From: Chlorokybus atmophyticus
Lineage: Eukaryota > Plantae > Mesostigma and Chlorokybus algae
DNA length: 64,000 bases
Assembly: GCA_009103225.1 (NCBI GenBank)
Contig: RHPI01002503.1
Coordinates: 298,363 to 362,362 of the forward strand
Direction: 5' to 3'
Of this stretch, positions 1-64,000 are shown one piece after another. Position 1 is the first letter of the stretch, and each line of letters opens with the position of its first letter. The position numbers and the translations under genes were made by a program. Under the pieces are notes generated by a model. The model did no database searches. It was given only the letters and a program-made list of their open reading frames with translations, and was not told the DNA's origin.

Positions 1-79
1 GTGATATGGCAGAATGTCGCTCGACGTCGCTGGACATCGTGAGTTCCCTGTGCATTATGTTAACACAGTTCAGGTTAAA
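1..79. repeat. Left arm of an inverted repeat (partner at 2598-2666); probably continues beyond the window start
   Basis: Reverse complement of 21-79 (tttaacctgaactgtgttaacataatgcacagggaactcacgatgtccagcgacgtcga) closely matches 2598-2656 (tttgacttgaactctgttaacatgccgcacagggaactcacgatgtccagcgacgccgc). The outer gccatatcac motif also matches across a small indel. Confidence 0.8.
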
Positions 80-247
80 TATCCGTATGCCTGTCGACGT
101 GACACAATATGTGCGGCCATGTGTTGTTGTACAAGCAAGTTCTATAACAACATAACTATACAGGTAATAACAGAGCATAAGATTATTCAATTGACAAACT
201 TGACATATGCATCGACAAGGGCAAAACGTGTTTCATGAAATACAGGT

Positions 248-2407
248 CTACTCAGGGGGAGGTGGCTGCGAAGGCCCAGCGCCAGCAGCACCGGTATTGT
301 GTGTATCAACATCCTCATCGTCGTCACTGCTGCTCAGTGCATATACAGGGAAATCGGGGAGCGCTGCACCACGTGGTGGGCGATGCATAAAAATAAGTTG
401 AAAGCAACGGCAGAAAGGACACTCAACTTGAGGGTGAAATCCTGCGCGCAGCTTCTTCAAGCACTGACGGCACAGTGTAGCTCCGCAACATGGCATTGGT
501 AGCAACACTTCCACTGGCTTCTGCTCGCAGCCGCATGTGTTATCTTCACTGTCTACCACGCGATTGCCCTTGTAGTCCTGGCGCACATGTTGCTGCATTT
601 CTTCGGTTGTTGCTGCTTCACGCAGCAACGGGGCAACTGTGCAGAGGTAGGTACAAAGCTTCTCCCAGAGTGTTTGGTATAGTTGCAGTTGCTGCTGCCT
701 TTTAACATCTCTGCGATTGAGGAGCGAAACCTGGTACACCAACCAGTGAACACCAAAATGTTGCATTTGTTAATAATTGTCATAATTGTAATTGTTCAGT
801 ACCTGTCCGTCAAGGTCGATCTCTTTCAACATGTATTTTGCCAAGCTGTCCAACTCCTTTCTAGTGACTTTCAGCTCCAGCTGGAAGCTCTTGAACTGCA
901 CGCCATTGGGTTTAACAACGCGCTCACGAAATCGCCAGTTTGCCGTTTGAAAACGCAGGACGCTTGTCAACTCAGAGGTCTACAACAGCAAGTCAGTTGC
1001 TGTAAAATCTAACAGTGCAGGAACACACCTATTTTTTCTCCGCTGCAATTGTCTGGTTGGCTTTCCCAATCTAGCATTGCAGACGCGCCAATTTTGCATC
1101 GTTACGCTCATTGTGTTGCTGCAACTGTGTGGCCTTGCGCTGAGCTTCTGTCAGCTGCTTGCGTAAACCCACGATGCTTGCTGCGTCTGCGTTTTTGACG
1201 CTTTTTGTCAATTTGACGTGCTCAGCATGCTCTTCGAGTAATGCACGCTCTAGGTCAGCAGAGTTCTGCAGCAGCATGGCCTGCACGCAGACCATTGAGT
1301 TCACTGATCATTTTCAACAGCTTTGCAGCGATCTGGTGATCAAGATGTGTCTGGTTTTGGCATAGCTGTTTTGCTTGCTTCAGGTTGCGCTCGCGAAGGA
1401 CTGTGTTCTCGTCAACCAGTTTGAAATCTGCAAACAATGCCATCAATGGTGTGTGTCAAAACAATGGCACAATTTCCCTTACTTTCGTTTTATAGAACGT
1501 CGAACGTCGTTTTGTACTTCACGAAGCAGGTTGGCACTGAAGGTGTCGATAGCAGCACGCATAAGATCAGGTGTAAATTGGTGAGTTGGCAAACGCGGCA
1601 TTGCTTCCCATGTGTTCATATAGTTCACATGATCAGGTTGAAACCTCTGCAACGATAACATTGATCACCTGTTTCAGCGTCAGTGACATGAGAAGTGGTG
1701 GGAGTATCAGGCGCCATGGACAACATTCCTACGGCGCTTAGACGGAGTCACACGAGAACCTGTTAAGATACATGCACTGAATGAAACTGTTAATGTCACC
1801 ACGAAGCAGTTACGTACCTGTTGGCATCGTCAAGGCACTGGCATTGGTGTCTTCGATGAGGTTAGGATCGTGTAAGATTTCAACAGGGTACAGAACATCA
1901 TGCAGGGACGGTGGCAGGGGGGTTGTTTGCTGCAAAGGCCACGTTCCAGCAATTGGCATAAAGGCACCCATAGTAGGATTGAAGTTGTGTTGTGCCACTG
2001 CAGCCCGACCCTAAGTGGCAACAAGTACATAAACATGATTGCAATCCCATATAAGTCCGTCCAATGTGCCATCATGCAGACAGCAACATGCACTCCAAGT
2101 ATGTTGACAGTGACATTGCACATTGTTAAACTCCCAAGCTGTGGAGCAGTTTCCTATCTGACCCGTGCACAACAATGCATGCCACCATGCAGGACTCAAC
2201 GGATCCAACCAGTACTTCAGCAAGTCGTCATTGTTGGCGTGTTAATGCATTGAAGGCGTCCTTGTGGATACCGCTAGTAAGGTGAGATCTGAAGTTTTGC
2301 ACTCCCACTCTGGCGATCCAGCCTCTGTGTATGCCTGTAAAGTTGCAGCCGTAGATGCAACGGACGAAGTAATTTTCGAAGGTGGCAACACGCCGAGAAC
2401 CCGCCAT
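248..2407 (-). pseudogene. Spliced, disrupted gene: N-terminal C2H2/BED-like finger, central coiled coil, C-terminal RING finger
   Basis: N-term CIYGCNFTG...FRSHLTSGIH; Q/E/K-rich heptad segment (LERALLEEHAEHVKLTKSVK...LRKQLTEAQRKATQLQQ); C-term CGC...PCCGATLCRQC...ECPFC. GT-AG introns link the ORF pieces. In-frame stops at 2228-2230 (TGA), 1071-1073 (TAG), 1029-1031 (TAG) and 770-772 (TAA), plus at least one frameshift. Confidence 0.6.
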
Positions 2408-2597
2408 GGACCTGATTAAGAAGGCGACGCAATGCACCAACGAAACAACGCGGCGGCTACGCTCGACAATCTTGGCGTCGTTGCCGTCGATGAGCTTGCA
2501 TGCGACTTGGTTTCCGAGCCGTGGTAGTCATCGAACATATCGCCTGGGCGCGTACGATAACCCATCATACGCAGAACACATTACGCACGAACCATAG

Positions 2598-2666
2598 TTT
2601 GACTTGAACTCTGTTAACATGCCGCACAGGGAACTCACGATGTCCAGCGACGCCGCGCCATATCAC
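2598..2666. repeat. Right arm of the inverted repeat enclosing the RING pseudogene
   Basis: Matches the reverse complement of 1-79 (see first feature). Confidence 0.8.
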
Positions 2667-2839
2667 GTCATATGACATCATATGCCATATGCATGTCGAT
2701 CGCCGTGACACCATATACTATGATATGGCTTGCTATGGTGCGATGTCGCATGACATGTCGTGAGTTCCTTATTGAAAGAGTTCAGTTAAAATGTGACATA
2801 ACCTCAGTTAATACGACGGAACCGAAAATAATTGTTTTG

Positions 2840-3268
2840 TGACCTGAACTGAAGCGCATTGCACACATGATACTATATGTGTGATATCCATCCATATGCT
2901 GTTGAGCATATTGCGCCATATAATGCCGTATGCTAGCACATCAAACGATATTTTATCAAGTGACGCCATATGCTGTGCTGCAGTGTCGCGCTACGTCGCG
3001 TCCGTCGCTCCTTGTATGCCTGTTGTGGCGGTGAGATGGCGTGTGATCATTAACGTCGCTGAGTTAATAGAGTTCAGGTCACATTGCACGCATGATACCA
3101 TATATGTAATATCCATCCATATGCTTTTGAGCATATCGCGCCATATAATCCGGTATACTAGCACATCAAACGATATTATATCAAGTGACGCCATATGCTG
3201 AGCTGCAATGTCGCGCTACGACCCATCCGTCGCTGCTTGGATGCCGGTTGTAGCGGTGACATGGCGTG
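2840..3268. repeat. Two diverged direct repeats of about 188 bp (period 225) with short inverted motifs; subterminal-repeat-like
   Basis: 2858-3045 and 3083-3268 align throughout (attgcac.catgatac...ccatccatatgct.ttgagcatat.gcgccatataat...gacgccatatgctg.gctgca.tgtcgcgctacg...ggcgtgtg). gtgacctgaact (2840) and agttcaggtcac (3071) are a perfect 12-bp inverted pair, and the motif resembles the agttcagg core of the 1-79 arm. Confidence 0.8.
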
Positions 3269-3799
3269 TGGCAGGCCTCAGCCTGCACTGACGGATTGTA
3301 CTGACAATTTTTGTGTGGTGACTCACTGGTGACAGCCGCCCGCATCGCGCCCAATCAGCCGCACCGCTAGTTAAGCGGCATGTTAACAAGTTTTGGGCCG
3401 CGCGTGATGTGGGCCACAGGTGTGGGCCACATGATGTGGCTCATAACAATAATGTCATGTTTTTATTCTGCGATGATATAATAGGACAAAATGTACATGG
3501 CGTATTTTATTGCATACAACATCAATACTCACATGCTACACGGTATGACATGTTCATAAGTCGAGTAAAATAGACATATTTATATTGGGTATTGTCATTA
3601 CAATGATAACTACGACAAGCACATATATACCATACCTTATCTTATCAAGTCATACACGATGATAGGCCATCCAATTGACATGTACACATATACACTAACA
3701 AGATATCCTATAATATCAACACAGTCCCCCTTAAGGAGGATACGAAAAGGGAAATGAGACTGTAATATTAAAACACAGTCCCCTCCTCGATTTTACTTT

Positions 3800-3861
3800 G
3801 GGGGGGGGGGGGGGGGNNNNNNNNNNNNNNNNNNNNNNNNNNNNNNNNNNNNNNNNNNNNN

Positions 3862-3929
<68 letters not shown>

Positions 3930-3935
3930 CGGGGG
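3800..3935. repeat. Poly-G tract containing a 45-N assembly gap (3817-3861)
   Basis: Directly visible. Confidence 0.95.
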
Positions 3936-3962
3936 GGCGCCTGTATTGAGGTAAATACGGTA
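3936..3962 (-). mobile_element. Possible Tc1/mariner (pogo/Tc2-like) terminal motif; partner end not found
   Basis: Reverse complement reads TA-CCGTATTTACCTCAATACAGGCGC followed by a C run, resembling the TACCGTATTT... termini I recall for this superfamily. No matching second TIR is visible; it may lie in the gap. Confidence 0.25.
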
Positions 3963-5201
3963 AACATATATATACTAATATGCATTCAAGATGCATTATA
4001 TGCTTCACGTATGTTGTGTGTTATTGGTTGAAATGGTCTATTGCGTTGCATTACGGGCTTTAATTGGGCGTACTTTATTTTGTCTTTACCCCATTTCTAC
4101 ACCCAATGTGTCCCTCACACATGCATTGCATATGTATAAAACACACGATGCAAAAGATGCGTATGCAACAGATGTTGCATACGCATCTTACATGTACACA
4201 CACATATACACATACATATATGTATATACACGTGTGTATTTGATCATACTATCCAAAGCATCAAGTATAAGTAGCTACGCATATAAACATGCTCTATGTG
4301 ATCTATTTATGTAACACACACTTATATATGCATATATGCATAGGGTATCATCCAAGGGGCCAACCACACCAGCTGTCACAACAACAAGCAGAACAAGAAC
4401 TAACAACACACAAACCATGTGCTAAGCTAGGATATTAGGGGTTAGGGGCTGGTGCTACGTGCTTGCAATGGTAGAACAGCAGCAGGCAAGCAGGTAGCAG
4501 CAGCAGCATGTATGAGATCCCAGCCAAATATTGCGCGTTGCAGTGGCTTCTCATCTGTATGCTGTGCCTTAGCTGTTGGCTTGCAAGTGTGCACACTGTC
4601 GCATTTTGTGACTCTGTAAGTATATGGTATGCACACAGGAACCGACACATCGATGTGTAATCGCGCTGCAATGCTAGACAGGCAATGTTATTGCGTATTA
4701 CACTTTCGCATACAACACGCATTTCTGAACAAGCCTTCATGATCTGTAGGGCACAATGCTGCGACCATAAAGCTTGCACATGAACCATTCTTATGTTGAT
4801 GATATTCATCGGACATCGGTTTACATAGAAAAGTGGTTGATGTCAACATCAAAACTTTTGTTGTCGATGTGGAGACATTTGTATACTGGAACCTAAGCCG
4901 CAAGCATGATGATAGCAGTAGAGGGCGAACTTCCCTCAGCAGGGCAAATCAGTGACACAGCGCCTAGCACATAAGACTAGATTGGCAAAGCAAGTATATC
5001 AGCAATACCGCGTAGCATACAATCTATAGCGATCCCACTACACAGGTTGCTGCGCTAATCGAAGAATGGCCAAGCAGCTACGGTAAAGCAATCGCCAAAC
5101 TAATCAGCAAATAATGCATGCATACCTGCTCTGCAAATCTGCTACCAACACAAAGACAGCGCTGAGTTGCACCTGCAGTTGGTTTGCACATGAATGGCAC
5201 T

Positions 5202-8200
5202 CTAGGACCGCTTGCATGGCTCCACACCCCAAATCTCCTCGGCATACTGCTTGATTGTCCGATCGCTGCTGAACTTGCCAGATCCGGCTGTGTTCATGAT
5301 GCTCATGCGGGTCCACCTGGCCTGGTCAACATATGCCCTGTCCACTTCTGCCTGCGCCTCCAAGTAGCTCGCGAAGTCATTGGCTACCAGGTAGTAGTCA
5401 CCTCCGTAACCCTCCACGGCCTCCGCGATTGGTGAAAGATATTCCTGCCAGCCGAAGAACCCTGTGCGGATCATGTCAACAACCTGCAGGAAGCGTCCAT
5501 CCGGGCGGTAGTTCATGCGCTCAGCCCGCGCCTTAGGCACGTCATGTGCGAGCAACCCAAAGATGAACTGCACACAGATCCTAATGTGAGCGCACAGTCT
5601 CGGCAAGGATGCCGATCATACATGGACCATTCAGGCACAGGCATACCATGTTCTCCTCTCCAACCTCCTGCGCAATCTCCACATTTGCTCCATCCATGGT
5701 GCCAATGATCAATGAGCCATTCATGGCGAACTTCATGTTGCTCGTTCCTGAGGCCTCCGTGCCAGCTGTGGAGATGTGTTGCGATAGCTCCGTGGCCGGG
5801 ATGATGGTTTCCGCCAGCGACACGTTGTAATCGGGTAGGAAGAACTGTGAGCATAGCGTGTGAGCCACACAAACACAGACATCATGCCAGTCAAATACTG
5901 CTTAACTCAACCAACAACTCACGAGCTTGAGGAGGTCGCCAACATCAGGATCATTGTTGATCTTCTCCCCTACAGAACAGACCAGCTTGATAATCCTCTT
6001 GGCCATGTCATACCCGGGTGCCGCTTTGCCTCCAATGACGACCACGCGAGGCACAACCTTCTTCCTTTCTTCAGGACTCATGCTCTGAGCAACAGATCTG
6101 GGTGAGCCCGACCTGAAGCAGTGCTCTACGGCAGGCTCAATGCTTGCTTTACAGAGGATGCGGCATGTAACACAAGGCTCACCTTGATCTGAGTGTACCG
6201 GTAGATCACACTGAGGACGTTCAGCAGCTGCCGCTTGTACTCATGGATGCGCTTGACTTGGACGTCAAACAAAGCATTCGCATTGACCTGGTGCAGCAAT
6301 TGTTAATCTTCAACTATGACAAGGGTGAAAGTGTGCAACACCAGCATTACACTTCCGTCATCCCAACTGTGCCAGGCGAACACCAACACATTGAGCACTA
6401 AAACTCAACGAGTGCATGCTAACGCTTCACAAGTGGCAAATGTGAAGGCTGACCGTTTGGCCTGTGAGCCGCTTGATGACAGCTGCGAGTTTGATCTTGT
6501 TTTCATTCTTGATTGCCCGCCACTCAGCCTGCAACTCCGGGTTGTCTGCATGCTCGCGCAGGCCTGCCAGCAGGTCCAGCTCTGTAATCCACTTCTCTGT
6601 TCCCAGCCACTTGGAGATGATTTCGCGCAGCCCTGGGTTACAGAAGGCCAGCCATCTCCGCTGCATGCACCAAATGTTGCTATGAGCAGGTGCACCTCTG
6701 GACAGGACCTACAGCTTTACATAGCTATCGACGGGCCAACCTGTGTGACACCATTGGTCTTGTTCTGGAACTTCTCGGGCCACAGCTCATAGAAGTCCTG
6801 TGAGCATGTACACATGAGATTGCCTGTAGTAGCTCTGGTCTCGACCGTACTTGCAACTTCAGTACCTTGAAGACAGCTGCCTTCAGAATGTCCGTATGGA
6901 TTGCTGCGACGCCATTGACGGCACGAGATGCGACCAGTGCCAAATGCGCCATACGCACTTGCTTGGGTTCTCCCTCCTCTATGATGGACATGCTCGACAT
7001 CCTGGCAAAGTCGTCGCCAAACTTCGCCTTGATAGCGTCCAAGAAGCGCTGGTTGATGTCGTACACAATCTGGATGTGGCGCGGCAGCAACCGCTCAAAG
7101 AGAGGAAGCGGCCACTTCTCAAGAGCCTCAGGCAGCACAGTATGGTTGGTGAAAGAGAAAACCTGCATAATTTTTACTGTCTGTAATCAGATTATACGTA
7201 AATGTGCACACACATGGGGAACATAGATACACATATAAATGCCACCCACCCAACGCACTTGCAGTTTTATGCACAACTAACCTTGGTTGTCAATTTCCAA
7301 GACTGCGTCCATCCCAACCCCTCCTCATCCATCAACAGGCGCATCAGCTCTGGTACCCCAATGGTTGGGTGCGTGTCGTTCAGCTGCAGTGCGACCTGTT
7401 TGCAAAACGGGTCAGCGTGTTGTGCAAGAAGAAAAACATGAAGATCACAACGGCAAGCAATAAACCTGTCAAGTGCACGCAAGCTTACCTTTTCTCCAAA
7501 GAGATCCCAGACCTCCTTGCCCTTGGTGACATCGTGAACATCCTTGAAACGACGAATGATATCCTGCAGTGTAGCTGATACGAAGAAGTACTGCTGCCGC
7601 AACCGCAGCTCCTTGCCCTGGAACGTGCGGTCATCGGGATACAGGACACTGCTGATGGTTTCAGCGCGCTGCTTGTTCAAGATGGCAGCAATGTAATCTC
7701 CGGTGTTGAATGATTCCTAAACAACACAGGACGTTGGCAACCACTAACCACCTCGTCGTAGCAAATTGTGCCATCGACGGTCAGAGCTTCAGAGGCATAA
7801 CTGCAGTACCAGATCAAATTCACCACTGGGTTTTGCGCCCCACAGTCGAAGGTTGATGGTGTTCTCAGTGTCGAACCCTGGAATAGGGTTGTCGTAAGCC
7901 ACTGCCATGACCTGCACACGCAGGCACAATGAATACGCGCCCTAGAAGCAAGTACAATGATGCACAGCTGCATAAGGCAGACGTACTGTTTCTGCAGGAT
8001 TCCAGGTAAATTTCAGCTTGCCATTTTCTGAAGCGCTTGACACATGGCCGTAGAACTGCACATAGCAAGACATGCATGATCATTTATTATCAGCTGTAAA
8101 CTGCACACAGCATCATGAATGCACATGCGTAGTATCCACGGTTGCGAGACTTGATTGCATGCTCCGACAGCTGAATATTCTCTCCTGAATGAGACGAAAT

Positions 8201-10119
8201 AGTCTCGTATAGTACTTGGCCAGAAACGACGGAGAGGGTCCGGAGACCAGGGGGGGGGGGACTGGCACTTACCTTGACAGGGTACGAGATGTTGGGGCGT
8301 TCGATTTCCCAAGGGTTGCCAAACGTCAGCCAGTAATCAGGCTGTTCATGCTGGAAGCCATCTTTAAGTGTCTGCCTGAACATCCCGTACTGATAGCGGA
8401 TGCCATACCTATTGAAAACATGCACAAGGTATGACAATAAGGGTGCTGATAGCATTGTGCAGCACATGCTGCACTGATAGCACACTTCACTATGTACATT
8501 GCCACACAACATGCTCACCCCCATGCTGGATAGTTGAGTGTTGCCAGCGAATCCAAGAAACAGGCAGCCAACCGTCCAAGGCCTCCGTTTCCAAGTGCAG
8601 CATCGCGCTCCTGCAGGCAGTGACAACCAGCAGATTGGGCCATGACATTTACAACCAGATTGTACGAAACACGGACATTATGACGCTACCAACACTTGAC
8701 CCAGCTAGGAAGGACACTCAAGAACGAAACTGACAGCGCAGTCACCTGCTCGGCAATGCTCTCTAGGTTGTAGCCAAGCTGGGCAAGAGCTTCATCATAC
8801 TGCTCTTTGACGGAGAGGTTGTACAGGCAGTTGAGCAAAGAGCGGCCTGCACCCAACTTTGTCAAGTTCATTTTTTCCCAAGTTCACAAAAACGAACAAA
8901 ACTACATTTGACCAGAAGGTTCTTGTGTACCCATCAGAAACTCCATAGACAGATAGTACACCCGCTTGGGATCCTGGTCGCGAAAGTACTGCTGTGTATC
9001 GTTCCAGCTCTCAATCAAGCGATCCCGTACGCTGTGAGCTGTGGCCTGCAATACAATTGCGATTTGAGAACCTGTGAAAACACGCTTTTTCAAAACACCC
9101 AGCGCAAGCGACGTACCTGGTAAGCCTCAAAATCGTCAAACTTATAACGCGACCTTGCAATCGTGTACTCAACATGATTAACAATGCTCTCTTGAATGGA
9201 GAGCACATCATTCTTGATGTACGTGCCCATGAGATGATACAGCAGATCGGTCTTGCGTTGAGCAGTGTCACCCTGCTCGCGAACTTCATCAAAGATCTTG
9301 GAGGTTGGCCTTTTCTTCATCGCTACTGCGGTAGGCCTGTCGGCCCCAAGGACCGCCTCGAGGTATTCCCTGACGTTATTGATGTCATCCTTGTCGTCAA
9401 GCTTGCGACCTTGAGAGTCAGTGACGTAGAACACGTCCTTGGCAATGCCATCATCTGTGGAAACCACAGCGCGAACAACGTCGATGCCGAGCGTGTGGAA
9501 AGTGGAGTTGATAGTCTGCACAGCAAGTGTGTGCATTAGCAGTTGAAATCACACGATTATACGGCAATTGCAATTTACAGCGACGACTGCAGTATGCAGT
9601 AGCGGAATGCATGTACACTAAGCTGCAAGGGTTTCAACCATAGTCGGTGCAACCAACGCATGCATCGACGACACAGTCACGCACAGGAAAAGGCCATGGG
9701 AACAACCGGAGGCTTACATGCAGAAGGCGAGGCTTGTTGTCTGTCTCGATGCTGATGACGGTGAACTTGGCATCCGATTCGTTATCCAAAGCCACCTTCA
9801 CGACGTTCTTCTTTGGAGCCTGTGCAGCCACCGCATTGACGACATTGGAGGCGCGGCTGCGGCTGCCTGAGGACTTGGGAGTGCTGCTGAAATTGGACTT
9901 GGGAGCTTCAGCACGGACAGTGCCAGGCAGCCCTACGCTGCTGCTGCTGCTGCTGCTGCTGCTCGCCCCTCTCCTGGACCGCAGCAGCTCCGCCACACCC
10001 TCCCCCCTCGGCGCCCTGAGCACACCGGCCGAACGAGGCGCCGGTCTGCTAATGCTGCTGCTGGCGCTGCTGCTACAGCAGCCCACTGAGGGCGCAACCC
10101 TGGCCGCCAATGCCTCCAT
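5202..10119 (-). CDS. Alpha-glucan (starch/glycogen) phosphorylase, GT35, with transit peptide and N-terminal ACT-like domain; about 16 exons
   Basis: Continuous spliced frame with GT35 motifs: [100 protein letters not shown] motif [26 protein letters not shown]-rich N-terminus; stop TAG at 5202. Confidence 0.95.
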
Positions 10120-10763
10120 GGCTGACGAGGGCCTCCACAAACGAACCCGCCAAGAACCACACCACTGACACTGTCGCCGCCGCCGCAGAGCACAAACCCT
10201 ATCCTACCTGTGCCCTTGCCAACTGTGTTGGGTCAATCATGCACGGCTCAATGCACGGCACTGCCGTCACACTCTGTCTGCGCTTTACAGCTGGCGCACC
10301 AGCAGTGTCATAGAATGCATTGTTGCTTAACGAACTCCGTAAGAATATCTTTACCGTCAGCAGCTGACCCCTTGTTTTTTTTCAGGGGGATTCCGTCCCC
10401 AGCGCTTGAAACGCAATTTGGCACCTTTTTGCGCGTCCCTTTCCGACGCGTAAGAACACATCAATGCAGGAACGTCGCATTGTTCGTGTAGGATGGCAAG
10501 GCCGAACGCTCTGTTTTTGAGGATTTGGGCAAACTGTTTTGGGGCAGCGACAGAGATGCCAGCCCTGTCTATGTACGGAACGTACAGTGTCGAGATGCGT
10601 TAGTCCGGCCTCAACTTCCCGTGTACTTGCCCACACTTCACATCACAAAAGAATCCACAATATGTTGATACGTTACACAATGGTTTATTTAGCTTTGGCC
10701 GTTATCAAGATTCTTCGGTTGAGTATCATTCAAGGAAGTCTTACTCAAGCAGCTAGCAAGTCT

Positions 10764-10898
10764 CCCCCNNNNNNNNNNNNNNNNNNNNNNNNNNNNNNNN
10801 NNNNNNNNNNNNNNNNNNNNNNNNNNNNNNNNNNNNNNNNNNNNNNNNNNNNNNNNNNNNNNNNNNNNNNNNNNNNNNCCCCCCCCCCCCCCCCCCCC
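10764..10898. repeat. Poly-C tract containing a 110-N assembly gap (10769-10878)
   Basis: Directly visible. Confidence 0.95.
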
Positions 10899-13800
10899 GC
10901 CCGCCTATGTGGGAACTTAACGAGACAGTAGTGTCTGGGGAAGTCACGCACGGAGGAACGGTTGGTATTACGGTTATTGCATCACAGAGCACGACCAAGG
11001 TCTTCACTGAGCACTTGTTGCATACCTTGCTGTAGTTTGTGTGTGCTAATTTGTTTGTGCAGACATCACATGATAAGTTGCACAGGCAATGCACTGGTAT
11101 TTCAATGAATAAAAATAGTGCAGGAGTGTATTTGGCAAACCACAACTTGTTGGCATATGAGCTCAGGTAGCTGCCGCATTTGAATCTACTAGTGGACAGA
11201 CTGCTCCTCTTTAAAGGTTTTCTCAACAATGAGGCTCACTGTGTACTCGAGATCGTTGATGACGTGGTGGTTGCCGCACTGTCTGAGTTTGCGCGTGATG
11301 TACTTGTCCGATACAGCTTGGGTGGTGGCATTTACCCTCAGCATATGCTCACGTTGTCACAGATAGCATTGAGCACAACTGTACTATTCTTGGACATGTT
11401 AATCTTTCAGACCACCAAACATGGCATCTGCACGCGCGTGTATGAAAAACTGCGTTAGCCCGTGTATCAGGCAGTGCCCATGATAAGAGCACCATATCCA
11501 CTCTTGGATATAGCCACCATCACCAAGCTTAACTTGGTGGTGTCCCGTTATGCGCGCTTCACACACTTGTGCACATTTAGACCGCATTTTAATAGGAGAT
11601 GCATAGGCTCATCAGGACCATGTGTGGCTACGGTTACAAGAAGCGTTGGGCAGGCTCCAAGCTAGAATAGTAAGGCACACTGGTGACATCTATGATGTGA
11701 CGCCCTTGCACTTGTACTTGTATGCTGGTGGTCAGAGCCAGCGAGGACATCAATGGATGAAGAGAGCTGCCCATTCCGCGGAGATTGTGGACGGGTGGAA
11801 AGGGTGGGTAAGTGTGGCTTGGTAAGATCCATCGCCGCTGCTGCACCACTAGCGGCTCACGTTGAACAGTTCGCGGGGTTGATGTGATGTGGGGTTGACG
11901 TGTGGGAGGGGCGGCAGAGCACACATCACATCACTGCACATCATCGCACTTGTTTTGCCGTTCGCTCCTTCCTTGCTGCGCCACTACCGCTTCTCACCTT
12001 CGCCTACTGCATGTGCTTCACAAGTTGGTTAACATTGGTTGGCTGCTGCCTCCTGCTGCTCGGCACTTGCATTGCACATATTGCACATATGGCACTTAGT
12101 GTGGTACCACCTACCGGTGTATGATAGGTGGTGAAGGCCCCGGGTATTATAATTGTGCTGTGGTGTTGGTGGTTTGTGCTTGTGCTTGTGTGCTAGCTAC
12201 TTGCAAATGAGCGCGTTTGTGGAATGACTACGATGCATACCATATGTATGCTTGTGTGCGCGCATGTGATTGCCATGTGAGGCAACCTATGTATGGGGCT
12301 CCAAGCGTGGCAGCTTCTTATATCATATCATATCATATCATAATGATTGCCAGCTAATGTCGATAGATGCTTACCGCTCAACATTACCCTGCCCCCGAAT
12401 GTGCGGCGCCCAATCCGCTACAGGCTTCAAGAGACCCGCAAATTGGTCAATTCCAGCAGTGTGGGGCAATGTACATTGCTCCCGAGGAAGTGTGTTCGAC
12501 ATGTGGGTCAAGACTACTATTCCCATGGGGCAACTCCCCGCCCTCGCCCTATGGGGGGAGGTGGTGGAGTGACACTGACATGTGCATGATGATGATGATC
12601 ATCTCTAGAGGGCTAAATGGAAGGGTTCCGAATGTATGCAATACGAATGTACGATTTTGCTAGACACGGCACATTCCAAGGTATAATAATGGTCATGCTT
12701 AGCTTAGATGGCAATAAATGCCAGCACAGACAACGCACACATATGTGGGCACTTAAACACACGCGCTGCATTGACGCTTTAGATGTATGTACACACGCAT
12801 AGGGTATAGCACATGGGCCACGAGCAATAGTGTAACAAGCAGCAAGGCACACGCATGCGTAGGCACTTGCACACACGCACACACGCCCATGTGAGCAGGT
12901 ACTAACTGAATGCATGCTTGTATGTCTAACGGGGCGGGCTAGCATTGGTATAGTGTAGCAAGCAGCCATAGAACTAGCCCGGTGGTTAAATTTGATGTGT
13001 AAAGCGTGTGTATGCTTGTGCTGATGCATGCCATTCGCATTGTCCACATGCATGCTGCCACCGTACCATACCCCTTATATACACACGCAAGCATTGGTGC
13101 GCACACACGCAACTTGGAACAACCCCTCCACCCAACTACTACACCATAGCAACACCGCTCATGTAAGCTGTAGGTGTACTGCTGTTTGCACACATGCTGT
13201 GCACACAATAACGTAGCATCCTATCGGTAATTCACAAGCTTGCTTTCATGTTGATAGAGTAAATCACGGCCAAGGTCATTGATACTGTTTGCATGATACT
13301 CATAGGAGAATCTCCATAAACAATTTCGTATTTTACCTTGATGCTTGACTATGTGCATGTAATGTGTCAGCTTGTATTCCCAATCTCTACATTTCACCAT
13401 AAAGCCAAAGAGAGCTTCACTTTTTCTTCATGCAAATGTGCGTGTGCAAAGCACATCAAGCCCCATCAACATAGCAGCAATGGGATTGAGACTTCTACAG
13501 AGATTTGGGGCATATGCGTATGTGTGCGCACAGGCGTGTACTCTAGTGTCCGCGCGCGCGCGCGCGTGCGCCGTGCTACCTGCGTGTGTTGTGCGTGTGA
13601 CAGTCAGTAACTTGGCGTGCATGCGAGCAGACGATAATTGCAGCTGAATGTGCACACATGCGCATGCATACACATATGTATAACATCATAAATGTGATGG
13701 TTGTATAACGGAGAAAGAGAACACGATTGTGAATGAGAATAAGCATGGGGAATGTTCGTCCATGATTGCTTATGCCTGCTTATGTGACTGCGCGCGCGTG

Positions 13801-15259
13801 TGTGTGTGTGCGTGCATGGGCTGTGTGCAGACCTGGCAGTAGCTGGGTGTATTTGATGTTTAGTTTGTTCAGTGCGTTCAGGCGACAGCACCTGTTTTTC
13901 TTGACCAGACCCCAGCCCAGGTCCTTGCCAACCTGCCATCAGAAACTGCAGAAGCGCAAGGGCGAGCAGCATGCGATTGCGGGGTTGTTGAGGCCATAAA
14001 GCCTCGACTCGGGGACGAGCACGTGCGTCATCGTTGTAACCAGAAAGATGCACATGCCGTGCCAGAGCAGAGCTGAGAAGCACTTGCGGAGTCGCCAGCA
14101 CGTACAGACCCACTCTCAACAGAAACGCCTCCTCCACCCACGCCAACAGTGCCCGCAAAAGGCGAGCCACGACCACGTCAGGAGTAAATCTGCACTGGTG
14201 GTGGTGATATCCCACTCCAATGCAAGACATTGGCATGTACAGCAGTGAGCTGCCAACCGCAACCAGTGTGTAGTAGCGTCGCAAAAACAAGGCAACCTCA
14301 CGCTGCGCACCTATACTCAACACCAATGGCGATGCTGCACATGACGTATGTGCCAAACGCCATGCATGCAAGGTACAAGTCCGGCGCATTGATATCGTAG
14401 AGTGGCGGCTTGTACGGTGAACCGCCAGCCTACTTGCTCCGGCACCCTTGTCCATGACCCCTACTGCATGCACGTCAAGGCTCATCAGCCACACTGCATG
14501 CAACAGTTACGCGCTCACCTTGCCAACAAACACAGCCACAACAACATGCAATAGCGTGTTGCGTGTTGTGGCAACAGAGTCCTACTGCAAGCAACAGTGA
14601 ACCCCATCTCCCCCGCTTACTCTATGGGGGAAAGGGCATAGGAGTATGTTCAGTCCCATCCCCCCGATGCGCATCCCGCTAAACATCCCCGGGAAAGGAT
14701 CAACACCGCCAACCAATGAGCTGGGGCCAGGCGGGGTGGGATGCACATGCCTGTAGCCCATCTGGACTGGATATGCACGAAAGAATGGTGGCAATGCTTA
14801 ACGTAGGCCTATGTGGCTGTGAGATGCAGTGTTCAGTCCTTGTAGTGTCTGTCTTTCTATTTTGGTGGTCGTGCAATCCTCCGTCAACTGATGCACCTCC
14901 CGAAGTTGGCCAGGGGAGGGGTACAGTATAGTGCAAAGGTGCATGCGAGAAAGGGTGCACCGCAAAGAGGCTGTTGCCCGCTCCGCAGTCTGGTTTCCAA
15001 TTCCCTTTTTGCTCCGCGATTTTGTGACTGCGACGATATCTGCATTGAGAGAGACAGATATCCAGCTCGCTTTGGGTGGACATCACGTGCACGCTTAGTG
15101 CCACGTGGCGCAATTCAACAGCCCGCAACACGTCCGAAGCTTAGTAAGGGCGGCGTTTAGGGCAACAAGTTGCCAACAACATGCCTCTGTGTTCACGCAT
15201 TTGCGTGTAGGAAGTAGTAGTAGTAGGAGGCGGAGGCGGAGGCGGCGGTGTTGCACCTT

Positions 15260-17398
15260 ATGGCGGAAGGGGGCGTGGTTGGTGTCATGAACACGTGGCA
15301 GGAGCTCCCGCAGGACTGCCTGCTGCGCGTGCTGGCCACCGCTGGCGCCCGCGCCAGCGCCGCCAGCCTGGCTGTATGCAGGTAGGCGGGAGCGAGTTAG
15401 TCGCAAACAGGTGTGACTGGACTGGGACTGGAAGTGTAAGAAGTAATCAAGCCCATGCTTGCCGACTGGCTATGGCTATGGCCTCTGCTGGTGTTGACAG
15501 ATTCAGCACTAGAAGCGATTTTGGGTGCTAGAGTCACTTCTCAACTTTGTCTGTCGCAGATATTGGAGGCAGGTTGCCGAAAGCGAGGACCTGTGGAGGC
15601 AGTTTTGCAAAGAAGATTATATTGAGATATTACCGCCGACAGACGAAAGGTGAAGTCGACAACGCAAAGCCGTCTGAACCGGAACAGACACAAACGCACG
15701 CATATACACAAACGTGCCTGCACAGAGCATGCATGCAAGTACATATGCGCATGCACACGCACACGCACATGCACGCACGCACGCACGCACGCACGTGCAT
15801 GCATGCGTGCTCTTGTACACACACGCACACACGCGCACACGCGCACACGCGCAGACCTGAACTCACCCCACACACTCCTCACCGCTCAGCTTCCGCGCCC
15901 GGTACGCGCGTGCCGCAGAGCTCGACGCCAACCTCCAGCACGGGCGATTCGTATCCAGCCGCTACGACTTGAGCGCGCCCTGCGACGGCCGCTGGCTGCT
16001 GGCACATTCTGCGGGAGGCTTCGGGGCGATCACTCGCGGGACTCAACCGAAAGCCATATGGTGGGGAAAAGCCCTCATAGTAAGTGTGTGTGCGTGTGTG
16101 TCATGGGCCACATATATCATGCCTTACAACTACCACGCGCATGGCACACACAGTACACACGCGCACGCGCATGCACACACACGCACGCACGTACGCACGC
16201 ACGCACACATACAGCACATGCACGCGTGTGAAGCCCTTTCCTGCGCAGGCATTGGATGAGAAGGTGTCGCCTGCGCACATCGTCACCTACACCGACAAGT
16301 GGCTCGTGCTCGCTCGCACGGGTTGGTTGCTCGTTTACGAGTTCCGTGCGGGTCAGCTGATGAGCGACATGGTGCTTCCCTTCAACGCCACTCTGCAGCA
16401 CGCGGAGGTGCGCGGTGACACCCTCGCATACGTGCTTCACGCCGGGACAACACTCATCAACAACGTGGTCTCGCTGCCGTACGTGACGAGTATTCGCACG
16501 TGGCAATGGCCGTGGCCGACACACATGCTCGCAGCAGTGCGCCAGTTCAGATACTTTGTCGCACATGATAGTGATGATGATGTCCACAACCACAAGTTGG
16601 AGGTGGCGTACTTCTACCCTCACACCTCTGCCGAGGCCGTGAACGAGGTGACTGTTGTAAATGTTGCCAACGGCGACGAGACGGTGTTTGCGTGGGAGAA
16701 GTACGCCCCTCACGACAGAGTGCTCACTCTGGAGTTGCAAGAGACTCGTCTCATCGTCGTCAACACCAAACGCTTGAGAGTGTTTGACAAGGCCTCCGGC
16801 ACGTGCTTGCAAGAGGTGAGACCCCTTGGCAGAGTTGTTGCGTGTACGAACTAGAAGCCAACATGGTGCATCACTCTGGTAGGTGCAACTGGGAGAGGTG
16901 AGAGAGCCCTTGCTAAAGGTGTTTCAACACATGATGAGCGACCCCGTCATCAAGCACATAGGCGCCAGCTGGCATCCGAACCGGGACAGAGTGCTAGTGA
17001 GCATGCCTTCTGGAGCAGTGCTGTGGGACTGGCGACGAGGCATGGTCAAGTACTTTGTGCGCAAGAGCAACAACAACACGACGATCATCGCGCAAGACAA
17101 CGCACCCGCTCCCTCTTGGCTTCCCGCACCCTTGCATGTGTCCTCCACGGCACCACAGCGTGTGCATCTACACGATGCGCGCATTGTTCTATACGATGGC
17201 AAAGGCAACAGGTTCTTGCGAGTGGTTGACTTTGTGCGTGGGCCGAGCGTGCATAAAGGAGATGGTGAAGGAGAGGAGGAAGAAGAGGAGGGTGTGAATG
17301 GCGGGTTGATGGCGATATTGGCTTCGGCCGTGAGGCAGGTCACGGAGCAGGTGATGTCCACGGCGCAACAGGTGCTGGCTAGGCGAGGCATGTCGTAG
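15260..17398 (+). CDS. F-box protein with a probable C-terminal beta-propeller (WD40-like) region; 5 exons
   Basis: Exons 1-2 join to give an F-box: TWQELPQDCLLRVLATAGARASAASLAVCR|YWRQVAESEDLWRQFCKEDY. Then SFRARYARAAELDANLQHG, exon 16250-16815 and exon 16883-17398 with beta-strand-rich repeats (AVLWDWRRG, RIVLYDGKGNRFLRVVDF). All junctions GT-AG and in frame. Confidence 0.75.
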
Positions 17399-18144
17399 TT
17401 GTTGTGTATGAAAAGTGATATTAACCATTGCCAGCGACTGGTACATAGCAGGTATATGCGGTTGGTACTACATTCTACTAGTGCTAGCAAATGGAGGTGG
17501 TGTACTGCAAAGCTGCGGTTGAGGTTTGCTACATATTGCAAAGTCAGTTTGTGGGTATCAGTGGGATGTTCAGCACAGACGGTGCTTAGCACATAAGAAA
17601 CGACGCGATGCATGCTGAGCTACCTTCACGCATTACCTCGCTCGATGTCTGCGTCGGATGCAGATGTATCATGTGAGTTGCTGGCAAAAGGCACCTTGCC
17701 AGCTGTTTTTGAACATCGCACTTGCACGAGTAGACAACCATCACATAGAAGCACACATGGGTGCGGTCAGTGGTGCGCATTGCGGCAAAAGCTTGGCAAG
17801 ATGTGTAAAGATACCACAAGCGGAAAGTCCCGAGCAGGTCCTAAGCCAGCCCCTCAGGCATCAGCGCACATTGGCATGCTGGGCAACGCGAGTGAAAGCG
17901 TGCTGCAAAGTACCGCACCACACCGCGCCGCACAAGCAACATCACAAGCAAGACCTGTTACTCACAACCTCAATGTCACAACCGCATTGCACTCTATGTA
18001 CAGTTCAATGTGGCCATTGCCGCTGAAGTGTATGCAAACAAGCCAACACGCTTTGCGCCCGGCTACGAAGCATTTTTCAAGAGTTGCATGGCTGTTTGAT
18101 CAGTATGAACAACTTAAGGAGATCAGTCAGTCAGAGGCAAGCGC

Positions 18145-18354
18145 TCAAGGTTTCCACCCATGCTGCACTGCTACGCGCTGAAACGCCTCTCGGGCCTCGC
18201 ATAAGCTGTACTCACGGCTGCTGGCGACATTCCGCCGAGCATTGCCCTCAACAAGAATGCGGGTCTTTCCGAACAGGATAGTGAAGGTCTGCTACTCGTG
18301 GATGCTGATGATTGTCTTTGAAACGTTGGGACACCCGCACAAATGGTGTTTCTC
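18145..18354 (-). pseudogene. Decayed paralog of the UBE2Q-type E2 C-terminus, lacking the catalytic-Cys exon
   Basis: ETPFVRVSQRF (vs EPPFVRVVSPRF at 22.45 kb) lies only about 65 nt from RILVEGNARRNVASSREYSLCEAREAFQRVAVQHGWKP* (vs HLVEGGARLDTTSGREYSLAEAQEAFQRVAAQHGWQA*). No GGSICME is present between them. Confidence 0.75.
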
Positions 18355-18973
18355 GTGCTTGGGCGTTGTCCGTCTCATCTACGGAACCGCCCTAAGAAGA
18401 GCAAGCTTTGTGCAGCTCGTCCCCACCCACTGACCTTGTCGCATAGCGCGCGCCTGCACTGTTGGCATTGCCACTCGAGAACCTGCAAGTGTGTGCTGGC
18501 GAAGACAAACAGATGGCTGGATTGCCTTTAGCCGGGGCCAACGCTTGAGAGCCGTCACGAAGTCAGCCGCCATCACACGCTGGGGTGTTGAGATGGCAAT
18601 TTGCCGCTGGCATGCCATGCCGTTATGGAGATGAGTAATAACCATCTCCAAGCCCGAAGGCCGCCCCTGTGGGTAGCCAAACTTCTATCTCTTGATGTTG
18701 CTTGCAGAGCTTGGCAAGCTCCATTTGATCGGTGACGTTGACGGTGACGCAATCCCCGCACAGCACCGGCAACAGCTCCTTATTTGGAAGATGTTGTGCT
18801 GAAGGGACCTTGTCGTTCACAGACATTGTGCGTCAAGTTTACGATGACAGAGCGTATGGCAATAGAAAAAACACATGTTTGACCTTACATTCAGCACTGT
18901 GTATGCACAAGCTAGTAGGGCAACTGGCAGTGGCGTACCTTATAACCGCTAGCTTTCTTGCCAACTTCTTTGT

Positions 18974-19026
18974 AGTAGTAGAACATGAAGTGTGCGTCAC
19001 TAACGCACACTTCATGTTCTACTACT
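18974..19026. other. Perfect 24-bp hairpin with 5-nt loop
   Basis: agtagtagaacatgaagtgtgcgt - cacta - acgcacacttcatgttctactact; checked base by base. Confidence 0.9.
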
Positions 19027-19873
19027 TCCACAGTCACCGCGCGAAATTGAAAGACGGCTACAACATCAACGTCCACAAACTGCATGTACAACAGCAAATG
19101 TTGCAATTGGGCTGTATATATAGAGCTCAATGTTTTGTTGACGTACTTGTAAATACTTTGAGCGCAACATATATGCCTGTTCGCACCTGATCGCTTGCGT
19201 CGTGGTCCCCGCGCTCCTTCAACTAGGCCACAGCGCGTACTGCGGCTTCATTTTCCTCTATATGTGACTCGCATGTCGTGAAGCTCTGAATGTTCTGGAC
19301 CTGCAATCGGATCGGATTGATGCACCAATCTACAAAAACTGTGGGAAGCCCTTGATTGACGCAAACACTACAGAGCTTCTCACATGCTGGACAAACCAGT
19401 TGTCTTAACCGACCATGACATATGTGCCCTCGTCATGCAAGTCTACCAAGGGCAGAAATACGACATCGATCTTTGACTCGAAGTCATGCAAATCATCCGG
19501 CATGTCCTTCAGCGGAATAAGTGCGAAGCCTCCAACATGGGCAATAAGCTGTTGTAATTGCACACGACAAAACAATAAGTGATTGGCAATAAGTTGCTGC
19601 AATGACCATGAGCGCAACCAATGCAGTCCAGTACGCATGATGCCAAGCATACCGCTGTTAAGTTTGCCTACCTTAAGCTGCAGCGCCTTCACTCGTCGAA
19701 ACTCTTGTCCGGCTCAGGGACGTACACCTTGATCTTGGTGTAAATCTTCTCCGGAGATGCACTCTTGCTGCGTACAGGTGTTGGGCCAAGGCGATGCATC
19801 CTTGTGCTTCTGCAGAGAGAGAGAGAGAGCGGGTGGGTGGGTGGGGGGGGGGCAGCGAATGCAGCTGAAGCAN

Positions 19874-20294
<421 letters not shown>

Positions 20295-20566
20295 CAAAAC
20301 GGCCCGACCAACGTCCTTACGTGTTGCCGCGCGCACCGTTGCCTCCCGTTTTAGCGGCCCTGGCCTCCGGCCTGCAGTGCCCAACAGCCCTTACCGGGCT
20401 CCAAGCGACCTCCCACCTCCTCCCCTAAACTCTCCCGCCGCCGCCGCCGCCACCGGCGAGAGACCTGCGAACCATTGCCGGTGCTGATCTGATCTCAACT
20501 TGGCTCTGCCCTCTGCCCTCTGCCCTCGCGCATCGCAGCGGCGGCGGTGGCGGTGGAGCTGTCGCC

Positions 20567-21129
20567 GGTGCCTACCGCTACGTGGCTGAAGCTCAACATG
20601 AAGGCGGTGTCAGTGGTGTAAGTCACAGGTAACTAACTTCAAGGTCCGCAGGAGAGTATGATCTGGAGACATAGAGAGGCGTTGCGTGTCCCCCGCAGGT
20701 CGGATGGGAGTGTCATGCATGCTAGTGTGATTTACAGTTGACAGTAGCGCCGGCGAGGAGTGCCCAATCACATTGCATGCCCCGGTAGAGTCTACCTTTG
20801 TTAGGCACCGTCGCTGTCGTCGTCGCTTTGGTCGTTGTGTTTGGGTGGCTGCTATGCTACGTACAGCGCTGCATACACCCATGTGCATTTGCATGTAGAC
20901 TTTGGATGCTACGTACAGCAATCTCTGCTTTGTACTGACCAAGCATGCTGCGTGCACAGTCTTGATGGCGAAGGAAACAGGTTCTTCGCGCGTGGTGGAC
21001 TTCGTGCGCAAAGGAGAGCAGGGAGACAAAGCATGCGACTGGCGACTGGTTTCGGCTGTGCGGCAGGCGATGCAGTAGGTGATATCCACAGCGCAGCACG
21101 CGTTCTCTCGGCGACACATGTCTTTGTAG
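20567..21129 (+). pseudogene. Decayed, internally deleted copy of the F-box gene
   Basis: 3' part gatggcgaaggaaacaggttcttcgcgcgtggtggacttcgtgcgc matches 17195 gatggcaaaggcaacaggttcttgcgagtggttgactttgtgcgt with a +1 frameshift, and SAVRQAMQ*VISTAQ matches SAVRQVTEQVMSTAQ. 5' part ACG TGG CTG AAG CTC resembles exon 1 ACG TGG CAG GAG CTC. Confidence 0.7.
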
Positions 21130-21975
21130 CTGTATGTATACAGGCAAAGCTACTATGTGTAACATTACACAAGCAGCAATTGCCAGCGCGACTGGCACGT
21201 AGCAGGTATGTGACTGGTACCACTGTCTACTAGTGCTAGCAGATGGAGTTGGTGCACATGCTGCATTCAGCAGTGCAAACTTGGTCTTTCAACAACGATG
21301 TCAGGGGCTTGCTTACATGACAATGCACGAAACATGCATTATGACTAGCTGCTTTCATGCAAGACCACAGCTAGTGCATGCTGCAGTGCTGTGACACAAT
21401 GCAGCCGTATGCCAAGGGTGCACTGTGTCTGCAACACAAACACAGACACTGCCTTGCTGGATTTATCGCAGTGTTTGCTTGGCATAGCAGATAAAATCAG
21501 TTGCTGGCAAAGGAAACGTGCGAGTTGTTCGTGGTTCGGTTGCATTGTGGCTCTTATTATAGTTTTGGCATCAATTGCAAAGTTGCACAAGCACGCAAGC
21601 TTTTCAAGCAGGTTGTTAGCCAGCCTCTCGTGCATGAAAGCATGCACAGCATCATGTTGCGCAACAGGAGCAAGAGATGCAGCACTGGTAGGTGCCGTCC
21701 CACACGCATGGGCATTGTGAATAAACACATGTATTGGCAGAGTAGTTATTCGCAGTCTAGTCTGCAGTCCGGCATGCTAATATCTGTACAGCGGCGTACT
21801 GCCATTTTCTTACGGTCATGCCGTTTAACTGTATACAGTTAGCAAGCCAACACTTCTTCCGCCAGGGCTATGGAAGCAACAAGAATTAGAGGTAAACTGA
21901 AGGTGAGATGATAGATCATGGTGGTATAAACATTATGAACAACCTGGGGCAAAAGCGAGAACCAATGGCAAGCGC

Positions 21976-24900
21976 TTAAGCTTGCCACCCATGCTGCGCT
22001 GCAACGCGCTGGAATGCCTCCTGGGCCTCAGCCAAGCTGTACTCACGGCCGCTGGTGGTATCTAGCCGGGCGCCGCCCTCCACAAGGTGCGAGTGAATCT
22101 GCAACAGGCAGTCAAGAAGAACAAGCAAGTCCAAATTGAACAACTGATGAAGTGGTACTGACAGACAGGGTCACCCCCAAGGTTCTTGTTGAGCTGACCT
22201 CCACAAGCAGGTTCTCCAAACTCATGGCGGGTGTCCAGCCCGTGCGAGTCAAGGACTCCATGCAAATGCTGCCTCCAACAGTAACATGACCAGTCCGAAA
22301 CCTGCGTAATATGCCTCCAGTTGTATGCCATTGAGTAAGACTTGAAAGCAACATACAAAGAGCTGCAGAACCGCCACCCCGCCAGCACAGAGCAGCCGCA
22401 AGGTTCTGCATTTGTAATGGTGTGACTGTACTACCTGAAACGCGGGGACACCACCCGGACGAATGGTGGTTCGAATGGGAAGTCGTTCGGGAAGCGCAGC
22501 TCAAGAACTACACCCGCCTACAAACACCCAGCGCCGTCAAGAGAACAGCAAGTTGGGAGCGTTTTACCCCCCAAGATGCATGTGCGTGTCGCACAATCAC
22601 AAACACTATGCTGGATTGGGGTAGGGTGGGGTGGGCACCTGAGCTGCTGGCTTGCCAGTCCTCCGAGCATAGTCGTGTAACTCAATGTGCAATGGCGTTG
22701 CCTGCAACCACACCAGGGAACATGCCATACGAACAAGTCGCGGTCAGAAACTGATGTATGGGCAGTTTTTGTCGTGGTCCCATGCCAAGCAACAATGGTG
22801 CCTCGCAACTGAGACTGGCACAGTTGTCAAGTACCTGAAAGAGATCTACACTGTACTTGACTAGCCATCTAAACATGTCGTCCTCATCCGGCAACTCGAC
22901 CACGCACTTTCCATCGCCCATGAAGTTATGGCTGGAGCTGGTGCTTCGGGACGCCTGAAGCGTGACCATTTTCTTCAACTCGCGCGTGACGGCTTTTGTT
23001 GCAGCAGTGCTGTGCTGACTTCCAGGTCGTGTTGCATGTTGCAAGGGCGTGCTGCATTGCGCTTCAGCCACATCAGCCTTGCTCTCACGCTCCAGGTCGA
23101 TGTCTGACTCAGCAAGTCCTGCAGCACGCAGCTGGCGCATCAAGCCTTAACGTAACCGAACCGTTAACTAGAAGGACGAAATGGCTTTGTCGATACTAAG
23201 TTGGCCATGCCAAGTTAACAAGGTTTCTTACAAAAGAGGTCATACACATCAGTTCCGTTGTAGTGATGCAGCGCAATGCGTGCAACCACTTGCCTCTCGC
23301 TGTTGCATCAGTGGACTGCACAGGAACAAAATCCTTTCGCCATGCTTGGAGAACAATCTTTATTGGCCTTGGTGCATCATCAACCAATGTAGTGCTCTGC
23401 GCGAGCAGATATGAGTGCAACCCGTTGGAAGACTAGCAGTGCAGCAAAAAGCTTTGAGCTTGCACTACCGACCTGAGCCAATGCAAGCTGATGGTGTGAG
23501 TAGTGACTGCTGAGGCGTGGTAAGAGGTCTGCAGCGCCATAGCTCTCACGACTATAACTTGATACACTTCCTTGTGGTGCGCACATGAGGTATCTTATGG
23601 TGACGCAGTCAGCGTCGTGGATGGTGAGAATGCCGGAGTGCGCTGAACGGGAGGCGAACATATTTAAGGCGGGTGATAAGGCTGGTATGGACGGTGCCGC
23701 TGCCACAGGTGTTGCTCTTCCAGGTAATTCACGCACAACCTCACAGATGGCCATCATCGTGTAATCGCCACCACAATAAGCCAAAGACGTGTCTCGAGTA
23801 GTGGCCAAGTAGATTCCCTGGCAGCACAGCCATGTGTGACTATCACAACACCAGCACTTGACATGCTCATCAGCCCATGCACGAAGGGAGCTGGTAATAC
23901 CTGGCCATATGCTGCGCCTTGAGCCATGAGATGCGTGTGAGACAGATTGCGCAAACCTGAGCAGCCAGTTGCATGCGGTTTCGATTATGACAGACAGAAC
24001 ATGTTCAGCAGTCTGTTGACATGCGTATTGCAAAGGGAAACAGCACACACACTGAAAGGTACCGTTGCGCATGATGCTGAAGAAGTTGTGGAACTTGGAT
24101 CCGTGATAGGCAAACATTGAGGCTCCAGCTGCATTGCGGCGTGCGGTGAACCTGGCCTCATGCTCGGGGTTGCCTTCAAGTACGCAGTATTGCTTCCACT
24201 CCTAGTAGCACACACGCATTATTAAAATCTGCAATGGTGAGCGTAGCTACCAGCTTCACAACAAACAAACAGCCATACCTGGCCAAAACTTTTCAAACGA
24301 TGTGACTCGGGAAGACAATGCACGCGTGTGCGGTTTGTTGAAACCACAAACTGTAAAATCTGGTACATCAACAAGACGCTCTGCCGCATGTGAATGGTCA
24401 TGTTTGCACCGATGCGCTGCAGCACAGCCTGCAGCAGCGTGTACACGAACGGAGCAGTTGAAGTGGTGATGTCATTGAATATATCAACTTTGGGTTTCGA
24501 TGCTTCCAGCTGTAGTAAAACAAGGCGCTGTCCAGTTGCAGGATCAGTGTAATAACAAGCGAGGTGCTTTTGTTTTGGGACACCACTCGTCGAGTCCTTT
24601 GTGGGAACGTCATAATTGTCGAGCTGTTCAACCTGCAAAAGTGGCTTCAATGCCAGCGGTAGTTGCAGAAGTCTGTCGTGGGCACCATTGAGCACACTTG
24701 TCTTGTTGACGGCGCTGCACGCGTACATTTTGTTTACATGCCGCGTAACATTTACAAGCTAGCATGCTACATACAACCATGCCAAGCGATCATGGTTAGA
24801 ATGCGCTGCATCAATATCTGTCGCTCTTACCTTAGCAAGCAGACTGTGACAATCCATTTCACAGCCAACAGAGCCTTCAACTCACAGTCACTCTCACAGG

Positions 24901-27900
24901 CTCGCATGCGCACAAGCGAAGGCAAAGCATCCAGTGTCTCCCTCAACAAGGCAACCTGTTTGTTGTCAATATCCATGGCAAGGGTATGGCTGGCAGCAGC
25001 AGCTGACTGTCCATTGTTGACCTTCAGGACACCACCAAAATAACCGCTTCGCTCTCGAAGTTGTTGTTTAAGCAAAAGTACTGTTGGGAAAGGCTCAAAT
25101 ACCTGGGGCAACCGTGTGTTTAGCAAAATATGATAATTATTCCTTGTTCAAAATCTTAACAATTACTTGATGAGCGTTGTTTGCGTTCGCTGCAGCTCTT
25201 GCACAGCTCAGGTCTATCTCTGCAAAGTCAGACTTCAATAAGCTCCTGATAGCAGCCGCCAAACCCAGCTGGCAAGTAGCAAATCATTGAGGAAATCCAA
25301 CTCATAACCAGCTCAGAATCATCAGACAGCATGTCTCACCTCCTCAAATGCATGTAAGCATAACGAGTCGGCACATGCATACAACCGGCTTGATGGAGTA
25401 GCATGCGCTTTGAGGCAGATGGCACATGATTGGAATGCCGCCTCCAAGCTCGTGTGTACAAACATGCAGAGATGCACAAACACGTTTCTGCATACATGTG
25501 AGTACAATGGTTACATGTATATAGAATTTCCAACCTGAGAGTTGCAGACGCAGGGGAGCAACACGTAAGATGCAACGTAGTCAGGGTGCATGCAAGTATG
25601 CCGTACGAAGCAGCCATGCCCAGGCGCGCATACCTCTTGACGTTGTCATCCATGTTGCGCGCATCATTCGTCCAGCCTTCAAAGAAGATGCGTACAAGCT
25701 GTGGTATGTACTTGCAAGTGCCATACGCCTCACCTCTCAGCCACAACCGACAAGCATCATTTATTTGCTCCAACTCCTCCCTGCTAGCAGCCTGGCTTGC
25801 TTTTACTGTGTAAGGTCTCAATATATCCCTGTGGCATCCAGCCACTGACATTAGTTGAGCAACACTACAGTACGATGCACATGATGCTGACTTGTAACTC
25901 ACACAGCGTTCTCTGAGCTCAGCTGCCAGTCAGCGTAACACAGATGCAGGCGCAAGGGCTGTTCTCCGTTCAAGCCCAAAGCCTCAGCGACAGTCCGCAG
26001 CTGCGCACTACCTTCCAAGCTCATGTGACAAACAACCTGTCAACACAGCAACTTCGTGATTTTCACAAGGGGATATAGAACAACTGCTGGTCAGTACAGG
26101 CAAGCTGCAGCCTATGCTGTCACACACCTCGCAGCCTGGGATGTTCAGCTCCACATGCCACCATGCACAAGGTGCAACATTGCCCTCTTGTGCTGCATCA
26201 GCTGCATCGTGGCATTGCCTTGCTGCTTGTGCAACCTGAAGAGCCAAGGAATGCAAGTCACATGATTGAATATCCACGCTGCAGGTACAATCTAGTCAAC
26301 AACTCATCAATGCAACATGCATTGTAGCGCACCTCTTGCCAGATGATGGCGTTCTTGGACACATCCAACACAAGGCTGTCAACCATATCATAGCCGAAAC
26401 GGTCACCTTCGCTATCATCGCTATCATCACCGTCGCTAAGCAGGCCATCAGAACTCTCAACGAGCTCTACATCCGCATGGCCCATGGGACTGAAACTGCG
26501 GGTGGCACATGGTGAAGTGCTGGGCAGAGCACTTACACACAATGACATAGACTGCGGCTGTCTTCGATATGCAGCAAGCATGGCATCAAGGACAACATCA
26601 ATGGCGCTGCCACATGCTGCACGCTCAAGGCGGTCGTTGACAGCTGTTGCAAATGCAGACAGCCTCTCGTCTTCCGTCCATACACACAGCACACCTGCAA
26701 TGACCGTCATGCTTGCTTGTGTCAGTGCATGTACATGCGTCTCCTAAGTTTGAAATCAATGCAGGCAACCACCACAACCGATAATGCATGGTTTCACCTG
26801 GGTGTATATTGCAAAAGAGCTCCAGACCATCCCCGAGCACAAAGGTGACTGCATTGTCGGCTGTCTCCATCAAAGAGAACAGCATGCCAAAAGTTTGCTG
26901 CTGCGGATGCCTGATGAAGCACTGCTCGACATTGGTGCCGGATATGTACACTGCATTGGCAGCTGCCCAGGCAGCAAACTGAGCGCCCAAAAGCGAACAA
27001 CCAGGCCACAAGCTTTCGCAAGACTTGAGCAAGGCAGGCAGCTTGCAATATGTCGTGAATATGGCATCAAGAATGGCGCCCACAGCATCGTCAGCGGAGT
27101 TGCTGCTCTCAAGACGGGCATTAACATGCGTAGCACAATCCAACAGGCAGCTGCTTTCAGTGATTACAAACATTGCGCCTGCAGACTGGAAGCGATCAGC
27201 AAGGCATACACCGGATACCAGTCAGCTCGCCTTACATGAAGCACTGGGCTTGACACACCTTGTTGCAGGTTGCAATAGAGCTGTGCGCACTCTTTACCGA
27301 CACCCAAGAGCATGAACTCGTTGGTTGCTTCCACCAGATGAAGCAGCACGCCGCGCCCTGGAGGCTGGCCGGGATGCGTGATACAGCAGCTTGTGGCTGA
27401 CGGACCATCGCTGTCTCCGCCACTAGGCAAGGCGCCATTTGCATGGGCCCAAGCAGCGAATTGCGTAGCAGCCATGCCTGTGCCGATGCTCATCAACACC
27501 CAGGCCACCGGACAGCCTTGTTTGGATCCTGGCTGGGCCAGGCAAACCCTAGCGAGCAGGAGGCAGTGTCCGCTTCACCATATTTAGCCTACGCTGCATG
27601 ACTGCCTGCATTTGCCCTGCAGCTGCTACTGGCCTCCAATGCGTGCTTCAACACTGATGGCACGACAAACGCAGACGCCCTTTCAAGCAGCTGTTACTAC
27701 TCACTAGTGTGCATGCAGTCAACAGCCGCAATCTGCGGCTCGCAGAACCTATAAGGACGTACAAACACTCCCATACCTTGTGATAATGGCGTTTGCAATG
27801 CCACAAGGTAAAGGCGTCTTCTTCGCAGTCAGCAACAGCGCCTCTGACTGACGACTCGAAGCCTCCCAGGGCGCCTGCTGCAAACTGCACGCTCCCAAGC

Positions 27901-27914
27901 AAGCTGAAGGCCAA
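21976..27914 (-). CDS. Multidomain protein: N-terminal repeated modules + Cys-rich segment + PARP6/8-type ADP-ribosyltransferase + C-terminal UBE2Q-type E2 (UBC) domain; 5' end uncertain (may reach about 28.3 kb)
   Basis: Spliced frame gives CAICLKAH...CADSLCLHAF; FEPFP; ...VSTNRTRVHCL; EARFTARRNAAGASMFAYHGSKFHNFFSIMRNG|LRNLSHTHLMAQGAAYGQ|GIYLATTRDTSLAYC...MAICEVV...ILTIHDADCVTIRYL. Then RELKKM...DDMFRWLV...LELRFPNDFPFEPPFVRVVSPRF|RFRTGHVTVGGSICMESLTRTGWTPAMSLENLLVE...YSLAEAQEAFQRVAAQHGWQA*. Confidence 0.85.
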
Positions 27915-28373
27915 GCCTCAGCCGCTATTGCAGGTTGCCACCGTCAATCCCACTCAGCTGACAGCACGGAACAGACCACCTTGTTGAAGAACTACAAGCA
28001 CCCTTGCACTGAAGCAAAGCCAGCCAGTGACCGAGCTTACCCTTGCAAAGCAGCGCCGAATCCAGCTGAACGCACACGGAGACCGGCCACGCCTTGCCAG
28101 CGGAGGCAGCGCCCAACGAGACGTTTGCGCGCAAAGTACGCACCGCCTTGCATTGCCTGACGCGACTTCAGCATTGGGAATGTGCTGCTCGCATGCACAC
28201 TGACGCTGCTTTACGAAGTGCGCGTCCGCACTTGGCCGCACTTGAAGCGCACACAAACACACTCTCTGCTTTAGACCAATCAGGCAGCTCGGCTTCAAGC
28301 AGGCTGCAATTTGCCGCAGCAGCAGCAGCGGCAGCGGTCGTGGCGGTGGTGGTGGTGGTGGTGGTGGTGGTGC

Positions 28374-28640
28374 GGTGCCCAAAGCTACGTGGTGGAAGCT
28401 TGAAGCAAAGGCGGTGTCACTAAGAGGTAGGCACGAGGTTCACTTAGGATTCAGGATCCCGGAGGTCGGCTGGGGTTGTCTTGCATGTCAGTGTGAGTGA
28501 CAGTTGACTGAAGCTGCGGCAAGGGGTTCCCTTCATGTTGACATTGTACCGTGGAGGTTGGAAGCACGTATGTTAGCTCTCGCAGGCATTGTCGATGGCG
28601 GCATTGCTGTTGTGGTCGTTGGTGTCGGGTGACATGCTAG
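28374..28640 (+). pseudogene. Third relic copy of the duplicated unit (homologous to 20567-20860; F-box 5' remnant)
   Basis: ggtgcccaaagctacgtggtggaagctt...aaggcggtgtca vs 20567 ggtgcctaccgctacgtggctgaagctc...aaggcggtgtca; ggtcggctggggttgtcttgcatgtcagtgtgagtgacagttgac vs ggtcggatgggagtgtcatgcatgctagtgtgatttacagttgac. Confidence 0.6.
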
Positions 28641-29215
28641 CAACAACAAACCTGCGCTTCATTCCGACCCAGCATGCTGCGCTGCTTGGTTGGGGCTGCC
28701 ACCTTCCAGCTGCTGTAGTTTACTGAAATATGCGGTTTTGCTTGTGGTCAGGCGCAAAGGCGTCGATTACCTGGCAACCACAGGCATGGCGTCTCACGCT
28801 TGCCTGCTTGCCACTGCACGGGCGACATGCATTGACCGACCAAGCTCACGCCAGTTGCTGGTGAGCGGCACGCTGTTGCAGTAGCATTTCAGCAATGCTC
28901 GGTGTTGTAAATTTCTTTGTGTGCCAGGGCTTCAAGTTGCATCACAAGCGAGTAACCTCAGTTGCTATCAGTCGAGAGGCTGCTACTGTGGCCCAGACAC
29001 CTGTTTCGGCAGACAAGGTAATAGTTTGGCAATCTTGCAAAGCGTTTACATGCGTACCTGTTAGTTCTGTGGTTCTTGGCTTTTGCTTCACGAGCTTGCC
29101 TGACGATAACTAGTATTTGGTTTGTCCTGGTCTGTTTTATGCCCTCAGGAAGAGGAAGGTGCGTCAGATGAGTTGGCAGTGGTCATCCACTGCATGTAGA
29201 CAGACGCAACATTGC

Positions 29216-30192
29216 ATGGCATACTGCAACTTGATCGCCTGTGCGGTTCTTGTGTTACATACGCATCACGCATGCCTACAGGCTCCCGCCACGTCTGAGG
29301 CTTGTGCAAGCGAGAACTCTACAGTCACACGTCGTGCGGCATTGCTGGGCGCATGCACGCTGGCTGTGGCTGCGGCTGTCAGCAACCAGACAACACTTCC
29401 AGCAAAGGCAGATGACGGATACTTCACATTCTATGGCCAGGTACGGTACCAGTTTGTATCTCAACCAGCAGACAGGGTTGCGAGTAAACTGATTGTGAAC
29501 TGATTGTTTGCTTTTATTTGACACATGCAGGCTGCTGGCCCTGCCAGTTATGGCGGCTACGGCGGTACAGAAAGGAGGGAGGGAGCGCGGTATACGTACG
29601 ACGTGCCTGAGGCCTGGAAGGCGCGCGCCATCAGCAAGGTGGAGAAGGGCACCAATGGAACGGACAGCGAGTTCTTCAACCCAAAGAAGAAGGACGAGAA
29701 GGTTTATGTTACATCTCTTGCAGGGGTTGGCCGGCTTAACAACATCAACAACACACTCCAGGTGAGCATGCGTATGGCAAATTGCCAACTCTCCCACAGA
29801 ATATGTGCGCTGTGATTCACCATACACTGTATTCAGTACAAGCACTAGATCATATAATGTGCACTGTGTTGCACATTCCATGTCTTTGGAATGGGTATTT
29901 GCCGTTGTTGTAAGTGGGTGTGCTTCTGCAGGATTTGGCCTTGTCAGATGTGCGACTCCAGGACTTCCTGGGTTCCGCAGACAATGTCGCCTCATCCGAG
30001 GACAGGAACGGCAGCCAGTTGTATTATAGGTACGACATCAGCAGTGCGGTTGGCCACGCGCTCATCAACGTCACTTCTGTCAGCGGTAAGATCTATGCCC
30101 ACTTTGTCCTGGCGCCTCCAAAGGAATGGGTTCGGGACGAAGCCGCCCTGCGGCGCATCAGTGCTTCTTTCAAGACTACCCAGTATGCTTAG
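29216..30192 (+). CDS. Thylakoid lumenal 19 kDa protein (PsbP/Mog1-like family); 3 exons, start codon uncertain
   Basis: Tat signal RRAALL...AKA; FYGQ|AAGPASYGGYGG...YTYDVPEAWKARAISKVEKGTNGTDSEFFNPKKK; |DLALSDVRLQD...YAHFVLAPPKEW...SFKT. Matches the remembered Arabidopsis TL19 family motifs. Confidence 0.9.
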
Positions 30193-31195
30193 AGTGCACA
30201 GCCGAACAATTTTGTAATAATTAACCAGCCTGGTGGATACCATTGCTGTGATTGAGTCCAGCAGCACTGGCTTGTCTCGCGTCTATGTGTGACGGACTTG
30301 CAGCTTCAGTCCGTGGATCAGCATGCTAATGCACGCTCACACAAGCGTAAGCAAGCTCAACTGGCAGGGGTAAATTCATAAGTGGTCAGAGTTGAGTAGC
30401 ATAAGCTGCGACCAGATACCTGTGTAGCTGACAACCCAAAAACCGCGCTTTGCAGATGCTACGTCAATTGCAAACTTTGCAATGGACACAAGTTGTTGCA
30501 AACATGCATAGTGCCAGATGTTCCTTGGTCCGAACACATTCTTGCCAAAAGCACTAGAGCACAGACAGAAAGTGCAGTCCCTGAGTTACAGCGTGTGCTT
30601 GTCTAGCCTCTGCTTGGCACAGCTTCCAAAACGGTGGCATGCCAACGAGACAGCACCACAGTCCAATCCACGTAGTATACCAACCATCCCACAGAAGCTG
30701 GGTATAATGTGTCCAGACAGCTGGCACCCAAGTGTTGTGTTCGCTGCATTTTTCAGCTGCTATGCTCGACCATATACAGCGACACACCGATGATGCACAA
30801 TCTGCTTCATGCGCATCTGCCAGCGGGTGGCTTGCACTCTACAGTGTGCACAGGCTCTGGCGATTATGGCGCGGAGCAACGGCGATGCCAGGGTGGGCAC
30901 CAGTGCATGCCTCCCCGACCACAGAGGCGGACGCAGCCCTAGCGTAGCTGTATGCTAGTGTACACGCATGCTGGCTGAGTCATGTATTCTACTGCTTGCG
31001 TTGAGTGTAGGATTGATGAGTGTAGGCAGCCATGCGCGCGGACAATATAAATGTTGGCGGTGTCAGGCCATGTAGTAAGAGAGAGACAATCTGTTGAGAC
31101 AACGCTGGTACTGTGACACTAAGTGCTTGTGGTGCAGCGGCTTTCTTTTGACATGCAGCAACAGGCAGAGTGTGCACAAGTCTTGTCAATCCAAT

Positions 31196-31256
31196 CGATG
31201 GCTGGGTGAGGGCTGCGTTCTGCCTGTTGCAGAGCGCAGTCCTCACCCAGCCATCG
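31196..31256 (+). ncRNA. Candidate pre-miRNA-like hairpin (28-bp stem, 5-nt loop)
   Basis: cgatggctgggtgagggctgcgttctgc-ctgtt-gcagagcgcagtcctcacccagccatcg: 26 Watson-Crick pairs plus 2 G:U pairs when read as + strand RNA. Expression unknown. Confidence 0.35.
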
Positions 31257-31328
31257 CCTCTGTACTGCTCTTGCGCCGCTTGCCGCCCTCCTTTGCTCCA
31301 CCATTCTCGCTGCACAGCAACACACAGT

Positions 31329-33434
31329 TTACATATCAACCCCAGAAACCCACCTTCATTTCACCATGGCGCGTGAGCACAGCAAATCCCTGTACCTTGC
31401 ATCGCCTCCCGCCTCTGATGGCCGCGTCTTCTTAGCCCTATCCTTCTCTCTGCGTTGCTTCCTGTTCAACCAAAGTAACAACATCTGGCAGCTGTCCCAC
31501 AATATTCCAAACAAAAACATGCACAAAGTACTCACGTGCTGTCGTCGTCTGTTCCTTTGTTTGCGCCCGCAGTGAGACGCAGCAGCAATCGCAGCTTGCG
31601 GTCAATGCGCCTAACCTCCTCCTCCTCCGCCGCAGCGTCTCTGCTCCGCGCAGCTTCCGCCGTCTGCGCACGTGCATCGCAGCATCAGTGTTTGTTACGT
31701 GTATGCACAAGCCGTGTTGGACCTGGCATGTAGTCAACTGACCATTGCTTGGATGCCGCGTATGGCGTTGAACAGCTCGGCGCGTGCCGCTTCAGTGCGG
31801 TCCTGATCACTTGATCCCGACCGCTCCAAGACATGCCTAATATACCTGAATAGTACAATTTACGTGACAATGCAACAATGTGAAGAGCGGTATCCATGAA
31901 ACAAAAGAGTATGTGTCTATCAAGAAAGCATGTTGCATTGCAGTGCGTACTACATTCTCAATACATATTGACACATGACATTCTCATTGTGGTTGCAGGT
32001 GCTGTGTGTATAGTGCATACCACTCCACAAAGTAGCATACAAACCGGTACAGCATGTAACCATTAGAGCTGCAGCTGCTGCAAAGCAACACACAAAGCGG
32101 ATTGCACATGACTCACCTGTCCGCATCAAATCCAAACTTGCGCAGTGAAAGAGCCAGCGCCGACATGGCAATCTGCAATGCAAGCTTGGTTGGACTACAC
32201 CAATGCACGATGATTGTTGATACACGATGATCAACAGCAGAGTGTGAGCAACGCACCTGACCCGGTGGGAAGATGAACGGAATGTCTGATAGAACAGCAC
32301 TGTCGATGAACGAGCGCGCGTAGCTGTATACATCCTGTGCGCACGTCAGCGCAATAGCGAACTCATCAAGCATTTCAGCTAACTGCCGGGCGAACAAGAG
32401 CCAATTATTACTCATCATACCCGCAGCTTTTGTGGATTGACTGTCTCCCCACAAAGTTCGCTGAATTGCTGCAGACATGGGCGCAGGTTTGTTGAATCAA
32501 ACCCTCGTGCAATACAACATACACTGAACATGCGTGTAACCAACAGTCTCGCAACTTTATTGGAACATCAAGTGTTCAACACACACCTTAAAGTCTTCCA
32601 GAAAACCCTCCAAGGGTCGATACGCCGATATCACAACCAAGTCAAAGTCCAAAGCCTGTACGGCGGGGCTGCTGAGGGATAGCATGGAGACAAAGCCTAA
32701 TGCGACTGAATGTCCACATGCAGGCAACATTACTTTGTCGTTGTACTGACTTGGAATGCTCCACCATTGCTGTACCTGTAGCAATGGCAGCTCATTTTTC
32801 AGCACGACCGCAGGGTTCTGATCAATCCCTTTGCCAAACTCCTCCGCAGAGACGTGGAACTCCTCGGCTTTGCAGGCCACGTACACGCACGTCAACCTGT
32901 ACACGCTTACCTTCAGCATAGGCTCAATACAAGCACATTCAAAAAGTACAGCATGCCATCCATTCAACACCACTGATGTGGGTTTTCAGTTACAGATGCA
33001 TGCTGGGACTGCATAGCATGTGTGCACACACATACACAGGCAACAGCGCACACGCACACACGCACGCACGCACGCACGCTCACGCACATGCACAAGTGCA
33101 GTTGCCCAACTGAACAAGCACACACAACACCATCAACCGCTCCCATCCCCGCTTACATGATGTGTTTGGGGTGGTAGTCCATGGCCGACTGCTTCAGGTA
33201 GAACCGTTCGAAGTACGCGACGGCGGTGGCCTGGAGCTTGTGCGGGAACGCGAACGCCTTGCATACCTCCTGGATCTTGCGACGGTAGTACGAACGGAGG
33301 GCCGCCTCCTCAGCGGGGGACAGCACTGCTGAGGGTAACTCTGGTGAAGATGGAGTGGAGGTGGAAGCCGATGCCAAGGCGCTGTCTTTCCCGGCCTCGT
33401 TGACTGTAAACCTCTGCTCGATCTGCCCAACCAT
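31329..33434 (-). CDS. CYCH: Cyclin H (CDK-activating kinase / TFIIH subunit); about 8-9 exons, both ends approximate
   Basis: [56 protein letters not shown]|[40 protein letters not shown]|[18 protein letters not shown]...[11 protein letters not shown]|IAMSAL...[11 protein letters not shown]. Confidence 0.9.
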
Positions 33435-35580
33435 TATGCGGTGACGCCATCATCCAAATTGTTGGAAAGCTTGTCCTGTCTCTTAGATCAATGGCAAGAC
33501 AGAGAGAAAGCATGGACATGACCAGAGTGTAGTGAAACAGAACAATACTGCAGCAAAAAGATAGGCAATTGTTGATAGGGGTAATTGTTGTGAGGTAATC
33601 ATTGCAAGGTGCCATAGGAGCTGCTACGCTAAACGCTAAACATACGGTCTCCTTGTGCTGTGTCTTCTACAAAGTTCAACATGCCAGCGCAAGACTGAGT
33701 GCATTGCATCCAGCTCGGTGTCTATCATTCAGCATCAACTTCGGATGCGGCATGCTTGCTTCCAATGCTTGGCAGTTTGTTTAAGCCCAAGAAGATGCCA
33801 ATTGTGCAAGCTGCTCTTAATCAGCCTCAAGCACGTCGCGCACATGGCCAGCTATGATGCTCATGACGTGATATTGGCATTGTTCATAAAGCTTGAGACC
33901 CGCTTGTTGAGTTTGCTTGCCAGCGACGTGACATGTCAGATTGCTATGTCAAAGCTGCATCCAATCGCAAAACAAATAAGCCCACACGTGAAGGGTGCTC
34001 ACCAGTTGCTCTGCGGTGAACGTCCACAAGCGCCGCTGCGTTGATGTTGGGTAATGCGCCATACAAGCACTTTTAGAAGCAACTTTGCGTGGCTATATGC
34101 TCACAGCTTTGAGCATGCTTTCCTGGCAGAAACCAACGCGTCAGCATACACAGCACCACGAACTGAATTGAATTCATCACAGGCGCATAACTTGCCGAGC
34201 TGAAAGGTAAACACACAGGAAAATTGAGCGCAATACAAGAGCCTTTCAACAGAGCCGCAATGCGGATGGGAAATGCGTACACTAACAACGAGGAGAGAGG
34301 AATGACGACAACTGCTGTTGACTACACAGATTCGGCATTGTGCATGCAGGCGGAAACAGCCATGAGATAACAAACTTGATCTAGAATGAAAGCAACAAGC
34401 GCAGCAGCCGACACTCCAATCAGGTGGCAGGCAAGCTAAGCCAGTAGATCGCGCACGCCCATACACGCACACATACATGCACATACCTCAACAACGGCCT
34501 GCCCAGCTTGCAGCGAAGCTTGCCAGTCCACCATCAAGCAGCAAGCGGATCGCCGCCCCCGAGCAAGCAATCCTACAACCGCTTGGACGACAATTCGTCC
34601 ATCCCGTGGTGTGTGCTTCCCGCCCAACACGATGCTCCTCCTCAGTCCTCCCTGCGCCTCTTCCGTGACAACGGCCTCCACCTCCACCTCCGCCTCCGCC
34701 TCCGCCTCCGCCTCAGCACAGTACTATCATGATGCGGGCTGGTTGTTGTGGGCGGCGGTGTCGTGTGACGGCGGCTGCGCGTCGGTGATCTCCGCGGCGC
34801 TGTCACCCATGTCCACGTCGTTGAACTTGGCCTCCGCTCCCCCCTACAAACAAACCCCTTCTCAGAGTCAGCAGGCAGAAGCAAACGCCCCGCAGAAGAA
34901 GTAGTAGGAGCCACACGCCTCTTCTTTCTTGAACTGTCGGGTACGTACGGTGCGGCAAAGCATGCATGCCGAATGGCCTCAGGGCGCTGGTTTGCGTTGT
35001 TCAGCGTAGTGACGTGAGAGTCCAGAAGCGTCCCTGCTTGCTGGTTCACAGCGGCTGATCGGTTTTGAAGCCGGTGCAAAGCCAGCCATGCATGCTTGCT
35101 TGCGTGCAAACTTTGCTTCGCAACTGAATTTGCCATGTTTGGTTGCGATCACTGAGTATCGATGTTTTGTGTGACTGCACATGCTTGCGATGCATGTTGA
35201 CAGCTGTGGGTGCATGTGCGTGTGCGTGCACACGCTCATGTGTGTGTGCATGTGTGTTTGCATGCATACGCATGCATGCGCATGGCGTGCATGCCTGCGT
35301 GCGTGTGCGTGTGCGTATGCGCCTGAGCATGGATGCGTATGGGCGCGTGCGTATAAACAATGGCACGCACATGCACGTGCATGTGTGTGCAACAGCATGC
35401 TCATACGTGCGCATGCGCATGTGCAGATTCGCATATGTGCACGCTGACGCACATGCACTTTGGTGCACGCACGTGCACGTGTGCGGGTGCATGTGGTCTG
35501 CAACTTATGCTTGTTGTTACAACTGCCAGCAGGTGGAGAGAAAAGTCAGTCATCACTCAACTCCCCATCGCCGTTGGCAA

Positions 35581-37405
35581 ATGCTACTTCACTTGGTGTC
35601 ACTCCTACCCTCGCATCCGACCTGCTGCTGCGCAGAGAAACCCAAAGCCAACCCGCACACACACCGCTCCACTCCCGCTACCATCACCAACAAGGACGCC
35701 GTCGACAATCCCAGCCGACAGCTGCGAAACAACAACAAGGCAACGTTGCCATTATGCAGCGGAGGCAAAGAGTCGTCTTGGAGGCTGTTGCTTTGCGGCG
35801 ATGATGGTGCTGGTGGCAACGGCGGAAACAAAGGGAGGAGAAGGCGAAGAACAGACAGTCATGACAATAATCACAGCAGCAACAACAACAACAACAGCAG
35901 CAGCAGCAACGACAACAACAGTAGGAGGCGTCGTAGTAGCTTGCAGCGCTCTCTGCTTGCCGGCAGCAGCTGCGTGTGCATAACACTCTGCGCAGCATCA
36001 TCAGCGTCATCATGCACAACATCACCATCACCATCAACCCCAACCGTGGCGATCATCATCCCAGCATTGAACGAGGCCGCAAGCATCGGCACAACATTAC
36101 GCTGTCTCGCACTGTTGGACCCTTCCGCGCGTGAAGTTATTGTGGTGGACGGCGGCAGCGTGGACGGCACCATCGACGTTGTTCGCAAGCATGTTGGTGT
36201 GGATGTTGTGCGCAGCGACAGACGTGGCCGTGCCGTTCAGATGAATAGAGGTGTAGCTGCGAGCGACTCGGATTACGTGTGCTTCGTGCACGCCGACACG
36301 ATCGTGCCGCAGGACCTGGTATGTGATTTGCGAAATAACGTCATGACCCAACACAACATGAAGTGATGTTGTGTGCTCAGGTTGCTATCATACGCAAGAG
36401 TCTTTCCAATGAGAGGACTGTTCTTGGCGGGTTCATCTCGAAAATGACGGTGCCCGGGCGGACACTGTGGGGCATCACTTTTCACAACTGGATTAAGGTG
36501 AGTTTACCATACTTGTTGGATTGCTGAGACTATTGGCCAACCTGTGGAGATGCTTTTATAAACCCGTTGTTTGTATGTGTGTTGTACCATACTTAAAGCA
36601 GACATACTACGGTCCGCTGCTGCTGAGGCCATTATCCTTCCTCTTTGGCTTCCGCTGCCTGTTTGGAGATCAGGTGTGCGTGTGAACAGAAACCTCCAAG
36701 AATAATATGTGTATGTGTGTGTGTGTGTGTGCGCGTGTGTGCGTGTGTGCAGTTGTTGTGCTCACCTTCTTAAGAACACAGTTCATGAAGCAACATTCTC
36801 GAAACGGAAATAATTGATTGGATGCAGGTCATGTTTTGCAGAAAGGCTGACTTCCTGCGAGTCGGAGGATTCGATGAAGATCTCAGCATCATGGAGGTTG
36901 GTATCTATCATTGAGATGAGACCTTGAGCTCAATCTACATGCCGGCAGAGTCATGATGTGTCTAAAACCTATTGGCACACACCATACAGGATGCGGACCT
37001 GTGCACTCGCATGCATATGAACCATCGCGTCGGCGAGCGCGGCTGGACTGCCCTGCATAAAAGAAGGCGAATACGCATGGTTAACAGAACTGTCCAGACA
37101 AGGTGATAATGTGTGGGACTTCTGTTGCTGGATGCTTGCAACGAGAGGCCCAAATGTGTGCGCGTGTGCGTTGACACTTGGATGTGCATGCAGCGGGAGG
37201 CGGGTTGTCGCTGTTGGACAAGCGAAGTCAACGTACATTCACTTTCTCATAGCCATGAGGTAGGTTTATGTGTGCAAGTGCTTTGTGAGATGCCTTGTGG
37301 CATTGGTTAAGGTGTATATTTACTTGCACTCACAGCTGGTACTGGGGTGCGTCGCCGGAGAGGCTTCGGTCGCTATACGACAATCTGTATACAGACATTA
37401 GATAA
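35581..37405 (+). CDS. Family 2 glycosyltransferase (bacterial 'transferase 2, rSAM/selenodomain-associated'-like) with a long low-complexity N-terminal extension; 7 exons
   Basis: VAIIIPALNEAASI...EVIVVDGGSVDGT...RGRAVQMNRG...YVCFVHADT; later exons LFGDQ|VMFCRKADFLRVGGFDEDLSIME|DADLC...QTS|GRR...SWYWGASPERLRSLY; stop TAA at 37403-37405. Confidence 0.85.
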
Positions 37406-38363
37406 TGACTTTCAAACATCTTCTGTAGAGTATGTGTGGCAGAATAGCACATGACAATTGTTGGTGCAGATCTGATAAGACGCAGATCAGGTCCCACGCC
37501 CAGCGACGCGCGCTTGTGCAGTAGCAATGATTTACCAGATGATACCCACGTTGACTCGACCCTTGATACTGACGGGTTGCAGCGCTTACTGGCGCGATCA
37601 TGTGTGCATGCATGCGTATTTGCGTGCATGTCGGTGCGCACTCAGTTCTATGGTTTTGTAGAAGGATGTGAACAGCACGATCGCAGCAAGTGACGTGAAG
37701 CGTACTGGAGATTTACCATCTCACTCTAGCCTATGGCCGCGTCAAGGCAACATGTGACGCGACACAAGAATGCTGCACTCAGTAACTTACCACAGCCTGC
37801 ACGCACATGTGAGCAACAACGTGCGCAATGGACCTAAAAGTTGAGGTAATGCTGATATTGAATGCACCTACTTGCTATGGTTTTTCTGCAGTTCTTTGGT
37901 GAAGGAGATGATACCTGTTCCATGCCACAAGGCATACATATGATGAAACACTACTGAAACACTACTCTACGTCGATCATCCCCCTGATGGATTGACGGAT
38001 GGCCCATTGGTTCAGATGATGTGCTTGCATTGACACTGGCTTAGTGAAGGACCAAGCTACCTCACAGTCCTACCATTTAAGTGTTGCTCGAGGTGCTCTT
38101 CCCAACAGTGAACATGTCACGTCATACACATGTGCCAAACCTGAGTACAACCAGCTTTGTAGCATCGCAACCTGCCAAGCAAGCAATGGATCATGGTACA
38201 TGAGTACAAAAAATATAGAACATTTAATACATAGTATACTAATTTGTTACAGACACAGCTGTGTGTGCAGTGGACAATGGCTTAGTAGCCCTACATGCCA
38301 TAGTAGTACTAGTACTTGTGTATGTACAACTCGTGTATGTACAACTCATGTTTGTACAACTTC

Positions 38364-41300
38364 TCACTCGGTGGGGGACTTTGGGGAAGGCGCTGCTAAT
38401 CCAATTGCATCTTCTTCTGTGAGCACATGCGCACGGTCATCTTTATTACCTTCAACCACGACAACGCCAGCATCCTTGTTGCCACTGCTCTCAGGGCCAT
38501 CCTGACTGTGTCCTGCATCTCCACAAGGCCGCAAGCTTGCGAAAGGTCCATAACAGATAGGCAGAGCACATTGCTATGATTAATGACACGGGTTGGTTGC
38601 GGTGCATGCTGAGTACTTCTGTAATGTGCGTGCGCTGTGGTGTTGTCAGCTTGCCTGCTTGCTCCTTGTGATTGCCGCTGTCATGATCAACGTCAATGTC
38701 GAGGTCAAGGTCCATGTTGAGGTCCATGTTGGCCATATCAGTCGCTTGATCCATGCTGCCGTATTCCTCAATTGGCAGGCCGTCGAATTCCATGTCAAGA
38801 GGACTTGCCGTCAGTTCATTGTCTAAGAGTGGGAAGTCTTCCTCCTTGAGCTCCTCCTCTGCTGTATCAGGTGTGGCATCATGTTCAAACCAGGGCTGAG
38901 GTGTTGCGAACTGCCACGCGCGGTATTCAGGGTCTCGCAATGACACGTCAAAGCCAGCTCCCGTGCCTGCAACACCAACACTTTAAACATTGTGGTTTTG
39001 TATGGCTGACACAATATCGTGCAACAAGTACCTCCTGAGCATGGCAGGCCAAGCGCTATGCGAGCATTTGGCCCCGTCAGAGCGTCAACTTTTCCAAATA
39101 CAGCTGCCTCTTTGATTGCTCGTAGCGGTTGCTGCAATACCGTGATGCACAACAGGTCAATGTGTGATGTCCAACCACCACTATCACATCAACAACATCC
39201 TCACCTCATCCGCAGCGGTGGCAAGGACACCTTCACTGCCTCTCCACTCAGCTGCGTGCGCTGCAGTAAACCCGCAGAGACGCCCTTGCCATGTCATATA
39301 ATCGACGATGAGTGCGATGTGCCGCTCCTCAACGATGATGTCGGCTTCGCGCAACACATCGCTGAGCAGCTGCAGCATGGTTGTCAGCTAGTTGTCGCCA
39401 ACCCTCGCAACAGATACGAACATGGACACTCACCTGCAACAGCTTGGCACGTGCGGCTTCGATGCCAAGAGCAGTCCACGTTTCGAGGCAGTCCTCCGGT
39501 TGAGTTGTAAGCATGTCAATCCAGCGCTGCAGTTGTATACATATACGTTGAGAGTTGCTGTGGAAAGAGCATGTAGTGCTGACTACGTAACACGTTGGCG
39601 TACAGCATGGCGATGATAGTAAGTTATGTTACATTCATGATGCCCACCAGCGCTTGCACTTACAGCTAGACCGCGCTTTGCAGGAAGGCAGTACTCCCAC
39701 AGTTCTCTCAGAAGACAGCGCTGTTCCTTTGCCCCGTCTTTTGCCGATGACGAGGTGTGTGGCTGGTGGCACTTTACTTCCACCGACACCTGGCGGTACA
39801 AACACATTTGACTATGCATTTGTGCATGAAAACAAATACTACCAAAAGTGACCAAACAGCGTTGAACAGCTCTCTAGTCACCGCACAAGACCACAATCCA
39901 ACCTGATCATCATCCTCAATGCGCGCGCACGCGTCCTCCACCCGCTGGAAACCTGTAGTAGCTCAGCATGAGTTAATGGTTGTACTTAGGAAGGAGTAAG
40001 CAAACCAGTGCTGCAAGTGCATAGGAGCCAACCTGACAGTGTCATGTCCAACAGATCGGTGACGAGGGCTCTGGCTCTTGTAAAGACAGTGTTCTCAGCC
40101 TCCTGGACCTCTTGCTCCATGCGCTTTACGGCAGCACGCGTGCCCTTGTGAGCGCTACGCAAGAGTTCGGCTTTGGACAAGAGCGTGCAATAGACATCAA
40201 TTGAAGCACTGCCAAAAGCAAGCTTGTTAGTAAGCCTGATAAGTAGTAGCTGGGCTTTGCATGGAATTGCAAGTTGCAAGCACTGACGTCTTCTCTTGAT
40301 CTTGATGAGGTCTGTAACAGGTAATGTCCGCCTCAAACATGTCCGACTGCGAGTGCGCTAGCCCGAAGAGGTCTCTGATGTGTTGCGCGTCTGCGACAGC
40401 ATCCTGCACGCACATACACAACAGCATGCATAATTGTCATGGAAGGAGCTGAGCTGGCCCGTGCAGAAGAGAATCGCGCCAAACATACAAGCTTACAGGT
40501 TTCAATATCAGGCGGAGTAGCCATGGCTTGAAGTTGTTGCAGCCTTCGATGCCAACATATCTACATCACACATGTGGTTACTTCTTGCAACGTCGTTGTC
40601 GCTGTATAATAACAGATGTATGGTGCAAGCACCGACCTCAACTCCCAGGCAGCTACGTATTGTTTAAGACAGCGGCGTTGCAGTTGATCGGCTACTGCCT
40701 TTGCAGAACGTGTCGTCGCATTGGGTGTCAAGGCAACTGTGTATGCTACCATTCCAGATGGCATTTTATGAAGGTATAGAAGCCTCTGTTCAGGAAACGA
40801 GTATTAAGAAAAGTGAAGCAGTGATGGTCAGTATTTCAAGCCTTTGCACTAGACACCTTCAGTTTGGTGCACAGGTCGTCGGAGACACCTTTGTTGGGCG
40901 CATTCAACATCTTCTGCTGCATTTGGGAGCACACGGCCTGGAGGGCCATCAGCTTTTCCATACAGAAGACAAGACAACGCTGCAAAGCACAGAACAATGC
41001 ATTGACGGCCACCTGTGCTGCTAGCAGCCCTACACACTGGTTGGCTTCGGCATGAAGGGAGTAGCTTGTCCCATCATCGCCCCCATCGTCCATGTCATCA
41101 GCACCTGTGACTTCATCTTCAACACCCGCATAATGGATGATCTGTTACACAGGTAAAAGATATGTCTCTCATTACAGGCTTACCCTCAAACTACCTTGAC
41201 ATACCTGAACGACACGTCCGGTTTGCACGCACTGCACACAGGCGGTGCCATCTCGGCTGTATGCTTGCACAATCGAGTTCATGCCGGCAGACACCCTCTT

Positions 41301-44300
41301 CCAAAGGTACCTGCCAAACAATGTTGCTTGCATGAACTATCGAATCAGAGTAAGCGGAAGTGCATACGACTTATGAGGTACCCCGGCGTGGAGGTCTCGC
41401 ACTGTTTGAGGCAGATGGTGCGCCGTCCCTCAGCGGCGTGCCAGAAAAACTAGCAGGAAACAGTCCATGTTGGTTACGGGCTTACCAAGGACAGCATGCC
41501 ATCTCTACAACCCACCTCTACTGGTGAAAGGCCCTGAAGGAGGGAGCTGCGCACGAAGCCTGTGCAGGCGCGATGCGTGATGGCATTGTTGGGAAAGAAG
41601 GGGAAGGAGCCAGCCATGCCGTGTTGTTGACCCAACTCCTCGCGCATCTGCAGTGGTTCACCATCAGCAACTCAATGCTTTTCAATGCTTCATTCCAACA
41701 TCTACATTCATCACACCCGCGTCAAGTGTCTCTGGGAGCCTGCTGAGCCGGCTGCTGCCATTACGTCCAAGGAGGAGGAGTTGTTGTTTGCTGAGGGGCT
41801 GAAAACATCAGCTATGCCGGCTGTAAAGCCGACACGCGCAAGGTGTGCGTGCGCCATGTTAGACAAACGACGAGCCAGCAGCACCGGGTCGGTGTTGCTG
41901 CGCCCCATTGCCTTCCTGTTGATTATCCTTGCAAACAGGCTTTGCATCTCCGCCTTGTCCAATCGCTTGTCCATATGGTAAACATCACCAAGCAGCCAAT
42001 TGAGTGCCTGTTTGGCATAGAACAGATCCCCATTAAAAGGGACCAAGTCTGCGGCATCAATGCCATCACCATCAATGCTGGCTCCCATCAAGTCATGAAA
42101 CTCTTCTGTTGAAAGCTTTTTGTCAGGAGCGGTCAACAAGTAACTCCCCAGAAGCGCATCCTGGCGCAAGCTGAGCAATGTCTCGGACCCTTTTTCAGAC
42201 AAAACCTTGTCTACGATTAACAGCTCCTGCGCATCAACACGTGCTGCTAGGGATTGCGGCACAAAGACGTTCATTTCGTCTCCTGCGCAGATAGGTTGAG
42301 AGTTCATCTTAAGGGAGCAGATGATGTGCTGTATATATGCAACGGCTGCGATCCCTTTACTCACCGTCAAAATCAGCATTGTACGCTGGGCACACAGTAG
42401 GATTCAGGTGCAGGGATGATGTTGGCAGGACGCGTACGCTGTGGGCCATAAGGGATTGTCTATGTAGACTTGGCTGCCTGCATGAACGAGCAGGTGATCT
42501 CAAACTCGTCCTTGATACACTACACAGTGCTGCAGTAGTTTGCAAGGACTGACCAAGTACTTCACCTGTTCATGACGACCAAGTCGCCGTCTTGCAGATG
42601 GCGGGCAACAACGATGCAGTGTCCATCTGCCAGGGCAGCCTGTACACCAACATTGTCAACCGCATGTGAAAATGATAGAATCAGTACGCACCTGATGCGT
42701 ACCGTAAAGTTGTGCACTGGCATCTCTCTCGCCAAGTTAAAGCGCCGCGCCACGCTACCGTCTTCACCCATTACCATCATCTCATTGGCACCCACCACAC
42801 CTGCAGCAGCATACGGCCCAGCTTTCATGCAGCGTTCCAACCTGTAGTCAAGTTGTTGTTAACAAGAAACCAGAAGTAAGACAGAAGGAAACCAGATACA
42901 GCTTATACTGGCATGCCTATATACCGTTGGACGTTGTATGGTGTCACAATCTCGGGTACAGTAAGCGCTCGGGCCATGCTTCGTGGGATACCAACCTGCT
43001 CACCACAAGCGATGTAAGGCATTATGCATGACAAGTTCAATCACAGTCACAGTCACAGTCACAACACTGCTGATTTGCCACGGAAATTTACCTCCCCTGG
43101 TGCCAAACAAGGATCAGGCGTAATCACTGATCTTGCGGACATGTCGCTGCGCTTGCCTGTGACCGTGCCGCGGATACGGCCCTGCTTAGTAACGCCGCCA
43201 TCCACCAAGCGTGCAGGACACTTGCCATCCTGCGGGCACTCTCATGAGTGTTGGCGCATAAGTCATGTCATATGGTATGACATATATCCGTGTGCCAACT
43301 TGCCTGCTTATGGCCAGAGATGCGCATGGCTATACTCGGCAGCACCTGCATTGCACAGAGAAGGAGTCAAAACTACTCAGTTGCTGAGCTGCGTGCTATC
43401 AATCTCGTCTTCTCATCATATGCCAACCGGTTGCAAACTGAGTGGCAGCCGGTCTGTTTTGCTACAGTTGGAATCCGCACGAGTGTCTTTGCCCAAAATG
43501 TAAGCATTGACTCTGTCCTGCAGCTGCGAAACCACAAGAGAAGGTGAAACTATAAAGACTTTCCACTGAGCATAAGAGTTGACAGTCTTGATCTGTGGAC
43601 TCACTGTTTCCGTCATGGCCTTCAATATATGGGGCGCTCGTCCCTGATCCTTAGCCTCTTCAACCTTCTTATTAGCGAGGTAGATGGACCTCAAAGCAGC
43701 ATCCAGGCCACCCTGAACACAGCCACTTATGGCTCAATCTTATGTGCAGAAGAGTTGCTGTCACAGTATGCCGTACCAATGTGGCATCAGGGCCGTTGGC
43801 GCAGTGCGAAGCTGCAATGGAGAATCTTATGGCACTGGGAGGGATGGGCAGCTGGCAGATTAGCCAGCTAGTTGGGTGGGAGTGCTTGACATCCAGACCC
43901 AAGAAGACGTAGTAGTCGTCGCTGACTCTTGTGAACAACTCCAACACCTGCAAATGAGGCCAACTGTCAGCCTGGCGTGCATGTACACTGCATGCTGCTC
44001 CTTCCCTCAAACCGCACCTTGCTGGCTGACTTGGCTTTTTGGTGCTGGTCATTGCTGCCTGTTCGCTTGTTGCCTTTGGCATTGCTTTCTGTCACATTCT
44101 TCTGGATGTTGTCATGGCTGTTGTTGTTATCGCCGTTGCTGCTGCTGCGGCCAGTGCTGTTCGCTTTGCGCACCAGAACTTTGCTTTTGCTGTGTTTGTC
44201 CACGCGGATGACAAACGTCCTTCGTCTGCGCCGACACGGCTCCAGCAACAACTCCTAGCAGTTGAAACGCAGCGACACGTATCTCACACGCGCACACGCA

Positions 44301-45150
44301 TGATCAAACGCAAAATATGCAGCAACATCCACCTTAGAAACATCTCACACCTCAGGATCTGATGTTGAAGCGTGTGGCATCGACACATCTGGCGTCTTGT
44401 CAAATCCCAGCCACTGCACAAAGCTGGCATGTTCATTTCTCTCAGGCTGGTCATCCGCTTTGGCCCGGTCTCTCGTGCGAGTTGAGCCCCGTCGCTTGGT
44501 GCCGCCATGACAAACCAGTGTGCCTCGGCACGCTGATGCTGCCTTCTTCAAGCGCTTCAACCCTTTGGTACCCCGCAAGAGGGGTGCCAGCTCAACCTGT
44601 AACGTACATGTTTGGTTGTGGCACGTGCTGGTAGTGGGCGGACATCAACAAGCACAGCCTCACCAATGGCAGGACAGGCCTCGCACACTTGGGACACAGG
44701 ATGTCCAGCAGCAGCTTGATGTACTCCAAGAAAGTGGGGTTGAAGACTGGTGCTTGCAACTTAAGATGGCCAAAATGCCCTGCATGAACATGAGCTCAGT
44801 TCAGCACGAAGGCTGCCAAGGAACACACAAGCAAGCTTCTGCCAGTGATACCTGGACAGTTGCCAACTTCTCCGCACGTTGCACATGCACCAACGCCCTG
44901 CTGCAGGACGCTCGCAGTGGGACCAAGTGAAGCATCGTGAAGGCCACCGTAATCTGCATAGTTATTGCTGTGGGTATGCAAGCCAAGCATGCCATGCATG
45001 TGCACAGCATTCACTACGGCTTGTGCCTAGCTCACCCTTTCGCCTCCAGTATGCTGCTTTGGTGACTGACTGGTCTTCCTGCAGGTGAGAGATATCCATG
45101 ACTTCAACCATTGAGAGTGAGCCTAGCGTCAGCAGTCGAGTTGAGATCAT
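38364..45150 (-). CDS. Divergent RNA polymerase largest subunit, RPB1-derived NRPD1/NRPE1 (Pol IV/V)-like; more than 20 exons
   Basis: GGLHDASLG...[11 protein letters not shown]|[32 protein letters not shown]; LPIPPSAIR; [26 protein letters not shown]; [24 protein letters not shown]; [13 protein letters not shown]|[12 protein letters not shown]; YNADFD|GDEMN; [15 protein letters not shown]|FFWHA; LGIEAAR; [14 protein letters not shown]; GTGAGFDV. No YSPTSPS heptads. 3' end (TGA at 38364) is tentative. Confidence 0.9.
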
Positions 45151-45332
45151 CAAGCGTAGCGTACCAGTTCGCAAGGGGACATTGTCGTAAAATGGACGGA
45201 GGTGATGGTTGCCGACCGATGAGCTGACGTGTCGCGGTCACAGGACGCCATGCAGAATGTCCTGCATTGGTTGTTTTGCACTTGTGTGAGACGATCTCAT
45301 GATGAAAAACAAGAGAGTCTCAGACCCACACA

Positions 45333-45473
45333 CTCTTCACAGCTCTGACAGAAGCACACCTCAGTTGCCATACATGCATGCGCAGGTGCATGCACAAGTG
45401 AACTTCAGTCGTGCATGCAGCTGCGCATGCATGCATGGCAACTGAGGTGTGCTTTTGTCAAAGTTGTGAAGAG
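45333..45473. repeat. Foldback with 63-bp arms (58/63 complementary) and a 15-nt loop, 183 bp upstream of the polymerase ATG; MITE-like or hairpin-RNA locus
   Basis: Left arm 45333-45395 vs reverse complement of 45411-45473 differ at 5 positions, 4 of them transitions. Confidence 0.9.
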
Positions 45474-46534
45474 GACATTCGTGAACGTCAACTTTCTACT
45501 AGAAGTTGGTGCCAAACCCAAAATCACGAGAGATCATTGAGGATGGCTTGATCATCAGTCTGAAGACAAATGTCGTACTGTTGGCAAACCATGCATGCAC
45601 AGGCGCACACATGCATGCGAGTCAGTGCATGCATCGCAAGCGACAGTTGTAACATGGTTGGTCGTGCATGTACTGGACCACGATCACAGCCTCAACTTCT
45701 GTATTACGTGCACAAGGCGAACTCATTGCCAGCATGTGACATGCTGGCAATGCCAGTGAACAAGAACCAGTCTTGCTAGTGGCGCATCAACCGGACCAAC
45801 GCATCAACGAGCGAGTTTTGCTTCAGCAATGTGGCTCACAAACATGCCTGTGTAAGCTGAAACAATGTCAGGCTTCAGACCACCAGCATTGCCTCACTTG
45901 TCCCCCTTTTGTCCCCAACAAGCATGTCTGTGGCATGCACACATCATCCGTGCAGTGCAACTGCCTCGACCTTAAGCCAGCTGTGTGCCAATCAGCCACT
46001 GCATGACCTTGATAGACAAGCTGCTTGCGGCATTGCACGCAAAGCTTATACAGCTTCTCCATGACAATGCGACTAGCCAAGCATAGCTCACCCGCTGCCA
46101 CCGTCAGAAGAAGTGCTAGGACGACACTCCTGCTCCGCCTCCGGTACGACCCGCTCACAGGGAGCGAGCAGCGACCTCCACGTCTCCTTCATCGCCTCGC
46201 CCGCGGTGGCGGGCCGCAGCGACATCGCCGCCCACCACGTGGCTAGGCAGCAGCAGCTAAGCTGCGCACTCAGCTGCAGCTTAGCTTTGAGCGTGCTGCA
46301 ATGCACACACTGGCTTCGTTTTGGCAAGGCGCAGCTATAAGTTTCACACAAGAAAGCTTTTTTTCGTCTTGTGCGGCTCGCACAACGGTCAAGTTGTTGT
46401 GCGGTTGTGCAGTGCAGTGCAGTGGTGAAGCGGCGGCGGCGGCGGCGGTGTTGGGGAGGGGAGGGGAGGCAGGCTGTGAGTCTGCCTGTGGCTGCTTTGA
46501 CAAAAGAGGCTGGGTTTGCGCCGTGCTGTCCAGG

Positions 46535-48523
46535 ATGAGCAAGCGGTCGGGAGACGGGGGCGCTGGAGGAGGGGACGCCAAGCGGGGCAGAAAGGGCAGA
46601 GGGCATTACGTGCAGGTTGGTCGCGTATGAGAGGTGCTGTGGCTTGCCATGTGTGCTGTGCCTTTGATGCGCGTTGAGCTTTGCTTGTTGGATGACTTTG
46701 TGCATCTCCTTTTTCAATCTCATCTGCGGGAGAGAAAGCATAAAAATAGTCATGCACATGCTGCGAGAGCAAGCGCATGGAGGCTATGCTGCTGTCGTAA
46801 GCTGGCAGGGGGTTTAAGATTTTAGCTTGCGTTAGCAGCGGATTTTACCATCTTCGTGACAGCTGCTAGCCTGCATTGGTCCCAACCAAACAAGCAAATG
46901 CGTATTGTGGTCTTCCAACACATGCAGACGTCACAAGCAGTTGTTCGTAATGTGAGTATGCGTGCTGCTCTCTAGTATTCTCTTACACAGGAAATAGAAC
47001 ACTTGGTGTGCTTCAGCTTAGACTATTACGTTGAGCTATCTTGTGGTGTTGATCAGCAATCATTGACTGGCAGGCACAGCAACGGGGGCCAAAATCGGAT
47101 GGCATTCCCTTGGGTGTGAGGGGCTTCTTGCTGTCTGCGGATCAGCACAAAGAAAATGTTGCTGCAAGAGATGCCATCAACTTCTTGACTGAAGTAGGTT
47201 TTCAATATCTTCTCCTAGCTTATCTTAACCTACCTTGTCCATCAACTGCTAACATCCTTAGTGCAAGCGCAGACTGATCAGTTGCGCTTGATTAACATCA
47301 CTCGCATGTGTACATGAGGGTTCATACAGGTTGCGTTGTCTTGTGCTGCAGTATTGGGAAAAGGATCCACGAATCTCAAGTCAAGGGGACGGCAAAGCCG
47401 AGCCTGCTGCGCCTTCGGGGCGAACTGTGGACTCATTGCTAGAGGCTGAAATCGATGACCTGAAAGACCACAAGCAGGTACGCATGGTAGCAGCTGTTTG
47501 GGGCATTGTATTGTGGGCCTGTTTCGTGACGTCTCGTGCGCAGGAGCTGTTTGAGAAGGAGTCTACAGGCTGCAACAGCATGGTGTTCATTATAATGGCG
47601 CCTGAGTCAGAAAGACCTGGCCCAGGTCCGTGCGAACTTACCAGGCAGATGCTGCGTGATGTAGCAAAGACGAAGAAAAGTAGATCAAAGTACGCAAGCT
47701 TGCTACCTTTTGGATCACAAGCATGGGTTGTTGGCACAGTGTATTGAAGCGCATCAACCTAAGCCATCTCAAATATTCCATTGTGCAGGCATTGCATAAG
47801 GATATTGCCAGTGGACGACACATGTTACGCTGGGTTGGTTGAGATTGAGAAGGCTGTCAAGCCTATGTTGCAAGCGGCGTTCCCTACTGGCGAGGGTGTC
47901 ACTCCACTGAAGGTTAGCATGTGTCCTCTGTCTTCATATTTGTCACAACATAACTACCCTGCCTGACATGCACACAAATGCTGCAGTTTTCAGTCGTGTG
48001 CGATGTGAGGAACAACAGCGGGCTGAAGCGAATGGACGTCATTGATGTCGTTGCAAAGTTGGTGCCAGCCCCACACAAAGTTGACTTGGAAAACCCTGAG
48101 CGCTGCATATTGGTGCAAGTTGTCAAGGTAAGAACACCTGAGGCCTCAGCCCGCATCGCATATGTAGCTGCACATGTGTTGCTATGCGTGTTCTGGGCAA
48201 AGCAACCGCTACACGTAGCTTGTTGTTTTGACGCACCCATGGCCAAAGCCTTGGTTTTGACTGATTGCTGCGCTCTTGCACAGACCACATGCGCGTTGAG
48301 CATATTGGAAGAGTACAAAGAGCTCGCGAAGTACAACATGCGCGTGCTGGCAGAGCCGCCCAAAGAAGAGCAAACGGAGTCAGCAGCCAAGGACAGTGCT
48401 GCCAAGTCCTCTGCTGAGGATGCTGATGCACCAGGTAGCAAGGTAGAGAACGGTTCGCACACTGAGGTGCCATCAGCTGATGCCTCACAGCAACCAAAAG
48501 CATCAACGGACAATCCAACTTGA
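46535..48523 (+). CDS. THUMP domain protein (THUMPD1/Tan1-like tRNA acetylation adaptor); 7 exons
   Basis: MSKR...HYVQ|...GVRGFLLSADQHKENVAARDAINFLTE|...DSLLEAEIDDLK...TGCNSMVFI...KSRSK|HCIRILPVDDTCYA...|FSVVCDVRNNSGLKRMDVIDVVAKLVPAPHKVDLENPERCILVQVVK|TTCALSILEEYKELAKYN. Confidence 0.9.
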
Positions 48524-49245
48524 CACGCATAGGTAGCATGCAGTGCTGTTGTTTGATACGCTTCTCAACATTGCGTCAGGCAATCAGCTCGTAAGATGTC
48601 TGGCCATGCTGTACACTTGCACATTGACGTTGGATGACTGCAATACATGTTGCTGCATCAAGGTTCAGCACCTCAATTTAAGGGTGCGCGAAGCATTTCT
48701 GCTGCTCGACTGATGTTACCAGGATGTTACCAGGTTTACCAGAATGAAACATCTGCATGCGTATCATTGCCCTTACCAAACTCATGCTTTAAATAATCTG
48801 CGCTTGAAAGCAAAGTGGCGTTGCTGCAATTGCTGGTCCTGTAAATGCATGTAGCACTGGACGAGCATGTCAGCAACCGTCCAGTGCAGACGCATCCAAC
48901 GCAGGAGCCACCTCTCCAGGTACTTTGCTCTGTACTTCTGTCTGCGTGCCAAATTGGGCGCCCAACTTGGCACTCAGTGCACTGCGCAGTGTTAGGGCAA
49001 TTATGACATAAGCCGTACCAACTCGCTGTGACTTCACATAACAGCCGTTACGTCTAGGCAGACTGCCAGGGCAGTAGTACCCGTAATGAGTATTTGAAAT
49101 ACTGTATTTCACGAACTGTAAGGTACAGAATCCTTTGGTACTTCCGGCAGGCGCAAGTTGGTGGAATGTTTCCGCCTTGTCCCCGTACGTACGCGCTCAC
49201 GGCGCTAAAGTCACGTGCGCCGTTGCTGCCGTCCGCGGCGGTGCA

Positions 49246-49281
<36 letters not shown>

Positions 49282-49655
49282 CTTGTGGCGGTACCACAAC
49301 TGGGACTGTTGCTTGTCATTCGTGATGGGTTTGTTGCTGAAGTAGCCCCCTTGTGTGCGGAAGGAGCCTGGGGAATGCGTGCAATGGGATGATAGTGTAA
49401 GTGGCGAGTTTCGTTACGGTCATGTCAATTTGAAGTCACTGATTGACAATCGCTCCTCCTTTTTCCTCCTCTCTACTCATCCACCTCCCTCTCTATCTCT
49501 CATCCCCTCCTCATCTCTCTGCATAGCCCTCCCCCTCTAGTCTCTCATCTCTCCCTCCCTCTCCCTACTGCTCTCCCTCTTTTCTTACATAGCGCAGCTT
49601 GCTGTGCGTATCCAATCAAGCACTTGTTGTGACGCTGTGCAAATTGCAGTTTCAG

Positions 49656-52600
49656 ATGATACCAGATGTAGCGTCAAGTGTATGCGGCGCTGATTGCAGC
49701 GGTGGTACTCATGACGACAACACACCTCTTCAAGAAGAAGGATCCTTCATGCAGCCCAACATACACCTTACGCACGGCACCACCATGGAAGGTGCGGAGT
49801 ACAAATCAAATGCACAGAGGTTTCCCTTAGTCTCCGCACACGCGTGCTCATTGTGACTGCGTGCCACAGCTACTTCTACTTCTGATACACCTTCACTGGC
49901 AATGGCGATGACCGCGGCGACAGCAACAGCAGCAATGCTCAATGAACAACACCACGCTAATGGCAACATAGACAGCAGAAGCCCTGGTACATGGTGTATG
50001 CTGGTTGATGATGCAAAAAAAAACAAAGATGCCACGCATACGCATGCCACTTTAATCAGTCGACTCTTTCTGGCTCTTCATCACTCACAGAGCCCAAGGG
50101 GACACAACCACCTGGTGATGAAGCCAATCACCGCATTGGCGATGTTGGCGATGATGCTGAGTCCAGGATCACTCTTACAACTGCTGCTGTCGCCGTTGTC
50201 TCACCTAAGGCGGCCATGGTCGTCACGGCACGAGCCGCGTCCGTCACGTCCCTCTACAGCCGCAGACGCCTGCGCAGGACCAGCTCCATGCCTAGCAGAG
50301 GTACAGAAGAAAGTTAGCCACATGTCCTAACAGTTGTTAAGATTGTCGCAGTTGCATCATGATAGACTAAGCCTTTGTTTTCAATCTTTACTAGGTGGTG
50401 TTGATGATATTGAGGATGCAGAAACCGGTGATGCCGAGCCTCAACCGCAAGGTCAGGAGGTGTTCGCGCCGCCACCGCTGGCGATACCCACGGGACCGTC
50501 CTCGCCGGTGTCGCCGGTGTCAATGTACGCCACGCCTACCGTGAGCCCTTTGGCCAGCCGCACCGGCAGCGCCCACAAACACAACATAACAGACAAGGTC
50601 CCGCCGTATGTCCACGCATTGCGCCGCATCATCACTACCTCCAATCACCAAGTGAGACTAGTGACACGACCACTCCACACTGTGACACTTGTTATTTTTC
50701 GTCTTTCATTGTTACGATGTTGTGCAGAGCGCATCAACATCTGCGTCAGCTACTGCTATACGATCAAGGGCCAGCATTGGCTCTCCACCAGCGGAGGATG
50801 TTGGGGTGGAAGGTGACAACAAGCCGGAGGCTGTCGATGATGGTCGTGACAGGAAGAAGCAACAAGCGGTGGAAGCTACAAACAGCGCCGGCTGCTGCGC
50901 CATCAACACGCATGCGACGGATGCGTGCTGCTTCTCCTTTGCCCGCCACGCTGCTGACGCCCTGAGACTCATCTGCTTCACCGCATGGAGCTACGCCGCA
51001 GCACAGGTTCTCGCCCATGCAAATGATTATGTTCACACGCGTTATTGTCAACATAGTCATTGCACTGTTGTCATCTCGTTACCCATGTGCGTGGTGTTAA
51101 TGGTATGTTGCGACGTGTATGTTGCAGTTAGGCGCTCTGTACGCCATCTTCCAGGGAATACTCGCCTTCGTTGCGTATGCCATCAGCAGCCCTACACAGT
51201 ACGTATCCGCATGCATTGAGAAACTGTTGCAACTGCCAACAGCATCACCACTATACCACACATGAACCACCACGACAGCAATTACATCCACCACCACAAC
51301 AACCACAACATCAACCCGACGAACCCGACAGGCGTAACCACTACGAGCTAGCGGGTGCGGCCTGGACGCTCTGCCTGGCTTCCTTGTTGCTGTGGTGGCA
51401 GAGCAGCCGGCCCGTCCCGAGCGTGGCAGGAATACGCATGCGCGCGTTGGGATGGATCTTGTTGGCGGCGGGGGCGTCCGCGGGCGGACTCTTCAGCCGC
51501 CCCGCCGGCACCGTCGCGTGGCTCGTCGCGGGGCTGTTCCTCGTCGCCGTGGTGATGGGGGAACAACCTTCACGTGCGCTCACTATCGTTGGCGGCACGA
51601 CCGAGACGAGGGGGAAGACGACCTCAGCGGTGTGGATACGTGCGGTGGAGTGGTTGAAAGCCAGGTGGGTGTGTCCAAGTGTTGGAAGCATGGTGATTGT
51701 GCCCAAGTGTAAGTGTGGAAGACTAGCAGGTGTTTTGACATGTGTTGGGTTCTGGTAGGAGGTGCGATGCGCAGTCAGCAGCTGAGAAAGCGTTCAGAGG
51801 AAACCCGCCATCGTTCTCAGAAAACCTGGGTAAGCGAGTGTTACTGCACGCATCTATTCAAGTGCGTGCGTGCGTGCGTGTATGTGTGTGTGCGCGCGCA
51901 TGTGATTACCATACTAGAAGTTAGCCACAACAGCAGCAACCGTCATGGATGAGTTCACATTGTTGCCGTGGCTCTTGCTTACCAGTGTGCGAAATCCTCG
52001 CAGCCAGGGTGTATGCAATGCGAAGCATCCGCAGGCCCCATCGAATCAACAACACCTCTCTCGTCCGTTCCACCTCCTCCTCCCTGCGCACCCCCCCTCC
52101 TCCTTCCTCCCGCTGCTTCGACCTCCCCAACGGCATCCGTCGCCGTCAGGGCCGCGCCGGCGAGGTCGGCGTGGTCGCTCTGTACGCCCTCGCCACGTCG
52201 GCCGTGTTCGCGGTGGCGGCCGTGCACGCGGTCGGGACGGCGAAGGGCAACGGCATGTACCCGGCCGTGTTCGCTGTCGCTAAAGGGTGTGGAAATGTAC
52301 TGAATTTTAGTGGGGCGCTGGTATTCTTGCCGGTGCTGAGGCCGTTGCTGGGATTGCTGAATGCTAAAGTACCGGGAACGGCGGCGTCACTAGCAAAGTT
52401 TGTTCCACTGTCCAAGAACATTGCCTTTCACAAGGTCAGGAACACGCACACACGCACATGCACACGCGCACATGCACACATGATGACACATGCACGCACA
52501 TGCATAAAGAAACACACGCCCGTACACTACTGCAGTTGATGGCCACGAGGCCACAAAGGTCAAGTTCTCACAGATGCACACGCACACGCACATGCACATA

Positions 52601-53928
52601 CACGCGCGATTGCTCACACACACCTCTGTACTGCTGCTGCAGCTTGTGGCGGGCGTGGTGTGCGTGGCGACGGCGTTCCACGTCACCGCGCACTACACCA
52701 ACCTGGCTCTTCGTCCCGCGGAGACGAAGATGTTCTTTGGCCACCTGCACCAGGAGCTCTGGACTGGTGAGCTCCTCGTGGCGTGTGCGGTTCTGATGGG
52801 TGCGGGTGCGGGTGCCGCCATGCGACGTGCTCAATTCGAGACCTTCTGGGCTTCTCACCAGCTGGGTGCTTGGGTTGGGTCTGGTCTCCTCCTCGCACAC
52901 GGGCCACACTTCTGGGCGTGGGCGGCTCTACCGTTAGGTTGGTACGCCCTCGATCGACTCGCGCGCAGCAACCATGGTGACCGACGCCGTGTACTCGTAC
53001 TCAGCGCGGCCATATACCAACCGCACGTGCTCATCTTAGTCCTGTCCAACAAGGAGAAGAGACCCAACAGTAGCTGGTTCAAGTGGAACAACATGTGGGG
53101 GGGGAGAAGAGAGCTGCTTGATCACAAGACAGGACAGTATCTTAGACTCAACTGTCCCGTTGTATCAGAATTTCAGTGGCATCCTTTCACGATATCTTCA
53201 CCCGGGAACGACAACGAGGACACGCTCACGCTACACATAAAGGCGCGCACGGGGACGTGGACGGGCAACCTGCGGGACGTGTTCTTGGCGCTGGCGCAAG
53301 GTGAGGGAAGGGGGGAGGACAATAAGTTGGAGGGGGAGAACAACAACAACAAGTTGGGGAGGTGGAGGGGTCCGGGTGGTGTGGGTAGGTTGCTGCGCGT
53401 GGACGGGCCGTTTCCCGCTCCCGCTCAACATGTCCCCGAGTACGCCACCGTGTTGCTAGTGGGTGCCGGCATCGGCCTCACGCCCTTTGCGGCGGTCCTG
53501 CGCGACGTCGTGGACTACCGCTGGACACAGGTGTCTCAACAACAACAACAGAGCGGACAACAACGTCAACAACACCACCCGCAACATGAACAACAGCAGC
53601 AGCAGCAACACACGCAAGTGCTCCCTCGACACATATACTTCCACTGGGCCTCCCGGCGCGGGGACCTCGCCTCCTACGCGTGGTTCTTGGACCTCCTTCG
53701 CGGCGTGCACGCGCGACACCACGCCCTCGCCGCCGCCAACGCGCGGACGAGGCGAGACTCGCGCCAGCTACGACGCCAACAACGCCAACAACAACAACAA
53801 CAACAGCTTCCCCCGCCCCCGCGCTTTGTCTTCCGTGCCTTTGTGCATGTTACTGGCCCGTGCTCGCCCACCACTCTTTCTGAAGTGCGTCGCCTCTGCG
53901 GGGATGTTGGCTGCGCAACAAGTAAGCG

Positions 53929-53959
<31 letters not shown>

Positions 53960-55007
53960 CTCACAATGTTGCTGAGCTTAGCTCAAGTCGTTGTAGCTTG
54001 TCCTTCAGTGACGGTGACGTATATGTGCATATGTTGTCGTGTTGTAGTAATACAGCAGGGAGACGAGGTCACAAAGGATGCTGCTGTCGACAAGGGAGAA
54101 GAACACATTGATGAGACGTGTCGGTCGGCTCTACACATGAGTGTGCACTCGTTGTCTTGGAACGGGCGTAAAAATGGCGACAGTATCGACGTATTGCCAG
54201 CCACAGCAGCCGCGGTGTCGGGTTCGTCATTAGCGGATTGGGCAACAGAGGGGCCTGAGGCGCTGACGGCAAGTGAGTATGCTCGGGAATACGGCCTCGA
54301 CGCGAGCGCCAACGACCCTGATGGCCAACCGTAAGCAAACTTTACATGCAGGCGCACGGGCATGAAGGCACGCACACACGCACATGCGCGATTACTTGCA
54401 CGCCCACCTACTCACACCACCACCCCACAGACGCACACGCACACGCACACAGGCGCACAGGCGCGCACGCACGCACGTACGCGCACGCGCACGCACATAC
54501 ACACCATAACAACTCACTCTCCCGTTTGCACAGCATGTCGCCTGCGGTCGGGAGGTTGCCTCGGCGTCGCCGGCTGATGGGCGCGCCATCCATGCACGTG
54601 CAGGACGAGGAGGCCGCCGACGAGGAGGAGCAGGACGAGCAGGCGGACGACGAGCAGGAGGCCAAGGACTGGCAGCCGTGGGTGCACGTGAGCATGGGAC
54701 GGCCACGCTGGGACGACGTGTTTGCCGACATACGCCGACGCCACCGCAATGAGAATATCGGAGTGTTCCACTGTGGACCCATGGGCAGAGAGATCAAACA
54801 GGTACACACACACTCACGCGCACCCGCACATATATGCACCCGCACACACTCAGGCACGCACCCACACTCACATACTCACACCTTGCTGTGTGATGCTGAA
54901 CGCTGACTTTGCAACAGTTGTGTGCGAGGCATACGAAGATTGTAAAGAGTGCGGCACGTGGTCCCAAGGAGGAGACCATCTTCACTCCGCATGTTGAGGT
55001 GTTCTAG
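49656..55007 (+). CDS. NADPH oxidase (NOX/RBOH-type ferric-reductase-like TM + FAD + NADPH domains); core 52150-55007 secure, 5' exons tentative
   Basis: AKGCGNVLNF...LPVLR...NIAFHK|...AFHVTAHY...FWASHQL...LAHG (four heme His); GQYLRLNCP, QWHPFTISSP, GTWT, VDGPF, VGAGIGLTPF, YFHWASR, GRPRWD, GVFHCGP, terminal HVEVF* (55005-55007). Confidence 0.9.
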
Positions 55008-56031
55008 TTGTGTGAAGGAGACTCAGAGCTGCGTAGAGGCGAGGGTTAGCTGCTGCTGTGTTGTGTAGAATTGGTGCGGCGTAGTGTAGTGCAGATGCAG
55101 TGCAGCGTAGGGTTGGGTTGGCATAGCGCACTTCAACAGTGGTGATGCAGTTAACCAGAACAAATATCTAAAAGTATCTAGGTTAGCTGCTCCTACTTGA
55201 GAAGACCTGTGTGGAGCTGCCCAAGTCGCATAGGGTTGTGCTTTGAAATCAAACTCGGACAGGTACTGGACTTATAAGGGAGGGGGTAGATTTACCCTGC
55301 TCCCAGATGACTGGCTATCCCAAGTGTTTACCACTATCGGCACTTTGTCACTGCCCCCGTCGTGTTGTGGTTGTTTGTTTGCAATGCCATTGCTGCAGCA
55401 CTGTGTTGAGACTTCTGCTAGTCGATAGCTTGGAATATTGCATGCCGTGCTAAGGATATAGCAGTTTGTTTGTTTTGATACTTTCCTTGTCACTGTGATC
55501 CCCAACATGGCAATGGTTATATCGGCATGCTTAGTCGTGTTCGTACTTATTGGTGTCACAAAGACTTCATCGGGCATGAACGTGTTCAAGACATTGTCAA
55601 TGTCAGAGTGCTACTACGACACACCGCTACGACAACAAGCTAGTGCTACTGCTGAGCTGCGTTGCATCTTACTGGCACCCAATGGCCGACTAAGAACTTC
55701 CATCCCGTCGCAACACCACCACCATCGCCGCCAGCACCACTTTGCTAGCATACAGGTACTAGCTTCTTGCAGTAGTGCAAGGAGGGCGGGAATGCGCCAG
55801 CATTCATGAGAACCAATGTTATTGACAATGTGATGCTGCTCACCCTTTGTGAAGAACGCAGGCACTCGCCGGTCGTTGTACCCTGCAAGCTCAGTTGGCT
55901 CCGTGCAAATTGACAGGTTAGAGAGCATGTACTTGTCTGCGCAGCCTTTATGCATGCAAGTGTATGTGTACACACTGCGCACACAACTGCATGTATGCGT
56001 GCATGTCTGTCGGCCTGCCCGCCGGGCGTCG

Positions 56032-56055
56032 GGGGGGGGGGGGGGGGGGGGGGGG
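56032..56055. repeat. Poly-G run
   Basis: Directly visible. Confidence 0.9.
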
Positions 56056-57205
56056 TAATATGTTTGAAGGCATGTGCATGCATACGTAAAGTGGTGATCC
56101 ACCATGGGGCAAGCACTGAGCAAGACCTTGCTTGGCAGCCTGCTGTCAAACTACCACCTACTTGACCAGCCTTGTAATGTCGCGCTTGCAAGTGACAGTG
56201 GAGCCCTGCCTTCAACAACTTACAGCTGCGCTCTCTGTTGTTCACTTCGCATGCATGTCTGCACTGAATCCCAACCAGTAATGGTCTGTTTGACACCTCA
56301 AGCAAGTCGTCTGATGCTAAGTCTGTGTGCAAATTGCAATATACATCACAACAACCAACTCTTCAAGACCTGCAAGCGCTTGACTGGTGGCTGGCACGTC
56401 ATGAGGGCTGTTGTCACGTGCAAGCATATGTTGGTAGCAACCCAGGCAAAGGTCAAGCACAAGCCCCTTATCAACGTACACAATCACGCAACTTGCAACT
56501 CCTCCATACACTTACGACGCCAACAAAGCTCACGACGACAGCAATAACAACCTCAAGCTGGTCGAACACCGCCTGCAGGTTGAGACTGCTGCAGTAACAA
56601 GTTGTTATTCAAGCAGTTGAACCCCGCCACCGCCTCCACCCCCGCCTCCGCCCCCGCCTCCGCCTCCGCCTCTCTCACCTCCAGCGACAGGTTGCAGCTG
56701 ACGCCGCCTTACGGCCAGTAAGGCTCAGCTTGCTGTTGATCCGCCCACTGCTGCGGCTATGCGGGGCTGACAAGGCCATAGGCTACATGGCCAACCACAG
56801 CGGCACCGACGGCAGGCATGCCGCAAGCAGCCCGCCCGCGCAGCAGTAAAGCATGCCTAAGTGAGGTTCAACTACAGCAGCTTAGATGACAATGGGTGGC
56901 GAGCGGTCTCAACGTGCGGTTGCGGCGGCGGCTGAAGGATGTTGTCATGCGAGTTCGACGGCAGATTGCAAGCAGCTAGCATACACACGCATGCTGTGCA
57001 TGTATGCTGTGATCATCACATTATCACATGTTCGCCTGCTTGCAGCAGTGTGAACGCACTGGTAGTGGTTTGCTACTGAGTAATGCGGGTGCGTGAACCG
57101 CAACAGCTTGGCAGCTTCAGCCAGGTAGCTAGAGTGAGAGGGTTTGAGGAGCAAGTTGCGTTGTTGGCTGTTTGACAAGGCCAGGGTGGTGGGCACGCGG
57201 TAAGG

Positions 57206-60200
57206 ATGCAGGCGCAGCTGCGAGCTGGCAGGCCGCTCGCCGCCTTCAAGCAGGTTGTGGAGGAGGAGGAGGCACTCAAGGAACGCCTGGGATCCGTCGC
57301 GCCTCCTCGCTTGGATGCTTCTTCATCAGCTACTGCCGCCGCCGACCAGCCCGCTGATGGACAGCTTAGCTCCTGCTTGCCTGCTCTGCCCGTGGAGCAC
57401 TTGAACGGCATACTCTCTGAGGTGAATGGTTGCAGCCTTTCATGTACTACACAATGTAAGCTAAGCTAAGCTAAAACGCCAGCTGCCTTGGGTCCTCAAG
57501 CCAACACAGCAACACATTGGAGCAAAACTCGCAGTCAAGTGGCTTATGCTTTGTTGCTAGCAGCATTGATGTGTAAATAATGAAAGTAAGCAGCGGTGCT
57601 CTCGGTTGGCGTAATTCATGACAGCATGACAATCTCTTGTTAATATCTCACAGTTCAATTTTGAAAAAGCAGCCACTTCGCCGCACATTGCATTTTATAA
57701 GTCAAAGTGCGGCGCAACAACATTCATGCAACTGTGCAAGTGAACACCATGCACAAGCATACTGACTCTGAATGTGAAGCGCATGGTCGCTGGAGTTGAC
57801 AAAGGCAATGTCCCTCAAACAGGTGTTGCCTCTGGCTCTGAAAGAGTTCAGGCATGTGGAGATGATCACTGCGTGCGTGGTGATACTGGAACTGTGCGGC
57901 GTTTCCGCCGAGGCTCTGAAAGTTGATGCCGCAGCGCTTCGTCGCATCTGCATCCCCCGCAATAGCGCTCCCCATGATGAAGCAGAGAATGAAGCGTCTG
58001 GAGGGTACAACACTGTGGACTCATCAGGTGATCTCGTACAAGCGCTGTGTGACACGTACAAAGGCGAAGACGGCACAATATCCGGCCAACCCCATGAGGC
58101 CACCGGAGGCCATCTGCTGGTGATGCTGATGTCATTGCGGCAACAGCTCGTGCAGGCAACTATCAACCAGATTGAAGCCAGCATACAACCTGCGGATAAA
58201 AGCCAGGCAACTGATGGAGGTCAGCACAGCTGCTTCTTCTGTAAGTTGGCGTGCCTCTGCCACTGTGCTAGTCGTCAGTCAATCACCATCTGGCAGGTAC
58301 ACCATCTGAGTTTGTGAGCCAATCTCGGGAATGGAGCCAGTCTTGGGCATTGGTGCGCGCATTTTGTCGGCAGCACTGCCTTCCACTTTCGGATGCCTAC
58401 CTCAAACGGTTGGCAGGACAGAATGACTGGGTAGGCTATCGGCAGCAGTCATGTTGTCTGCCAAGTCCCGAACAAGCAATTGATGTTGGCTCCTCATGAC
58501 ATGTGTCTTGTTTGCAGGTAGAGTTCTTGTGGGAAGCCCAACGTGATAACCTGCCATATGATGATGCATATGACTTGGTAAAAGCTGTAATGCAGAGTAT
58601 GCTATCGACTGCAGCAGATAGGGCAACGTGCTCACATTATCATTTTGTTCTGCAGGTTTTGTCGGAGTTTACCGACATCAGGTTACAAAGGCACCTCATT
58701 ATAGTCTTCGACAGCATGCGCTCCTCGCGCATAAGCAGCCCGGTGTCATCGCCGTACAGGTCCCTCACACTTCCTCCTGAAGTTGCTTCCAGCCCTCAAA
58801 GAACAGGGGATGACCTGCAATCTCCCCGAGCAACAGTGGGCGATACCTTGGATGCACCCGAGCTCTTTACAATCGTGGCTGCCAGCGAGCACGAACGCTT
58901 CCCTGGTACCTGCAGTGTTGTTGAACTTGTTACAGTATCTGTCGCACGCATGCAACACGTGCACACTGAAGATTGTGACCCACAGGTTTGGCGTTGCTTG
59001 CGCGCGCAAGGAGTCTGCGTTGGCCGCTTCTGGCTGTAATCGCGGCATGTTTTGGCGACGTCTCTACCGAAAATTGCCTGGTATGTTTGATTGATGCATG
59101 CATCAGCATTAGGCACAGGTGTATGCTATGTCGTGAAGCATGTCACAACGTTGCGAAATCATGTTTTGCTGAGTGGAGTTGTTAACAGCGTGTAGTAACA
59201 TTCATGTGGCAGGTCATTTGGCTGCAAACAACAACTGGTGTTGACATTACAGATAGCGCTTGGGATGGCGACGACATGGCATGGGCATCATCTAGTCCTT
59301 CAAGGGGAGCTGACCATGCAGGCAGTACACCTGACAGACTACCACAGGCGGTTGTCAAGCTGTGCGGTGAGCAGTACCACGCAGCATTGCTCAGAGGTTT
59401 TGAGCTTTTCCTGCCCGGGACGTCGATCGTGAGCTTCATCAGGTTTATCAAGGTGCTGACTGTCTATCAATTTCCTCTGGAAGTCTCTCTTCATCTCAGC
59501 ATGCATACTTCAGCAAACCCATCCCATGACTAAATTAGCGTGATTGCAGGCTTCTGCGCAGTTTCAGCTTGTTGATGCAGCTGCACACCTCGCAGACTTC
59601 TGCCAACAGCAAGCTGCAGAACAGCCGACACCGCTCAGCAATCGCTATGCTGTGATAGCCGCGCTTGGCGCAGATGCCTTTCTGGCCACAACATCCTCTT
59701 ACTTTAAACGGAAGTTCTTTCTAAGGGAAATGGTAGCAGCCAATGTTGACCTGCAGTTCCTACGTGCTGGCTCAAATGTGCACAATAAGTATCAGCGTAT
59801 GCATCTTGCATTGGAGTTGCTGGAATGGCACCGCGACAACAAACGCCTACAGAATTGTCTGCAAGAACAAGGACTCGACTCCATGTTTCAGGATAACAGC
59901 GCTGGCAAAGACGTCTTTGCCGCACTCACACGGCCTGAAGCCATTCTGGATGCTCTCATCTTGTTGAAGAAGTGGAGCGATGCGAGGCAGTGGGCAGATG
60001 CGTATCTGCAGGCACTTTTGCAGCAGTCAGAATCAGATGCAAGCACATCTGCTGATGATGACACAGAAACAGCAGCTGTTGGGAAACTTCTAGGGGCTGA
60101 CAGGATACGGGCGAAAGCTACTGCAGCACAGGCTGATGAACTAGTGGCAGACTGCAAGCGGTTCTTTTGGGAGTTAGAGACTGAGAGGAAAGAAGTGTGG

Positions 60201-62907
60201 CAGCAAGTTCATAGTTTGTTTCTGAAGCACAAGCAGCCCAGTGCGCACGTAAGCGCGAGCTGATGTATTGCTGCCGATGCATTCAGGCTCAAGTGTGACG
60301 TATTGGCATCAAGCATGTCTTGCGCAGGCAGCCCAATACTTTCTCCGGCAAGCGCAGTCTCTGGAATCAAAGCTGCCTGCCAGTGAGGTGCTCGCACTGG
60401 TGAACCTTGCACTTGACTGGGGCGAGGGTCGTGCTCTGCAGACAACATTGTACGTTTTGTCACTATCTGGCATTTGATGTATGTACAGCATTGTCACTGA
60501 CTTGGGTTGGGTTGTGGCTTGCACCAGGTGTTGTGCTCCCTCTGTGTTACAAGAGTTGCGAACAAGAGTAGCATTGTTGTCAGTGCGTGCGAAGTCTGAC
60601 CAACAGTCAGGCTACACATCTCCAATCCTTGTGAATCTATCTTGCTTACCAGTTGGGCCCTCAACACCGACAGCAACAAAGCCAGAAGGCAACAGCACGC
60701 ACAAACCTCTACCAGCTGAAGTGAAATTCGCAGTGACAGAGTTGCTGCATCGGAGAGACTTGCAGCAAGCAGAGCTGCTGTGTTCAAAGCTTGCAAAGCC
60801 TCCGCTCGGCATTGCTATCTGCCAGGCAGCAGTCAAGGTGGCCACCGTCGGTGGTTCCATAGCATTGGTTGATTTGAAGGAAGAGGTTGCAAGCCATCTA
60901 CAGCGCACTCTGCAACTTGAAACCATGGATGTGCCACGTGAAGCTGCTGAAGTGCTTCAACTTCTTGTTGAAAGCCTTCCTGAGAACAGTGGCGGCTGCA
61001 GTTACTGCAGCAGCGTGTTGAACAACTATCGTGTTGCACAGCTGCTGCAGCTCTCTTACACAGCAGTCCTTCAGTTGCCTGCCATTGATGTGTTTGAGCG
61101 CATGATTGTGCACGGTGATGACCATCTGCCCCTTGCAAAGGACTTCCTTGTAGGCAGCGCTGCTGCAGAAGATGTCACAGGCATTGCACGTGTGTTGGCC
61201 AGCCACTACGTGTACAGCTTGTTGAATAATACAACCGTCCCTACGGACGACAATAGTGGCGATGATGTGGTCCGTCCCGAACGCTTTGAATTAAGCAAGT
61301 GGGCGGAGCTTTGCCTTGATAAGGAGCAGCTTGGTCATGCACTGTTGCGGCTTGTATTGGAGCAGAAAGAACTGCCAGCTTGGTGTGAGGTAACATATCA
61401 TTAGCCACATGGGGTATATGGTAAAGCAACTGTACGAGGAGTACAGGGTTGCTCATATGTGCTTACGTGCAGGTGGAGCTTATCATCCTTGCTCACCGCT
61501 ACTACAATCAAGCAGCATGCGTGGATGGAGTGGACGTCACAATGGCGCTGGCAGCATCGAGAGCGGATGCTTACATCTCAGCCGGAGAGTTTCGCCCGCT
61601 TGCGCGCTTGGGCGCAGGGGTAAGCTTGTGTTTGTTTGAGTTGCACGCCATATCGGTAGTTACCCCTTCATGCTGAGCTGCTTTTCCTCATCCCTGTTCG
61701 TACCAGCTTGCGGACAGCCGAGCCTTGCGATTTGTCTTCCATTTGCTTATTCAGCACGAGCAGCTGGAGCTGCTTCTGTCCAAGCAACGGCCACTGGCTG
61801 AAGTTCTGGCCCCGGACGCCATCGGCAGCATGCGCCAGCTTCACATGGCCACGCTTCGCGCTTTGCGCCACTGTCGTCCCGATGACCATGATAGCATTTC
61901 TATGGTGTGCAGAGATTAGCAACCGCAGCAGCTGTGTATTTTGCTCTCTGTCTGTTGACTGTGTGGTAACTGTGCGCAAATGTTGGCAGGTGCATCATAG
62001 GTTCAACATGGAACGTGAGGTTGCGGAGGAGTTTGAGCGCCGTGCAAACTTGGGTTCGGAACGCTGGGCGAGCGATGTTGGACCGGTCACGTCTGAGCGC
62101 TGCAGCGATTTGCTGAACACAATGCAGGTGTGTAATATGTCCGCAGTGTGCGCATCAAAAGCTGTCACCTTTGCATTGAGGCACCTTTGTAGCGTACAAC
62201 CTTCTTATATGCATTGCATGCAGAGCTACATTTCAGCCGCGCAAAGCTACAGTGCAGCTGACTGCGGCCGCCAAGCTGCCGCGTCTCTGGCGCGCGCTGC
62301 GCTGGCGGGAGTCCAGCTTCGTCACCCCGAGCTTCGCCTCATCAAGATGAGCACGGACACGGCGCAGTCTGCCATCCATCATCAGTTGTCGCTGTACGAG
62401 GCGCTGGTGGTCGCACGCGCATACGACATGTTGTGGACGCTAGATTGGGCGCAGCCTCTGTACCAGCAGGTGGTGTTGGAAAGCAAGCAGCAGTACCTGC
62501 AGGAGTACTCCAATGTCATGCAGTTGACGCAACCAGTTTTGCTGCGCTTGGCTCGCGCCGTGCGTGATGCAACAGCCCGAGGCGTGACCGCAAGCGCTGC
62601 GTCTACGCCATCCGGACTGTTATTGCCTCGCCAAGGCGAATCATCATTGCCGCAGCCGCAGCCGCAGGCCGGTAGTAGCAGTGTGCTTATGTCGGCAACC
62701 TCGGCACTTCTTAACCGCATGAGGCTCGCGCCGACAGAGACCTCAAGGTTGCGCCAGGCTTTCTTTCCTGTCCTTGACAGCGTGCCCAACCTGTGGTTGC
62801 GCATCCGCATTGCTCGCGAGGCTGGCGGGTTTCCTGAAGTCGAGGAGCGATGCGCACAGCTACTTGACCTTGCGCCTGCAGATGCAGTGGTCTTGGAAGC
62901 CTTATAA
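57206..62907 (+). CDS. SPG11: Spatacsin (SPG11) family protein, C-terminal half; 5' end uncertain
   Basis: GRPLAAFKQV; SQSWALVRAFCRQHCLPLSDAYLKRLAGQNDW|VEFLWEAQ...LQRHLIIVF; |VELIILAHRYY...GVDV; LSLYEALVVARAYDMLWTLDWAQPLYQQVVLESKQQYLQEY. These match remembered spatacsin motifs; stop TAA at 62905-62907. Confidence 0.85.
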
Positions 62908-64000
62908 TAAGGTGCGGAGTGAGTCTGGTCTGCGGTGACTTCCAAGTATATGTCTGTGAGCACACAGGCTCATGTGTTAGTCAAACTGGCATCGCAATTG
63001 TGTGTGGTGGCCATAAGCACAGTTATTGAATGTGATTGGCGGGTGCTACCGCTGGCTTGATGAGTTGTAAGTAATGTTTGGTGTGGAAAGATTTGGCTAT
63101 GAGTGGCTCATGGCAAGAGAGATTACCGCCCCTACACGTGAAATATACAGTGATGTCAATGTGCCGTGATGACACCATGCAAGGCAAGCACCAAGACTGA
63201 ATGGAATGACTTACACGGAAGCGTGGGTTTGTTAGGCGGAAACTATGACAGGTCATGAAGGGCACATCCCGGCAATAGCACACCACTTGTAGCGCAAGGG
63301 TTAGCACAAGGCCAAAGAAAGCAGGCAACATAGGCAGGCACAGCTCAAAAACCAATACAAAACCTACTCAACTATGACGATGTTCCTCTCTGCTAATGCA
63401 CGCAAGAGCAGAGGCAAGGGTAGGCAGGCAAGACTAGTGGTTGGAACTCTCCGCTCTGGCAGGACACAACAAACAACCATTATGGTCATGAAGTGCGGCT
63501 TGCTTGAAGCTCTCAACACGCTTGTAGCTCAGTAAAGCATACCACATCAGATAACGTACCGCAGAATGGGTGTTGTTTTACAATGTGCGTGGATTGTTAG
63601 ATCAAGTGAAAAGCAATGTTTTGTACTTGTATAATAGAGTGGAATGCCCACCCTCCATGGCTGGTTATAGCGATGGCGCTACGGGGCTGTTGTAGACAGG
63701 ATGGCGCGACATTGTGCGTGTTTTCATTCGTAACACTGAGACTCCATATCAAACTCTATTTACGCATATTTCACATGCGTGTCTACGCATATGAATTATG
63801 CAATTTGCGTAGACAGTGAATGTGTTTGCAATACTATACTCTATGCATAGACAGAGTGCAGTAACATGTTGTTCCGCAGTGCTCTGCAGGTGCTTCCTTT
63901 GCTGCTTGCCGCTACCCCTTCACTCTGCCCCCAGTCCTCCCCCAATTTATAGTGCATTTAGCTATAGCCTAGTGCCCCTCCCCCCCCAATGGAGCCAGTC

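What the first reader, a model, noticed from the sequence alone, without database searches (positions are those of the whole stretch)
38364..45150. Ancestral-looking Pol IV/V (NRPD1/NRPE1) largest subunit in an algal-type genome
Seen: the metal-A motif is the canonical YNADFDGDEMN (split by intron 42283-42364). The bridge helix is degenerate ([29 protein letters not shown] vs RPB1 [29 protein letters not shown]). Only about 30 aa separate VVQIIHY from [10 protein letters not shown], where RPB1 has about 200 aa (foot region). The clamp reads VFNPTFL...LLDILCPKC and the end reads GTGAGFDV. Known: foot deletion, bridge-helix and trigger-loop decay and a GTG-x-FD ending characterise plant Pol IV/V, whereas Pol I/II/III keep these elements; land-plant Pol IV/V have altered residues around DFDGD. 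Inference: an early Pol IV/V subunit that still has the RPB1-type active-site context, which bears on how RNA-directed DNA methylation arose.
Basis: partly seen in the sequence, partly recalled or inferred. Interest (0 to 1): 0.88.

Follow-up and report, generated by a model that had tools for sequence, protein, structure and literature searches.

The report
Alga's fourth RNA polymerase catalytic subunit
The streptophyte alga Chlorokybus expresses a stripped-down copy of the RNA polymerase II catalytic subunit that looks like the plant gene-silencing polymerases IV/V; a fragment of it was published in 2024, so the full-length gene refines a known story rather than opening a new one.

Summary
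Window 45251-38122 (minus strand) carries a 33-exon, 1443-codon gene of Chlorokybus atmophyticus, annotated as Chrsp44S05854. It is transcribed and spliced: one 4.6-kb RNA contig gives 27 junctions.

At cDNA level the protein has:
- an intact YNADFDGDEMN metal-A site;
- a degenerate bridge helix;
- a trigger loop without the catalytic His;
- 29 residues where Pol II has its roughly 165-190-residue foot;
- about 95 residues missing from the pore/funnel region;
- no heptad CTD.

These are the hallmarks of plant Pol IV/V largest subunits. A published table lists separate NRPA1, NRPB1 and NRPC1 genes for this alga, so this is a fourth paralogue.

The idea is not new. Chakraborty et al. 2024 reported a partial C. 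atmophyticus NRPD1/NRPE1-like transcript.

New here:
- the full-length model;
- the trigger-loop region;
- the fully canonical metal-A context;
- a 134-residue acidic tail with no AGO hooks and no DeCL domain.

My trees could not place the protein (branch 2.6-3.9 substitutions per site). Profile scores favour the Pol II type. I could not bring NRPD1/NRPE1 sequences into a tree, so orthology rests on shared derived characters and the published tree.

The parts
38122..45251 (-). Coding region of the polymerase largest-subunit paralogue (33 exons, 1443 codons). Exons, high-low: 45251-45165, 45078-45036, 44953-44852, 44779-44664, 44596-44351, 44254-44018, 43947-43777, 43712-43605, 43523-43428, 43345-43304, 43229-43092, 42995-42925, 42841-42703, 42639-42566, 42477-42365, 42282-41717, 41647-41516, 41449-41382, 41310-41205, 41141-41013, 40937-40857, 40785-40637, 40560-40497, 40403-40288, 40208-40033, 39952-39903, 39789-39664, 39526-39434, 39369-39205, 39131-39032, 38966-38692, 38501-38368, 38140-38122
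   Evidence: RNA contig junctions and pieces. Length and depth bookkeeping. Same gene as annotated protein P0001 = jgi/Chlat1/6251/Chrsp44S05854. First intron (45164-45079) accepted on homology to the Pol II N-terminus. Intron 38691-38502 supported. Last intron (38367-38141) rests on the annotation and contig length only.
44685..44885 (-). Clamp-core zinc motifs: [16 protein letters not shown] and [21 protein letters not shown]
   Evidence: Aligned to the Pol II profile. The CxxC reads CPKC, not the NRPD1-specific C[KR]YC.
44018..44596 (-). About 160-residue basic, low-complexity insertion in the clamp (two exons, residues 117-277; contains RRRRR)
   Evidence: About 0 bits against all five clade profiles. 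Mostly an insertion relative to the Pol II profile; only its first ~30-45 residues align to the clamp zinc region.
43230..43345 (-). 42-nt exon ([14 protein letters not shown]) followed by a GC-AG intron (43303-43230). The annotated protein skips this exon.
   Evidence: Transcript length matches only with this exon. Bin depth 43151-43350 agrees. Absent from P0001.
42269..42383 (-). Metal-A site YNADFDGDEMN, split by intron 42364-42283
   Evidence: Junction. Pfam Rpb1 domain 2, E 1e-51. Alignment.
41717..42090 (-). Shortened pore/funnel region: about 101 residues (661-761) where the Pol II profile has 197 positions
   Evidence: Gap between Pol II profile positions 561 and 759. Pfam domain 3 matched only at 2-58 of 162, and domain 4 not at all.
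41292..41449 (-). Degenerate bridge helix [29 protein letters not shown]
   Evidence: Aligned to [29 protein letters not shown] of Pol II and Pol III chains.
41043..41129 (-). 29-residue acidic linker that stands in place of the foot domain
   Evidence: Pol II profile positions 888-1083 have no counterpart. Lies inside exon 41141-41013, which is bounded by RNA junctions.
40884..41042 (-). Trigger-loop remnant [10 protein letters not shown] | [18 protein letters not shown], split by intron 41012-40938. Gln, Leu and Asn are kept; the catalytic His and the GEP motif are lost.
   Evidence: Alignment to the Pol II profile. Junction 40936|41012. The annotation wrongly reads through this 75-nt intron.
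39664..40883 (-). Jaw/cleft region of about 250 residues that is unrecognisable by sequence, apart from a [11 protein letters not shown] motif
   Evidence: 0 bits with all clade profiles. No PDB hit even at E 10.
38944..39526 (-). Conserved C-terminal cleft/clamp block (domain H), ending in GTGAGFDV
   Evidence: Pfam Rpb1 domain 5. 53-70 bits with every clade profile.
38122..38943 (-). 134-residue acidic tail (35 D/E, 7 K/R) with no GW/WG, no heptads and no DeCL domain
   Evidence: The next gene downstream is a convergent glycosyltransferase on the + strand.

Best explanation

Shown:
- The gene is intact, spliced and expressed.
- The catalytic Mg-binding loop and its surroundings are kept.
- The parts that give Pol II speed, fidelity and factor coupling are degenerate or gone: bridge helix, trigger-loop His, foot, much of the pore/funnel, and the heptad CTD.

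Inferred:
- It pairs with the ordinary second subunit NRPB2 and the shared small subunits, because no NRPD/E2 has been found in early-diverging orders.
- It makes non-coding RNA slowly and with errors, as Pol IV and Pol V do.
- Because its tail has no AGO hooks and no DeCL domain, it probably does not recruit Argonaute the way Pol V does. The core decay therefore came before the silencing tail was added.
For: Gene and expression:
- 27 RNA junctions and an uninterrupted 1443-codon frame over 33 exons.
- Organism and gene identity: P0001 = jgi/Chlat1/6251/Chrsp44S05854.

Hallmark set:
- DFDGD kept, bridge helix and trigger loop decayed, about 163 profile positions of foot missing just upstream of the trigger loop, no heptads.
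- These are the same features the literature uses to define Pol IV/V subunits (PMC11194755 section 6).

Fourth paralogue:
- The supplementary table of PMC7994812 lists Chrsp97S08381, Chrsp119S01776 and Chrsp4S06335 under NRPA1, NRPB1 and NRPC1, and nothing under NRPD1/E1.

Pol II affinity:
- PDB phmmer bits: RPB1 316-282, RPC1 271/234, RPA1 196-180.
- Clade profile bits: RPB1 420, giant-virus 399, RPC1 363, archaeal 340, RPA1 290.
- All 50 best Foldseek hits are Pol II RPB1.
- The N-terminal tree puts it next to RPB1 plus giant-virus RPB1, bootstrap 82.

Published phylogeny:
- A partial C. atmophyticus transcript groups with charophyte NRPD/E1.
Against: - I could not put NRPD1/NRPE1 sequences in a tree.
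- Without them the protein is a 2.6-3.9 substitutions-per-site branch outside every crown clade.
- AU tests do not reject a union with RPC1 (p 0.54 full length, 0.15 N-terminal half) or RPA1 (in the full-length quick tree it already sits on the RPA1 side of a branch with SH-aLRT 81, a join flagged as long-branch attraction; AU p 0.40 on the N-terminal half), and nearly reject RPB1 alone on the N-terminal half (p 0.07).
- The 66 class-diagnostic columns give no clear signal: 22 match RPB1, 20 RPC1 and 13 RPA1.
- Similarity to solved NRPD1 (136 bits) and NRPE1 (105-109 bits) is far lower than to RPB1.
- There is no DeCL domain, no AGO hook and no C[KR]YC motif.
- I could not confirm that the published partial transcript is this gene, because the paper's supplements are not held.
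Confidence: 0.65

Rival explanations
1. It is an independent, Chlorokybus-lineage paralogue of a polymerase largest subunit (most likely of NRPB1). It lost the foot, the trigger-loop His, bridge-helix conservation and the CTD by convergence, and is not orthologous to NRPD1/NRPE1.
For: - The placement is unresolved in all my trees.
- The active-site context is fully Pol II-like, unlike the other charophyte homologues as described.
- None of the tail features of the charophyte homologues is present.
- No relative closer than ordinary RPB1 turned up among 1.8 billion representatives for the 188-residue exon, or among 5.8 billion clusters for the full protein.
Against: - The same discrete deletion, at the same place and of about the same size as in Pol IV/V, is an unlikely coincidence.
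- The host is a streptophyte, the only lineage known to have such subunits.
- The published tree groups a partial C. atmophyticus transcript with NRPD/E1.
Confidence: 0.2
2. It is an expressed relic: a decaying duplicate that no longer forms an active polymerase.
For: - About 300 residues (trigger loop to jaw) match nothing.
- The branch is very long.
- The AlphaFold model is poor from the bridge helix through the trigger loop into the start of the jaw: pLDDT under 50 for residues 495-680 of the modelled segment, except 557-569.
Against: - A 4.3-kb frame stays open across 33 exons, and all introns are spliced correctly.
- The metal-A loop, NRQPSLH, the [13 protein letters not shown] block and the zinc motifs are strictly kept.
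- Functional Pol IV/V show the same pattern of decay.
Confidence: 0.08
3. It derives from an endogenised giant-virus (Nucleocytoviricota) RPB1 gene.
For: - CTD-less proteins of about 1480 residues, which I confirmed as giant-virus RPB1, score almost as high as cellular RPB1.
- The protein also lacks a CTD.
Against: - The AU test rejects a union with the viral clade on the N-terminal half (p 0.03).
- The viral profile scores 21 bits below the cellular RPB1 profile.
- The viral proteins keep the foot, bridge helix and trigger loop (alignment patterns).
- The gene has 32 host-type introns, and its GC content matches its flanks.
Confidence: 0.04
4. It is the alga's canonical Pol I, II or III largest subunit, and looks odd only because of a bad gene model.
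For: The annotated model does contain errors: a skipped exon and a retained intron.
Against: - The cDNA-level model still lacks the foot, the trigger-loop His and the CTD.
- The crown clades of RPA1, RPB1 and RPC1 each exclude it, with 98-100 support.
- Other Chlorokybus genes are listed as NRPA1, NRPB1 and NRPC1.
Confidence: 0.02

Closest known systems
Single-copy NRPD1/NRPE1 precursors of charophytic green algae (Klebsormidium nitens, Chara braunii, Closterium, Penium; Chakraborty et al. 2024, PMC11194755)
   Same: A streptophyte-alga paralogue of the Pol II largest subunit with DFDGD kept, bridge helix and trigger loop degenerate, the foot of about 190 residues deleted, and no heptad CTD. 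That paper also reports a partial transcript from this same species.
   Different: - Those with known C-termini carry many AGO hooks and mostly a DeCL domain. This one has a 134-residue acidic tail with neither.
- The paper says the wider metal-A context is not conserved in them. Here it is the full YNADFDGDEMN.
- This one also lacks about 95 residues of pore/funnel.
NRPE1, largest subunit of plant Pol V (PDB 8HYJ, 8HIL)
   Same: Same set of core decays. The catalytic loop is retained.
   Different: - Only 105-109 bits of sequence similarity, against 316 for RPB1.
- NRPE1 has an AGO-hook platform and a DeCL domain, altered residues around DFDGD, and a dedicated second subunit NRPD/E2.
NRPD1, largest subunit of plant Pol IV (PDB 7EU0, 8XMB)
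   Same: Same set of core decays.
   Different: - NRPD1 has the C[KR]YC motif and a DeCL domain. This protein reads CPKC and has no DeCL.
- From my own knowledge of the Pol IV-RDR2 structure, NRPD1 also has funnel helices that dock RDR2. Here most of the pore/funnel region is missing.
- Sequence similarity is 136 bits.
RPB1 / NRPB1, largest subunit of Pol II
   Same: Best match by sequence, by profile and by Foldseek. The metal-A context is identical. The N-terminal strand, the zinc motifs and the GTGxFD end are shared.
   Different: Missing here: the heptad CTD, the foot, the trigger-loop His, a conserved bridge helix, and recognisable jaw domains 6 and 7.

Membership tests
Pol IV/V largest subunit (NRPD1/NRPE1 lineage) | Groups with NRPD1/NRPE1, apart from NRPA1, NRPB1 and NRPC1, in a phylogeny | tested here: inconclusive
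   No NRPD1/NRPE1 sequence could be brought into the sandbox. Without them the protein lies outside all crown clades, and AU tests reject only the giant-virus union. A published tree places a partial C. atmophyticus transcript there.
Pol IV/V largest subunit (NRPD1/NRPE1 lineage) | Metal-A DFDGD retained | tested here: met
   YNADFDGDEMN at 42383-42269
Pol IV/V largest subunit (NRPD1/NRPE1 lineage) | Bridge helix no longer conserved | tested here: met
   [22 protein letters not shown] against [22 protein letters not shown]
Pol IV/V largest subunit (NRPD1/NRPE1 lineage) | Trigger loop degenerate or shortened | tested here: met
   The catalytic His and GEP are absent; Gln, Leu and Asn are kept
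Pol IV/V largest subunit (NRPD1/NRPE1 lineage) | [quoted passage not shown] | tested here: met
   33 residues span Pol II profile positions 888-1083, inside an RNA-supported exon. Boundaries were not compared residue by residue with NRPD1/NRPE1.
Pol IV/V largest subunit (NRPD1/NRPE1 lineage) | No heptad-repeat CTD | tested here: met
   No Y[ST]P[STAGN]SP anywhere in the protein
Pol IV/V largest subunit (NRPD1/NRPE1 lineage) | DeCL (PF11523) domain in the tail | tested here: not met
   No Pfam hit in the tail at E 1. The ORFs tested in the 6 kb downstream show only a convergent glycosyltransferase.
NRPE1 (Pol V type) | AGO-hook platform (GW/WG repeats) | tested here: not met
   Zero GW or WG in the whole 1443-residue model
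NRPD1 (Pol IV type) | C[KR]YC motif in the N-terminal clamp | tested here: not met
   The corresponding CxxC reads CPKC
Pol IV/V largest subunit (NRPD1/NRPE1 lineage) | An extra paralogue beside canonical NRPA1, NRPB1 and NRPC1 | tested here: met
   From a published table, not from the genome itself. Chrsp97S08381, Chrsp119S01776 and Chrsp4S06335 stand in the NRPA1/B1/C1 columns for C. atmophyticus. This gene is Chrsp44S05854.
Pol IV/V largest subunit (NRPD1/NRPE1 lineage) | Assembles with NRPD/E2 and acts in siRNA-guided DNA methylation | not testable with these tools
   Only this window is available. The literature found no NRPD/E2 in early-diverging orders.
RPB1 (Pol II) | Heptad CTD and intact foot, bridge helix and trigger loop | tested here: not met
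RPC1 / RPA1 (Pol III / Pol I) | Falls inside the RPC1 or RPA1 clade and keeps their class-specific insertions | tested here: not met
   Both clades exclude it with 100 support. Nearly all RPA1-specific insertions are absent. Their profiles score 57 and 130 bits below RPB1. AU tests cannot exclude a deep sister position.
Giant-virus RPB1 | Falls with Nucleocytoviricota RPB1 | tested here: not met
   AU p 0.03 on the N-terminal half; 32 spliceosomal introns

The most novel reading that the evidence does not exclude
The Chlorokybus protein is not an orthologue of NRPD1/NRPE1. It is a second, independent spin-off of a polymerase largest subunit that converged on the same losses (foot, trigger-loop His, bridge-helix conservation, CTD). 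If so, this stripped-down design is a repeatable way to build a specialised non-coding RNA polymerase.
Probability: 0.15. Interest if true: 0.7.

Novelty: new member of a known kind. Interest (0 to 1): 0.4.

Why it matters
When and how the plant silencing polymerases arose is an open question.

- A 2021 survey found no NRPD1/E1 in any streptophyte alga (PMC7994812).
- A 2024 study found them in four charophyte orders, but had only a partial Chlorokybus transcript, which it called a hint (PMC11194755).

The full-length, RNA-supported gene from one of the earliest-branching streptophytes shows the core decays already complete. It also shows the active-site context still Pol II-like and none of the Argonaute-binding or DeCL tail.

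If the gene is orthologous, this orders the events:
1. Duplication and core simplification happened at or near the base of Streptophyta.
2. The tail and the dedicated second subunit were gained later.

That would suggest the first fourth polymerase did not yet work through AGO hooks. This is an incremental refinement of published work, not a new system.

Tried and rejected
1. Brute-force enumeration of intron chains timed out or gave millions of solutions. I replaced it with motif-guided exon calls checked against transcript length and bin depth.

2. My first model had a wrong first exon ([11 protein letters not shown]) and a collinear 3' end. I corrected it after comparison with P0001, with the Pol II N-terminus and with the RNA-word test.

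3. I could not fetch NRPD1/NRPE1 sequences for a tree:
- The full-length search listed only RPB1-type proteins.
- The C-terminal-half search returned RPA1 only.
- The exon search of 1.8 billion representatives found only the gene itself above noise.
- Cluster names were uninformative.
- PDB searches return no sequences.

4. The look-up of encoding contigs has no record of P0001.

5. The supplements of PMC11194755 are not held.

6. Class-diagnostic residues and clade-specific indels were not decisive, beyond excluding RPA1-type insertions.

7. The AlphaFold model (pLDDT 63, pTM 0.42) was too poor globally for TM-based ranking. Foldseek only confirmed RPB1-type local similarity.

8. The protein-atlas search gave leads only.

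Full report
**What is there**

The finding lies on the minus strand. Six-frame ORFs and Pfam scans of single exons already showed pieces of RNA polymerase Rpb1 domains 1, 2, 3 and 5.

Two RNA data sets of the same organism hold the gene. Laying them on 38951-44950 gave one 4633-nt contig at depth 38. It had no sequence differences and 27 junctions, of which 15 were listed. All listed junctions shift to GT-AG on the minus strand.

The eight unlisted introns between 43776 and 42478 were set by reading frame, splice sites and homology. They were then checked in two ways:
- The seven exons between them sum to exactly the 668 nt that the contig's own coordinates require.
- Each 200-nt depth bin matches to within 2-3 nt.

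One of these introns is GC-AG (43303-43230). My model has 27 introns inside the laid stretch, the same number as the tool counted.

**Ends of the gene**

The 188-residue exon, searched against 1.84 billion representatives, found one strong hit. This was P0001, 1502 residues and 100% identical. A later search names it eukprot jgi/Chlat1/6251/Chrsp44S05854, that is Chlorokybus atmophyticus.

Comparison of P0001 with the RNA-based model shows that the annotation skips the 42-nt exon and reads through the in-frame 75-nt intron 41012-40938.

The annotation is right where my first model was wrong, at both ends:
- 5' end: its first intron (45164-45079) gives VHFTTMSPCELEDQSVTK, which matches the Pol II N-terminal strand VQFGILSPDEIKRMSVTE.
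- 3' end: no RNA run holds any of 16 sampled words of 38515-38685, although run X1 holds 48% of the gene's words. So 38691-38502 is an intron.

The last small intron (38367-38141) rests only on the annotation and on contig length. The final model has 33 exons and 1443 residues, with the CDS at 45251-38122.

**Check of the observation**

Every quoted motif is present:
- YNADFDGDEMN is split by the RNA-confirmed intron 42364-42283.
- The bridge helix reads [29 protein letters not shown].
- VVQIIHY and [10 protein letters not shown] are 29 residues apart. Apart from the VVQ codons at the end of the preceding exon, the stretch lies within one exon bounded by RNA junctions, so cDNA does not restore the foot.

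Against a profile of ten cellular RPB1 proteins:
- Profile positions 888-1083 (foot) face 33 residues.
- Positions 562-758 (pore/funnel) face 101 residues.
- The trigger loop aligns as [21 protein letters not shown]. Gln, Leu and Asn are kept, but the catalytic His and GEP are gone.

Pfam sees domains 1, 2 and 5, only the first third of domain 3, and nothing of domains 4, 6 and 7. The roughly 300 residues from trigger loop to jaw match no solved structure even at E 10.

The tail after GTGAGFDV is 134 residues with 35 D/E against 7 K/R. The whole protein has no GW or WG, no heptad and no DeCL domain. The next gene downstream is a convergent family-2 glycosyltransferase, so no further exons are hidden there.

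**Which polymerase class**

| Test | Result |
|---|---|
| phmmer against solved structures, whole protein | RPB1 316-282 bits; archaeal Rpo1N 272-244; RPC1 271 and 234; RPA1 196-180; ASFV 152; NRPD1 136; NRPE1 109-105 |
| phmmer, C-terminal half | RPC1 and RPB1 tie near 72 bits |
| Profiles built from equal-sized clades | RPB1 420; giant-virus RPB1 399; RPC1 363; archaeal 340; RPA1 290 |
| Foldseek with a low-confidence AlphaFold model (pLDDT 63) | 50 best matches are all Pol II RPB1 |

In the clade-profile test the RPB1 lead comes from the conserved N-terminal half. The viral identity of the giant-virus clade was confirmed on GVMAG contigs.

Trees were not decisive. With 44 sequences under LG+C20, the protein is a branch of 3.9 (full length) or 2.6 (N-terminal half) substitutions per site. 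It lies outside the RPA1, RPB1, RPC1, viral and archaeal crown clades, each of which has 98-100 support. On the N-terminal half it is sister to RPB1 plus viral RPB1, with bootstrap 82.

| AU test: query united with | Full length | N-terminal half |
|---|---|---|
| RPB1 | p 0.57 | p 0.07 |
| RPC1 | p 0.54 | p 0.15 |
| RPA1 | already one side of a branch (SH-aLRT 81; long-branch join flagged) | p 0.40 |
| Giant-virus RPB1 | not tested | p 0.03 |

Class-diagnostic columns were uninformative: 22 match RPB1, 20 RPC1 and 13 RPA1 out of 66. The protein does lack almost all RPA1-specific insertions.

I could not obtain any NRPD1 or NRPE1 sequence as a usable object. The decisive tree was therefore not run.

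**Is it an extra paralogue?**

The supplementary table of Wang et al. 2021 (PMC7994812) lists three Chlorokybus identifiers, then a blank, in the columns NRPA1, NRPB1, NRPC1 and NRPD1/E1. The identifiers are Chrsp97S08381, Chrsp119S01776 and Chrsp4S06335. The column order is my reading, and it is consistent to the end of the row. None of the three is Chrsp44S05854, so the gene is a fourth largest subunit that the survey missed. Its text says no NRPD1/E1 was found in streptophyte algal genomes.

**What is already known**

Chakraborty et al. 2024 (PMC11194755) describe single-copy NRPD1/NRPE1 precursors in charophytes. [quoted passage not shown] They also have AGO hooks, and mostly a DeCL domain, in Klebsormidium, Chara, Closterium and Penium.

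For C. atmophyticus they had only a partial transcript without the trigger loop. It appears in a supplementary tree and is described as hinting that all orders have such a polymerase. They found NRPD/E2 only in later-diverging orders.

What this window adds:
- the complete RNA-supported gene;
- the trigger-loop state;
- an extra pore/funnel loss;
- a fully canonical metal-A context, where the paper generalises that the context is not conserved in charophyte homologues;
- a short acidic tail without AGO hooks or DeCL.

**Verdict**

The most likely reading (0.65) is the Chlorokybus member of the NRPD1/NRPE1 lineage: the catalytic subunit of a simplified, Pol II-derived fourth polymerase that presumably shares NRPB2. 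Its role in silencing is inferred, not shown, and the gene carries no feature that ties it to Argonaute.

Rival readings:
- an independent convergent paralogue (0.2);
- an expressed relic (0.08);
- a viral origin (0.04);
- a mis-modelled canonical subunit (0.02).

The scan's other notes on this window (trigger loop without His; funnel deletion) agree with what I found. A note on another piece of the genome named Chlorokybus, which one search confirmed.

Noticed in passing
window 43230-43345 and 40938-41012: The public gene model (P0001, Chrsp44S05854) differs from the RNA in two places. It skips a 42-nt exon that is followed by a GC-AG intron. It also reads through an in-frame 75-nt intron in the middle of the trigger loop, which adds 25 spurious residues.
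   Followed up: yes
window 44018-44596: A basic, Ser/Asn/Lys/Arg-rich insertion of about 160 residues in the clamp, including RRRRR. It spans two exons and matches no polymerase class. It could be a nuclear-localisation or nucleic-acid-binding segment.
   Followed up: partly
window 39664-40883: About 250-300 residues between the trigger loop and domain H give 0 bits against every polymerase profile and no PDB hit at E 10. AlphaFold still predicts ordered strands and helices there, with pLDDT 60-85.
   Followed up: partly
window 35143-36366 (+): A convergent gene with a family-2 glycosyltransferase domain (Pfam E 3e-19) lies downstream of the polymerase gene.
   Followed up: no
window 45252-45448 and 46088-46759: The RNA contig has about 284 nt upstream of position 45165. 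The annotation adds 45 N-terminal residues from an exon near 46100-46270 that have no polymerase homology. Which 5' end is real is open.
   Followed up: no
P0051-P0168 (hits); loci L001-L080: Most metagenomic proteins labelled 'RNA polymerase II subunit RPB1' are about 1480 residues long, and many carry inteins. In the trees the sampled ones form one clade (100 support) apart from cellular RPB1, and one member (P0062) has 42-71% identical relatives on GVMAG contigs in IMG/VR, so they are most likely giant-virus RPB1. They score nearly as high as cellular RPB1 against this protein.
   Followed up: partly
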